From: Histomonas meleagridis 2922-C6/04-290x
Lineage: Eukaryota; Protista; Parabasalia
Length of the DNA: 64,000 nt
Direction: 5' to 3'
Assembly (NCBI GenBank): GCA_020184695.1
Contig: JAANOX010000102.1
Span: forward strand, 6,008 to 70,007
Below the pieces are notes generated by a model. The model made no database searches. It was not told the origin of the DNA and worked only from the letters and a program-made list of their open reading frames with translations. The stretch's first letter is position 1; each line of letters opens with the position of its first letter. The position numbers were made by a program, and so were the translations under genes. Of this stretch, positions 1 through 64,000 are shown in pieces.

Positions 1-356
1 GAAAAATTCGTCGAAGTGAGAAAATGATTAATGAATTAATTAATTTGTTTGAATAAAGAAATAACAAATGTTAATACAAATGAATAAAATATTTGAGAAT
101 CAATCAATTGTACATCACAATTTCATATTAAAGATTTTTTCGATGAAAGAAACTTTTATTATGTCGGAATGGCTTCGAAGCTTGTAATATGTTTTATTTA
201 AAATCATTTATTTTTTACTGAAAATAATATGTAAAAAAAACTTTTAATCGAATCTTTTATATATTAAATATTTCCAAATACATCTTTATTTAATCATGTG
301 TTTATTTATTTATTTTGATATAGACAGTTTATTTATTTTGATAAAGAACTTCTTTA

Positions 357-790
357 GTGTTTTCGCTACCAAAGTATCCTTGCGCTGTAATGTGTGTCAT
401 ATCTTACATTATTGATGTAACAGTTGCTGCAGCATTAATAGCAAAGCGTCCCCAGCTATAGACACCAATGATTCCAATCTTTTTAGTATCAACGTTATTA
501 GGTATTGATATATAACCAACAGCTGCTTGATAATCTTCATTGTTGATATCTGGATAAGCAACATAAGTTGTATGCAACTTTCGCCTGTATATGATGGGTC
601 AAATGTAACAATTGTTAAAAAGCCACTTTCAGCTAAAGTTTGTGCATAAAGACCAGCTTCTTATTCTTTATCAGCTCCGAGGGGACCACAAGCTGCAATT
701 ACTGGAAGTTTGCTTTGAGAATTAATTGGCTCATATAAATCAGCATCTAATGAGAAACCATAACGATTATAAAATTTGATCTTGAGATAT
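357..790 (-). pseudogene. Decayed bacterial-type alpha/beta hydrolase (YcjY-like)
   Basis: Manual minus-strand translation gives KIKFYNRYGFSLDADLYEP..LPVIAACGPLGADKE*EAGLYAQTLAESGFLTIVTFDPSYTGES /fs/ VAYPDINNEDYQAAVGYI..VDTKKIGIIGVYSWGRFAINAAATVTSIM*DMTHITAQGYF. This is colinear with the bacterial consensus as I recall it (FKNRYG..DLY..GPFGAVKEQ..GLYAQ..FDPSYTGESGG..VASPDINTEDF..RIGIIGICGWGG..STMYDMS). In-frame TAA stops at 661-663 and 404-406, and a frameshift near 585. Confidence 0.85.
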
Positions 791-944
791 CGAAATAAAG
801 AGCCGTTCTCTTATTTCGATTTTGATCAATAGATTTAGAGATAATTGTTAATAATTATCACTGTAGGAATGGTGATGATTTGGCCAAAACATTTACACAG
901 AATTTTTCAAATTGATTTCATATAAAAGTTTTATTAAACAAAAA

Positions 945-1675
945 TTAGCGAGTAACAACGGTGTCTTGGAAGGATCCACTTTCCAAAAGAAAGTTTTGGA
1001 TGTGTTGATGCTTCATCAGAATTGCCCAATGATAAGGAAGGCAACCAGTGTTATCCTTAATCCTCACATCAGCGCCATTTTGTATCAATGTGTTTATCAA
1101 CTCTATATTTGGCTTACATGCTGCAATATGAAGTGGAGTTAATCCAATATCATTTTTTGCATTAATGTTACAACCATTTTCACAAAGGAACTTAACCATC
1201 TTAATTTCTTCGTTTGTGACAGCAATGTGAAGAGGAGACATATTTCTTTTGTTTAAGATGTCTAAAGATACATGATGAATTGCCCAAAGGTAATAAACCA
1301 TTCTTGTACGATTAAACATCACTGCGTAATGGACTGGTGTGTTTCCCTCTTTGTCAACAGCTGAAAAGTCAATATTTTGGTTGTCAGAAATTATTTCAAG
1401 AATTTCGGTTGATCCTCCAGCAGAAGCAAAAGTGAACAAGCTTCCTTTGGAAGTCATCAACAAAGAGAGTATCAGCACCGTGCAAGAATAGGTATCTAAA
1501 GCGTTTTGAGGCTGAAAAGTAAGCAGCTGCACAAATCAGCGATGGTCCATTTTGAAGTATATCTGGTATTGCTACAGACCTATACCTGATGGGAGAATCG
1601 ATGTCAACACCATTTTGGAGGAACTTTTCCAATCCCGCCAAGTCGTCAGCTTTGATCACAGAAAGGAGCGCGCAT
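945..1675 (-). CDS. Ankyrin-repeat protein, reading frame broken by 1-nt indels
   Basis: ORF 1396-1659 (..RKLVHF) joins ORF 945-1532 (ASAGGSTEILE..GNTPVHYA..MSPLHIAV..LTPLHIAA..CLPYHWA) if one T is removed from the run at 1428-1431. The likely ATG at 1675 is also out of frame by one base. Could be an assembly error or a recent pseudogene. Confidence 0.75.
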
Positions 1676-2151
1676 TTTTATTTATAAAGTGTCAATTTGC
1701 CCGCTCATTAACCGCTTTATTTCACAGACGATACTTTTAAATTATATCAAATATTGACAGTCTCACAAATTTGATATAATTTAATCGAACACAAATAACT
1801 TTAAATAAAAATTATAACTTAATTTTATTTTATTTAACTAAACTAAAATATTGAAGTTATAATTATGAATAAATTTTTTTGTCTTTTTGTTGAAAATATA
1901 ATAAAATATTTATATTTAAAAAACAAACAAATTTGAGAATAAACAAAAAGTTCACTTTTAACGTCAAAAAAACACAAACGGCCTCTATCGCTAAACGACC
2001 TCTTTTTTCGCGGCAAATCAAGTTTCATTCCGAAATGTATATCTCTTTGTAAAATTATAAAAATAACGAAACCTTTGAATTTTGTCCTTTATAAATTTTT
2101 AACATTACGAATAACCCAATAATTTTTGGAAATCATTTTTTCTTCAAACAA

Positions 2152-2560
2152 TTATTCACATTCAGACATTTTTTGCATTGAAATGATAACTTTGTGTGCA
2201 TTAACACATTTTCGAACACATTTCTTACTGTAGTTATTCATATTCAGACATTTTTTGCATTGAAATGATAACTTTGTGTGCATTAACACAATTTCGAACA
2301 CATTTCTTACTGTAGTTATTCACATTCAGACATTTTTTGCATTGAAATGATAACTTTGTGTGCATTAACACATTTTCGAACACATTTCTTACTGTAGTTA
2401 TTCACATTCAGACATTTTTTGCATTGAAATGATAACTTTGTGTGCATTAACACATTTTCGAACACATTTCTCACTGCAGTTATTCACATTCAGACATTTT
2501 TTGCATTGAAATGATTACTTTGTGTGCATTAACACATTTTCGAACACATTTCTCACTGCA
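2152..2560. repeat. Tandem array, 5 x 82 bp
   Basis: Unit ttattcacattcagacattttttgcattgaaatgataactttgtgtgcattaacacattttcgaacacatttcttactgtag starts at 2152, 2234, 2316, 2398 and 2480, with only a few substitutions and no spacers. Confidence 0.95.
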
Positions 2561-2614
2561 TTAAAATTTCATCACAGAAAATACATTTATAGAATTTTAT
2601 TATTTTGCAAATGT

Positions 2615-5600
2615 TTACTTACGACGGAATTGATAAAGAGTTCTTTCTTCATCTTGTAATTGTTTTCTGTTTTGGTTTACCACCTGTTGCATGTTTAGCT
2701 TTCTAATCATTGGGTTATTCGTCTTCTTCTGGGGCTTCTTTGCTTCTTCTTCGTTTAATTTCTCGTCCACAATTTGCTCTGCTCTTGCGATTACGCTATC
2801 TGAGTAACGCGCGACTTCTTTCACGTGCTTACTCATGATTCCCTCCGAGTCACCACCTTTCACGAGCACTTGTGACACCAATGCAGCGATTGATGCCTTA
2901 ATAATTCTTGAAGCAGCTATAACTTTAAACTCCGCGTCTTTTTCGGAGCCCGTCACTAATATCTCAGCGCATATTAACAACAATTCCGCTGCCTCTGATA
3001 AGTCTTGTGCAGCTCGAATTAGACCTCTTTCGTTATCTATTTTTCCGAAGTTTGCTAACAATTGCGCAGTGATTTCTTGAGCTCTTTTAACAATTGCTGA
3101 AGACGCTGCAAAGATTGGAGTAGCACAAGAGATCAAAAACGCAGGTAATGTACCTTCGGCAGCTTTAAGGTTTTGTATGTTTTGTGTCGCATCGATTTCT
3201 TCTGATTCGATTTCTTCCATATTCACTTGATTCTCAAATTCTTTTAGTTTTGCACTCATAGCTTCAATAGCATTAGCAGTTGCATTTAATTCACGTGTAA
3301 CTTCATTCATTGATTCATCTTCTTCAACAACAATTTCGATTTTAGATGCAGTCTCTGCTAATTCCATACATTTCTCTATTGACGTGTTATATAATTGGAT
3401 TGCTTCTTCCATATCATGTGCAAATGTTGGGACTCTTAATAAGCGATTCTTCATTGCTGATTGGATACTATTAATAGCATTAGCAAACGCATGTAATGCA
3501 GTTTGTTGTTCAACTTGATAACGTGAATCAACTGTAGCGACTGCCATAATCAATGCTTTCTCAGCAAATGTATTTGATACATTATTTAACTCTTCAATTT
3601 GTTGTAATAATTCTCCTGATGTAGCTAATGTAGTATCAATGATAGCCTTAAAGTTGACCATCATTTCATCAACTTGTCGTTTAGCTAATGTTAAATCTTG
3701 TAACGCTTCACTTGGAGATGGTGCAGATTTAGGTAACGCTGGTATCTTATAATCAGATGGTATCTTTGATGCTGATACTGGATCTGGTTCAATGACTATT
3801 CGATCTGTTAATGATGGGCCAAGTATAGCCATCTTATGCGTGATTTGACAGACGTCATTAATCGGTGAATATAATGGCTTAGGTGAGAATGAGATATTAA
3901 AGTCAATCTTCTTTGAGATATCTATAAGTGTATTAACTTGTGTTTCTAATTGTGACATTAATGATCCTATTTCTGTCGATGATTGTCCAACTGCTTTACT
4001 ACGAACTACTGATACTGAATTATTTAATTGGTTAATACTATCTTGAATGTTTTCGATGATTTCTTCATGACTTGATGTATACATTTCTGGAACTAATGAC
4101 GTAGAAACTAATGCATTAAGTCGTGCAATTTGAACTATAACTGTGGATAAATTCGTATACATTTGATTTTTGGTGGATTCAAATTCCGAATATTCAGTCG
4201 ATTGTTGTTGTGGATTTTCGACAATATTTATAAATGCATCAAATTGTTTGGACATTTTACGATTAATTCGTCGTAATTCGGATGATAAATCAGTTGTTTT
4301 CTTTTGTGAGATTTGGAATGATAAATCAGTAAATTCTTTTAATGCTATAGATAATTCACTATAACAATCAACAAATGTAGCTGATAATGGTGTAAATGCT
4401 AAACCTGCTAACATTAATGAATGCATTGTTAAGACTGCTGCATCTGATGCACTTAATAACATCGATTTTAATGGCTCTGATAATAAATCATCATTAGTAT
4501 TATGAGTTTTAGCTAATTGTAATATTTGATTAACATCTTCTCGAAAGATATCCGCTTTATCATATACAAAATCACAAACTGTATCTCCATCACGAATACG
4601 ATCTAAAGCTAAAAATTGATTTGGTATTAATTCTAATAACTTTTCACTAAATATCGAAATATATTTATCAATTAATTCTTTAGTTGTTCGATTAGTAATA
4701 ACTAAATCTAATAATTCATTAACATTTAAATCATTTTGTGGTGATATTTGATAAAATGCTTGAAGTTCTTTAAGTCCATAAATTGTAGATAATGTATCTG
4801 TTAATTGGATTGAATTACCTTTATTACGTAATATACTTAATGATATTAATATCTTCTTTAATATCTTTGCTAAATAATCATTCATTTCTTTTTGTTTAAG
4901 TTTCGAAATTGGTGATAACGCTAATATTTGTGCTACATATCCATATATTTTCATTAATTGTGGTTGTGAATTACGTCCACTTTCTAATAAATCTCGTGAT
5001 ACTTCAATGAATTGCTTATGTAATTGTGATACTATAGGTGCTACTGTTTTACCGAAACTATTTTCATATGATGCAATTGATACTGAAAATGTTGCGAAGT
5101 TTTCAATAAATGATGAACGATCATTTGTAGAACCTGTTAATAATTGTGTAATTGCATTATTAATTTTCGTTGATGAATCAGAAATTTCTAATACTTTAAC
5201 TTGTGTAGCATCGAACCATTGATTCATTGCACTACGAACATCTGCATTAGTACTTTTCTTCATAGAACGTACTATAAATTGAGCAAATTGTTTAAGTGCT
5301 GTAGAATGTAATGAAGAAGCCATTGAATCAAATCGTTTAATTTCTTGTACGTCATCAGGTACATCATATTGTAATGAAGGTTGAGGTAATGCTAATACTA
5401 TCTTTAATAACTCATCAATCGATTTAAGGATTGAAGCTGCATAAGTTGGGAAATGTGCAGCTTCTGCTGGATTTTGTCCACATGCTACACTAATAGCTAT
5501 AGGCCAAATGATATCAATTGATGTACGTAATGTTTTCATTGTAGGTGATAATGTAGCACCTGCATTAGGTTGAGTTTTAATTAATGCATCACATATTAAG

Positions 5601-7621
5601 ATAAATGTTAATGGTATAGATAAGAAATAACAAGATGTAGCATCAACACGATTAATAATAGTTTGATATTCTTTAAATAATTCTAATGATCGTGATAATG
5701 ATCCAATCATTCCACAAATGAAATAACTTGTGTTTGAATAATTACGTAATAATTGTAATGATAATGCTAAGTTTGGTATATTATTTAAAAAGTCTTGTAA
5801 ATATTTTCCGATGATTGTTTAAATAAAATTGAAAACGCTAAGTTTGAAGTAGTTGATACAACTTTATTATATTCATTACCAATCTTTGTTAAATCGATGA
5901 TATGTTTAATTAATGAATTAATATCTCCATAATTACCTAATGTAATTTCGGGTGTAGTTTGCATTATAGTTTGTATACCTGAAACTATTACTAATATGTT
6001 TTTGTAATGATGTTTGATTACCTAATGTTGATAATATAGAAATTGGAAATGATAATACATCTAATATCGATTGTGATCGAAGTTGTATAACTGAAAATAT
6101 CGTTAAATAAAATTGATTCAACCATCGTGTAAATCGATTACTTAAGATTGTGATTTGTGTATATAATCCATTAAGTTGTCCTTTAGTATCAACATCTGGA
6201 CAACTTGTAACAAGTTTATTTAATGGTATTGGTAATGCTGCTAATGCATCGAAGAATCGTTGTTGAATTAATATGAAATCATTTGATTCTGGTTCAAAGT
6301 CTTCGACGTTTTTGATTGCTGATAAATAAAAGTTCGTTTCATTAAGTGTGGTATCATTAAAGAATTCAAGATTAGTATCAATCACTGAGATAATTTGTGA
6401 TACTATTTTACCGACTTCTTTAAATATCGATTTTGTTATTAATACAATTTTCTTTGTGATATTAATTAATAATTCTTCTGACTTATGGAAATCGGGTAAT
6501 ATAAATGAGGCATAACGAGAAATGCTAATTAATGTGATCGCAGTTAATTCAGGATCAGTTTTACATATGGATATTAACGTGGCAAAGGTACTATATGCAC
6601 CAATGACATTGTTTCCTAATGGCGCAATCATGTCACGAGTTTGTGCTAAGAGATCTTGACCTAATTGGATTAACGAATCAAGTGGCTTTTCATTGAGATA
6701 ATCTTGAACTAAGTCTTTGATAAACTGTGTGATCGATTTATATAAGATTTTGGTGGTGATTTCATTGATAGCTTGAATCGAGGTGGTTAACGCATTAGAT
6801 GCTTGGGCAAAGTCATCGGATTCTGTGATTAATGGCTGAATTGTACCAATTAATGCTGCTAATGATGGGAATTGTGTGATGATTTGTGGTAATGCTTTGA
6901 GAATTCCTTCAGTAGAATTACGTGGTGTTTGGAAAAGAGTTTGTGACATGCCACTAACTACTTGGATCCATTGCGTTAATTGTTGTGAATGTGTTGGAGA
7001 TGCTACGATGTTTTTATTGGATGATAAAAATACAAGTTCTATGTATAATTGATCAAGTGTTGCAATGGCTGCAGCTATTTGGTGTGATATTTGGTGTTCA
7101 GATTGTTGAATACGTTCTAAACGATATGAATATTGATTTTCACAATTAGCAACAGCTTCAACAATCTTATCAAAGAATTGAAGTACAAAACCAACCTTTT
7201 GTGAAAGTGCATCTTGATATTGAACCATTGATGTTGCTGATGGAGATGCTAAATGTGGAATGTATGTTTGAATTTCTTGTAACGCTTGAAGTGCACCTGA
7301 AAGAAATGGAGCACACTTTTGGGATTCATCATTAAAGTTTGGATCATGTGATTCAATAGTTTGTTGAAGAATAGGAATTAATTGCATAATTTTGGCATAA
7401 TCAGATCCTATTATGGGTTGTGGACCTTGCGATATTAATGGAAGTCTTTTTAAGATATCATTTGTCAGAGAACGAAGAGCCGTTGCCATTCTTGATGATC
7501 TTGCCAATGCACAACCTATTTGATTGAGTTGCAAGGCAACACGATCATCAGATATGATTTCTTCCATTTTCTTTAGTTGAAATTTGGAAATAGTTTGGGC
7601 AAAAGGGGCGAAAGAACTCAT
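2615..7621 (-). CDS. Talin/HIP1R-like helical-bundle protein with C-terminal I/LWEQ (THATCH) domain, ~1668 aa after repair
   Basis: ORFs 5933-7621 and 2615-5710 are in the same frame (1911 nt apart). Removing one A near 6001 and adding one A near 5820 gives a stop-free bridge (QNILVIVSGIQ..AFSILFKTIIGKYLQDF..ICGMIG). The C-terminus ERGLIRAAQDLSEAAELL..FKVIAASRIIKASIAALV..IRKLNMQQVVNQNRKQLQDEERTLYQFRRK resembles the I/LWEQ core plus dimerisation helix. Confidence 0.75.
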
Positions 7622-7636
7622 TGATCAATAATTAAA

Positions 7637-7644
7637 AAACCGCT
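7637..7644 (-). promoter_or_regulatory. M3-like core promoter element
   Basis: agcggttt matches the trichomonad M3 consensus DRCSGYTD and lies 15 nt upstream of the ATG at 7621. Confidence 0.5.
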
Positions 7645-7934
7645 GACAGTTTAAACAACTTTTTGAATGTGATAACACAATTTGTTAATTTATATAAAAG
7701 TGAAAAAAATGAAGATGAACTTGAATTGCTTTAACATATTCAAAATAATTAATAAACATTATAAAGTGTAATAGACTTGGAACCACAATCAATTTTTATT
7801 TTTAATTTCTTCTGCAGAATTATCTTCATTTATAATTTTTATTTCGAAGATTCAAGTAAATTTTATTTTTAATATGTAAAAATGTTTATTTTTTAGTGTG
7901 TGTATGTAAAAGTCATATTAATTTTTTTATTAAA

Positions 7935-9293
7935 TCAAAATCGTTCTCCTCTTCTCTGTCTGACAAATGCACCTGTTGGAAGTGCCAACAAGTCAGCGTT
8001 TAGAGGGCTTAGATTTAATTCGAATTTAAATTCCAACACAGGTTTTGGTGCTTGTTTTGCAAACGAAAATGTTTCATTAGCAGATGAAACAATCACATCA
8101 TATTTGTCTTGTGGAGGAAGTGCATTCTGGCAGAAAACAGACACATCTGCTTCATTATCAGGGAGTATTAATGCAGGCCAATCCTTTTCTGTTGGCTCGC
8201 CATAAATTGGTGAGTCGGCGACCGTTTGTATTTTGTGTGCGTTCTCAATTTTGACAGGTTTGATGTGAAAATGATCGGCAAGAAATGCTGAAATTGACTT
8301 CTCGGCATTACAGATCGAAGTAGGATATTTATCATCAACAAGAACACAATTCCTGTTTGGGTAACAAGAATCGTTCTTTGCAGAAAATGAAGCAGAAACT
8401 TGGACGACAGAAACTGATTCTGTTTCAAGAGCTTGAAAAGCTGGATGTTTGCTTGAACCTGAAATGTTGACTTGGATAACGACATCTGCTTGTTGTGCTG
8501 TGATAGTGCTTGGATGATGTGTAATATCATCACCAAACGTAAAATCATCAAACGCATAAATAAGAAGATGGGAAGAAAAGAAACATGGAAGAGAGTTAAA
8601 TCCAACAAAGCAGATCATATCGCATACATCATTTCTAAGACGAAGTGCTTCATGTGAAAATGATCCAAAATCAAAAACAATGTAAATTTCGTAATTCCTG
8701 CTTAAAAGAGCTGAACACATAGCTTGAGTATGTCCATCAAAGCAGAATTTGTGTTCATCAAATTGACTTTGATTTTTGATTTGGATGAAATCAGGAGTTT
8801 CAGTTTTACGTGGGAAAAATGAAACTAACCCTGGGATGACAACAATTGGCTTGTGTTTGGATTCTCTGTATATTGATAAAATTTTGATTAAAATTGGAAT
8901 ATCAAATTGTGTATCAGAGAAAAATGAAACCAAAGCTTTTGTAGGCTGAAGTTGAGTTTGTTCTAAACTGTGACTAACAACAGTGCATTCTGAAGCTAAA
9001 CATTGTGCTGCTAAATAGAGATAAAGACTGCTTGTTACACATGCAGATGAAAAGATACATTGCTTAGTTTCATTTAAATAATTTTGGAAAGGACAATACT
9101 TGATAATCTTAATTCCAGATGGATAAAGTGGTCCAGAAAGTGATTTGGGGTATGTAGTTGTTGTCTTATCACAGATTTTTTCAAAGCTTAAAAAAAATTG
9201 AACTTCATAGCGATCATCGCTTCTGTATATAGTATTGAAGATATGAAATGCAGATGGATCTGCACCAATTATAACAATTTTTGTCCGATTCAT
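7935..9293 (-). CDS. Divergent COG2403-family protein (cDPG synthetase/arginine synthetase-like) lacking the Walker A motif
   Basis: KIVIIGADPSAFHIFNTIYRSDDRYEVQFF, YPKSLSGPLYPSGIKI, THHPSTITAQQADVVI, NCVLVDD and KPVLEFKFEL are colinear with the prokaryotic family as I recall it (RVIIMGAAGRDFHNFN..YEVVAF, YPPELAGxLYPxGIPI, YHPGETNFRxADVII, RVLVVED, KPAVRVRYEL). No GK[ST] at the expected position. Confidence 0.75.
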   Translation of the reverse strand: MNRTKIVIIGADPSAFHIFNTIYRSDDRYEVQFFLSFEKICDKTTTTYPKSLSGPLYPSGIKIIKYCPFQNYLNETKQCIFSSACVTSSLYLYLAAQCLASECTVVSHSLEQTQLQPTKALVSFFSDTQFDIPILIKILSIYRESKHKPIVVIPGLVSFFPRKTETPDFIQIKNQSQFDEHKFCFDGHTQAMCSALLSRNYEIYIVFDFGSFSHEALRLRNDVCDMICFVGFNSLPCFFSSHLLIYAFDDFTFGDDITHHPSTITAQQADVVIQVNISGSSKHPAFQALETESVSVVQVSASFSAKNDSCYPNRNCVLVDDKYPTSICNAEKSISAFLADHFHIKPVKIENAHKIQTVADSPIYGEPTEKDWPALILPDNEADVSVFCQNALPPQDKYDVIVSSANETFSFAKQAPKPVLEFKFELNLSPLNADLLALPTGAFVRQRRGERF

Positions 9294-9296
9294 CCC

Positions 9297-9311
9297 AATG
9301 AAAAAACCGTT
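9297..9311 (-). promoter_or_regulatory. M3 element plus initiator (Inr)
   Basis: Minus strand reads aacggttt-ttTCATT-ggg-ATG: an M3 consensus followed by a TCAYW Inr directly before the start codon at 9293. Confidence 0.65.
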
Positions 9312-9972
9312 ACAGTTTTCACAACACTATCCTAAAAAGTGACATGGCAAAAATTTTTTACAATTTTGAACTTTCGCTTCACTTTCATTACATTACGCTG
9401 AATTTAATTAAATCGTTTCTAAATCAATCTATTCATATTTTTAAAGGTTGCTATAAAACTCTACAAGGAACCTCTATTGAAATAATATTTTCATCATGAT
9501 ATTTCATTTAAATATAAATAATTAATTCATATTTGCTAAGTTCGCAGCATATTTATTTTCATTTGTTTTATAATTTCAAATATATCATTCATTATATAAT
9601 ATATTTTTATATATAATATAATATGTCAGTTCCACACTCCAGAGTATTAAGTTGTTCAAGGGGTTCTTGCTTAAGTTGACACTAATATTCATAGTCCACA
9701 GCAAAATCAGAATGTTAATAATGTAGTTAACCCATATGATAAAGTTGGCACTATAGTGGCTCAAGCACACAGTGCGACGTCAAATATAATGACAATGAAC
9801 TTAATGATAATAAAAATAATATTGTAGATATTATAATATATAATAATTAATGTTTAATGACTTAAGCCATCAAAAGATTTTTTTTTATAAAATTAAATTT
9901 CAACATTTATACACAAAAAAATATTTTTTACAAATTTCCAACAACAAAACATCTGTTTAGAATAAAAACACA

Positions 9973-12054
9973 TTATGTCAGCCGTTCTGATATCTGCACC
10001 CAAATGTTTGCCAGCTGCTGTGAGAGAACGCCTTTTTCTTGTTTGATTTGCACTATTTTTCTCAAGAAGCCGATTATCGGCATTAGTTCTCTTAAGTTGT
10101 TCAAGTTATTCTCCAAAATATTTATTGCGCCCATAGCGAACAGATCCAAAACATTTTGGTCGAATTGTTCCAACATTTTCTCGAATGTATTCACAATGCC
10201 TATTGACGACGCAGTTAATTCGTCATTATTAAAATGTTGTATTGCGATTTGTACCCAACTTTGTCCTAACTCAGATTGAAACAAATTCGTTTTAGCATTT
10301 AATAAGTCGATTAATTTCCAAAAATTTTCATCGTAAAGAAAATTCATTTTCATTAATAAACTTGTGATTTGATTTATAATTTCTAATGTCTCTTTAAGTG
10401 TGAAGATAAAATCGGGCGAAAGAATTATTAATGATCGTAATAACAAACATTGAAGTGTCATCAGATGTGAATCTTCTTCAGGATAATTAAAGACAATATC
10501 TTTCATCCGATATATTATCAACCTAAAGTTCTCAATATTTAACATGTTCATTTTAGTTGTTAACATTTCTAATAATGTGGTATCAAATAATAGGGTGCCC
10601 TGTGTTAAATCTGTTGTCAAATAACGGTTGAATACAACGTTATAAAAATCAATGAAACCGTCGCACTCAATTTTCTCTATCGGCTCCAAAAATTCACATA
10701 TGATCTTTGAAATCCTCATTTGAAAACTGATATCGTCTTTTTGAATGGATTCATTGAATGCGCACAACATGTAACGAAGCCATTCTGCATCTCTTGAGAA
10801 GTTATCATTAAAAATTTCTTCGAGTACAAACAATACTTTATCACGTACTCCTTCATCAATATCATTTACCATTGGTACTAATAATTTTGCTAAAGATTCT
10901 GTAAATTCAGGTTTTGGATTTATAGAAATAAAGATACTATACATACATAATATAGAATCCCCTCTAAATTCATCATGTAAATGTTCTTCTAAAAATCCCA
11001 TGAAACTTAACGGTTTTGGGAGGTACCCAACGATCAACGATAGGACGCGCATGGTGTGCCCCGGATCAACACAAATTTGAATGAGTTGAAAAAGTAGATT
11101 TGTGGCGGTTTCTTTGTATAGTTGAACTATTTCACTTAGTATTTCCTGTGCTAATGAAGAGATGCCAAAATCATATGGACTATCTTCTCGATGTGAAAGA
11201 TAGTTAAAAAGTTCTACAACAAGAGGCTGATGGAACGGGATGATATGGAACTCTGTCATAAGGTTAATAGCATCAAAAAGTAATGCATCATCTGCTGATT
11301 TCATATAATATACAAGACAATCTGCAAATTGAGGATTACCTGTCTTAATAAAGAAAAAAGAAAAAATACAGGAAGCTTCACTAATGCCATTCTGATCAAA
11401 TTTTGTGAATGACGTGAGAAGTATTGGGATAATTATGTTTTGAATGGATGTAATGTAAGCAAAGATTTGTTCATTACTATCTGCTTGTTCTCTGAACTTG
11501 TTGATGAGTGCCCATATAAGTGTTAAGGATTGAGAAGCTACTAGTGATTCTGAATTATTGGATAAAAAATTGGATATCGGTTGTAAAAAATCAATTGGTA
11601 TTGGATAATTATGTTGAACTAATTCTATAAGACCATCAAGAGTATATAAAGCTGTTTTCTCATTTTGAAGAAGTGTCAAAAAAATGTTTTTTAAATTCGG
11701 AATCAATTGATCTCCAAAAGTTATTACCATTTCTGAAAGTAAAATTATAGCATGCTGAACTAAATCAGGGATTGATTCATTCAATATTTTGAATATTCCA
11801 TCAAGAAAATAATTAATGTTTTGAACAAAATTCTCTGGTGAAATATTTTTTAGGTAACGCCTTAGCAAAAAGAGGGCGAGCTTCCTGTGCATTATACAAA
11901 AATTTGGTTCTGAGGAAATAGATATCAAATATAGTCCAAAAGAGGGAAGATTTTCGACAAAGTTTCGGAACTTCTCGTACACAACGTGCTGATCTGCATT
12001 TAGTGATTGCGATTCGTTGAATAGTTCTAAGATGCTTTGTATGATTGCGTCCAT
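9973..12054 (-). CDS. HEAT/ARM-repeat protein, importin-beta/transportin-like N-terminus
   Basis: 693-aa helical ORF. The N-terminus ILELFNESQSLNADQHVVYEKFRNF..FGLYLISI..RKLALFLLRRYL resembles the IBN_N region of transportin. Confidence 0.5.
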   Translation of the reverse strand: MDAIIQSILELFNESQSLNADQHVVYEKFRNFVENLPSFGLYLISISSEPNFCIMHRKLALFLLRRYLKNISPENFVQNINYFLDGIFKILNESIPDLVQHAIILLSEMVITFGDQLIPNLKNIFLTLLQNEKTALYTLDGLIELVQHNYPIPIDFLQPISNFLSNNSESLVASQSLTLIWALINKFREQADSNEQIFAYITSIQNIIIPILLTSFTKFDQNGISEASCIFSFFFIKTGNPQFADCLVYYMKSADDALLFDAINLMTEFHIIPFHQPLVVELFNYLSHREDSPYDFGISSLAQEILSEIVQLYKETATNLLFQLIQICVDPGHTMRVLSLIVGYLPKPLSFMGFLEEHLHDEFRGDSILCMYSIFISINPKPEFTESLAKLLVPMVNDIDEGVRDKVLFVLEEIFNDNFSRDAEWLRYMLCAFNESIQKDDISFQMRISKIICEFLEPIEKIECDGFIDFYNVVFNRYLTTDLTQGTLLFDTTLLEMLTTKMNMLNIENFRLIIYRMKDIVFNYPEEDSHLMTLQCLLLRSLIILSPDFIFTLKETLEIINQITSLLMKMNFLYDENFWKLIDLLNAKTNLFQSELGQSWVQIAIQHFNNDELTASSIGIVNTFEKMLEQFDQNVLDLFAMGAINILENNLNNLRELMPIIGFLRKIVQIKQEKGVLSQQLANIWVQISERLT

Positions 12055-12220
12055 CTGAGATCAATTGATCGGCCATTTATATGAAACAAAAAGTCAAAAA
12101 TCAATGAACTCATTGAATATATTGAAAACAAATCATTTCTATGCAATTTGTAACACATTTATCTGAAAAAAAAATTGACATGAATACCACTTTTATTATG
12201 GATATTCGAAAGCTCATGAT

Positions 12221-15200
12221 TTAATCTTTGGGTTCGTCTCTGCTGCTTGATGAACTGCTGGGTGATTTACCACCACCACCGCCGCCGCTTTTCTTCTTAA
12301 TTACTACAATAACAACAACAACAATAATAATGATTACAATAACAGGAATACATACTGAAAGTGCAATTGTAGTCGCATTGGAACTTGAGCTAACTGGAAC
12401 TGGACAATTGGCATATGTATCCCATCCTCCCTTTTCAACATTTAATACTTGTGCCTCATCTTTGTTTCCAAACTTAGTTGGATAAAATGTGTTAGGAGTC
12501 ATTATATAAGTTACTGATGAATTATAGAAAGCGTTGTTCTCAACATCGACAACTTCTTGCGTGTAAATATCATTATCATTATGTGTTTTTCCTCTTTGAG
12601 GTATTTCGATACCTGGATAATAAACACATTGAAGTGATATACAATCTGAAAATGCATGTGATTTAATATTTCTGATATCAACATTAAGTGTGACTGAAGA
12701 GAGACTGGTACAAGCGGTAAATGCAAAGTCGCCAATCTCATCAATAAGTGGGGAAAGTGTAATTTCGGTTAATGAAGTACATTGAGCAAATGCAGATTGA
12801 GGAATAGTTGTTAGATTTTCTGGAAATTCAAAAGCAGTCAATGATATACAATGTGAAAATGCAGAGTCACCAATAGAAGTAGCACAGTTAGTTGTAATTG
12901 TTGTCAAATTATCACAATAAGAAAATGCACACACACCAATTTCTGTTACTTTATCAGATAATGAAATGGAAGTAATTCCATAACATGAATAATATGCATA
13001 ATCAGAAATTGTAGTGATATTAACTGGAAGTGCAGAATTGCCTTTGGCAGGTGGATGACATCTTACAATTTCCAAATTTTTATCATAGACAATTCCATCA
13101 TTGTTATAATTAGAAAATTTTGAATTGTTTACATGAACATTAATTGACTGGAGACTTGTACAAAATGGAAAAACAGGAGGGGACAAGGAATTAGTTGCTT
13201 GTGGTATTGAAATAGATGTGATTGAAGTACAATATCCAAATGCATAGGAACCGATGTTAGTAACAGCATCAGGGATTATAAATGATGATAATGATATGCA
13301 GTAATAAAATGCATGATGTTGTATTTCATCCAAAGTTGAAGTTTCTATAAATGTAACTTGTGTTAAATTGGTGCAAGTAGAAAATGCAGATGCACCAATT
13401 TTACTGGTTGTATTTGAAATTATTAAAGTTCTCAAATTAGAGCAGTTATAAAATGCGGATTCAGAGATAGTACTAACCGAACTTTGTGTAGAAATGCTTG
13501 TTAAAGAATAGCATTCATAGAACGCATATGATTTGATTGATGTAACTGATTCAGGGAAAGAATATGTTTCATTTCCACATCCTGCAGGATAGTACTGAAT
13601 TTGTGCAATTTGCTTGTCATAAAGAACGCCATCATCTTGAGAATTTGAATGTTGTGCATTACCTTCTGAAACTTTGATAAATTTAAGGCTTCTGCATGAT
13701 TGAAATACTCGATCGCCAACACTAACAGAATCAGGAAGAATAATACTTACTAATGAAACACAATATCGGAATGCAAAATCGCCAATTGAATTTACTTCTT
13801 CGCCAATAATTATATTTTCCAAATGACTACAAAATTCAAAAGCATGTTGATAAATTGTTTGAATTTTATCCGGAACTATAATATTTACAAATGAAGTGCA
13901 ATTATAAAATGCAGATTCGCCAATTGAGGTAGTTTCTTCTGGAATAACAATATTCCTTAATGAAGTACATCCGAAAAATGCATAAGGAGGAATTGAGCCA
14001 ATTTGTACATTAAGAAGTATATTTGTCAGTGATACAGCAGATTCAAATAAAGCATTACCTAATAAAACAGATTGTTCAGACTTTATTGCAACTGATTTCA
14101 ATAAAGAACAATTACAAAATGCACTAGCTGAAATTGAAGTTATATAAGGTGGTACTTCATATGCATCTTTTTGTTTTGCTGCAGGAAAACAAATAAGTTG
14201 ATTAGCTGTATGTTGTCTATAAAGAATTCCATCATTTTCATAATTATAATATCCTCCAATATTTTCATCTTCTACTTTTATAGACTGAAGACTAGTGCAA
14301 TAACGGAAAACATAATCTCCAATTGATTCTACTGTACTGGGAATTGTAATTTCTGGTAAAGAACTACAATGAGAAAAGGCTTCGTCAGAAATAGTTTGAC
14401 CATTAATTGTGCTGCTGTGTATACCACAGTAATTTTCAATTATAACAGATACAAGACTTGTACATTGATAGAATGCTTGAGATCCAATTAAATAAAATTG
14501 ACCTGGAATTATAGTACTTACTAATGAAGTACAATTGTAAAATGCACTATCTTCAATGCGAAATTCTTGGTTAGAATAAGAATCAGAATTACTTACAATG
14601 GTCAGTGACTGCATAGAATAGCATGAATAAAATGATTCGCTACCAATTAGTGTTGTTGAAGATGGAATCCAAATTGCTTGCAATGCATAACAATGAGAAA
14701 ATGCATAATCACCGATTGTCTTTAATCCATATGAAAACTCAACAGTTGCTAATTTATAGCAATCTAGAAATGCTGACTCTCCAATACTATTAACATCACT
14801 TCCAAATGTAGCTGATTCTAAGTTATAGCAGTAAGCAAATGCATTTGAACCAATCGTAGTCATATTACCCACTAAGCTAACAGTATGTAATTGTATGCAA
14901 TATCTAAATGCACAGGAGTTGATATAATAAGCAATTCCAGTAGAAATTGAGTATAATGATAAACATGATTCAAATGCATACGATGGAATATTAACTACAT
15001 ATGGTATTCCAATGCTATGTAATAAATAGCAATTTTGGAATGCATGAGATCCAAGGTATTTAAGACTTCCAAGACTTGCATATCGTAAGGAATAACATGT
15101 GTTGAAAGCATATTCTTTAATTTCGATAAGCGATGCTGGCAATGTAACTGATGTTAAACTATAGCAATATTGAAATGCTTTTTCATATATCGTATGAACA

Positions 15201-16222
15201 CGACTTCCAAATGTAACTGTCGTTAGATTAACGCAATAGAAAAATGTTTGGGTTCTAACATGTGTAACTAATTCTGGAATAGTAATACTTGTCAAATTTA
15301 AACATGTGTCAAATGCATGTTCTCCAATTACTTCAATATTAGTTCCAAGTGAAATACTTTCCAATAATGTACAGTTATAAAATGCATAATCAAGAATTAA
15401 TCTTCCTTCTTGTTGAACAACAACATTAGTAAATGAGCAATTATAAAATGAGCGACTTCCAATTATTGAAACATTTGTTCCAAGTGTTATGTATTTCATA
15501 TTGTAACAATTTTCAAATGCACTGTGACCAACAATTGTTAATCCATCACCAATTGTGAGATTGACCAAGCCAATGCATTCCTTAAATGCATTATTTCCAA
15601 TTGTAATGACTGAATCGGGAATTATCAAGTTAATGATTGAAACACATTGTTCAAAGGCTGAATTTCCAATTTTAGTAACATTTTTACCGATTGTAACAAC
15701 TAATTCATCACACTCAGCAAATGCTTTGTCACCTATTGATATAGTTGAGTCTGGAATTATAACATTCCTTAAAACAGAACAGTTATAAAATGAATTGTGT
15801 CCAATCTTTTCAACGCCTTGAGCAATAGAAATAGTTGATAAGTTGGCGCATTGTTGAAATGCACAGTTTCCTATCGAAATAACAGAATTTGGGATTGAAA
15901 GAGAAAGTATAGAAGTTCCCTCAAATGCATTGCTTCCTATCTTTTGAACATTTGCACCAATTGTAACAGTTGTTAAAGTTTTGATTGAGCTAAAAGCTGA
16001 AGAACCAATGGTTGTTACAGGTGTTCCAATTTCAACAGAAGTTAAAGAAGTAAAACTAGTAAAAGCACCAGCATCGATTGTAGTGATTCCACTAATTAAT
16101 ACTATCTCAGCTTCAGTATGGTTTTTCCTACTTTCGAACTCTTCTTTATTAGTGATTGTTAATGTTTTTGTTTCAGCATCATATGATTGCAGTGTTAATG
16201 GTAAAAACAAGAGCAAAAACAT
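12221..16222 (-). CDS. BspA-like leucine-rich repeat (TpLRR/LRR_5) surface protein
   Basis: Signal-like N-terminus, dozens of xIxIPxSVxxIGxxAFxxCxxL repeats, a C-terminal TM helix (IALSVCIPVIVIIIIVVVVIVVI-KKK) and a short tail. Confidence 0.95.
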   Translation of the reverse strand: MFLLLFLPLTLQSYDAETKTLTITNKEEFESRKNHTEAEIVLISGITTIDAGAFTSFTSLTSVEIGTPVTTIGSSAFSSIKTLTTVTIGANVQKIGSNAFEGTSILSLSIPNSVISIGNCAFQQCANLSTISIAQGVEKIGHNSFYNCSVLRNVIIPDSTISIGDKAFAECDELVVTIGKNVTKIGNSAFEQCVSIINLIIPDSVITIGNNAFKECIGLVNLTIGDGLTIVGHSAFENCYNMKYITLGTNVSIIGSRSFYNCSFTNVVVQQEGRLILDYAFYNCTLLESISLGTNIEVIGEHAFDTCLNLTSITIPELVTHVRTQTFFYCVNLTTVTFGSRVHTIYEKAFQYCYSLTSVTLPASLIEIKEYAFNTCYSLRYASLGSLKYLGSHAFQNCYLLHSIGIPYVVNIPSYAFESCLSLYSISTGIAYYINSCAFRYCIQLHTVSLVGNMTTIGSNAFAYCYNLESATFGSDVNSIGESAFLDCYKLATVEFSYGLKTIGDYAFSHCYALQAIWIPSSTTLIGSESFYSCYSMQSLTIVSNSDSYSNQEFRIEDSAFYNCTSLVSTIIPGQFYLIGSQAFYQCTSLVSVIIENYCGIHSSTINGQTISDEAFSHCSSLPEITIPSTVESIGDYVFRYCTSLQSIKVEDENIGGYYNYENDGILYRQHTANQLICFPAAKQKDAYEVPPYITSISASAFCNCSLLKSVAIKSEQSVLLGNALFESAVSLTNILLNVQIGSIPPYAFFGCTSLRNIVIPEETTSIGESAFYNCTSFVNIIVPDKIQTIYQHAFEFCSHLENIIIGEEVNSIGDFAFRYCVSLVSIILPDSVSVGDRVFQSCRSLKFIKVSEGNAQHSNSQDDGVLYDKQIAQIQYYPAGCGNETYSFPESVTSIKSYAFYECYSLTSISTQSSVSTISESAFYNCSNLRTLIISNTTSKIGASAFSTCTNLTQVTFIETSTLDEIQHHAFYYCISLSSFIIPDAVTNIGSYAFGYCTSITSISIPQATNSLSPPVFPFCTSLQSINVHVNNSKFSNYNNDGIVYDKNLEIVRCHPPAKGNSALPVNITTISDYAYYSCYGITSISLSDKVTEIGVCAFSYCDNLTTITTNCATSIGDSAFSHCISLTAFEFPENLTTIPQSAFAQCTSLTEITLSPLIDEIGDFAFTACTSLSSVTLNVDIRNIKSHAFSDCISLQCVYYPGIEIPQRGKTHNDNDIYTQEVVDVENNAFYNSSVTYIMTPNTFYPTKFGNKDEAQVLNVEKGGWDTYANCPVPVSSSSNATTIALSVCIPVIVIIIIVVVVIVVIKKKSGGGGGGKSPSSSSSSRDEPKD

Positions 16223-17761
16223 CTTATGCTGATAGTTTCACCAAAAAAAAAATGACAAAGGGAGTTGTTCACAAATAACTCACAAACGCCAAATCCTTTT
16301 CAAAAAGCAATGTAAACTTCTAAAAATTGGGTGTGGACTATTTTTCTTGGGCATTCCATACGATCAACTAGTCAATTTTGAAGGTGTGTTGAAAGTTGAA
16401 ATTAACCACCTTTGAATTCTAAAATTTGAGAACCTTCGTTCTAAAAAAAATACCAAATCATTTGTTTGACATATTTACACAAAGCCCTGGCCGCTTTGAA
16501 ATAAAAAAAACGGTATCTGAACGATGTCGTTGTTTAGAACCTATTGTTCCAAATGCTTGGTGATCATTTATTATTCATTGAATTTTAGGTTTCATCGTAG
16601 TTTTAATGCTTTTTTTGAATGAATAGTATACGAATGCAAATTTCCATTTCGAAAATTTTTGATTCTATAAATACATAATATGAAGAAAATAAGGATCCGT
16701 GATGTAATGTTGTAAGTGAAATATAATATAGTTGGCTTTGACTGCAAAAAAACAAGTAATTTTTTTGAGGTCAACAAACAAAAACAATTTTTTCTGAAAA
16801 AGTTCAAATTTGAAAGCAATAAATTCTGCAGGGGTGGTTTCAAAACGTGTCAAGAATAGGACTTTTCAATAGTATTACGATAGGAAAGAGGAGCCAGTTA
16901 CATATTCTTTTTTTGTTCTTTCTGTTTTGAGTTTTTTTTTTATTAGTGGTTCATCATATTTGCTTAGATGTGAATTTTTAAATTTTACAACTATTTGTTC
17001 GCCTTTATTTTTTACTTCCAATCTTATTTGATTGTTCTTCGTTGATTTGCCTCATTGTTATTTTTTTTCTTAGTTTTTTTAATATATTTATAAGATTAAT
17101 GTTATCCTCCAAAAGAAAGTGCAATTTTTTTTCTGTCAGAATACTTTAAATTCGCAATTTGATAAATTTATCTTAGTTTAATATCCATTCCTCTTACTTT
17201 GTTTTGTCCTTTTTTATGTTTTGTTTACTTCCAACACATAACACTAAAATATAATGCACATCCAATAAATATTTAATATAGATCGCTTTCATTAAATCCT
17301 AATTGAGTACCAGTAAACTAACAAGTAATTAAAGAACATAATCAAAAATATGAAAAATATATCAGAAAATCTACGAAAGTCAAATTAAAAGGCAAGTTCT
17401 TCTCAGTTGAAAAATAACATAACTCATTTTCAGAATGCTTTCTTCATAAAAAGTGTTCGTATTGGAAGGTAATATAGTGCAATTTTTAGCATATTTAACA
17501 ATTTGTAGAGAATCTAACAGAGTTTTTGGACAAAAATGTTTTTGTTTTTTGATAGCTGGTTCAACAATTTACTTGAAATTTTGAATTAAAATAATCTGAT
17601 CAAATTTGCAAATTTTGACCAATTTTGGTAAAATCCATTTTGCAAAAAATCCAACACACATGTTTAAGAGTCGAAGAAAAAGAGTATACTCTTTACTCTA
17701 TTTTATTTAAGTTCGCTGATTTATATAAATATAGTTGCTATGTATGGCAATACAAGCAACT

Positions 17762-18475
17762 TTAAAAGTAATATTGGTGATAATTCATATTTTCTTGTTG
17801 GAAAAAGGGATCGCTTACTCCTAGGCTTGGGGTAAGTTGTGACAATTCATCAATTTGATATGCTCCATCAACATTAAATTGGTTAAATGTGGTGGGAAAC
17901 TGTGATTTTTCACAAGCTAGGTTTTCTTTGGATGTTTTGTGACATGTGTGTCTTCGATGGGAATGAGTATGATGATGGCGGATCTTTAAAGTTAAACTTC
18001 TGGGAAGTTGGCGTGCTACTGTATTTTGTATTGGAAGGGAATTTCTGTATTGCTCTTTAGGGAACGAGTTACATAGTTCCGGCTGTATTTGTTTAATTTC
18101 ACAATCAACTAAAATTGATGCTACATGAGATGTTTTATGCATGAGAGGAATTTGAATTTGCGATTTACCGGAAGGTATTGAAGACAAATTTATTTTTGAC
18201 TTTGCAAAAACAATGTTTTTATTATCAATTTGAGATTTAATATAAAAAGATAAAAACAAAAAAACATCATCCAAGTTATCACATTTTAATCTAAAAGAGA
18301 ATTCGTGGCTAATGATTGGTTCTGTAACTTTTATAGGAGAAGTGTTTGTATATTGTTTTGATCGATTACATGCAACAGAAGCAAAGAATGTGTCTTGTTT
18401 CAAGTTCGAAATGCCTTTTATCAATCCTTCTGAAATTCTTGCTGATATAAGGTTTAATTTAATTTCAGATTCCAT
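17762..18475 (-). CDS. Hypothetical protein with C2-like N-terminal domain
   Basis: 237-aa ATG-started ORF. The beta-strand pattern IKLNLISAR..FFASVA..HEFSFRL..FLSFYIK..VFAKSKINLSSI..QIPL..VASILVDCEI is C2-like. Confidence 0.5.
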   Translation of the reverse strand: MESEIKLNLISARISEGLIKGISNLKQDTFFASVACNRSKQYTNTSPIKVTEPIISHEFSFRLKCDNLDDVFLFLSFYIKSQIDNKNIVFAKSKINLSSIPSGKSQIQIPLMHKTSHVASILVDCEIKQIQPELCNSFPKEQYRNSLPIQNTVARQLPRSLTLKIRHHHTHSHRRHTCHKTSKENLACEKSQFPTTFNQFNVDGAYQIDELSQLTPSLGVSDPFFQQENMNYHQYYF

Positions 18476-18584
18476 AAAATGGAAATGAAATTTATCCGCC
18501 CGATGAGTTTTTATTACATTGAAAATCGTTTTTTTTCAGAAGCAATAAAAATTCAATTATGTCGAAGACCAAGTTTTTCAGTGC

Positions 18585-19565
18585 TTATTTGTCCGCAGTT
18601 TTATTTAACGGTAAATCGCTTTCGATTATCGGCACGCGCGTAATGTTCTCAATTTTATCGTACTGGTTTTCTGCAAGTGACAACATTCCTTCAACAGGAT
18701 TCGGAGTTTCGTCTTTGATTATAAGTCCTGGGTTGTTAAATAATTGGGATGGATGAGCTGAATCATCAAGATCACTTGAATATGAATCTTGATGTTCGAT
18801 TTTCATAGAATGAATACCGGATTGTTCATTTGATGATTGGGCAATTGAGTCTTCTTCTTCGTTATCACTTATGTAATCATTTTTTATTTGGTTTTCTGTA
18901 TGAAGAGGGTTGTTGTTTATTTCACTGCTTTGTTCGATTCTATCGTCCATTGAAATTGGCGGTTTTTCTGATGTGGTGTTTTGGGAAGAATATTTTTGGG
19001 AAGAGTTCCATTCTTGGTTGTCGAAATTACTAGATTTATCCTCGTCTGTGCTGAATAGAGATTCGGTGTATTTGAAATTTTGACTGACTTCACTGAAGAT
19101 TTTGATGAGTGGATCCTCATCAGTTTGAGTTTCATTTAAAATGACAGAATTTTCGTTTTGGCTTTTTTGTGATTGTTGAGGTGTTTCTTTTTGGATTGTT
19201 AGCTTTGTTTGTATATCTTCAAATGCAATTGGTCCTTGAGATCGTTTTGGCCTTTTAATATATGTTTCGTCAATGACATTTTTTTTGGATGTGATTTTTG
19301 CATTTTTTACATCTGAATCTGGATCGATTGAAAAATCAGGATCGTTAAAAATAGAATCAAATTCTCCATTTCTAAGTGTTCGAAAAGCTTTTGTAAAAGA
19401 TTCAGTTTGCTTTGTACAATGAGAACATAACTTTTGTATGCGGACTATCGAAGAATCTTCTGGTGTGAAAATTTGGTTATACTCCTGACTTACTTGATTT
19501 TGCTGAAAAGTTTTGGTGATGTTTCTCAACATTGCTCTAATTTCGACAAGTTGTCGTTCTATCAT
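18585..19565 (-). CDS. Hypothetical low-complexity acidic protein
   Basis: 326-aa ATG-started ORF with coding-like composition; no recognised domain. Confidence 0.7.
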   Translation of the reverse strand: MIERQLVEIRAMLRNITKTFQQNQVSQEYNQIFTPEDSSIVRIQKLCSHCTKQTESFTKAFRTLRNGEFDSIFNDPDFSIDPDSDVKNAKITSKKNVIDETYIKRPKRSQGPIAFEDIQTKLTIQKETPQQSQKSQNENSVILNETQTDEDPLIKIFSEVSQNFKYTESLFSTDEDKSSNFDNQEWNSSQKYSSQNTTSEKPPISMDDRIEQSSEINNNPLHTENQIKNDYISDNEEEDSIAQSSNEQSGIHSMKIEHQDSYSSDLDDSAHPSQLFNNPGLIIKDETPNPVEGMLSLAENQYDKIENITRVPIIESDLPLNKTADK

Positions 19566-20293
19566 TTTCTTGTTTTTGGCTTAAACGTCTTCCAATAGCC
19601 TCAATGAAAAAACATTAAAATAATATTACAATTTAGATCTATCACTAAAACAAAAATTATAAGTATTTTCAAAAAAATTGAAGGCTATGTTGCCAATGAA
19701 ACAATAAATTGATTAGAAATGCTATTACGTAGTCAAATTGTAATGAAGAAAATAGCATCAATTGAGTGTTTATTTTATTTTTTTCCAAAAATTTGAGAAT
19801 GTGAATTCAAGATATTATTATTTTTTTTTTCACTGAGATTTTGTTTCTTTAAAATAATAACAATAAATATTAATTTCAATTTTTTTAAATTAAAATATTT
19901 TTATAAAAGATCTTTTTTAATTTTTTGTTTAGTATAGTATAGCCTTAAATGAAATCACAGTTAAACAACAGGATAGTTATTGCATTTTATAATTATTTTT
20001 TGATTCATGATCATATATCATACATGAAAAATTTAAACATTACTCATGCTGTTTCCAAGAAAGAGATTTAAAAATGTAAAAACATATTTGAAACTCTAAT
20101 TCAAACCTGGAATAATTCGTGAAATGGAGAAAATTATAATTTCGTAGGAAATCTAGTTTTATCTTTTATGTATCTATTTTATATAGAATTTTCCTCATTT
20201 TATCTTCAAATGTTCATTTATTAATAAATAATATGTCTTAATTTTTGATTATGCAGTATTTTTTATCGCAGTTAATATAAAATATGTACACAT

Positions 20294-20725
20294 AAAATAA
20301 ACGTAAGCATTACAGGTAAATATGCTGTTACAGGTGAATATGAGAAAATCATTCATTTCTGTGTTGCTATAATTTGTGGAAACATTGAAGTTGTTCAATG
20401 AAACAATGAAACATATGTTCCTTAAGGAACAGCAATTTTTACATAAGTGTGTGTTCCATTCTTTTGACAAAATTCTACAAGGATTATGGATGTTCTCGCT
20501 GATATCAAAATTTTTTTTATCAAATTGATCAAGAATGCTTTAGCACGCAATTTAGATAAACCAGATATCATTGTGGTTAACTTTGTTAAGGCCATGTTCG
20601 GTGTGACTCTGAAAGAATATCCTACAATCAATCAAGATCATGGTCGTGTTGAGTGCTATTAGTCTCTTCCAACAAATGATAAAATAATTCTTGCTGGGAA
20701 GAATCTAGAATCAGAACAAAAGTAA
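20294..20725 (+). pseudogene. Unidentified decayed ORF remnant
   Basis: One frame reads as protein-like for ~140 codons (SITGKYAVTGEYEK..MDVLADIK..LDKPDIIVVNFVKAMFGVTLKEYPTINQDHGRVECY*SLP..EQK*) but is broken by several stops. The stretch is GC-richer than its flanks. Confidence 0.35.
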
Positions 20726-21115
20726 CAAATTATGAATTTTTTATTTAATTAATAAAATCGAATCTAGATTTTGAATCATTCAGATTATGGTATTTTGTGC
20801 AAACTTTTCTTATTGCATTAATATTTGTAAATATTTTATATGATTATCGAATTTTTAAAATATCGAATTTTCAACGATTAATTAATTTTATCATTCAAAT
20901 CAATTTTACTTCGAAAAAACTAATTAAATACATTTTTTGTACTTTTTATATGATAATTAATATATAATTTATTCTAAAAATATTGCGGAATTTTCGTTCC
21001 AATTTCTTTTTTGTGGGTGGTCAACTTTTGAAAACATAATCCTTTGAATTTATAAACAGTTCAACTTCTTTCAAAAGAAATGATAAACTGCAAGGTCAAA
21101 AAGTGCTAAATTCTG

Positions 21116-24100
21116 ATGGACTTGCTTCATCAGATCATAAAGACAAATCTCAAAGAATGGAAGAAACAAAGAAGCGAAATGATTGGGCAAATAACATCTG
21201 AGATTCTAGGTTTTACAGAACAACAAATTTCTTCCTTTTATACAATTCTCGAATCTGATATCAAAGCAAAAATAGATAGTGATAAGCTAGAAGATTCTTT
21301 GTTCTGTCTTAACAGGATATCAATTCTTTTTTACTTTCAAAGAAACTCAGATGTCATTACAATGTATATTCCAAAATTAATAGAAAAGATACAAGAAAAC
21401 AAAAACGTTTTAACAAATGCAATCATGAAGGTTTTTGAGTGGATGTCAGAAGATTCATCCTCTTTTTATTTTATATATAAAGAACTATTTAAAATTGCAA
21501 AAGATTGGTTAAAACAAGATGTTAAATCCCAACACGGCTCCCTTTTGATTTTGAAACATATGAGGAAGATTGTTCCGAAGGAAGCCACTAACGTGATATC
21601 ATCATTTTTAAAACAAATTCTTCAATTTTCTATTTCAGGTGACCAAAAATCCAAAAAGGTTGCGCTTAAGTTGCTGCAATTTTTCATAAATTCACCTAAA
21701 CAAAAGCAAGTTCAACAAAAATTGTCTTTCTTAAAATCCACATGCATGGAACATTTTCATTCCAAAAACCCAAATGAAATTTATTGTGGTTTTTTCTTAA
21801 CCAAAGAGCTATTTGAGTGTAAAGGGTTTGAATTTACACCAACATTTGATGAAATTTGTGATGTAATCCAAGATAAGAATGAAGAAATCATTTCGATTGG
21901 CTTTGAAATTATTTTCATCATAGCTAATAATCCAGCCATTAAAATGAATTCTGATAAAGCTATTAAAATTCTTTTTGAACATGGAGATAAATCTCAAAAT
22001 TTATTGAAATTGTTGCCAAAAACGATAGAAAGTTTTGGCGAACGTTTAAACACAAATTTTTTAATTGAACAAATATCAAAATATTCACAAAATAATTATT
22101 GTGAATCGACAGAAATATGTCCATTTGAACTTTTATCACAAGTTTTATCACGATATAAAATCAATATAAAACCTGAAGATTTTCATTATCATTTTCCATG
22201 TTCACATTATATTAATTGTATTAAATATCAAAAAGTTTTTTTAACAGAAGCGATTAAAACATTTTATAAAACGATGAAATATGAAGATACGAACTATACA
22301 ATAAATTTATTAAAATTATATCAAATTTCACCAGAAATATTTACTGAAAAAAGTGATAAATTTTTAGATTCATTAAGTTATTTATTTTTTTCATCAACAA
22401 ATGAAATATTACGGAAAGAAATTTTAAATGTTTTTTCATTTATAAATTCACAAAAATCCACAGATTTATTATTTAGCATATCATTAACAGATCAAAACAA
22501 AAGTATTCGATTATATGCATTAAATTTATTAAAACCAACTCCATATTTATCTACGCATAAATCAGTAACATATTATTTAAATGATCCATCATTTAAAATA
22601 CGACGGAATGGAATGAAATTATTATCAAAACTAATTGATTATAATCCATTTGAAATCCGACCATTAATTATCGAACATTTACAAGTTTTATTTGAGTTAA
22701 TAACAATGTCAAAAGATGCAAAATATTCATCTAAATATGCATCATTATTAGCGAAAATAACTAAATATACACCTGAATGTATAGGGCAATGTAGTATTTC
22801 ATTAATATCAACTGTTCTTAGAATTATTAATATTACATTACCAGATAATCAACGGAAAACAATATTAAATAATGATGATCATGAAATACATAGAAGTCGA
22901 AATCCTTCTTCACATTCATTAGTTTCAATGAATAATGAAACTGTTTCTTCATCAAATCAATATGGGCTATTTGAAACATTACCAAATTCTTTGGTAACAT
23001 TAGAAGTTGACATGATAAACAAAGCAAATAATTATGAAAATGATAAACAACAAAAAGAAGATTTACTTGAACAATCAAAGTCAAAATATTCAATTGACTT
23101 AGTAAAAGTACCTTCATTATTATTAAATCAAAAACAATCTTCAAAAGAACCTAATAAAGCACGACTTTATTTAATATTTAATTCGAGATATATCGATAAA
23201 AGAGATGGTTATCTATTAAAAGCGTTAGCTAATATTGGATCAAGTTGTCAACCATTTTTAACAGAGATATTATTAGGTTTTACAAATATTTTTGAAACAA
23301 GGAAAAATGAAGAATTATTATTAACAGCAGTAAATAGTTTAACGAAATTATCAATATCTGCTTATAATGGTTTTAATATTAGTTTAAGATGTCCACAAAT
23401 TACTACTCCTTTAATAAATATATGTTCTACAACACGTAATGAAAAATTATTAATATCAATCATCCAATTATTTGGTAGTGCTTTTGATACAAATGATATT
23501 TTATCCAATCAAAGTTTATTTTCAAATGAACATAGTTTATTAGTATCAACAGATTCATCATATTTCACACGAGTTGTTTTACATCTTTTATTAAAACATA
23601 ATACAATTACTTCATTATCATTATTAAAAACAATATCAATGATTGTTGAAAATGATCCATATAATTCAAGTCAATATTTAAATAGAATAATTCCAATATT
23701 TATCGAATTAATTGAAAAATCTTCTTCAACTTATCGAGATGATGCATTTCATTACTTTGAAAATCTTGCAATTAATTCACAAAATGATTTTGTTCCATTT
23801 TTACCAAAAATCCAACCATTATTAATTAAATTTTTTGATTCGATTAGTTGCGTAGAGTTTTGTATCTGTTTAAGTTATTATTTTAAAGGTTCTTTTATTG
23901 TTAATTCAATTGATTTATATCCATTAGCTTTAAATAGTTTAAAATCACAAAATTATTTATATTTTAAAACTATATTAAAGTTTATAGTTTCTTTAATAAT
24001 TAATCAACATGAACCATTTGATATCTTTATGAGATATTTAGAATCAAATAACTTTTCAAAGAAAAATATGAAATATGTAATAAAAGCATTAACAGTAATT

Positions 24101-27100
24101 ATACAATGTTTTGATATCCAAATGCATTCAAATCGATTAGTAATATTTGGTTTAAAAGTATATAATCAATTTAAATTAGATTTAAATACATATTTCGCTT
24201 CATTAGTTGTATGTGCAGATACTTCATTTTTTAATTTTGAACAATTTTTAAAAGTTCATAATATAAAATATGAACATTTAAATGAATTAAAAGAATTAAA
24301 ATCAAATAATAAAATAGTCACAATTCAAGATGCTAAATTCATTAAAGATTTAACACCACATTTATGTATCCAAAGAATTTCACCTGAATATGAACCACCA
24401 ACATCATTTTTTAATGATATACAATATCCACAAAAGACACATATTGACTTATGGTTAAATAATTTGTTTGATTTAGTTGTAAAAAATTCGCCATTTTCAT
24501 CAATTAGACTTTGTTCTGAATATATATCAGCACGACCAAAAATTCGACATTCATTATTTCCTATAGCATTTTTATCATGTTGGAAAAATGCTTCACAATC
24601 AGATAGAGATCATTTCTCATCAATTGTTAATCATATATTATTTGAACATGAGAAAGTTAATAAGTTTTTTATAGATTTAATACAATTAACAGATCGTGCA
24701 TTATTACCATTAAATGTTGATTATATACGTGTAGCAGAATTGAGTGAATCATTACAATTTTCATTATATATATTACAAAGAATGTATATTCAAGATCCTA
24801 AAAATCGTAAAGTTATGGAGTTGTTAATGAACATTAGTATTAAAATGGATCGAATTCCAATAGTTCGAAGTTTATTTAATAAAGCAGAATCAGAAATGAA
24901 TAAATTAGAAATCGCTAAATGGAGTGGTGCTATTGGTGATTGGGAAAAAGCACTTGAAATTTATCAAGAAGAAAATGTGAATAACAAATATTTAACAGAA
25001 ATAATAAATTGTTTAGGTATGTTAAATAGATATGAAGATATCGATGACTTAAAATATGAATATGTTAAATTACCTCAAGAAAAAAGAAGTAAAATTGATG
25101 ATCATTTTTTATGGACATTTTCTTATATGAGAGAAAATGCTAAAGTCCAAAAAATTTTAAATAATTTAAATTATTATACAAATGAACGATTTTATTTTTC
25201 GATATATTATTCAATATTAATAGGCGAATATGAAAAAGCACAAAATTTAATTAATATGGCATTCCAATTTGTATCTAAGAATATAACAGATTTTAAAACT
25301 TGTGATCAAAGAGCAATTGAAGAATTACAAAACGTTTCACAAATTCTTGTTGAATGTCAAGAAGTATTAAATTATAAATTAGGGAAAACTCCATCAGATC
25401 AAATGTCATCATTTTTAAAACGACGCGTTAAATATTTCCAACGGAATAAAATGAATTGGGAAAAAATCATACGAATTCGTCAATTAGTTATTCCACCGTC
25501 AAAGAATATATCATTTTATTTACCAATTATTTCACAATTACGAAAATCGAAATATTTTTCATTAATTGATTTATATTTCCAAAAGTATATGAGTTATGGA
25601 GAAAACTCATTAATAATAATTGAACAAGTTAAACTAATGTGGGAAAAAGGTAATAAATCAACAACATTAGATGCGATATATAATATCATTAATTCATTTA
25701 ATATTGAAACACCTGAACAATTTGTAGAATTAAATGAAAAATATCATCAGCCATTTATATTCTTCTTGATTAATAAGTTAATTAAGACGCCAAGTTTTAC
25801 TGAAGAACTTCAAGATTATTGTTTATCTTATTATAATGTTGAATCAATATCAAATTTTATTTCCATTTTAGAAAGTTTATCACCGACTCAACAACATTCA
25901 TTTTTCTTAGTTATCATTCGACAATTTCCTAAACAAGTATTTTCATGTTTAAAATATCATATAAACTCTGGTTTTTATGATACTAATTTCTTCTCACAAT
26001 TATATGCACTTTATGCTAAATATATATTAATGGAAAAGATTAATGATTTTAATGCATCCAAAATAGCTGCGTATTATTTTAAAGAATCATTAAACTTAAA
26101 CTCTAATAATAAAAAGGCTTGGAGAAGTTGGTCATATGCAAGTTCATTATTATTTTCATATTCGAGAAAACAATTAAATGATCCAGACTCAAATACTTAT
26201 GCTTCAGATGCTTTAAATGGGTTTTTACGTTTGATGAACATTCAGCCTGAAAATGATTTAGAACATTTTTGTCAAATTCTTTCAGTAGCATTTAATACTA
26301 ATGAAAAAGTCCTTAAAAAATATAAAGAAAAAATCGTGACGTTACCAAAGGAATCAATTAAAAAGGTACTTCCTCAATTAACTATGAAAGTATCACATGA
26401 AAACTTGTACATTAGAAATATGATCGTACAAATGCTAACTGAAACAGGTAAAGAATATTTCCAACAAGTTTACTTCGCTCTTCATCCTTATTTATGTGAT
26501 GATGGTGAAAAATCGACTATGGCACGTGAAATTGCCATAACAATTAGAAAAGAACATCCACAAGTCGCTGAAGATGCGGATATTTTCATCGATGGAATGG
26601 TTAGTTGCGCTATAACGTGGTTCGAACAATGGATGCATTCACTCGAAATTGCAGCTTCTGAAAATAGGATCGGCAACATTCAAAATGTTGACTACATTCT
26701 CAATGAAAGATTCAATGATTTTGAAAACCCAAGGTGCGAACTCGATCAACTTTTTGTGAGGCTTTATCAGGATATTATTGATGAAGCTTCTTCTTTGTTT
26801 GAACAAGATGACCCAAAATCAACACAACTAATGTGGGATAAATTAAAGACTCTTTATGCTTCATTGAAAGAAAGAATGAATATGTTATCGGTGATATTCG
26901 TAGACAAGATTTCACCAAAATTGGTCAAAAAGAAAAACTTTAACTTGTCAGTCCCCGGTTATAATGGAATGCTTAGTTCTGTTAAACCAATTATGGATGT
27001 ACTTGAAACTCAACAACATCCAAGATGTGTATATTTCGAATCTAATGATGGCGTACAACATAAATTCTTATTGAAAGGTAATGAAGATTTAAGATCTGAT

Positions 27101-27988
27101 GAAAGGTTAATGCAATTTTTCGCTTTGATTAATGGAGTTCTCCCTAAAAAGATAACGAAAAAAAAGGAGGACGTTTACGTCGCACGTTACACTATCGTTC
27201 CGCTCACAAAAAACGTCGGTTTAATTGAATGGTTTACGGGAGCCGACACTTTTCATCAACTTGTTGCAGAAAACAGAGAAAGACATGGAATAGAGAAAAA
27301 CATTGAATCAATTCGAATTGCACAGATGGTCGCACCTGATTTTTCTCAGGAAACGATGTTACAAAAAATAGAATTGTTCAATGTAATTTCAAATGAATTT
27401 AAAGCAATGGAATTATTCGAATCAATGTGGCTAAAAGCTTTAAACCCATCAATATGGATGGTGCGTGCCCAAAGATTTACTGTATCTTATGCTTTAATGG
27501 CAATGGTCGGATACATTATTGGTTTAGGAGATCGTCATCCTTCAAACATAATGATACAAAGGGATACTGGGAAAGTTGTTCATATTGATTTTGGTGATTC
27601 TTTTGATGCAGCCACACTTCGATCAGTATTTCCGGAAAAAGTTCCATTTCGTCTGACTCGAATGGTTGTAAATGCACTTGAAGGGTCTTCATCGTCGGGT
27701 CTTTTTAAGGAAATGTGTATCAAAGTCATGCAAGTGATTCGGAGTAACAATGGATTATTATTAAATCATCTCGGAATTTTTGTTGAAGAATCACAGGACG
27801 ACTTTGGAAAGGACAGCACAAATAAAAGGGATCCGTACTTGCTTGAAAGGTGCGAGAAGAAATTGTTTGGAAGGGAATTTTACTCTGAAGAAGTTAGCGT
27901 CGAATACCAAGTGGAAATGCTCATTGGAATTGCAGAGAACCCAGAAAATTACATGCAGCATTATCCTGGATGGTGTCCATTTTGGTGA
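21116..27988 (+). CDS. TOR: TOR-like PIKK kinase (HEAT-FAT-FRB-kinase-FATC)
   Basis: 2290 aa. FRB-like AITWFEQWMHSLEIAA..MWDKL; kinase motifs FLLKGNEDLRSDERLMQ and GLGDRHPSNIMI..HIDFGD..EKVPFRLTRM; FATC end YPGWCPFW. Confidence 0.93.
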   Translation: MDLLHQIIKTNLKEWKKQRSEMIGQITSEILGFTEQQISSFYTILESDIKAKIDSDKLEDSLFCLNRISILFYFQRNSDVITMYIPKLIEKIQENKNVLTNAIMKVFEWMSEDSSSFYFIYKELFKIAKDWLKQDVKSQHGSLLILKHMRKIVPKEATNVISSFLKQILQFSISGDQKSKKVALKLLQFFINSPKQKQVQQKLSFLKSTCMEHFHSKNPNEIYCGFFLTKELFECKGFEFTPTFDEICDVIQDKNEEIISIGFEIIFIIANNPAIKMNSDKAIKILFEHGDKSQNLLKLLPKTIESFGERLNTNFLIEQISKYSQNNYCESTEICPFELLSQVLSRYKINIKPEDFHYHFPCSHYINCIKYQKVFLTEAIKTFYKTMKYEDTNYTINLLKLYQISPEIFTEKSDKFLDSLSYLFFSSTNEILRKEILNVFSFINSQKSTDLLFSISLTDQNKSIRLYALNLLKPTPYLSTHKSVTYYLNDPSFKIRRNGMKLLSKLIDYNPFEIRPLIIEHLQVLFELITMSKDAKYSSKYASLLAKITKYTPECIGQCSISLISTVLRIINITLPDNQRKTILNNDDHEIHRSRNPSSHSLVSMNNETVSSSNQYGLFETLPNSLVTLEVDMINKANNYENDKQQKEDLLEQSKSKYSIDLVKVPSLLLNQKQSSKEPNKARLYLIFNSRYIDKRDGYLLKALANIGSSCQPFLTEILLGFTNIFETRKNEELLLTAVNSLTKLSISAYNGFNISLRCPQITTPLINICSTTRNEKLLISIIQLFGSAFDTNDILSNQSLFSNEHSLLVSTDSSYFTRVVLHLLLKHNTITSLSLLKTISMIVENDPYNSSQYLNRIIPIFIELIEKSSSTYRDDAFHYFENLAINSQNDFVPFLPKIQPLLIKFFDSISCVEFCICLSYYFKGSFIVNSIDLYPLALNSLKSQNYLYFKTILKFIVSLIINQHEPFDIFMRYLESNNFSKKNMKYVIKALTVIIQCFDIQMHSNRLVIFGLKVYNQFKLDLNTYFASLVVCADTSFFNFEQFLKVHNIKYEHLNELKELKSNNKIVTIQDAKFIKDLTPHLCIQRISPEYEPPTSFFNDIQYPQKTHIDLWLNNLFDLVVKNSPFSSIRLCSEYISARPKIRHSLFPIAFLSCWKNASQSDRDHFSSIVNHILFEHEKVNKFFIDLIQLTDRALLPLNVDYIRVAELSESLQFSLYILQRMYIQDPKNRKVMELLMNISIKMDRIPIVRSLFNKAESEMNKLEIAKWSGAIGDWEKALEIYQEENVNNKYLTEIINCLGMLNRYEDIDDLKYEYVKLPQEKRSKIDDHFLWTFSYMRENAKVQKILNNLNYYTNERFYFSIYYSILIGEYEKAQNLINMAFQFVSKNITDFKTCDQRAIEELQNVSQILVECQEVLNYKLGKTPSDQMSSFLKRRVKYFQRNKMNWEKIIRIRQLVIPPSKNISFYLPIISQLRKSKYFSLIDLYFQKYMSYGENSLIIIEQVKLMWEKGNKSTTLDAIYNIINSFNIETPEQFVELNEKYHQPFIFFLINKLIKTPSFTEELQDYCLSYYNVESISNFISILESLSPTQQHSFFLVIIRQFPKQVFSCLKYHINSGFYDTNFFSQLYALYAKYILMEKINDFNASKIAAYYFKESLNLNSNNKKAWRSWSYASSLLFSYSRKQLNDPDSNTYASDALNGFLRLMNIQPENDLEHFCQILSVAFNTNEKVLKKYKEKIVTLPKESIKKVLPQLTMKVSHENLYIRNMIVQMLTETGKEYFQQVYFALHPYLCDDGEKSTMAREIAITIRKEHPQVAEDADIFIDGMVSCAITWFEQWMHSLEIAASENRIGNIQNVDYILNERFNDFENPRCELDQLFVRLYQDIIDEASSLFEQDDPKSTQLMWDKLKTLYASLKERMNMLSVIFVDKISPKLVKKKNFNLSVPGYNGMLSSVKPIMDVLETQQHPRCVYFESNDGVQHKFLLKGNEDLRSDERLMQFFALINGVLPKKITKKKEDVYVARYTIVPLTKNVGLIEWFTGADTFHQLVAENRERHGIEKNIESIRIAQMVAPDFSQETMLQKIELFNVISNEFKAMELFESMWLKALNPSIWMVRAQRFTVSYALMAMVGYIIGLGDRHPSNIMIQRDTGKVVHIDFGDSFDAATLRSVFPEKVPFRLTRMVVNALEGSSSSGLFKEMCIKVMQVIRSNNGLLLNHLGIFVEESQDDFGKDSTNKRDPYLLERCEKKLFGREFYSEEVSVEYQVEMLIGIAENPENYMQHYPGWCPFW

Positions 27989-28312
27989 GAATACATATTG
28001 TTAAATATTTTCATGGAATTTTTTTGTGAATCTTTTAATTTTAATAAAAATGTAAGATCTATCTATCTAACAACCAGTTATCTAATTTAATTATAATTAA
28101 AAAAAAATTAAAATGAGTTCTCTTTTTGAAAAATTGGTACCAATTCAAAAAAAAGTAAAAGTTGCCGTTGGACTTAATATTTGTGCAAGCAATGAGACAT
28201 AATTATCTTCGTAGTTAAAATTTATTTAGTAATTGATGGTTGTTGACTGTTTTATTTTGGCTCAATTTTATTTGTCAATTTTGATTTTATACAATTTTGG
28301 TTTGGCGGTCTA

Positions 28313-28320
28313 AACGGTTT
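28313..28320 (+). promoter_or_regulatory. M3-like core promoter element of the Rab gene
   Basis: aacggttt upstream of Inr-like gcatt/gcactt sequences and the ATG at 28351. Confidence 0.5.
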
Positions 28321-28350
28321 ATGTGAAAATGCATTCGCACTTTTAAGCAA

Positions 28351-28953
28351 ATGACCAAACAGCCGCAACATAAAATCGTATTCATTGGAAATTCTGCTGT
28401 AGGAAAAACATCAATTATTAACCAATACACATTCGGCTCATCAAGTGAGGATCATCAGCCAACAGTCGGAATTGACTTTTTTGCAAAACAAATTAATGTT
28501 GATGGCAAACAAATTCGTCTTCAAATTTGGGACACAGCTGGACAAGAAAAATTCAAATCTTTGATTCCTTCATATGTACGTACTTCTACTGTTGCTGTTT
28601 ATGTTTTTGATATCACATCACGCGAATCTTTCGAAGAACTTGAAAAATGGCACAAAATGGTCATTGAGCTTGCAAATCCATCTGTTATTGTTGTAGGCAA
28701 TAAAACTGATCTTGCTGAAAGTCGTACAGTATCAACTGAAGAAGCGAAGAAATATGCGGAATCATTAGGTGCGCAATACATAGAAACAAGTGCTCGCACT
28801 CCTTCAAACATACAAGAACTATTTCTTCTTGCAGCACGCCAAAAGATTCCAGAAGCCGAACCAAGTCCCACTGGCGAAGGTCCAAACCAACCACAAACAG
28901 TTGAGATTAAAAAGGATCAACAAAGCGCTCCTTCAGGTGGATGTGGTTGTTAA
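28351..28953 (+). CDS. Rab GTPase, Rab6-like
   Basis: GNSAVGKT, PTVGIDF, RLQIWDTAGQEKFKSLIPSYVR, GNKTD, ETSA and a C-terminal CxC (GCGC) prenylation motif. Confidence 0.92.
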   Translation: MTKQPQHKIVFIGNSAVGKTSIINQYTFGSSSEDHQPTVGIDFFAKQINVDGKQIRLQIWDTAGQEKFKSLIPSYVRTSTVAVYVFDITSRESFEELEKWHKMVIELANPSVIVVGNKTDLAESRTVSTEEAKKYAESLGAQYIETSARTPSNIQELFLLAARQKIPEAEPSPTGEGPNQPQTVEIKKDQQSAPSGGCGC

Positions 28954-29121
28954 ATTCATTCTTCTCTCAAACAAAATTGAATAAAATAAGCAATAAGAAG
29001 TGTTTTCAGATCACATCCACATAAGATAATTCAAGTAAATCTTGCAGAAAGTTCAATAATTTTCAATCTTTTTTTATTTATTTATATATAAGTATTGGAT
29101 ATATTTATTATTATCGAATTC

Positions 29122-29193
29122 TCTCCCGTAGTGTAATGGTTAGCACATGGGACTTTGAATCCCGGGACGGAGGTTCGATTCCTCCCGGGAGAA
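29122..29193 (+). tRNA. tRNA-Gln(TTG)
   Basis: 72-nt cloverleaf: acceptor tctcccg/cgggaga, anticodon arm tggga-ctTTGaa-tcccg, T-loop ttcgatt; followed by T-rich Pol III terminator tracts. Confidence 0.95.
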
Positions 29194-29235
29194 TTCGTTT
29201 TTTATTTTTTTTCAAAATTTGTTTTTTAGCTTTAT

Positions 29236-31968
29236 TCACATTTTATTTAATAGAATTGTTGCTATAGCATTTTCGATCGATTGTTTTGGACCAATCTTCA
29301 ACATTTTTCTAACTTTTGCTTCCATATTCATCAAAGAAGACATTTTAGATTTTATATTACATATAAAATATTCGAAATTATCTTCATTTAATTCTTCATT
29401 AACATCAAAAAGAGAACAAAAATGAAAAGCAATATAAGCGAAAGTAGTTCTCTTTAAGTCATTTAGTTTTGTTTTATATTCAACGAGTTTATTTTGATAA
29501 TTATGTTGTATATTTATAAGTTGTGTGTTATGTTTCATTTCTATTAACTGTTTTTCTCTTTCTATTTCTTTCTTAATATTATTTAATTTCATTTCCATTG
29601 TCTTTAACTTCATTAACAAATCCGTATTTTGTGTTTGGAATTCATTTTTTTCATTTTGAAGCTTTTTATTAATATTATTTAAAGAATCGATTTCATTTTG
29701 AAGATCGAAAATTTGATTTTTCATTTGTTCAATTTCTGTTAAAAATTTTTGTTGAAAAGTTTCACATTCAAATGAATGTTTTTGCTTATTTTCATTAATA
29801 ATTTTATTATTTTTGTTTTGTAATTCTTCTTTAGCGTTTCTTAAAATTTTATTTTGTTGTTTTATCATTTGAATAGTATTTTCTAATTTAACATTTTGTT
29901 GTGAAATTAATTCACTTTTCCCTACGATTTCGTAATATTTTATTTGTTGATCTTTTATTTGTTGATTTAATTGTGATATTTTATTAATGAAATTTGTTTC
30001 TTTTGTATTAAAAAGTATTTCATTTTCTTTAATTTGCTTTTCTATTGAACATTTTTCTTCATTTTGTTTTTGGATTTGATCATTAAGTTCAGAAATTTGT
30101 TGTTCTAAAAAAGAAATTTTTTCTTTTTGTTTATTCATTAAATTATTTGTTTGATTAATTATTTTTTTCTTATTTTTCATTTCTTTATTAAGATCAAATA
30201 TATTATTTTGAAATTGCTTAATTGCTTCTTCTGCACTTTGTAAATTATCTGCTTTTAATAATATTAATATATTAAAAATTTTATTTTCGAATTCTGTAAT
30301 TTTTTCTTTTGATTTTTTAATTTTCATTTTTAATTTTTGTATTAATAATTTTAACTTATTCATACATTCTTTATCATTTAAACTCGAAATTTCGGGAAAT
30401 ATTTCTTTAAATAATTGGTTAATATTATCAATATTCTCTTGTAGAATATCATTTTTTTCTTTATATGTTTTTAGTTCTTTATTAATTCTTTCATTCTTGG
30501 ATTGAAAGTAATTCGAAATAATCAGAAAAATATGACGAAGTTTCGTTGGCGCTTGTAATGAATTATTGTTTTGAATTTGTGTTATCATTTTGGTTAATTC
30601 GTCAGGAAATTCATTGATTGATGAAGTCGCAAGTGATATTAATTCGATCGAATCATTATTTTGTTGAATCTTTGGTTTGTTCATTTTTGTTGTTATTTGT
30701 TTTGGCTTTTGCTTGATTGTATCATTCATAAGTTGACTTTGTTCGTTGTATAATTTCGTAAGATTTTCAATTTGTGATTTTAATGTTTGAATATTTTCAT
30801 TTAATAATTCGTTTTCTACAATTTTATCATCAATAATATTGGAATAATTTTGGGATTCAGTAATTTTGTTGTTTAATTGGATTTTAATTTTATTATTTTC
30901 TTCTTGTAATTCGCTGATTGTTTTTTGTTGTGTTTTTATTTGTATTTGATCTTTTTCGATAACTTCTGTTAGTTCTTTGATTTTTTCTTCATATTGATGT
31001 TTTTTAAATTGAAATGTTTTGTTTTCTTCTTTAAGTTGTTCTATTTTTGTTATCTTTTCTTCTTTTATTTGTTCAAAATTATGAATTTTATTTAATAAAA
31101 TTTGGATTTGTTTCTTTCCACTTTCTTTTGCTTCTTCAGAATCTTTTAGTTGCTCTAACAAAAGTTTTATTTTTGCATTAAGTTCATTTATTTCAGAAGT
31201 GGATTTACTTTGTTCTTCAGCAGATTTCGTTTGAATTTGAACAACTAATGAAGAATTCTCGTTTAGCAATTTCTCATTTAAATCTTTTAGATCTTTGTTT
31301 TCTGACTTTAAGAGTTTGTATTTATTTTTAATTGTCTCTATTTCAAAATTTATTTCTTTGATAGAATTCTCATATGATTTTTTTATTTGTAAAATCTGCA
31401 AATCATGTTCAGATTTGAGAACTTTGATTAATTTGTTTTTTCTTTTCTTTTTGTGTGGCTTTGAATTTATTTCTTTGTTTTCAGAATTGGAATTTTTGGG
31501 TGTTTTTAATATTTGAATTAATAATTCTGGTTCACGAATTTCTTGATCAAAGTAATTGTTAGCTGATGCAAGAATTGATGATAGAACATTTTCTTGATTT
31601 TGAAACTTTTTATTTGTTTCCTCAATTTGATTTTTTAGATTCAAAATTTGATTGTTTAAGTCAGACATTATTTTTTCATTAGCTTCTTTTTCTGTTTTAT
31701 AGTTATTTTCAATTCGAGAAGCATCAAATTTATTTTTTTGCTCTTCTTCCAACTGATTTTTTAGTTCATAAACAGACTGAATAGTAATATTTAATCTACA
31801 AATAAGATCTTCTTTTTCCCCTTCTAGAGTTCGAACTGCATTTCTTAATTCTGCATTCTGATTGTATACCTCCCTTATATAATCTGGTACTCCATTTCGA
31901 ATTTTTGGAAAATCACATAAGTTTGATTCTAGGCTTGAGGCACTGCGTTTTTGTGTGGTTTCATCCAT
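29236..31968 (-). CDS. Long coiled-coil protein (~910 aa)
   Basis: K/E/Q/N-rich heptad sequence typical of the expanded trichomonad coiled-coil families. The first ATG is at 31968 (the track start at 32001 is TTG). Confidence 0.85.
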   Translation of the reverse strand: MDETTQKRSASSLESNLCDFPKIRNGVPDYIREVYNQNAELRNAVRTLEGEKEDLICRLNITIQSVYELKNQLEEEQKNKFDASRIENNYKTEKEANEKIMSDLNNQILNLKNQIEETNKKFQNQENVLSSILASANNYFDQEIREPELLIQILKTPKNSNSENKEINSKPHKKKRKNKLIKVLKSEHDLQILQIKKSYENSIKEINFEIETIKNKYKLLKSENKDLKDLNEKLLNENSSLVVQIQTKSAEEQSKSTSEINELNAKIKLLLEQLKDSEEAKESGKKQIQILLNKIHNFEQIKEEKITKIEQLKEENKTFQFKKHQYEEKIKELTEVIEKDQIQIKTQQKTISELQEENNKIKIQLNNKITESQNYSNIIDDKIVENELLNENIQTLKSQIENLTKLYNEQSQLMNDTIKQKPKQITTKMNKPKIQQNNDSIELISLATSSINEFPDELTKMITQIQNNNSLQAPTKLRHIFLIISNYFQSKNERINKELKTYKEKNDILQENIDNINQLFKEIFPEISSLNDKECMNKLKLLIQKLKMKIKKSKEKITEFENKIFNILILLKADNLQSAEEAIKQFQNNIFDLNKEMKNKKKIINQTNNLMNKQKEKISFLEQQISELNDQIQKQNEEKCSIEKQIKENEILFNTKETNFINKISQLNQQIKDQQIKYYEIVGKSELISQQNVKLENTIQMIKQQNKILRNAKEELQNKNNKIINENKQKHSFECETFQQKFLTEIEQMKNQIFDLQNEIDSLNNINKKLQNEKNEFQTQNTDLLMKLKTMEMKLNNIKKEIEREKQLIEMKHNTQLINIQHNYQNKLVEYKTKLNDLKRTTFAYIAFHFCSLFDVNEELNEDNFEYFICNIKSKMSSLMNMEAKVRKMLKIGPKQSIENAIATILLNKM

Positions 31969-32218
31969 TTTCTTTCTGTACGTTAAAGCATAATAGAACA
32001 AGAAAAAGCTATCTCATGAATTAAAAAATTCGATAACAAAGCCTAACAAACCTTAACCTACGTGGTCAATATCCAGCAATTCACATATGCGAAATAAGAC
32101 TCTAGAAATTTTCTCATTTCATCAAATTTGAAACATTTAAATTTTTATCACACATTTTCTTAAAAACAACATAAACGTAAGTATTACATATAATTTATTC
32201 CATAATAAGTGAAACTTA

Positions 32219-33607
32219 TTATGCATGAATTCTCAATGATGAAAATTCAAAATCATCAAATTGTTGATCATCATCGCAATCATCAGAGTTTAGTTCGAGC
32301 TCTCTTTCATACAAGTAGCCAGAATTTTCTGTATGAACCAAATCATATTCATTATAAAATTCTGCATCATCATTTTCTGTTTCACATTGTTTGTCGATGA
32401 TTTGAGACATCTTAGCAAACTCTCCACTTAGGTAGTTATCCCATTTTTGATTTTTATCTTTGAACTTATATCCAGATTTTATAACAAGATTTGTTATTTC
32501 AATCAGATGTCCATAATACATTGCATTATTAATATTTTCCCTATTGATGAAAGCACCAGATATTTTTTCTCTAATGTTTATTATTTCAAAGATTTTTTTT
32601 GATTTATCAATTGTTACTTGTAACAAAGATAAAACAGTACAGTGAAGTATCGAATGAAAAGGGAATTTAAACATATCGTTAAAAAGTTTCACCACAATTT
32701 CATAAAACAAATCAGGAAAATCATCACTTTCGCACAAGCACAAAGAGTGCAGAAGAAGTCGAACAGCACTTTCAATTGACTCATTGAAAATTTCTGAGTC
32801 TTTGACAAAACCGCAAATCCGGTCAATTTTGCCGATAACAAAAGTGGATATTTTGAATGTCGAATCATCTTCGTCACAAAGGGATGATAATTCAAGAAGA
32901 AAGTTAAAGGAAGAAGCTGAAACTCTTTTGTTTCTCGAATTCAAAGCAATGTTCAAAATAGCTTCAAGTTTTGATTCATCAAAAAAATATGTTATCAAAG
33001 GAGAATTGGAATACCCATTTATTGCAAAATTTGTTAATATTTCCAAGGCCATCCAATTAACTTCTTCATCATCTCCAATTTTCATGAAAATTTTCTCTGT
33101 TATTTTGGATTTTATAAAGATATCTTGTTGTTGAAGTTGTGCTATAGAATACAAAAATGAATAGTACACAGGCGCCTTGATGTTTTTCACAAGTAACGAT
33201 AATAAATCATCTAATTTTTCGTAATTGGCAAAAATCATTCCATCTCCAGATTTAATCAAATTACTTAAAATTTGTAATGCTGGTGCAACAATGCTTTCAC
33301 ATCCATTGTAATTTGACATTATAAAGTTATGAATATGAGTAAGAAAGTTTTTATCTTTCATCTTTGATTGAAATAAAGGACAACTTGTAGTTAAAAAGAA
33401 AAGGCAATTTTGCCTTACAATATCTGAATCTGGTTGTTTTTCTCCAAGTGCATAGGATAAAACATCGTTAATGTTTTTTTTTAGATAATCGATTAAACCT
33501 TGATGTTGTTCCGTAAAAAGGCAACGAATTTGACTGAAATGGGCCAGCAAAGAAACTGTGCAGTCATCTCTTTGGAGAAGATTGGTTATTCTTTGTTTCC
33601 CAAGCAT
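32219..33607 (-). CDS. SIT4 phosphatase-associated (SAPS/PP6R) family protein
   Basis: The N-terminus LLQRDDCTVSLL..QGLIDYLKKNINDVLSYAL and later FPFHSILH..MYYGHLIEITN match SAPS motifs; acidic tail. Confidence 0.7.
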   Translation of the reverse strand: MLGKQRITNLLQRDDCTVSLLAHFSQIRCLFTEQHQGLIDYLKKNINDVLSYALGEKQPDSDIVRQNCLFFLTTSCPLFQSKMKDKNFLTHIHNFIMSNYNGCESIVAPALQILSNLIKSGDGMIFANYEKLDDLLSLLVKNIKAPVYYSFLYSIAQLQQQDIFIKSKITEKIFMKIGDDEEVNWMALEILTNFAINGYSNSPLITYFFDESKLEAILNIALNSRNKRVSASSFNFLLELSSLCDEDDSTFKISTFVIGKIDRICGFVKDSEIFNESIESAVRLLLHSLCLCESDDFPDLFYEIVVKLFNDMFKFPFHSILHCTVLSLLQVTIDKSKKIFEIINIREKISGAFINRENINNAMYYGHLIEITNLVIKSGYKFKDKNQKWDNYLSGEFAKMSQIIDKQCETENDDAEFYNEYDLVHTENSGYLYERELELNSDDCDDDQQFDDFEFSSLRIHA

Positions 33608-34025
33608 TTTTTTATTTTTTCAAAGTCTACCTGCCGCGACTTTTTCAATGATTAAACAATCTGCCTCCCTCACAAATTCAATACGCATCCACCTTCGGCT
33701 CAGAAAAAGTTGTTCTCCAAAATCACAACTGCGAACCCTTCACATAAATCTCATTCAAGGGAATTTATCAATGTATAAATAAGTCCAACAAGATATTTTT
33801 TCTGTGCTTCCATAAGGCACGACAATCATACATTTGTACGAAATCTTTTCCAGATAATTATTATATCTTTATTATTTTTGATACACATTCAAACTTTTCA
33901 AATTATTTAACCAAATAAAATTTATAAATCTTAACAGCAAATGAAACAATTAATAATTTAAGCAATGGATTTTGTACAAAATTTATTAAAGTTTGATTAA
34001 CTTCTATTTCATGGGTTTTCGATCT

Positions 34026-34832
34026 TTAAAATATAATTTCATCTTCTTTTGTGTCTTTTAAGAACTGATTTGGTCTATGTCTCATTAAATGAACTCTCTT
34101 TTGGTCAACATCACTCAGAACTTGTTCATTTGCATTTAATAGATCAATTTCATTTTCTGTTAAGTCAACGAATTCATGGATACGAAAGCAGCCTTGTTTA
34201 TGAAAGAAGCTTCCGTCTATAGCGATAATTCCAAGAAGACGCGCAAATATATATTTGTCTATTTTGAATATATAATCAGTGACCCAAATAACACCAATTA
34301 TTGGATATAATTCTGGTCTCTTTTCTGTGATGCTGAGAGCATTATGAAGTTTGTATGGAAACTTGGCGTGAGAATTACTTTTCACTTGGAAGAACGTTCG
34401 TATTAGTTTTTCGAATGTAAAAGTTTCTTTGGCGAAGAATTTGGCAGGATAAAAATTATATTCAACTGAAGAAAAAGTTAATGTCTTGTCTTCGAGACAC
34501 TGAATAAAAAAATCATTTGAACCAACAGGAACATCTTCAAGTTCTTGTGGATATTTTTTTGGTCGCTTGGGTTGTTTGGATGAAATATGGATATTCAATA
34601 TTGAATTAGGCGCACGCTTTGATGGTGAACCAAATTCTGTAGTGGAGCTATTGGTGACGAATGGAAGAAATTTTTCTTGTTGGAATAATTCTGCATCGAT
34701 GCAGAAAGGAAGATAATTTTTGGAAAAAATATCAGCGTTATTTGTTATCAGAGAAGGATTTGAATCGTTTTGGCTTTGCTCATTTTCTTTTTGTGATTTC
34801 TCTTGATCGAAAATAAATTCTTCTTCTTCCAT
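34026..34832 (-). CDS. Initiator-binding-domain (IBD, IBP39-like) family protein
   Basis: FFQVKSNSHAKFPYKLHNAL..IIGVIWVTDYIFKIDKYIFARLLGI..DGSFFHKQGCFRIHEF matches the parabasalid IBD winged-helix family. Confidence 0.8.
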   Translation of the reverse strand: MEEEEFIFDQEKSQKENEQSQNDSNPSLITNNADIFSKNYLPFCIDAELFQQEKFLPFVTNSSTTEFGSPSKRAPNSILNIHISSKQPKRPKKYPQELEDVPVGSNDFFIQCLEDKTLTFSSVEYNFYPAKFFAKETFTFEKLIRTFFQVKSNSHAKFPYKLHNALSITEKRPELYPIIGVIWVTDYIFKIDKYIFARLLGIIAIDGSFFHKQGCFRIHEFVDLTENEIDLLNANEQVLSDVDQKRVHLMRHRPNQFLKDTKEDEIIF

Positions 34833-35305
34833 TTTTTCTTGTTATCGGCCGTTTACTTTTGAAGTGAAATGATTTAACGTACAAAATGCGTAAGGTAAAC
34901 TTTCAGCTATTTTTTCCTCCATTACTATAAATTTAGTTCATGAACATGCACTTAATCAACTCCAATGTAGCGAATTTGTCGAGAAAAAGTACTTTCGTTT
35001 GATAAATTCGCAATTCCTATTTTTCCCCTATTTGTATATTTGATATTCTAATATATGCCTCTATGCCGCCTTCATAACTATTTTGTCTAACGATAATATT
35101 AATTCATTTTGTTAAATTGTTTTCACTTTTTTTCATAGCTAATTATTTGTTCGCATTCCTTAAGTACTGTAGCTAACATTGTTTGCCTTGTTGAACCAAA
35201 AAGTATCAAACGTCTATTTATGAAAAAATATTTCATTTGACAAAAAAAGAAAATTCCAGTGGAGATAACATATTTACTCTATTCCAATTATATCTAAAAG
35301 TCCTT

Positions 35306-36595
35306 TTAGTGTCCTAAGTAATTTGAAGCAATAGATAAATCGGAGAAAAGAATTGGGAAAGATTTCTTCATTTTTGAAGGTGCATTTCCTGTGAGTACAA
35401 ATAGCGTATCTGCAATTCCTCCGATCAAAGAAACGAAGTTACAGCATCTAAAGAACGTTAAAAAGACAGTAAAAATGACAATTAACCCCAACGCATATGG
35501 ATCGACCACAAAGCCATTCGAAACCAAATATCCGGCAATGCCTGCAAAGGATGCTATTGCCATTGAGAACATTAAGCTAGAGCTATACACTTGTGAATGA
35601 TCTGCTAATGATACCATCTTTGTAGATCGTTCAAGTTCTTGTTGCCTCATATCTCCGGCACCAAAATCAATGCCAAAGGCTGCGCAGTACACAAGTGTTA
35701 TTTCTGACTGTTCTATTAATTTTGTGTATTTGATATATGGAAATAGTCGAGCTAACCAAAGGTAAGGAGAAACGAAGGCAGAATAAGCAATAGTTCCTAG
35801 TGATGACATTATCGCGTGCTTTACAAGTAGAAGAATAGGTGATCTGGGCATTCGTAATGTACCGCCAAAATCGATGTTAAGAATGGTAAAGCCTGAAGAA
35901 ACAAATATGCAAAAGTGCGATATGAAGGAATTTATCCAAAAGTAAGAGAGAGCAAGTAAAATGTGGAGGAATTTGCTCCATTCAAGAACTTGGATTCTAT
36001 GAGAAACCCATATATAAAGAGTAGAAGGAATAATGGAAATAAAATTCATTATAAATGTGAATAATAAAAGTTTCGGATTACTTGTTTGGATATTTGATAT
36101 GGAAGATAATAAACTTATCGATGATTTCTTGTAAGATCTTAGAGTTACCACTAAAGCAATGGATTCAGCTGTGAGTGGTATAAGGATAATCGCTGAAAAA
36201 TTCTTGAAGATTAGCATATATAAAACAAAGGTGATTATAAACAAACCTGCTGAAACAAAATATGATGCAGAAATGAAATAATTTGGTACGTAGATTTGGA
36301 AAATAGCAAATATTAAAACAAAACAAATGCTTGCTAATGGAGGAACTAATGTAAGAGCAAGGATTTTTGATGTAGGCTCCGCTTCATAATATCTGTCTGG
36401 ATCATAAGAAATAAGGGCGATTGAAATTATTAATGTAATAAACAAATTCGCTAAGAAGATTAGAGCAAACAATCCATCATTTCTTTGACGTTTTGCAAAA
36501 ACTTTTAAATAAAGCTCGTCTTCGTTTATGGTAGGTTGTTCTTCACTGTTATGTTGATCTTCGTGTAAAAGGGGCGTTCTTTCTTCCTCAGACAT
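35306..36595 (-). CDS. Choline transporter-like (CTL/SLC44/PNS1) membrane protein
   Basis: About 10 hydrophobic segments; RNDGLFALIF, SLGTIAYSAF, LVYCAAFGIDF and ADTLFV match the CTL pattern. Confidence 0.75.
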   Translation of the reverse strand: MSEEERTPLLHEDQHNSEEQPTINEDELYLKVFAKRQRNDGLFALIFLANLFITLIISIALISYDPDRYYEAEPTSKILALTLVPPLASICFVLIFAIFQIYVPNYFISASYFVSAGLFIITFVLYMLIFKNFSAIILIPLTAESIALVVTLRSYKKSSISLLSSISNIQTSNPKLLLFTFIMNFISIIPSTLYIWVSHRIQVLEWSKFLHILLALSYFWINSFISHFCIFVSSGFTILNIDFGGTLRMPRSPILLLVKHAIMSSLGTIAYSAFVSPYLWLARLFPYIKYTKLIEQSEITLVYCAAFGIDFGAGDMRQQELERSTKMVSLADHSQVYSSSLMFSMAIASFAGIAGYLVSNGFVVDPYALGLIVIFTVFLTFFRCCNFVSLIGGIADTLFVLTGNAPSKMKKSFPILFSDLSIASNYLGH

Positions 36596-36961
36596 TTCTA
36601 TGAATTCAACTTTCGTTCAAATGATAACGATACAAAACGATACAACTCAAGCATGCTTCATAAATCATCAATATCTGAATAAACTAGAACCAATCAGTTT
36701 TTTGAATAAAAAACCATAGCAATCCTTGTTCTAGCAAACCAATGAAGTCTGAATTTTTATGTTTTATTTTGGAGTTATGGATCAATAGAATGAATATTAT
36801 AATTACATATTACAAAATGGAACTCACCAAAAACTTTCCAGAGGTTATTTTCTGGTTGCACCGTGCCCAGTGATAAATGCAAGATAAGTTTATTTGAAAT
36901 TGAACATTAAAACAAAAACTCTTCAAATTTGATTAATTTCGAACTTTTCCCTATAATCTTA

Positions 36962-38228
36962 GGGGTGGAAAAAGTGCGTTCGTCAGCCTTTTTTTTTAAT
37001 GAATAAAAAAGTAAAAGAAATTTTGTTTATTTATTATTATGATATGTATTCACCTTGAGTTTTAATTGTAATTCAAAGTCTGTCCATCCATTCATTATAT
37101 ACGACTCTGAAGGTGTATTTAGGAATATTATACAGTAATGTTTCAACCTTTTGAAAAAGTTGATCTTCATTTTCAAACTCCTCACCTGTGAGAATTTTTT
37201 TATATATTTGAACAGAAAATCGTCAAAAGGTGCGAGGTCTGGCGAAAACGGGGGTTGCGGAAGTCTTTTAATTCCCAATTTATTCAATTTTTCATTAATA
37301 AAATGAGGTTGGGCGTTATTCATATGCAAAAAATATCCCTTCGTTGAAATTCTTTTTGCCAAATCTCCAAGTACAACTTCAGAAAAAAAAATTCGATTAA
37401 ATTTTTGGCCTATCGGGAGCATTGTTATTGATTTGATACCAGTTATAGACCATATAACAGATATCATTACTTTTTTGGAGGCAATAGTTTGTTTGAGTTT
37501 GTATGGTTTTTGCACTCCAGATTCAATCCACATCGAGTTTCTTTCGTTAACAAAATAAATCCAGGTTTCATCTTGCGTCAATATGTGTCTTAGTCTGTAG
37601 TCATTTGAACTAGAAAGTAATTCAAATAATTCGGGAGCAATGGCAGCTCTTTTGGCTTTAATTTCTGGAGTCAACTTATGTGGGATCCATTTGAAGTTAA
37701 TTTTTTCATCCCTAAAATATTAATCATTATATTTTTCACTGTTTTTGGATCTGCGCCTACATTCTTCGCAATTTTCTTCGTCGATGCATATGGATAACTT
37801 AATATAAAACTGGTTATTCTTTGATCTAAATCTGATCTTCTTGGTCTCCCTGTTTTTTTCTGTTCGAAAATTGAGAAGGTATGTTCATTCATCTCCATTC
37901 CTGAACTGTTCGAAGTGTAATAATATTATCACCATATACAGCACATAATCGCCTATATATGTCTTGATTTTCATTTGATTCTAACCAAAGGAAATGGACA
38001 ACAGAACGTAATTCCTCAATTGGAACTGACATTAAAATGATTAAACGTTCTCTTTCAGAGGTATCCTGAAAAAAAGTAGTTTTACTTCATGCATCATATT
38101 TACTTGGAAAAAAGTATCATAATAATAATGATAATATATTTATTATAAATTTTATTTATATAATTTGATTTCATTAATATCTAATATAAATCAAAAAAAA
38201 AGCTGACGAACGGACTTTTTCCACCCCC
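36962..38228 (-). mobile_element. Tc1/mariner (mariner-like) DNA transposon, 1267 bp, non-autonomous
   Basis: TIRs ggggtggaaaaagtgcgttcgtcagc (36962-36987) and gctgacgaacggactttttccaccccc (38202-38228) differ by one mismatch and one extra G/C, and each is followed inward by a T/A run. TA target duplication at 36960-61 and 38229-30. Confidence 0.93.
37038..38032 (-). pseudogene. Mariner transposase, disrupted
   Basis: Pieced across frames: MSVPIEELRSVVHFLWL..IYRRLCAVYG..TLRTVQEW..GRPR..KWIPHKLT..ILTQDETW..FLHMNNAQPH..PPFSPDLAPFDDFLF..YNEWMDRL*..QGEY. Several frameshifts and stops; the second catalytic Asp (HDNA) reads NNA. Confidence 0.9.
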
Positions 38229-38339
38229 TATATCATCTCCAGCACGGATTTAAAAAGCAAAAATCAAAACAAAACATTTGGTTTAAACAAACAAAATCAG
38301 TCATCTTCGTCGTCTTCTGCATCCAGCTGGTTTAACTAA

Positions 38340-40544
38340 TTAACTAATTTCCATGTTTTTCACTAGTGTATCATAATCTTGTATTTGCCTTTCAATATCA
38401 ATTTGTGCGATATTTGGCACTGATTGCGAGTAAGCAGTCGAAGGTGATAGCTCAAATTCAGAGATCAGTTTGCTTTGGTCGCCCCATTTTCCGTTGAGAT
38501 ATTTCATACTTGCTGATCCTGAGAATCTCCTCTTTGCCGCCAAAGCGTTTAATATTCCGAATAGTATTGCTAACCCCATTCCTCTTGCTGTATATAACTT
38601 ATAACCACGTGCTACATCTTCATCGTCTACAGATATACCACATACTTTGAGTACACTTACTGAGAAGAACCCAAATTCTTCAGGAAGTACAATAAAGTCA
38701 ACTACTCCTGGATAAAGAGACACCACTTCAGGAACTTTTTTCTCGATTTCTGGACCAGGTATAAATGAAAATATTCCTGTTAATATTTTACCCCTTAGAG
38801 GATCTTTTATAACTTCTCCTCCAGCATTTTCGAGTGTTTCATGATTTGTCATTAAGGCCTTTACAGGTCTTAATTGACTTAAGGATTTCCTGAGCTGTTC
38901 AACGTTTAAATTTGTTTTGACTTCAACCGCCGCTAACACATTGTCGGCTAGAGTCGGTGAAATTATTGAACCGGATTTGTCAATTGTCAGAGTTGGCGAT
39001 GAATCGTTTACGACGATGATGTCGATTTGTCCCGAAACGTTTGAAGATGAATCAATTATCTCACCTGAAGTAACTCTGTAACAAGGAGGGAGATGGCTTT
39101 GTAAGAAAAGCCTGCAAAAGGCTTCACGATTTGAACTGGAATTATTGGTTACAAATAACTCATGTTTTGAAGCATTTGCTAATGAACTTAATATTTCTAC
39201 TTGAGCTTCGAAATGTGCCTTTAAAGGTGGCGTTCGTGATGCTGAAAATTGTTCTACAAAATGCTTAAAAATTGCATAATCAAGATCTTCAATTTCAGGT
39301 GTTGTGTACTTCATTTGTTTCCCTTTTACACCTTTAATGTCTTTTTCAAGAGAAACAATTACAACATCAGCGTCTGATTGATTAATTGATTCGGCAATCT
39401 TGTTCATTTCTGCCTCAGATTTTTCAGTGTTGCCTAACATAGTTGTAGGAGATGCACTTCGTGGGAAATTGGCTACAATATTATTTGTGCTATATGCACC
39501 TAGCTCATTAGCAACTTGTGCAGCTGAACCTTTGTTTTCAACGTGGTCAACTGTTATTACATTTTGGTTAAAAATGTCGTATACAGAATTTTCATCTAAT
39601 ACATAGGAGCTACGAGCAAAGTATATTTGATGAAGTGATGAATTGACAAGTGTATAAAAAAGTGACTTCGCTTCTTCTGAAAAAGTTGTTTTGTGTTTGG
39701 AAACAACAATTATGTTAGATGAAAGGTGGAAATTAAGAAGTCCGGGCCAAAGAGAAAACTTTCGGATGTTACTTAATGAGCTTGATGAGGCTAAGCAAAA
39801 ATTGGATGTTGAGGAAATATTAGGACATTCACATGAACGTGAATCATAAATAATAAAGTCTGATGTTTGCTCGGCAAGAATAATAGCTTTACGCACATTG
39901 GTGGTGGCGTAGACATGTGCACCATTCTCGAGGTAAAGTTTGATCTGCCAAGAATCTGTGTCAGAAAAAATGTCATCGGGAACAGTGTCACCAGGATTAA
40001 ATCTATAAAGGAATCCATCGTTAACTGAAAACTCGGTTGGAACAGGAATGTATTCAAGTTCAGTAATAGGATATATCACAGAAACCCTGCGTTGAAATTT
40101 AGATGATATAATATATAAAAAGTACCGACAGACTTGAGTCTTGCCAAGACGTTGAGCAAGAGAAGTAACAGTAATTAACGGCTTGAATGATTTGATCTTA
40201 GGATTTGCATGAGGAACAAATTCAAGTTCGCAATGGCCAGTAGCAATGATACGGTTGATTATTGATTGAACTTCTTGCATTGTTATATTTTGAACATGAA
40301 GAATGCATTTTTGAATATGGTGCTTGAGAATTACCTTTTCGAGATCTTTAAGTGGGTAAACATGTATGGGTGATTTCTTGTATCCCTTGAACCAGGTGAT
40401 TGGAGGTTTATCATTAGTTTGGTATACAAATCCCCAAATTTCTCTGTCAACATCTGTTGCATAAGAACGCCAATATGTGTGTAATATTGAATAGTCACAT
40501 CCAACAATAAGAATTCGGACTTTGGGTGAAGAAGTTTTGATCAT
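38340..40544 (-). CDS. Fusion protein: COG2403-family P-loop module (aa ~1-435) plus DUF6602-like PD-(D/E)xK nuclease domain (aa ~438-690)
   Basis: N-part: PIHVYPLKDLEKVI, KSFKPLITVTSLAQRLGKTQV, LAEQTSDFIIYD, WPGLLNF, ESINQSDADVVIV. C-part: NREAFCRLFLQSHLPPCYRVTSGEIIDS..SGQIDIIV..DNVLAAVEVKTNL. One uninterrupted 734-aa ORF. Confidence 0.8.
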   Translation of the reverse strand: MIKTSSPKVRILIVGCDYSILHTYWRSYATDVDREIWGFVYQTNDKPPITWFKGYKKSPIHVYPLKDLEKVILKHHIQKCILHVQNITMQEVQSIINRIIATGHCELEFVPHANPKIKSFKPLITVTSLAQRLGKTQVCRYFLYIISSKFQRRVSVIYPITELEYIPVPTEFSVNDGFLYRFNPGDTVPDDIFSDTDSWQIKLYLENGAHVYATTNVRKAIILAEQTSDFIIYDSRSCECPNISSTSNFCLASSSSLSNIRKFSLWPGLLNFHLSSNIIVVSKHKTTFSEEAKSLFYTLVNSSLHQIYFARSSYVLDENSVYDIFNQNVITVDHVENKGSAAQVANELGAYSTNNIVANFPRSASPTTMLGNTEKSEAEMNKIAESINQSDADVVIVSLEKDIKGVKGKQMKYTTPEIEDLDYAIFKHFVEQFSASRTPPLKAHFEAQVEILSSLANASKHELFVTNNSSSNREAFCRLFLQSHLPPCYRVTSGEIIDSSSNVSGQIDIIVVNDSSPTLTIDKSGSIISPTLADNVLAAVEVKTNLNVEQLRKSLSQLRPVKALMTNHETLENAGGEVIKDPLRGKILTGIFSFIPGPEIEKKVPEVVSLYPGVVDFIVLPEEFGFFSVSVLKVCGISVDDEDVARGYKLYTARGMGLAILFGILNALAAKRRFSGSASMKYLNGKWGDQSKLISEFELSPSTAYSQSVPNIAQIDIERQIQDYDTLVKNMEIS

Positions 40545-40917
40545 TTCTCTAATTCGATAGAACTGTTTTCAATTGTAAATTTGACATTTTTGAATTCTTG
40601 AATTTTTTTCTTTCATAGAATTACATACATCGAAAGCAAATAACCCATGAATCATTAAACAGATGTTGTAGAATATTAAACTTCTGAGAAAAATGAGTTT
40701 TAACCAAAAAATTGATATCTTAATCTTTTCTTATTTAAGCATACTTTGCTAAAAACTATTATTAATTTTGTTAAACAGATGATGTGTATGATGTAATCAC
40801 CTTTATTGTTCTTATTTGCCAAAAAACACGAACAAAAAATTTATTTCTGTTATGACTATTAACGGTCGATAATGTAAAATAACGTTTTACAGTAAATTTC
40901 AAAAACTATAAACACAA

Positions 40918-41151
40918 ATGGATCCTTCTACAGAGCAACCTTCAAATTCACCACCACAAAATACTTCTGAAGAGGAAAAAAAGTTTCCTACAAGAAGGCA
41001 AGAATTAGATCATAGAGAACTTAATAAATACATGGAAGAACATAAAATTAGAGAACTTTTCACACAAATGATTGCATACCTTGTTGAAAACAGATGTGAA
41101 GATCATGTTCAAGGAGCAATAGACTTTTTACAAAAATACAAAACACATTGA
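40918..41151 (+). CDS. Small protein with RIIa/Dpy-30-like dimerisation-docking motif
   Basis: KYMEEHKIRELFTQMIAYLVENRCEDHVQGAIDFLQK; ATG start, 77 aa. Confidence 0.65.
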   Translation: MDPSTEQPSNSPPQNTSEEEKKFPTRRQELDHRELNKYMEEHKIRELFTQMIAYLVENRCEDHVQGAIDFLQKYKTH

Positions 41152-41444
41152 ATAAAAAATATAAAACATGTTAATTTTAAGCTAAATAACAAATATTTTT
41201 CCATACCATTGATCAATCCCATAAACTTATGTGACTTTCATTTGAATCTGGGAAATAAAAGCAAATGATTATAATCAAAATTTAAATTTCATATTTCCCA
41301 TATTTTCTTATGAGTGGTTAAATTCTGTGTAACGAAGGCAAGTTAGTGTGGTTTGGGTTATTAATAAAATTTAAACCAAAATCTAGATGAATTAATTCAA
41401 AGATTATTCCTTTATAGTTTTTAATTGCAAAGCTATTTTTCAAT

Positions 41445-41867
41445 TTATTGACCTTCGAGGGCTTCCTTACGTTGTTGACGACGAACCTTATGACGTTGAG
41501 CACGAACACCAGATCCCCAAACCTTAACCTTTTGTTTACGTGTGTTCTTACGCATACGACGTGTAACCTTGCTCTTTTCTGCAAGGCCAGCTTTGATAAG
41601 ACGATGCTTTGGTTCAATTGTCTTGAGTGCATCAAGATTGTCGTAGATAAGACCGAAGCCTGTTGTACGGCCACCTCCGAACTTTGTTTCAAGTGAGAAA
41701 ATAACAATGAGATCCTTGTTGGCTTTCAATTGTTTTGCAACCAAATCTTTGATTTCGTCGCGTGTTGGTGCTCTGGCACCTGGGTGCTTAAGATCGACAA
41801 CAAATTGTTTGCGATCTAATAATTTGTTAACAATATATTTGCGAATACGCATAGTAACCTTCGACAT
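41445..41867 (-). CDS. RPS24: 40S ribosomal protein S24 (eS24), 140 aa
   Basis: MSKVTMRIRK..NKLLDRKQFVVDLKHPG..FGGGRTTGFGLIYD..EPKHRL. The true start is taken as the ATG at 41867, not 41954. Confidence 0.97.
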   Translation of the reverse strand: MSKVTMRIRKYIVNKLLDRKQFVVDLKHPGARAPTRDEIKDLVAKQLKANKDLIVIFSLETKFGGGRTTGFGLIYDNLDALKTIEPKHRLIKAGLAEKSKVTRRMRKNTRKQKVKVWGSGVRAQRHKVRRQQRKEALEGQ

Positions 41868-41871
41868 TGGC

Positions 41872-41890
41872 AAAGGTCGGCCAAGCCGAT
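41872..41890 (-). promoter_or_regulatory. M5 (CCTTT) core promoter with upstream M3-like motif
   Basis: Minus strand reads atcggctt-ggccga-CCTTT-gcca-ATG. M5 is the Inr-alternative element known from trichomonad ribosomal protein genes. Confidence 0.65.
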
Positions 41891-41995
41891 ACAATTTTGA
41901 ATATATAATTCCGATGGCAATTTTTTTGTGAAGAAAAATAAATGGCAATTCCACTTGGAAGTGTACGTTTAAAATAAGGAAAGTGTAAATTTGGG

Positions 41996-42610
41996 ATGCA
42001 ACAAAAAATAACTGAAGAACAACTTTTAAAAGATGGCTTTAATATCTTTAAAGCCAGTGTATATTCAGATGTGATATTAGAAAATGCTGAAACACAAAAC
42101 AGTTCAGAAGAAATTGATAAAAAAATAATGGAAAAATGGAAAAATCTAACAGAGGAGGAAAAAGCAAGTTATTCCCAAGAAGCACCACATGAAAGGTCAT
42201 TACTAAATGGCGATTTAGAAAGATTAAATGATGTTAATGTTATAAAAAATAATATCATTCAAGTGAAGCAAGAAATTTCTCATATAAATCAAGAAATTAC
42301 ACAAGCTATGACTCAAACCAACAAGTTAAATTTAGAAATAATTGAGATGTCACAAAATATAAATCATCTCAATGATCAAATCAAACTCTTTTCCAAGGAA
42401 CGCAATCAAATTTTATATAACAAATTGCCACAAATGAAAGATGAGCTTGTTCAGATTGAAATAAATTCGAGCAATGTCTGGCGAAGATTACAAAAAGCAT
42501 CAGATGCACAGGTTCCTAATCCCAAAAAGCCAAAACAAAAATTCGACCCAACTAAACTGATGAGATATGGAACGTGTACTATTTGTTTGCTGCTGTTCTT
42601 GCTTTTGTAA
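41996..42610 (+). CDS. HMG-box-like plus coiled-coil protein
   Basis: GFNIFKASV..KIMEKWKNLTEEEKASY is HMG-box-like and is followed by heptad repeats. Confidence 0.55.
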   Translation: MQQKITEEQLLKDGFNIFKASVYSDVILENAETQNSSEEIDKKIMEKWKNLTEEEKASYSQEAPHERSLLNGDLERLNDVNVIKNNIIQVKQEISHINQEITQAMTQTNKLNLEIIEMSQNINHLNDQIKLFSKERNQILYNKLPQMKDELVQIEINSSNVWRRLQKASDAQVPNPKKPKQKFDPTKLMRYGTCTICLLLFLLL

Positions 42611-42821
42611 AATTTTATGTTTTTATTATTTATTGATTTTAAACATTTTTAATATTTCTTTTTACAATAAAACTATGATATTTCGCATGCATTATTTCAT
42701 TTTATTGTGTACACAAAAGAATTTACTTTTAAATTCCTATGTTGAATCAAATTCTTCTGTATTCGGAAATTACATTTCCAATATGCATCACTGGCTTAAA
42801 AAACATCCATTTTATAAATAG

Positions 42822-44696
42822 TTATGCATTTAACAATATCATCATGTTTTCGTTTTCTTCTTCATATATTCCAGATAAAATTGATTTATCTTGAAGCTTC
42901 AATTTTAAGGCATTATTAATTGCTATGATTTTTGCTTTCTTAATTTCATCTTTTGTCCTTTGTTCTACTTCATCATTTGATTCTTCGACATATACAAGAG
43001 GTAAAATATTTTTATCTTCGTTTTCAGTTTTGTGAGATTTTTTATTTTGTTTTCTAATATCAATATCTAACAAGTAATCAATAGGTATGACTTCAAAAGC
43101 AGAGTGCTGTCTTTTTCTTTTATTTAATATAATCATTTTTGATCTTTCGAAGAGAATAACATTTTTTGGTAGAAATATTTCATTTTGTTTCTCTAAGTTA
43201 GGGAAGTAATTATATACATAGTTAAGAGAACAATCTACCATAGGTGGATTACTTTTAATTCTTTTATCAATGACAGTATTTATGTATTTTTTTAAATAAT
43301 TTGACTCAAATCCAACATTATCAATCATTACGCACATAATGAAAGTATGTAATGGCAGTTTATCTTTCATCTTTTGCTTTTTCACTGTTTCTTCTTGAAC
43401 AGCAAAAAGAAAAGGAAGAATGAATTTTGACCAAATTCTATTATTAATATTGGCAAATTTCTTTAAATATTCAAGAATTGCAACATATATTTCTTCAGGA
43501 TGATTTTTATGGTGTATTAAAAAAAGTAAAATCTTCCTAAAACTTGATTTTATCATTGAATCCTTATAAAAGAAACCAACTGCTTCATCATAAACAGAAA
43601 TAAATTTAAACATCATCATTATTTCATCAACAGAATATTTATCTTCCGTTTTTATAGGTAATGTTTCCCAAATTTGGGAATGAGTAATTTTTATGAGTTC
43701 TATATTTTCAAAATTTTTCAAAATATTATAACTAAGTTTTAATGATTCAGATATAAGTAAATTATTATCATTTGATTTTATTATTGGTATTTTTAAAATA
43801 AACGAAAAAATTATAATCAAAGAATCATATTGAGCAGAAGAACTATATTTAAAACTTTTAATTTCTTCAATAAATTTTTGTGATATTTCTAATATTGAAA
43901 TACATATAATAGTATTTTCTATATGTACCTGAAGTTCTTCTAAAAGTAAAAAAAATAAAGGTAATGAACAATTTTCATTAATTTCTTTGATTAGCAATAT
44001 CATAAAACTTGAAACAAATTCGTTTTGAACCCAATAATTGTTGTCATTTAAAAAAGTAAATAATATTTCTCCAAATCGTGAGATTGTTAACGGAATTGCA
44101 CAATGTGCAACCTCTTTTATAATATCACTATCTAATTTATTAATTGGACTTATTATTTCTAAAGATGAAAATATTTCTTTGATTGGAAGCATATACATTT
44201 GGCAATTTTGGATGATTTTACAAAGTGATTGATTAATCTCTTCTGAATTTTTTCGAAGTTCTAAATACATGTATACTATTTGTTTAAGATGCTTTACTAG
44301 TACAATATGATTTGAATTTTTTATTAATATTATTGTTGATTCTTGAATAATTTCTAGGTATTCCATGTTTCTTGATCGCAAGAGCATTAGAATAGAAGAA
44401 GTAAGAGATGAAGAAAGATCTATATTGATTTCATTTACTGATTCAAGTAATTTCCCAAGAATTTCCATTCCAACAATAACATTACTATATCTAAAATTTT
44501 TAACTCCTTTTCTAATCTTCTCAATAAAAATTTCGTTAATATTTGATAAACGTGAAATATCATGTGTACCCCATTGTATTAACTCACGAACACGTGCTGA
44601 AACAGGATCAGGTCTATCATCATTTGGATAACATGCATTAATTCTTGCTAAAATATCATATTCTCTAATACAAAGGCAATGACAACATTTTTGCAT
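42822..44696 (-). CDS. EFR3-like ARM scaffold protein
   Basis: Likely start MQKCCHCLC (Cys cluster). EYDILARINACYP..RELIQWG..RLSNINEIF..YSNVIVGMEILGKLL parallels the EFR3 N-terminus (RYKRLVDNIFP..KLTFYA..KLDRIG..GYVLIAMEALDQLL). Confidence 0.65.
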   Translation of the reverse strand: MQKCCHCLCIREYDILARINACYPNDDRPDPVSARVRELIQWGTHDISRLSNINEIFIEKIRKGVKNFRYSNVIVGMEILGKLLESVNEINIDLSSSLTSSILMLLRSRNMEYLEIIQESTIILIKNSNHIVLVKHLKQIVYMYLELRKNSEEINQSLCKIIQNCQMYMLPIKEIFSSLEIISPINKLDSDIIKEVAHCAIPLTISRFGEILFTFLNDNNYWVQNEFVSSFMILLIKEINENCSLPLFFLLLEELQVHIENTIICISILEISQKFIEEIKSFKYSSSAQYDSLIIIFSFILKIPIIKSNDNNLLISESLKLSYNILKNFENIELIKITHSQIWETLPIKTEDKYSVDEIMMMFKFISVYDEAVGFFYKDSMIKSSFRKILLFLIHHKNHPEEIYVAILEYLKKFANINNRIWSKFILPFLFAVQEETVKKQKMKDKLPLHTFIMCVMIDNVGFESNYLKKYINTVIDKRIKSNPPMVDCSLNYVYNYFPNLEKQNEIFLPKNVILFERSKMIILNKRKRQHSAFEVIPIDYLLDIDIRKQNKKSHKTENEDKNILPLVYVEESNDEVEQRTKDEIKKAKIIAINNALKLKLQDKSILSGIYEEENENMMILLNA

Positions 44697-45026
44697 TTTA
44701 CATAAAAAAAGGAAAACCATTCATTCAAAACTATTTAATATTTAGTAAAAATAAGAGAAATTTTCGAGAAATAAGGAAAACATTTGATTTTTGTTTATCA
44801 GTTCAATATAACAAAATTTAAAAACAATTCAAAACAAAAGCATCAGACCAAATAAAGCATCAAAAGTGGAACGTGCTGTTGGAAACCTCTTTTTCTATTC
44901 AATTTTGAATTAACACAAAAAGTGTGCAAGTTCTTGGCTCTAAACAACAAAAAATAAGAAATTCGGAAAAGTATTTTATTTGTGATAATTTATTTAAGTT
45001 TGGTTTGGCTATAATTTTCTAAAAAA

Positions 45027-46028
45027 TCACATCCAATAATCCAATTTTTCTGCAATAAGCACAAACATATGATTTCTTACACCAATCGTATGTAATGCAT
45101 TAGGGAAGCGGCACCTGTTATTATTTGATATCAAAAATATACCAGGGCCGGGATACCAACATTTTTTGGTAATTGAATGAATTCCCATATATTTATCTGG
45201 ATGATAAAGTAAAAGAGCACTGTATATAAACTCTTCTCGAAGAATATTTTGCTTCTGCTTCAAGTAAAAATCGTGATATTTGAAGAATAAGTCCATTGTA
45301 TATTCAATAGTTTCAACAGGACCACCAAAAAAGTTCGCTATAACAACGTCAAATGGCGTTATATATAGCTTCTCCATTGGAATGTACTTAACTGGACGAA
45401 TAAGAACTCGAGATCGTGGTCGTAATGTGAATAGAAGTTTTTTGTGCTTGGAAAAGAGATAATCAACACGCTCAATGGCCGGAATCTGAGCCCAACTATA
45501 GTTAGACTTTTTAACAAGACCTGCATCAACCCAGAATAAATACTTATAAATTCCTTTTCTTCGAATATCATCCAAAAGACAGATTTTAGAGTTCCAGACA
45601 GCACCAAGAAAGCCTGTAAGTAAATAACCAGGCTTATGAATACTCGCAATGTAATCATAATCTTTTTCGTATCTGCGAAGATTACAAATATCATAAGGAG
45701 ACTCATAAGTAAAATTAACATAAAGATTAGCCTTTGTAGGTGGTTGAAGAATATGATAACTTTCATTATTTGTATAAAAATAAAAGTCAACATCATCTGT
45801 TAAATTTCCAACAAGATAACGGAAACAATCTTGATAAACACTTAGTGGGTTTCTTTGTTTTTTACCACTAAAATAATAATATGAAGATACAAAAGCTATT
45901 TTCTTCTCCTTTGTCCATATATATGGTCCGCCAATTGGTGGATCATTTCGACGAAATTGGGTAAAGTATATGTACATTGAAAATAGATAAAAAACAGGAA
46001 AGAAGAAAGAAGGAAGCTTCACCTTCAT
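45027..46028 (-). CDS. Type II membrane protein, HtrL/YibB-like (putative glycan-modifying enzyme)
   Basis: N-terminal anchor; FVSSYY..FYFYTN..AVWNSKI..YLFWVDAG..ANFFGG..REEFIY follows the HtrL/YibB motif order (SK..WIDAG..GGFFGG..DDQ). Confidence 0.6.
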   Translation of the reverse strand: MKVKLPSFFFPVFYLFSMYIYFTQFRRNDPPIGGPYIWTKEKKIAFVSSYYYFSGKKQRNPLSVYQDCFRYLVGNLTDDVDFYFYTNNESYHILQPPTKANLYVNFTYESPYDICNLRRYEKDYDYIASIHKPGYLLTGFLGAVWNSKICLLDDIRRKGIYKYLFWVDAGLVKKSNYSWAQIPAIERVDYLFSKHKKLLFTLRPRSRVLIRPVKYIPMEKLYITPFDVVIANFFGGPVETIEYTMDLFFKYHDFYLKQKQNILREEFIYSALLLYHPDKYMGIHSITKKCWYPGPGIFLISNNNRCRFPNALHTIGVRNHMFVLIAEKLDYWM

Positions 46029-47321
46029 CTGCTTGGCCGTTATTGAACGATAGCTTATTTTGTGACAAGTTAGGCTTTTTGATTACAAATCGTTTCCATA
46101 AAATCTTGAAATATCTCCATGGATTAATGGTTAAATAAAAAAAGCAAAAAAGAAAGCTTTAGAGCTAAAAAAGTATATATAGAAAAACGAAAATGAAATT
46201 ATTTTGACGATGGTTTCTGTGAAGAAGAAGAGAAGAAACTATTATGTCCATTTTTCTATTTGACTGAAAAATTCAATGAAGTTTTGAATGTATAACTATC
46301 AAAACATCTGTAGACCTCACAAAAAATTCAGGCCTGATCAATAAAATGAAGACATCCTTGGAATTCAAATGTATAATAAACTAGAATCGTTTCCGTTTTT
46401 TCCTAACACTGATGCCTTTAATGAAGTAAGGAAAGAACATTAACAATTACACTATTTAAAAGTCAAAACTTATCTACAAAATTTTCATATAAGTAATTCC
46501 TGAAAATTTTGATACAACTTCATTGTCACATTTCCTCTGTGTCGATAAAAATCACAATGAATAAGGCAGTATATAAATTTTAGTGATATTATTTAAATAA
46601 GTTACATTTTGAGAATTATTTTCTTATATGGCTTTTTCATGTTTTTACGAATATAGGTGGTAATTTTGAGCAAAAAAAGTCAAAAATTAAAAAATTACTA
46701 AAAAAAGAAACATTTGGTACCAAATGTCCGAGGTTTTTTCACCAAAAAAATATAAATATTAAATTTTCAACGGCATTACTGGAAACAATGTTGTTTGAAA
46801 TTTGGTGATAATTATACGAGAAGTTGCTAATTATTCTACACAAACAAAAATATTAACCTCATCGATTTGATATTTTTGATATATAATAGCCATGATATAG
46901 GTTTTACATTTCATGTGTTAAAATAATCAAAAACTTATCATCCTCGGGAGATGAGGAGTTGAAACCCTGAACACTTAATTTATTTCATTTTAGAATGACA
47001 AATGTTAAATTAAATTTAAAATTTTGCTTGTGTTTAACAGGATGACAATTAAATAATTAATTGAAATTATCCATTCTTTTAAACATTTAATAAATTTTAA
47101 TCATCTTTGAATTCTAATTTTTTTTGTAAACTCATCATAAAATCACAATAAGCTAAAACACATCTGGACTATCCAGCAAAAATTATAATGCTCATGCAAA
47201 GCAAGTTTAAAAATATCAAAAGTTTGATTCGGGGCACCCTAAATAATTGACCGTTTACTTAATTCAAAAACCGTTTGAATAATGTTTTCTTTATTTTTTA
47301 AAAGCAACGCTATTTTCAACT

Positions 47322-48026
47322 TTATGTAGTTGTTGTGTTACTGGTGGATATGCTAAACCACCCTTCTGCTTGTTTTTTAACAGCTCCTGGACTTATGATT
47401 TCTACCACAATAATAGCAATAACAGCAAGTAAGACCAGAAGAGCAAGAATTCGGACACACTTGTCTCCTGCTGCTCTAGTTATCATCACTTTCATGATTT
47501 TCTTGGCACGGTATAATTCACTGTCCATTTCATTTAATTCTTGTGAGGTCTTTTCAAGGACTTCTTTTTGTCTTCCAATCTCAACGAGCGTGTCTCCTCC
47601 TACTTGTTTAGCTTCTTCAATTGTTCTCAATGAGTTATCTAAAGATGTTTTTTGTTGATTCTGTAATTCAAGTGATTTTCCCATCAAATCTTTTGTTGTA
47701 GCGCCTTGCCCACGGGCCTTTTCCTCGTTTTGTGCTCGTGATTCAGCATTACGTAATTGTTCTTCATATTGTGTAACAATTCTATTATGTTCTTCATATT
47801 TGGCTCTGTACTCTTCTTGTGTGCTTTCATCATCAATGTCAAACAGTTCCATTTGGATTGAAGATACATAATCTTTTGCACGCCTTATCTTTTCACTTAT
47901 TTCAAGTAATACACCACGTCTTTGAGGACCTTCGGTACCAGGCAGTTGGTCAAACGCGGAAGAAATTCCTTTTTCGATGGATATAACTTGCTGGATATAG
48001 CTATTGATATCTGTTAAATCAGTCAT
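47322..48026 (-). CDS. Qb-SNARE, NPSN/VTI1-like
   Basis: N-terminal helical bundle, SNARE helix SLRTIEEAKQVGGDTLVEIGRQKEVL, then AAGDKCVRIL..IAIIVVEIISP, which matches the NPSN ATDKCI..IAIIIVKIVNP juxtamembrane/TM motif. Confidence 0.8.
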   Translation of the reverse strand: MTDLTDINSYIQQVISIEKGISSAFDQLPGTEGPQRRGVLLEISEKIRRAKDYVSSIQMELFDIDDESTQEEYRAKYEEHNRIVTQYEEQLRNAESRAQNEEKARGQGATTKDLMGKSLELQNQQKTSLDNSLRTIEEAKQVGGDTLVEIGRQKEVLEKTSQELNEMDSELYRAKKIMKVMITRAAGDKCVRILALLVLLAVIAIIVVEIISPGAVKKQAEGWFSISTSNTTTT

Positions 48027-48924
48027 TATACTTTAAATTCTAAGAAGTTTTTAAGTTAATTTTGGGGTTTCGGTATAACTTTTTGAGTGAAAACGGTGTA
48101 ACGATAGTTTTTTTCAAACGAAAAATTGCTCCTTATGTAAAATCAGGAAATATAAAGATTTAATCATATTGCGCATATGGTGAACAAATTATTTTTAGAA
48201 AGAGTGCTAATGGTGTTGAATTCATCAGAAATTAATTTTAATAATGTCATGTTAGATTAATGTCATTTTATGGAGTATATAAAATATTTTGATATTGTAT
48301 AAAGAATAATTTGGATCTTTTTTTAAGAATTAAGGAATGAGTAAAATAAATAAGATAGTAAGCTTACCTGGTAAACTTAGGCCTTTTCTCAGGAAATTTC
48401 ATTCACAATGAGATAATGAAATTTCAAAAAATTGGATAGTGTTTAATATATATACTAAAAATTTATATGAAATAACATCAGATTTCATTTGCTATATATC
48501 TAAATATTATAAGTCTTATGCTCTCAATTTATAACAATATTGAAATAAATATTCTTATCAGCTTCATTAGAACCATTTAAGAATTTTAGAATATTTATTT
48601 GTAATATTTTTCCTTTCCCTATATCCAAAATTATGTGGGGAAATTGCACGTTACGAGACCGTTTATTTTGTCAACACTTCCCTTTTTTAGCAAAACATAT
48701 TAATAATGCCTATATAATAAAAGTAGTATTAGCAAATTATGAATCACTAGCCATAACGCATGTCCGATAATTTTTTTCTCTTCTTATAGATGTATAATTT
48801 TCCACTTTACATAACTTATATCATTCCAGCCTGTGTCGCAAAGTTTGACAAAAGCGCTTTTGGCACCATAATAAAAAATGAAATAAACGATTATACAGAA
48901 CACAATATGAAGTTATAAAATTTA

Positions 48925-49956
48925 ATGAATAGTGTTTCAAGTTTTGACGAAGATAACTCCATCAAATCTAAAACTAATGAAAGAGCTAGTAAAAGAAACA
49001 AATCAAGAAGAGAAAATATGGAAACAAAAGATCATAATTTTAACATGGATTTACTTATAGAACTTGAAAGAATTATATTTAATTTGAATGAAGAAAATCT
49101 TGAATCATCAATAGAACAAACGATGAATTTATTTGATATGAATTATCCACTCTCATTAAATTTTACCATATTAAACTTAGTTTACTATTCATTTTGTACA
49201 CATAAAAACATAAGTGATATATATTTAAAATATTTGATAAAAGTTCAAACAAAAGAAAAAGAAATCAATGAGAATAGTCCAAACATCATTGAAAATTTTA
49301 GTGATCATATGTCTAAAATTAGAACACAAGAATCTTTGTTTTTACCTGAGAAAATGATTGAACAAAATTTAATTAATTCAAATATTATACATAATATTCG
49401 TTCCTGATGGCAGAGGAAATTTTTTTGGACGGTATTCATGGGAAGTTCATTCACATTACATTCCATATAATTATAAAGAACTTTCAAAGAATAATTTTGA
49501 ACTTCATAAGCAATTGATTAAAGCGGGAGTTAATCCAAATGAAATTGCAAAAACAATTCGAAATGACGAAACATAGAAAAACTTCAAGAAATGTCATCAC
49601 AAAATGATTTTAATTTTAACCAAGAAATTGAACCATCACTTTATGAAAGATGTTCATATGTTAATCAAAGAAATGTTTTCTTAATTGATTATGCAGCATT
49701 TTTTTCTTCTGTTAAATGTTTTAAATATTTACTTATGAATGGTGCAAAAATAAATAATACGGGTGCATATGCAGTTGCAGGTGGAAATCTTGAAATTTCA
49801 TTCATTCATTAATGTGAACAAAATAATGCATCGTTTAACAGTGCATTTAAAACAGCAATAGAATTCCACCAAAATGATATCTTTAAATATATTTATGAAA
49901 AAAAGTTAGAAAAACTTTGGGAACATTATGATAAATTTCAGAAAAAGACCTTTTAA
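48925..49956 (+). pseudogene. DUF3447/ankyrin-type gene, disrupted
   Basis: Fragments LLIELERIIFNL.., KQLIKAGVNPNEIAKTIRND, LIDYAAFFSSVKCFKYLLMNGA..AVAGGNLEI, AIEFHQNDIFKY. Frameshifts near 49400 and 49570, and an in-frame TAA at 49810-49812. Confidence 0.8.
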
Positions 49957-50856
49957 AAAATTTTCAGTAAGTTATAACTAACTTTAATCATGAAAATAAT
50001 TTTCTTTTGCAAATTAACTAAAGTTATTTATATGATTTTTAAGTTTGAAATCAAATAATCAAATATTATTTTGATATTTTTTAGAGAACGTAAGACATAA
50101 TAGGTAGTATTAAGTTGCTTGATTGCCTCCTTTAAAATTAATATTGATATATCAATATTCCTATAATGACAATTTTAAATTTTTATATCCACATATGTTA
50201 TGAACGGAAAACATTTGATATTATTCAATTTTTACGTAAAGTATTTAAATAGTCTATATGCTTTGAACATTGAATGGGAAGTCAATTCATTCTCAAAAAC
50301 CACAATTTTTGAGATCAAATCATTGAAAATGTGCATGGCATTAATAAATTTATATTAGTCTTTACTTTTTTTATTAAATTTTCGTTGGTTTATTTTTTAT
50401 TGAGTATTTCATGAAATTATTCTCTTTTTATTTCTTCATTTTAACGATGATGAGAATTTTTTGTTATAATAACAAATATCAAATGGAAATCGATTTTACA
50501 TTCTATTCCGATACAAACATTTTATTTTCAAATAAATTTTTTTTTATCTTTCCGATAATTATAAGAAAATTAATATTATATGTTAATTCAAATGTTCGTT
50601 ATTTATATGATTTAGTAACATATTGCAGAAAAATATTATTAATTGATATACAGAAAAATGAATATTTCCTCCTTTACTTTTCATTAATTTTTTTTTTTTT
50701 TACTTTTTACACAGAAATCTTAAATTTTGTTGTTTTATCGACATATCAATTTCAATAAATTTATTATTTTCTTATAAGATATTAAAATTTTTTAGAAAAC
50801 TTCAATTAATATATCATCATATAATAGAAAAAACAAATATTAAATTTATTTTTTTA

Positions 50857-52458
50857 TTGATATTTCTTTTCTTTTTTTCTTATTCTATGCAAACATTTGA
50901 TGAAGAAACATTAACACTAACAATATTTAATTCAACTGATTTTACAAATGATTACAAATACATTACAAATTGTGTTATCATTTCAAATGGTATTACTGAG
51001 ATACCAGATTATGCTTTTTCTGAATGGAAATCAATGATTAGTGTTTCGATTGCAGATTCAGTTACTTCAATTGGATCATTCGCATTTCAATTCTGTCATT
51101 CATTAAAGAGTGTAACAATTAAAAGTCCTCTTACAACAATAGGACAAAATATATTTTTTGAATGTTTGAATCTTGAAACAGTATTTTTTGAAGAAGGTGT
51201 TCAATCAATTGGTAGTTTTATGTTTCAAAATTGTTATAATCTTAAAGATGTTACAATTCCAAGTACAGTTTCTTCAATATCATCAAATCCATTTCTTCGC
51301 TGTAAAAGTCTTCAATTCATAAAAATTTCCAAAGAAAATTTATATTTCTCTAATTATGAAAATGATGGCGTTTTATATGATATAGGAATTAAAACACTCA
51401 TTAGTTATCCAATTGGAAATAACAGTGAAACATTCAAAATTCCAAATTCAGTGACTTCAATTGAATCACATGCATTTGATTCATGCAATTATTTACTATC
51501 ACTATCATTTGGAAATAATGTAAATACAATAAAAAATTCTGCATTCATTAGTTGTTCATTTATAAGTTTCATAATCCCAAATTCCATTACGGTTATTCAA
51601 TCGTTTGTTTTTTATTTATGTAAAAATTTAATTACAATTATCATTGGTAAAAATGTTAAAAATATCGGAAATTATGCATTTTCAGGTTGTGCATCACTGA
51701 AATGTATTTATTTTTATGGCGAGACTTCACCAACAATTGGAAATAATTGTTTTAATAATGTTTTAGCAACAACAATTATGGTAAATGAAACATATCAAGA
51801 TGAAACATTTGGAGAATTAGATATAACCAAAGGAATAGTTGATGAATGTCTTCCTCCAACATTAACATTCACAAAAAGTAATACATTTACTGAATCAAAT
51901 TTATTTACGAAATCAAATTCTTTTACAATTTCAAATACATTTACTAAATCAAAAACATTCACTAATTCAAATATAGTTTCATATGATTCATATTCATATA
52001 TATCACATTCTATTATTTTAACAAATATTTTATCTATAACAAAAACTTTTTCGTTGTATAAATCATTTATAACAAATTCTTTCATTATTTCATATTTTCA
52101 TTCTTCATTTACTTATTCTATAACAAAATTTATGTCTTATCAATTTATTTATATTATTTATTCAACTTATTATCAAATTTATAGTAATTTCTTTGTTTTA
52201 ATATATACTAATAACAATACAAATATTAATAATCAAAATAAAATATCAACAAAAGTTCTCATTTGTATCATATGCTGTTCAGTTGCAATAATTCTTTTAA
52301 TCGTTGGAATTATAATTTATTTAATTAAAAGAAACCATAAAAACATTTCAAAATCATCAAAAGATATCTCAATGAATAATGAAACGAATGAACAAATTGA
52401 AATTATTGATGAAAAATTCAAAAATCATCTAACAAATGAAGATGATCAATGGATATAA
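50857..52458 (+). CDS. BspA-like LRR surface protein with Ser/Thr-rich stalk and TM helix
   Basis: LRR_5 repeats, an FTKSNTFTESN stalk and TM VLICIICCSVAIILLIVGIIIYLI. The start reads a-TTG, probably an ATG carrying an extra T. Confidence 0.9.
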   Translation: MIFLFFFSYSMQTFDEETLTLTIFNSTDFTNDYKYITNCVIISNGITEIPDYAFSEWKSMISVSIADSVTSIGSFAFQFCHSLKSVTIKSPLTTIGQNIFFECLNLETVFFEEGVQSIGSFMFQNCYNLKDVTIPSTVSSISSNPFLRCKSLQFIKISKENLYFSNYENDGVLYDIGIKTLISYPIGNNSETFKIPNSVTSIESHAFDSCNYLLSLSFGNNVNTIKNSAFISCSFISFIIPNSITVIQSFVFYLCKNLITIIIGKNVKNIGNYAFSGCASLKCIYFYGETSPTIGNNCFNNVLATTIMVNETYQDETFGELDITKGIVDECLPPTLTFTKSNTFTESNLFTKSNSFTISNTFTKSKTFTNSNIVSYDSYSYISHSIILTNILSITKTFSLYKSFITNSFIISYFHSSFTYSITKFMSYQFIYIIYSTYYQIYSNFFVLIYTNNNTNINNQNKISTKVLICIICCSVAIILLIVGIIIYLIKRNHKNISKSSKDISMNNETNEQIEIIDEKFKNHLTNEDDQWI

Positions 52459-52884
52459 ATATTTTCTTATCCCAAAGATCTTAAAGGTAGAATAAAATGA
52501 AAAATTCATTACCATCAGAGAAACATATTTCAAATTTTATGAAATATGTTATTTCGTTCAAGAATTTCAAAAATTAATAAATTTTATTTTACCTTCTTAA
52601 TATTTTTGAATAAAACCATAATTAATGGTCCGATTTGACGTTATTTCACTTTAAATTTTGAGAACCAAAAATAATTATAAATTATAGTAATTTTCTTCAG
52701 ACATAAATTTCTCTAATTTTTTGAAAAACCTGTTGTACGTTAATTGGTCACTGGAATTTGAATCACTGCCCATAGAATTGAATATTTTTTATTAACGTTT
52801 GTGGCATTCAATTTAATACGTTAAGGGCTGTTTTGTAATCACTTTTTGTGATTTGAAAACTTTACTGTTTTTGACAAAATTTTC

Positions 52885-53820
52885 ATGGCTGAACTTGACT
52901 TAGACAAAATCATTTCCTCCATTCGCCAAGGCAATTCGATCAGTGAAGTAGAGCTAACATCTCTATTTCTGAAGCTAAAAGAAGTTTTATACACGGAAAG
53001 TAATGTTCTCGAATTATCATCACCAATCAATATTTGCGGTGATATTCATGGGCAACTTTATGACCTTTTTGAATTATTTAAAACTGCTGGAGATGGTGAC
53101 GAATCTATTGGTTCTCAAAAATTCCTTTTTTTAGGCGATTATGTTGATCGAGGTCGTTTTTCAATAGAAACATTTGCGTACCTTGCTGCACACAAGCTTA
53201 GGTATCCTAATCAATTTTATCTTCTCCGTGGTAATCATGAATGTCGACAGGTCAATCAAATGTATGGATTTTATCAAGAATCCGTTCATTATTTTGGCCA
53301 CTCAGGTATATGGGACTTAATGAATGATGTTTTTGATCTTTTGCCAATGGCTGCGCTAATTGATAATTGCGTATTTGCTGTTCATGGAGGACTTTCACCT
53401 AGTATTACACTAATCCAAAGCATTTCTCTTCAGAACCGTAAAGGAGAACTCCCAAGTAAAGGTCCACTTTGCGATCTTTGTTGGAGTGATCCAGAAATGA
53501 TTAATCGCTGGGCCGACAACCAACGTGGTGCAGGTTACGTATTCGGTGAGCCACAAGTTGATGAGTTCTGCCATAATAATGGACTAAAAGTGGTACTCAG
53601 ATCTCATCAACTCGCAATGAACGGTTACCAAGAGTTCTTCAACAAGAAACTTATCACTGTTTGGAGCGCGCCAAACTATTGCTATAGGTCGGGAAATAAG
53701 GCGTCAATTATGGTTTACGATAAGAATCAGACTGATTACGTATATAAAGTCTTCGAGCCATGTCCAAATGAATTAAGGAAAATACCAAACGATCCACCAC
53801 CTCCATCATACTTCTTATAG
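52885..53820 (+). CDS. PP2A-family Ser/Thr phosphatase catalytic subunit (PP4/PP6-like)
   Basis: GDIHGQ, GDYVDRG, RGNHE, HGGLSP, RSHQL, SAPNYCYRSGN and C-terminal YFL. Confidence 0.95.
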   Translation: MAELDLDKIISSIRQGNSISEVELTSLFLKLKEVLYTESNVLELSSPINICGDIHGQLYDLFELFKTAGDGDESIGSQKFLFLGDYVDRGRFSIETFAYLAAHKLRYPNQFYLLRGNHECRQVNQMYGFYQESVHYFGHSGIWDLMNDVFDLLPMAALIDNCVFAVHGGLSPSITLIQSISLQNRKGELPSKGPLCDLCWSDPEMINRWADNQRGAGYVFGEPQVDEFCHNNGLKVVLRSHQLAMNGYQEFFNKKLITVWSAPNYCYRSGNKASIMVYDKNQTDYVYKVFEPCPNELRKIPNDPPPPSYFL

Positions 53821-53975
53821 AATAAAAAGTTCTATTGGATTGAATTACAATATGAAAAATTGAAAGAAAAAAAATTTTTTTTATGCAATGCACAACAAAT
53901 CATTAAGCAAACAAAAAATATGAGGAAGTAGAAGAAAAACTTATGACTTGCTCATCGCGGAAAAAATATCAAAAA

Positions 53976-54049
53976 AGCCACCGGCGGGACTCGAACCCGC
54001 AACCCCAAGATTAAGAGTCTTATGCTCTAGCCGATTGAGCTACGATGGC
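53976..54049 (-). tRNA. tRNA-Lys(CTT)
   Basis: 74-nt cloverleaf gccatcg..taaga-ctCTTaa-tcttg..ttcgagt..cggtggc-t, running directly into a T6 terminator. Confidence 0.95.
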
Positions 54050-54286
54050 AACCTGTCTTTTTTCGAAGCAGCATTTGGAAATCATATTAAAATAAATGGA
54101 AATCTTCGAATTTGAGAAATTATATTATATAATTATATTTTGGACTTGGGATATTTCCTCTAACAGTGTTTCTCTGGAAGATTTTCTCGCGTGTACTTCA
54201 TCTATTCTTAATTTGTTTTAATCTGGTTTTGTTATTTTAACTTTTTAATAAAAAATTCACTTTTTCTTGGTATATTAAACGTTCAA

Positions 54287-54853
54287 ATGATGTTTCTTCT
54301 CTTGTCTCTTTGCTTTGCCAAAGATCCAAAGATAACAAGTACTGTCTACTTTGATATCGAAATTGGTGGCGAGAAAGCAGGTCGAATCGAAATCGGTCTT
54401 TTTGGTGATGTTGTTCCTAAAACAACAGAAAACTTCCGTCATCTTTGCTTATGTGACAAAGGAGTCGGCAAAAAAACAGGAAAGCCATTATGTTACAAGG
54501 GCACTCCATTCCATAGAATCATTCCAAAGTTCATGAATCAAGGTGGTGATTTCTCACATAAAAATGGAATGGGTGGTGAATCCATCTATGGTGGAAGCTT
54601 CGAAGATGAAAACTTTAAGCTTAAGCATGAAGGACCAGGATATATTTCAATGGCTAATGCTGGACCAAATACAAATGGAAGTCAATTCTTTATTACAACT
54701 GTCAAAACACCATGGCTTGATGGTCACCATGTTGTCTTCGGAAAGGTAATCAAAGGAATGGATGTTGTTAAGGCAATTGAAGCTGTTGGCACTGGATCAG
54801 GAACACCAACTAAAACAGTTATCATCGCAGACTGCGGTGAAATTGAGCAGTAA
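54287..54853 (+). CDS. Cyclophilin-type peptidyl-prolyl isomerase with signal peptide (CypB-like)
   Basis: [53 protein letters not shown]. Confidence 0.97.
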
Positions 54854-55581
54854 ATTAATGCACACAACTTTCTTCTTGTTATTATGTATTTATTTTCGAA
54901 TGTGTGAACTAAAACTGATATTTCATATTATTAATAATATACCAAATGTAAAACACACATGCGAAAAGTACATTTTAATACATTTTTATCTTTTATAGAT
55001 TTTATGGTTTTACAAATATTTACACTTTGGTTCTAATTACAAAAAACTTAATTAATTTGTTATAACTAATCAAAAAAAATTTAATATCCTTAATCTTCAA
55101 TTTCTTTTTTTATCATTATATTCATTGGGTGCGATAAAGATTATTAAATATATAACTTCAGTCTTGAATATACATCATTTTATTGTATGGCTAACTTAAC
55201 AAATTCCATAAATATTAAGATACATTATTTTATGCCATTAGATCTCTTGAATCAACTTTCAGTCAAAATGAGTATATGATTATAATTTCATAATGAAAAA
55301 TGGATATTAATGTTCACATTATAAATGTAATTTTTAAATATAGTATTTTAGCTCTCTAATTCTACTCGAGAAATTTTGTGTACTATATCTTTATTATCTT
55401 TCTTTATCACTTCGTTAAAGTATTTTTTTTGTGACGCTATACATAATGAGCCAAAATTTAAATGCAATTTCGCACACAGAAACACCTAAAGTCCTTCTTG
55501 TTGAAGGAGTGATTAATATTAATTTTTACCACATTTTAATTTTTGTTTCGTTATTTATCTTTCGATAATTTCGTGCTTAAA

Positions 55582-56076
55582 TATGACTTTTACACATTCA
55601 TGTACAAATACAACTTTTACACATTCATATACATATACAACTTTTACACATTCATGTACAAATACAACCTTTACACATTAATGCACAAATACAACTTTTA
55701 CACATTCATGTACATATACAACTTTTACACATTCATGTACATATACAACTTTTACACATTCATATACATATACAACTTTTACACATTCATGTACATATAC
55801 AACTTTTACACATTCATATACATATACAACTTTTACACATTCATATACATATACAACTTTTACACATTCATGTACATATACAACTTTTACACATTCATGT
55901 ACATATACAACTTTTACACATTCATATACATATACAACTTTTACACATTCATGTACATATACAACTTTTACACATTCATATACATATACAACTTTTACAC
56001 ATTCATGTACATATACAACTTTTACACATTCATGTACATATACAACTTTTACACATTCATGTACATATACGACTTT
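55582..56076. repeat. Minisatellite, ~18.3 x 27 bp
   Basis: Unit tacaacttttacacattcat(g/a)tacata; 18 units counted via the YNFYTF(M/I)YI translation. Confidence 0.95.
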
Positions 56077-56154
56077 CTTCGTTTACATTCAAATCTAAAA
56101 TTTCATTTTCGCAATAATTTATTTATTATCACCCAATTCTATGTTACACACATA

Positions 56155-57153
56155 TCACTGTATAGTGCATACAGAGCTTCCGATGTCCTTTGTCTTATAG
56201 AACACCGGACACTTCCCGTCCTCGTTCACGTTCCTTATGTCTATTCCCGATATCTTCTTCAGGTCTCTTCGCTTCAGTTTGTCCCAGTCGAAGCACTTGC
56301 GGTCCTTCTTCACCACTGCGATCGCCTCCTCAAGCAGATGGTACATCAGCTCATAGTCCGGCTTAGAGTAAAAGTCGAGCGTTTTGATGTGTTCGTAGAT
56401 TTGGATCATTTGCTCTGGTAATCCTTTGCACAAAAATGCGCCGCTGGTGTTTTTCTTGGCGATCTTGACCTTCTCGCGATCCTTGGAACTACTCCATGGA
56501 AGTCCTTTGGTCATATCGACCATAGTATAGAACCATGAGATGAGATCGTCTTTAAGGATTTGTTCACCACCTGCTAAGGCATTAATGGACGCATAACGTG
56601 AGGTCCCAACAAAGCCTGGATGATCCCGTGGTGGTAATATTCGCCCTGTTTTCCCATCAACGTATGATCGGGAAAGTCCAAAATCTATTAAACAAATCGG
56701 ATACTCAAAATTAGGGCGGAGAAGAAAGTTGCCTGGCTTGATGTCACGATGTGCAAAACCTCGACGATGTAACTCTTCAATGCATTTTAACATATGATAT
56801 CCTGCATAAAATGTTGAATATTTGGAAAATCTTTGACGTGGAAGTATGGCTTTGAGATTAGCAAATGACGGTCCAAGGATTTCCATGATAATATACCGAT
56901 ATTTATCTGTTTCAGCAGTTTTATAAACTTGAGGAAAATATAATGAGTTCTGAAGACATGCCGAAAAACGGATCTCATATTTTAGACCACGACCTTTAAC
57001 ATCTGACCTTTCAATTTTCATTGCATAAAAATTATGATCTTCAGAATTTTGGACTATGAAGATATTTCCATAACCCCCATGACCAATCTTGCGTAGAAGC
57101 CTGAAATTGTCAATCTTACATCCTCGCTTAAGCTCTGGCTGATCGACTGACAT
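56155..57153 (-). CDS. Casein kinase 1/TTBK-family Ser/Thr kinase
   Basis: IGHGGYG, YAMKIE, MEILGPS, HRDIKPGNF, DFGLS, GTSRYAS, KPDYELM. Confidence 0.93.
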   Translation of the reverse strand: MSVDQPELKRGCKIDNFRLLRKIGHGGYGNIFIVQNSEDHNFYAMKIERSDVKGRGLKYEIRFSACLQNSLYFPQVYKTAETDKYRYIIMEILGPSFANLKAILPRQRFSKYSTFYAGYHMLKCIEELHRRGFAHRDIKPGNFLLRPNFEYPICLIDFGLSRSYVDGKTGRILPPRDHPGFVGTSRYASINALAGGEQILKDDLISWFYTMVDMTKGLPWSSSKDREKVKIAKKNTSGAFLCKGLPEQMIQIYEHIKTLDFYSKPDYELMYHLLEEAIAVVKKDRKCFDWDKLKRRDLKKISGIDIRNVNEDGKCPVFYKTKDIGSSVCTIQ

Positions 57154-57985
57154 TGGCTTTATAATTCGAAATTTTTTGAATACGAAATAATCGTGCGTAG
57201 GTTCGGCTTGTGAAAAACATCACGATTTTTGAATTGCTCAAAAACCGTCAGAATGAATAATCATTTTTTGAGATGTTTATAACAAAATTTTGTTCGTGAA
57301 ACGAAATTTTTCAAATGAGTTTATCTCTGTAAAAAATAAATGATTATAAAAATTTAATCAGCACATCGATGAAACTTAAATTTTATTGTAAGTGGATAAT
57401 CATTTAATTGATAATTTTCACATAATGATGAATTATTTGGGTTTTGATGGAAAAAAAAGCGATACACTTTTTCTAAAACTGTATGATTTGAATGGTTGTA
57501 AAACGCTTGTTGGAGGGACCTGATTGTCTTTTTATTATGACCTCACAATTTGGAGTTTCTAAAGATTCGTTTATTCAGAGACAAACATAAAATTTCAATC
57601 TTTCGAATCCAAAAGAGAGAATTTTATTTTAGGCTTAGATGCCGATGTCAAAGCAGTACAGAAAATTCAATAAAAAAAAGCAACAATTTCTAATAACATT
57701 TTAGCGTTAATCAAAACAACTCAAATACTCAAAAACACCAATGATTTTAATACACAAATTTATTTATTCATATACATATATATAAACAATTAAAAATTAA
57801 ATTATCCTTATTCGAAATCGAAAAAAATAGCCAAATGTAAAAGCCCACGAATTATATAGAAGTAAGTCACACTCAATAAGAAAATTCTTTCATTTCCATC
57901 AATCGGATGCTTTGAAAATTCAAAGTCATCGTTCATGTGAAAAAGTTTCATCGTTCCAAATTCAGAACATTCGAAATAAATTTGT

Positions 57986-59071
57986 TTAATAAAGCGTTCT
58001 TAAGTCATCCTTCACGTATCCCGTATTTATCGATGAAATCCATCTCATTAATTGTTCTTCTTTCTTGAATGCCAATGAGTATGCAGTTCTTCTACTTGGC
58101 TTTGCAACTATACCCTTAATCTTTGTGCCGAATTCAGCGTTATCAAACCTATGCATAGTTAAGCAAAACGGCCTTTTAGATACGCCGAATCTTTGCTTCG
58201 CAATGACTCCGATTGTTGATATTTGACCAATTATTTTATCTTTAGAATCTTTGACAGTGATCATTTCGCCCTCTTTTACAAGCTTATTGGTCTTCCATGA
58301 CGAGCGGTAGCGTCCTTCTTGTTCAGCGACGTCAGATATGGAGTCATTGATGTTAACTTTGATCGGCACATTTGAAAAGAATATGGCTGGAGGCGATTGT
58401 GTGAGTTCAGCTCCGATTTGTTGGATGACTGTTTCATTGATGTTCTTTAAGGAGCTATATGCTTGAACATATTCATGGAAATTATCATCACTAAACAAGA
58501 AACAGATGGTTGCGCAAAAAATATCATAAATAACTCTGAGATATGGCCACTCGAGACGATTACGAAGGCCATAGGCTGTGGAAAATGCACTTGCAAATGC
58601 TTTAATGCATGACGTACGAGTTGGTACAGCTACTTTTTGGAAAATATATCGCATGGCATCGACTATAGAGATGTAGTCAAGGTCAATGGCAGTGATAAAG
58701 GAAAAGGTAAGGGCAGGTGATGAATATTGGGAATCAAATAGAATAATGGCAACTCCGTATGGTGAAAGATCTGGTGTGTGAAATAAAATACGACCTAAAT
58801 CTCTTGGATTCGAAAAGTTAGGATTGGCTTCTAAAAATTGGGTGAGACAGGCTTCAGGTTGTGTTGCAAATTGTTCAACATATGGCGTTAGAAGGGTGGT
58901 CGGGATATCAGAAGGAATAACATAATCAGGAAGTGTTTTAATAATAGTTCCACAATATGGGGAAAATGAATCTTGGCCTGATTTTTCTCGTGGAATACAA
59001 AACTCGATTTGTGGAAAACGAAGGTTTTGTGTTTGGAAATTTGAATGTTCTTCTGCTGCTTTTTTTTGCAT
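57986..59071 (-). CDS. Degenerate Sec7 + PH domain protein (cytohesin-like architecture)
   Basis: SFITAIDLDYISIVDAMRYIFQKVAVP..IKAFASAFSTAY parallels Sec7. GRYRSSWKT..KRPFCL..AYSLAFKKEEQLMRWISSI parallels the cytohesin PH domain. Confidence 0.65.
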   Translation of the reverse strand: MQKKAAEEHSNFQTQNLRFPQIEFCIPREKSGQDSFSPYCGTIIKTLPDYVIPSDIPTTLLTPYVEQFATQPEACLTQFLEANPNFSNPRDLGRILFHTPDLSPYGVAIILFDSQYSSPALTFSFITAIDLDYISIVDAMRYIFQKVAVPTRTSCIKAFASAFSTAYGLRNRLEWPYLRVIYDIFCATICFLFSDDNFHEYVQAYSSLKNINETVIQQIGAELTQSPPAIFFSNVPIKVNINDSISDVAEQEGRYRSSWKTNKLVKEGEMITVKDSKDKIIGQISTIGVIAKQRFGVSKRPFCLTMHRFDNAEFGTKIKGIVAKPSRRTAYSLAFKKEEQLMRWISSINTGYVKDDLRTLY

Positions 59072-59542
59072 TCCGAAAAATTGACTGAAAAAAGTGACTA
59101 GCGGTTATAAAGCAATTATTAAAAAGTGCCAACTCGCTTATAAAAAATTGTAAAATTTTTATTATTCCAATAATCAACGTGAATTATGACCATTTACTAT
59201 CTTCATCAGCAAATAAATTATCAAATTTCTCTTGGTTAACCAATTCAATATTATTTTTGTCATCAGATGAAATTATTTTGTTAATTTTTTACTAAATATA
59301 GCAATTCCAATGATTAAAAGAGTAAATGCCAATAAAACCAATAAAAACATTTTCGAAAATTGCATTTGTTGCAATTTGTTTTGATAACCAATTACATAAT
59401 CCTGTATAAAAAACATCAACATGTAATGGTAAACAGAGCTGAGGCGCACCTCCACAATTTGATACATTTTTCCAATACATTAATAAAAATTATGGAAATC
59501 GATTTCATAATATTTCGCATTCAAAGTACAATTTTTACATAT

Positions 59543-61834
59543 TTATAATATTTTATTTAATGTATTATTCGTAGTCACAGGCTGGCAACCGAACATGTAA
59601 CTCATTTTCGTCTTCATAACCAACTCTGCGTCGCCGTTTCTCGCCAGCATCAAAATTTGCTGTATGTAACTGTTGCCGCATGGCTCGAGTACGTCGTTAT
59701 TTTGTTGCTGTACCATTAATTGCCAACCATTTGGTACTCCGTACTGTATGTTAAACTTTGTAATTTTGATATTACTTAAGTTATACAACGTGACTCTTAT
59801 TGCGATTTGATTTACGTTTTGCGAATTCTTTTGCACTTCGAAGTACATAACGATATCCGAAGTCTTCAATACTTCAATCGCATTTTCAGGAACTTTTATA
59901 TTTACGTTTGCATTATTATCATTTTGTAGATTAACTTTTGGTACTGTTTCAGGTGTCAAAGAAGTTATATCCAAAAGATCGTCGACCAAATTATTATTAT
60001 TATTATTCGTATTGTTATTATTATTCGGAATGCTTGATAATGATAATAAGTCTTCTTCTTGTTGTATGATTTCGGGCGATTGCTGCTGTTGTTGTTGTTC
60101 TTCTTCATTCGATTCAAACTCTGGTGGTAATAACATTTCGTCCCATAGCTCTCTCTTATGTAATATGTTTAACATTTCGCCAGCGCGTTGTTGGATTTCG
60201 ATGTTTATATCTTTGGATAATTCTTGGAATAATGGTTCGATTTCGTCGATTTGATTAAATCGTGTACATAACTTTGTTAATGATGTAATTAAATAACATT
60301 TTGTTTCGATTTTCGTTTGTGGATTTTTCAAGATCTTTATCATTGTTTCAATTGAACTTTTATCAGAGGTCTCGAATTCACCAATGAGATATGACGCTAA
60401 ATTTACTAACGTTTGGTTGGTTGGATACCCGTACATCGTATTGGTTAGTAATGGTAATGCATGATTTAATAACGATTTGTTTTTCGCAACCATAACGCAA
60501 AATGAAGTGAGAATATCATTGGTTATGTAGTCGTCATTGTTAATAAAGAGTAAATGGATGATATCAAAGTCCCATGTTGGATTTGGGCCAAATCTGATAA
60601 CCGAAGAATAGATCTTGGATACCATCTCAGTACGGAAATCGGAGTCTGCGGTGTGCAGATATTCGATGATTTCGGGGATTAACGTTTCCACATTAGATTT
60701 ATCAACTAATGCTAATATGACATCCAATGCTCGTCGACGGATACTATAATCCCGATGATCTAAACAATGGACGATTTGTGACTTGTAACGTTGCAATGCA
60801 AGTGTAGTTGTAGATGAACGATTAATGAAATCTTGATCACTATACAACACTTGTGAAAAAACAGATAAAGCAGAATAAATTACATTGGGTTCGCGGATGT
60901 TAAATAAACGACCAATTTGATTAAAGGCTAGACTAATTAAAGTCGGTTTTTTGGACGATAGGCTTATCGTATCGACCGTTTGAAACAGAATTGATCGTCC
61001 TGTGTTGCGCTTGATGTCAACGGCTGTAACAACGGAGGTAAGAACTTCATCTAACTCATCAGAAGGTTGCTGAAGGAGTCCTAAAAGCTTCATAGCTCTG
61101 ATTTGAAGAAATGGATCATTGAAAATGGAAAAACGATGTTCGGCTGTCGGCTTAGAAAGAGACATGACCCGAAGGAGCTTAGTAAATGGTTTGGCAAAAT
61201 GTTTCCATTTATGTTTAAGATTAGGATCTATTTTGATCATCTCACAAGCAAGATGAATGGCTGCTATAACCACGGAATGCTTGTTGCTGGAAAGTAGTTT
61301 AACGATATCAGGTCGGAAGGTGGAAATAAGATCAGGAACTTTTCGAAGGATTCGTAAAGCTGCCATAGCTGCTCGTTTAGCGACATTCGGATTTTTAGAA
61401 GCTACACGTTTTTCAACTTCGGAAGCTACAGTTTGACAAAGTTCAGGGGTTCCTACATTTGCAATAAATGATAATGCAAGTGATTGAAATAAAGTATTGT
61501 TTGACTGTAAATCACTAAGAATAGTCTGAGTAGCTAAAACCATTAAATCACTTTGTTCATCTAGAAGAATTGATGAAGCCAAATATCCAATTCGTTTATG
61601 CGAAAGACAACTATGTGACATAAGTGAAACAGCTTCTATTTGCCCCCATGATACATTTTCCCCAATAGAATTCAAAAAGATAAGTTTTGCAACGATATTT
61701 GGTCTTTGATTAGAAACAGCTTCTTTTGAAAGAGTTCTCATATTTGCCATTTCGTTTGCAATGATGGTTCTCTCTTCTTCTATTGAAGACGCATCTCTTA
61801 AATAAGAGATAAAATCGGTTACCGGTGTTGACAT
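59543..61834 (-). CDS. AP1G1: AP-1 complex gamma adaptin
   Basis: Adaptin N trunk (HKRIGYLAS..DPFLQI..RRRALDV..EIQQRA), N/Q-rich hinge with DLLDI, and a gamma-ear domain. Confidence 0.9.
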   Translation of the reverse strand: MSTPVTDFISYLRDASSIEEERTIIANEMANMRTLSKEAVSNQRPNIVAKLIFLNSIGENVSWGQIEAVSLMSHSCLSHKRIGYLASSILLDEQSDLMVLATQTILSDLQSNNTLFQSLALSFIANVGTPELCQTVASEVEKRVASKNPNVAKRAAMAALRILRKVPDLISTFRPDIVKLLSSNKHSVVIAAIHLACEMIKIDPNLKHKWKHFAKPFTKLLRVMSLSKPTAEHRFSIFNDPFLQIRAMKLLGLLQQPSDELDEVLTSVVTAVDIKRNTGRSILFQTVDTISLSSKKPTLISLAFNQIGRLFNIREPNVIYSALSVFSQVLYSDQDFINRSSTTTLALQRYKSQIVHCLDHRDYSIRRRALDVILALVDKSNVETLIPEIIEYLHTADSDFRTEMVSKIYSSVIRFGPNPTWDFDIIHLLFINNDDYITNDILTSFCVMVAKNKSLLNHALPLLTNTMYGYPTNQTLVNLASYLIGEFETSDKSSIETMIKILKNPQTKIETKCYLITSLTKLCTRFNQIDEIEPLFQELSKDINIEIQQRAGEMLNILHKRELWDEMLLPPEFESNEEEQQQQQQSPEIIQQEEDLLSLSSIPNNNNNTNNNNNNLVDDLLDITSLTPETVPKVNLQNDNNANVNIKVPENAIEVLKTSDIVMYFEVQKNSQNVNQIAIRVTLYNLSNIKITKFNIQYGVPNGWQLMVQQQNNDVLEPCGNSYIQQILMLARNGDAELVMKTKMSYMFGCQPVTTNNTLNKIL

Positions 61835-61925
61835 TGGTTGTATTTTGTCACTTTTTATGTGAATAAAGGAAAATTTCGATATTTCGAACTAAAAAAAGAA
61901 AAAAAAAAGTTAGAAAAATGGTTAT

Positions 61926-62591
61926 TTAAGCGACGCTTGGTTGAGGTGCGCCAGAACCCTTGTATAAAACCATAACACGACCAAATAGAAAGATTTCAAC
62001 AAGAGTTCCAAGAACCCAAAGAACTGCAGATATAATGCATATCACTTTGCAAAAACCACTTCCTGCGGCAAGAGCATCAAGCATTGTAATGATACCAATA
62101 ACTCCATTATTCTTCAATCCAACAGCTGCATAGCCAAAACATAAAATGAAGATAGCTTGAAGTGCAAACCATCCAAGAGTGATATTGTTAGTTTTGGCTT
62201 GTGTGTACAATTTGTAATAATTAATTTTGAATGCTAATGGAACTGAAAGAATACCAATGATAACACCAAAAACAATGTTTGCACCTACGCTATAGGAAGC
62301 TCCAGAGCCACCTAATTTGATAGTACCAGTAGTGCAACAAGCAATAAGATTAATTATGACTAGAACGGCAAGGGCTAAGATCATTATAAATGCAATACGT
62401 ATTGTCCATTGAGATGCAATCGGAATTTCTTCGGCAATATTGTGGTATACAACAGAACAAAATGGAGGAAAGTTGGGTGGATGAGTATCTTCTTCAATTT
62501 CAACATTGGCCTTCTTTAGAGCTTTCTCTCTTCTTTTGAGTTCTTCTTCTTTTTGTTGGATAGCATAATATCTTGCTGCAGGATCTGCCAT
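61926..62591 (-). CDS. SCAMP family membrane protein
   Basis: KEEELKRREKAL..PPNFPPF..YHNIAEEIP followed by four TM helices. ATG at 62591 (the track start at 62603 is GTG). Confidence 0.85.
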   Translation of the reverse strand: MADPAARYYAIQQKEEELKRREKALKKANVEIEEDTHPPNFPPFCSVVYHNIAEEIPIASQWTIRIAFIMILALAVLVIINLIACCTTGTIKLGGSGASYSVGANIVFGVIIGILSVPLAFKINYYKLYTQAKTNNITLGWFALQAIFILCFGYAAVGLKNNGVIGIITMLDALAAGSGFCKVICIISAVLWVLGTLVEIFLFGRVMVLYKGSGAPQPSVA

Positions 62592-63357
62592 GCTTTTTGC
62601 CACTTTTTTCTCTCATAGGTGAACCGATACTTTGCCTCAATTTTCTGTAGTTTACTTTTCCGATGCAAGCTAACCGTCCAACAAAAAATCAACGGTGATA
62701 AAAATGGGTAGAACAATTTTTAAAAAAAAAAATACTCATAAACTTTCTTTAATGTTTTAACTAAATTGATGTATAAGAAAATTGATCAAAAAAAAATTAC
62801 AAGGAATCACCTAAAAGAAATAATTGGTATCAGTATGAGATATTGTTTTAGAAGAAAAATAATTTTTCACAGAAAGATATATAACTTCATATCACATAAA
62901 ACACCCACAGAAATTTTTAATTAATTAAATACAAATTTTCTAGATTATTTGAAGATTTTCTCAAAACTCTTATTACTATCAGTCATGCAGTTAACTATAA
63001 GATAATTTACCCAGTGGGGAGTTTCAACCAACAAAATACATTTCATAACTATGTGACATTCCTGATTCATTAATACCTCGATTACAAAATTTTTTTTTAA
63101 ACCGAAAATGGCAGAGTATAAAAAATAAAATTGATTCTACAGAATATGCTGCGTCAGGCTGTTATAACATTGAGAATTTCGTGTGAGATAATTAATGTGA
63201 GGTGTTTTGCTCTACCTAAATGTACACTAAAAATTACATAAACATTAATTTAGCAAAACAAACATAAGATAATGTTTAGACATTAAATATTTATTTGACA
63301 GATTTAACATAGAATAGTTTACACGGTACACTTTTATATAAACTATTTAAATTCACT

Positions 63358-64000
63358 TCACTTTTCTTCCTTATTTTCCTCTTTGAACCACTTTTTCTTT
63401 AATTTCCAAGACAATGTCATTAGCATGTCAACATCATCCTTTAACACGCCCTTTATATTTTCGAAATATTTTAAGAACAACTCTTCATTTAGCGGTGATA
63501 TTTTTTCCAGTTCTGGGCATAACTTTAACAACATTGCGGTAATGAAACATATTAAAAATTCGTTTTCGTTTTTATATTTTGGTATTTGGAACCAAATTTT
63601 TTTAAGATCTTTTACATCAAACAAATTTATGAACCAACTCCAACAATCATTAATCAAGAAATCAAATGAAACAACACCTTTTTCATATAAAAAAGATATA
63701 AGATCGGGCACATTTTTGTTGATTTCTTCGCAAAGTGTTATAAATGTTAATGAAATACTTTTTTGTCGTTGTGCTGAATCATATTCGGAAAACAACCCGT
63801 AATTATAGATTCGGCATAATGCTTTAAATATTGATTCCTCGCAATGGTTTCAATGTGTTTCGCATTTAATACAGTAAATCTAGAAAGATGTGAATCAACT
63901 TTTTTGGCAACTTCACAAAAGGCCGTTTGCTTCTCAAAAAGTGAAGAATTGGCGAAAAATGTTTTCCAAGACCTGAGTTTGAGATATTCGATTTTGTTTT
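63358..64000 (-). CDS. C-terminal part of a probable degenerate TBC (Rab-GAP)-like protein; runs off the window, frameshift near 63840
   Basis: ..KKVDSHLSRF /fs/ EESIFKALCRIYNYG..PDLISFLYEKGVVSFDFLINDCWSWFINLFDVKDLKKIW..FITAML is TBC-like. Confidence 0.45.

Follow-up and report, generated by a model that had tools for sequence, protein, structure and literature searches.

The Histomonas meleagridis gene at 38340-40544 on the minus strand of the window (the whole stretch of 64,000 nucleotides that was analysed) was confirmed to be real, and in its product a remodelled P-loop domain of a bacterial type of ATP-binding enzyme is joined to what appears to be an intact NucC-type nuclease. The gene is a single uninterrupted open reading frame, as the initial annotation had stated, and the motif coordinates given there were also correct. 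The deposited protein is a 100% match to the translated product. The features are as follows:

38340..40544, minus strand: whole gene for the two-domain fusion protein; intronless 734-aa ORF with an ATG start, stop codon included (ORF list)
40185..40544, minus strand: N-terminal alpha/beta subdomain of the COG2403 module, residues 1-120, equivalent to the cDPGS N-terminal (CpgS_N-type) domain (hhalign from residue 6, VIA-align)
39234..40184, minus strand: LpxK-like P-loop core of the COG2403 module, residues 121-437 (VIA-align and Foldseek to LpxK)
40134..40163, minus strand: P-loop S128-LAQRLGKT-Q137 (translation; G134 and K135 invariant, T/S136 conserved in the core family)
39843..39872, minus strand: Walker-B-like strand end, E225-Q226 through D234 (alignment and conservation table)
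38445..39233, minus strand: complete NucC/DUF6602 restriction-endonuclease-fold domain, residues 438-700 (Pfam DUF6602, VIA-align to NucC 6q1h)
39162..39221, minus strand: helix equivalent to NucC alpha0 (trimer-trimer, hexamerisation helix), residues 442-461 (model secondary structure, structural range, invariant columns)
39123..39125, minus strand: E474 (NREAF), accessory acidic residue of the nuclease site (aligned to the Glu of NucC 'NES')
38916..39023, minus strand: catalytic core I-D508-x32-E541-V-K543 (translation and HMM alignments to NucC)
38796..38858, minus strand: beta-hairpin where NucC has its 'gate loop', residues 563-583 (model strands 570-572 and 578-580; alignment to E. coli NucC 127-144)
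38340..38444, minus strand: C-terminal tail, residues 701-734 plus stop; helical, low confidence (pLDDT ~50), poorly conserved and variable in the alignment

The protein N terminus leads directly into the first conserved strand of the COG2403 module, which lends no support to a hydrogenosomal leader, and 18 homologues with 37-61% identity aligned over more than 90% of the 734-residue length. The fusion gene lies among eukaryotic genes, which encode ribosomal protein S24e, an HMG-box protein and an EFR3-like protein, together with a mariner fragment, and the GC content of the ORF equals that of the adjacent coding DNA. Four sequencing runs, guessed to be RNA, contained 99-100% of the words sampled from the ORF.

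Comparisons made with the AF2 model of the whole chain (pLDDT 86.9) placed both domain assignments far beyond chance. Foldseek matched the model to cDPGS with E 6e-16, to NucC with E ~1e-12 (TM by target 0.75) and to LpxK with E 1e-10, while VIA-align gave Z 20.9 against NucC 6q1h (model 437..691 on chain 3..241, 230 of the 239 NucC residues aligned), 20.5 against cDPGS (model 6..435) and 20.4 against LpxK (model 88..434). The Atlas structural comparison of the N half gave a TM of 0.75 over residues 6-434. None of the AFDB clusters matched the protein over its full length; the highest TM by query, 0.45, came from a match to a single domain. The idea, taken from the numbering of Serratia NucC, that the N module had replaced alpha0 was ruled out, since residues 437..691 align with NucC 3..241. 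With a pTM of 0.82, the whole-chain model fits a defined arrangement of the two halves relative to each other.

Residues 6-437 aligned as a full-length COG2403 homologue (hhalign 99.9%, E 3.9e-37, 402 columns), in agreement with the original assignment of residues ~1-435 to this family. The profile of the stand-alone COG2403 proteins scored 78 bits against the fusion protein (hmmsearch), and the family profile of the N half matched PDB cDPG synthetase at E 2e-3. Among 1.84 billion representatives, the same N-half profile found stand-alone proteins of ~440 residues (E 1e-26 to 1e-15) that carry the JGI name 'predicted GTPase'. Weak Pfam, NCBIfam and PDB matches (Hydrolase_6, YbgT, Rex, beta-arrestin) all fell below thresholds and were dismissed. 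The initial annotation had placed both cDPGS and ArcE in COG2403, and the literature bears this out: homologues of ArcE carry the annotation putative GTPase and are similar to cDPGS (PMC11032458). Both milestones of the family are recent, the arginine synthetase function (ArcE) dating from 2024 and the first crystal structure (cDPGS) from 2023. ArcE catalyzes the arginine synthetase reaction, ADP + Pi + arginine <-> ATP + citrulline + NH3, and is predicted to be tetrameric, not dimeric, a point that goes against the gating proposed below (PMC11032458). cDPGS is a dimer with its interface in the N-terminal domain, and undergoes a large domain closure induced by ATP and substrate (PMC10690619).

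The active site of the fused module departs from that of its relatives. The P-loop reads A-V-R-T-G-x-G-K-S in the stand-alone enzymes and S-L-A-x-x-L-G-K-T in the fusion, and the Walker B region is 'AEKxADVILWDGGNND' in the former as opposed to 'AEQxxDxIIYD' in the latter. Retained in the fused form are GK[ST] of the P-loop, the Asp of Walker B and the PG..N motif, while RTG (of A-x-R-T-G-x-GKS), RHPMPY, the EE.EE cluster, WDGGNND/GGNN, DPLR and NK were replaced or deleted in the fused clade. G134-K135-T136 and D234 are both present in the window protein. GK[ST] was found in 28 of the 35 two-domain members, 26 of which also have the Walker B Asp; the P-loop is no mere remnant, as had been supposed, while the rest of the COG2403 active-site signature has been replaced. 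The other seven members lost GK[ST], and in six of these (P0025, P0033, P0035, P0036, P0037 and P0043) the nuclease triad is intact. The N domain has invariants of its own in the fusion family (E225, Q226, C238, W266-P267-G268 and N271) and its mean column identity, 49%, is comparable to the 53% of the nuclease domain, which argues for a selected function and not decay.

The alignments showed the N half to be a full-length but apparently neofunctionalised P-loop module of COG2403 (ArcE/cDPGS type), with its own conserved set replacing the substrate-site signature. The cDPGS structures (PDB 8ORK, 8ORU and 9SXB) have the same two subdomains, an N-terminal dimerisation domain and an LpxK-like P-loop core, but the identity to the N half is ~11% and the substrate-binding P-loop residues K145 and R146 correspond to variable positions in the fusion family. 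The N half is likewise homologous to ArcE (TK2200; sll0572-type) over its full length, but is fused to a nuclease and has lost most of the signature motifs. Judged by its motifs, the N domain is not a cDPG synthetase, and a role as an arginine synthetase (arginine <-> citrulline) is very unlikely, because nearly all the COG2403 signature beyond GK[ST] and the Walker B Asp has been lost. cDPG synthesis is not known from parabasalids.

The C half, which the initial annotation had identified as a DUF6602-like nuclease, matched Pfam DUF6602 (PF20247) over residues 467-564 with E 1e-24 and 86.9 bits, the gathering cut-off being 27 bits. Sequence matches to NucC in the PDB were obtained at 4.7e-7 with the single protein and 1.3e-8 with the family profile, and PADLOC reported PD_DExK at 1.6e-22 and NucC at 4e-15. 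The embellishments specific to NucC, alpha0, the gate-loop hairpin and the C-terminal helices, were all present. In E. coli NucC, the catalytic motif is IDx30EAK (D73, E104 and K106) and alpha0 is the trimer-trimer (hexamerisation) helix (10.1101/694703). The complete PD-(D/E)xK set that had been claimed was found here as I-D508-x32-E541-V-K543 together with E474. D508 (codon 39021-39023), E541 and K543 (E541-V-K543, 38916-38924) were invariant in the 18-sequence alignment, and the D-E-K triad was retained in 41 of 48 family sequences and the E474 position in 43 of the 48 that cover the site. The sequence and model comparisons thus showed what should be a complete NucC-type PD-(D/E)xK nuclease, with its predicted Mg-binding and catalytic residues D508, E541 and K543 intact.

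The regulatory elements of NucC were kept in part. The alpha0-equivalent helix has the invariants L441, H444, F445, Q448 and I451, and alpha0 and its linker, directly C-terminal to the P-loop module, are among the most conserved stretches. The hairpin at the gate-loop position is also highly conserved, with the latch residues replaced. In NucC, R53 and Y81 contact cA3, and H136 and Y141 are the latch residues (10.1101/694703); none of these four residues was kept in the HMM alignment to 6p7o, where R53 is C/G, Y81 is S/C, H136 is variable and Y141 is V/I, and T226 of NucC falls beyond the part that aligned. A trigger other than cA3 would consequently be needed.

NucC is the well-studied suicide nuclease of CBASS and type III CRISPR systems, activated when cyclic tri-AMP unites two trimers via helix alpha0. 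The fusion shares its fold, alpha0 and gate-loop hairpin included, and the catalytic motif ID-x(30-32)-E-[AV]-K, with an identity of only 16-22%, but differs in the 437-residue N-terminal P-loop module and the eukaryotic host. NucC loci include a CD-NTase or a type III CRISPR system, whereas the fusion gene has neither and its neighbours are eukaryotic housekeeping genes. In the bacterial DUF6602 defence proteins ('Damona' and the DUF6602 + Prok-JAB clusters) the nuclease likewise occurs alone or fused to another module, but these are prokaryotic proteins with other partner domains, and none has a COG2403 module. 'Damona', a stand-alone DUF6602 protein, acts in phage defence (10.1101/2024.07.02.601686).

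The fusion is a parabasalid-wide, multi-paralogue family and is not specific to one genome. The named hosts are Trichomonas vaginalis, Tritrichomonas foetus, T. musculus and Histomonas, and the same architecture was found in at least six independently assembled parabasalid genomes and on many eukaryotic metagenome contigs. The nearest named homologues of the window protein, from Histomonas meleagridis (61%) and Tritrichomonas foetus (51%), support the earlier view that this is a parabasalid gene, and more divergent homologues also lie in eukaryotic surroundings. In T. vaginalis, the orthologue TVAG_013580 has an intact GKT, with E474 changed to G and D508 to S. The initial annotation knew of no such fusion, and this stands for prokaryotes and for the literature: a GTDB scan with C-domain patterns found no prokaryotic fusion or close stand-alone C domain, and the papers searched on DUF6602, COG2403, NucC in Trichomonas and CBASS in Parabasalia do not describe it. 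It does not stand for the databases, where the family is already deposited under the names 'DUF6602 domain-containing', 'GTPase' or 'SLL0572 family' proteins. A word-index search with the C-domain profile returned parabasalid-type proteins and fragments and nothing else, and the viral contigs scanned had no copy of the fusion. One homologue filed under a Bacteroidales MAG, P0186, was rejected as a bacterial copy and is mis-binned, since its 2.1-kb contig carries the end of an N domain directly upstream. A fusion of carbamate kinase to COG2403 (P0133) was also found. The N-domain tree included 92 stand-alone rows, and named prokaryotic genomes were the source of 79. In this tree all fused forms fell into one clade (SH-aLRT 100) on a long stem, apart from the stand-alone rows, with no resolvable prokaryotic sister or donor.

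The best explanation, to which we give somewhat less than an even chance, is a DNase that depends on Mg and is activated by oligomerisation as NucC is, with this step under the control of nucleotide bound by the fused P-loop module. The sensor-effector gating suggested in the initial annotation is plausible in this light. The product would be a cytosolic or nuclear two-domain protein, the C half of which acts as a Mg-dependent DNA endonuclease, while activation would depend on the P-loop module in place of cA3, through its binding or hydrolysis of nucleotide or its dimerisation. The module would sit immediately before alpha0, and its relatives are taken to exist only as dimers or tetramers, which close around ATP. 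A dimerising module joined to a trimerising nuclease would readily give a dimer of trimers, the active geometry of NucC. The role would lie in DNA control (foreign or mobile DNA, damage processing) and not in arginine or cDPG metabolism. The two activities are not strictly coupled: NTP binding cannot be a universal requirement, given the six paralogues that keep the nuclease triad without GK[ST], and TVAG_013580, with its GKT and broken triad, indicates that the family can persist without nuclease chemistry.

Those six paralogues also fit a less probable but serious alternative, that the N module has become a pseudoenzyme and serves solely in folding, oligomerisation, localisation or partner binding, and that the nuclease is constitutive or otherwise regulated and has a housekeeping function in repair, recombination or turnover. 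The loss of most COG2403 invariant motifs points the same way, as does a family that is old, multi-copy and native in composition. However, 28 members with no more than 36-60% identity have retained GK[ST] and the Walker B Asp, a pattern difficult to account for unless phosphate or nucleotide is bound, and the strong invariants particular to the fused N domain also argue against a passive scaffold. These same invariants would suit an enzyme that is still active. The N module could have taken on a new substrate as a ligase, kinase or cyclase that uses ATP. It would then either make a small-molecule activator of the nuclease in cis, as a self-contained signal-plus-effector, or process nucleic-acid ends, as part of a bifunctional enzyme; its relatives ArcE (PMC11032458) and cDPGS (PMC10690619) are ATP-dependent small-molecule enzymes, the Lys/Thr of the P-loop and the Asp of Walker B persist, a new set (AEQ, C238, WPG..N) replaces the old substrate motifs in place, and the conserved hairpin resembling the gate loop suggests that a ligand pocket may persist in the nuclease half. 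This reading is distinctly unlikely, as nothing points to a particular substrate, the fused form lacks the acidic cluster and GGNN that are invariant in the stand-alone enzymes, and paralogues without the P-loop exist. More improbable still is a non-catalytic DNA-binding or regulatory factor with a nuclease site unused in vivo: full length has been kept in the T. vaginalis orthologue and in a handful of other members that lost at least one catalytic residue, but the D-E-K triad is exact in the window protein and 41 of the 48 relatives, with invariant neighbours. An artefact (bacterial contamination, an assembly chimera or two genes joined by error) can be dismissed, for although the only relatives of both domains outside parabasalids are prokaryotic and one homologue bears a bacterial label, the flanking genes, the GC content, the four runs, the recurrence of the architecture in independent assemblies and the mis-binned fragment all speak against it.

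The nucleotide-gated nuclease leads to a broader and rather doubtful proposal, that parabasalids domesticated a NucC-type abortive-infection nuclease and replaced its cyclic-oligonucleotide switch with a fused ATP/GTP-responsive COG2403 module, to give a self-contained, nucleotide-gated dimer-of-trimers DNase that would defend the genome against viruses, Maverick/transposon DNA or DNA from ingested bacteria. Prokaryotic immune effectors would then have a new route to being rewired in eukaryotes.

The two parts of the fusion are known separately, in prokaryotes only. Their union is conserved in multiple paralogues across a eukaryotic phylum that includes the human and veterinary parasites Trichomonas, Tritrichomonas and Histomonas, and is not described in the papers searched. 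Labels such as 'GTPase' or arginine-pathway enzyme should be viewed with caution when applied to these proteins. Should the nuclease prove to be active and under the control of the P-loop module, the family would offer a new instance of eukaryotes rewiring an immune effector from bacteria, and a natural experiment in which the trimer-to-hexamer switch of NucC is driven without cA3.

The fusion gene occupies positions 38340-40544 of the window on the minus strand and was recovered in the ORF listing as one ORF of 734 codons with an ATG start, with a GC content, 0.35, that is the same as that of other coding stretches in the window. Sequencing runs that contain the ORF are tentatively taken to be RNA. 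Translation placed SLAQRLGKTQ at 40134-40163 and the segment from D508 to E541-V-K543 at 38916-39023, in exact agreement with the initial annotation. The adjoining genes are eukaryotic, and the neighbours are:

35306-36595, minus strand, choline-transporter-like membrane protein
37027-37674, minus strand, mariner-type transposase fragment (215-aa ORF, partial DDE domain, Pfam Transposase_1 E 4e-6)
41445-41954, minus strand, ribosomal protein S24e
41996-42610, plus strand, HMG-box protein
42822-44720, minus strand, EFR3-like protein

The transposase fragment, some 670 bp downstream of the fusion gene, probably represents a decayed copy of a Tc1/mariner element. A short upstream ATG (40545-40590, minus strand), 39 nt 5' of the fusion start codon, opens a 12-codon frame with a TAG stop just ahead of the main ATG.

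Residues 467-564 matched Pfam DUF6602 (E 1e-24), and the C half (residues 438 to about 700) matched the PADLOC models PD_DExK (1.6e-22) and NucC (4e-15). The Serratia, Vibrio and E. coli NucC structures were matched by the single fusion sequence (4.7e-7 to 8e-3) and by the family profile (1.3e-8 to 1e-3). An AF2 model of the whole fusion protein, calculated from an input alignment of 67 rows, had a pLDDT of 86.9 and a pTM of 0.82 and resembled NucC (Foldseek E ~1e-12, TM by target 0.75), while VIA-align placed model residues 437..691 on NucC 3..241 with Z 20.9 and 230 of 239 residues aligned. Since these matches span NucC, the C half is a complete NucC fold in the model, including helix alpha0 (442-461) and a hairpin at the gate loop position (570-580), both of which rank among the best-conserved parts of the fusion family. 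The NucC catalytic motif IDx30EAK, comprising D73, E104 and K106 (10.1101/694703), has its counterpart in I-D508-x32-E541-V-K543. Four cA3-binding or gate-latch residues of NucC are replaced in the family, R53 by C or G, Y81 by S or C, H136 by variable residues and Y141 by V or I.

No Pfam or NCBIfam model matched the N half (residues 1-437). A profile built from 16 N domains of the family found cDPG synthetase (cDPGS; 9sxb, E 2e-3) in the PDB and 203 proteins among 1.84 billion representatives, where the fused proteins were followed by stand-alone proteins of about 440 aa, named 'predicted GTPase' by JGI, that covered the whole profile (1e-26 to 1e-15). When the profiles of the fused and the stand-alone proteins were compared with each other, the probability was 99.9% (E 3.9e-37, 402 columns). 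The AF2 model matched cDPGS (Foldseek E 6e-16; VIA Z 20.5 over model 6..435), LpxK (VIA Z 20.4 over model 88..434) and an Atlas 'putative cDPG synthetase' cluster (TM 0.75 over residues 6-434). The initial annotation had described a single ORF joining a COG2403 module to a DUF6602 nuclease, and the profile and fold searches bear out both the fusion and the assignment of each half. Its statement that COG2403 includes ArcE and cDPGS was also sound, because homologues of ArcE (TK2200) are annotated as putative GTPases, weakly resemble cDPGS and co-occur with arcB and arcC (PMC11032458). Stand-alone COG2403 proteins are found very widely among archaea and bacteria; GTDB species genomes contain at least 589 such loci. 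In P0133, a 766-aa metagenomic representative from outside the window, carbamate kinase (arcC, E 9e-101) is naturally fused to a canonical COG2403 domain, which is independent support for an ArcE/arginine-pathway role of the stand-alone family.

The fusion protein combines an intact NucC-type catalytic centre, the loss of four cA3-contact/latch residues and a conserved P-loop module that is joined straight to alpha0 by a short linker (434-441). NucC trimers become active only once cA3 has closed their gate loops and two trimers have paired via alpha0, which orders the linker beside the active site (10.1101/694703). The cDPGS is a dimer with an interface formed by the N-terminal subdomains, and its closure around ATP and substrate amounts to several angstroms (PMC10690619). 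We tentatively favor a mechanism in which the P-loop modules would pair or close on nucleotide in place of cA3, giving a dimer-of-trimers DNase; such gating is a reasonable hypothesis.

Stand-alone COG2403 proteins share A-x-R-T-G-x-G-K-S, RHPMPY, an acidic EE.EE cluster, GVDY, AE[KQ], WDGGNND, DPLR, YPGE.N and NK, of which the fused clade retains only G134-K135-[TS]136, mostly the GVD-type Asp, A224-E225, the Walker B D234 and P267-G268..N271. The others are exchanged for the clade's own conserved set (S-L-A-P-x-L before GK, Q226, S-R-x-C238-E and W266), and mean column identity in the family is 49% in the N domain versus 53% in the nuclease half, which is the pattern of neofunctionalisation rather than of decay. 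This pattern argues strongly against arginine-synthetase or cDPG-synthetase activity, and phosphate or nucleotide binding stays plausible. A second possibility, rather unlikely, is that the N module is purely a scaffold or pseudoenzyme; that it is still catalytic, with a new substrate or product, is less probable again.

The nuclease D-E-K is exact in 41 of the 48 distinct sequences spanning the site, while 28 of 35 two-domain sequences retain GK[ST]; the nuclease site is conserved more strongly than the P-loop site. Six of the seven two-domain homologues lacking GK[ST] have an intact nuclease triad (P0025, P0033, P0035, P0036, P0037 and P0043). The T. vaginalis orthologue TVAG_013580 (P0026, 700 aa) has GKT, but E474 is replaced by G and D508 by S (window numbering), and the nuclease domain is probably catalytically dead in this lineage. 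The two sites can evolve independently in side branches; both are intact in the window protein, for which a non-catalytic DNA-binding role is very improbable.

The initial annotation knew of no such fusion. It is not unique; a search for the same architecture found it on many contigs from Logan, ENA and JGI and in the following parabasalid species:

Histomonas meleagridis, annotated 'GTPase'
Tritrichomonas foetus, TRFO_09774 and TRFO_18376
Tritrichomonas musculus, two proteins
Trichomonas vaginalis, TVAG_013580, annotated 'SLL0572 protein family' / DUF6602

Divergent members have eukaryotic neighbours on contigs of 200-600 kb, among them the genes for Spt20, a PP1-type phosphatase, Arf and a bromodomain protein, and an artefact is scarcely credible. 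The prokaryotic part of the search found no fusion, nor was a viral one found, among the 1.84 billion representatives, with the C-domain profile, or in GTDB, AFDB clusters and viral contigs. The single apparent bacterial copy, L008 (GCA_012800245.1 contig JAAZJS010000222.1, 2140 bp, filed in a public Bacteroidales MAG), was rejected as a fragment of the parabasalid fusion gene that has the C domain and, before it, the last part of the N domain; the contig is apparently eukaryotic and mis-binned.

The N-domain tree that the initial annotation had proposed was built by maximum likelihood from 121 N domains, 29 fused and 92 stand-alone (79 from named prokaryotic genomes, 12 other database matches and window ORF 7935-9293). 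All 29 fused domains formed one clade (SH-aLRT 100) on a long stem apart from the stand-alone rows, and no sister lineage was resolvable in this tree. The window has a second COG2403 homologue, this one stand-alone, in the ORF at 7935-9293 (minus strand, 452 aa). It scored 82 bits with the stand-alone profile and falls outside the fused clade with a very long branch of its own. Its residues 2-123 and 219-323 match profile positions 2-124 and 213-322, respectively; the P-loop region had no match to that profile, and BLASTP found no match to the fusion protein.

The simplest history is a single ancient acquisition and fusion before the Trichomonadida/Tritrichomonadida split, followed by paralogue expansion. 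The parabasalid-wide family is without description in the literature searched and, judged from its sequences, would represent a eukaryotic NucC/DUF6602 nuclease to which a novel module, regulatory or enzymatic, has been fused.
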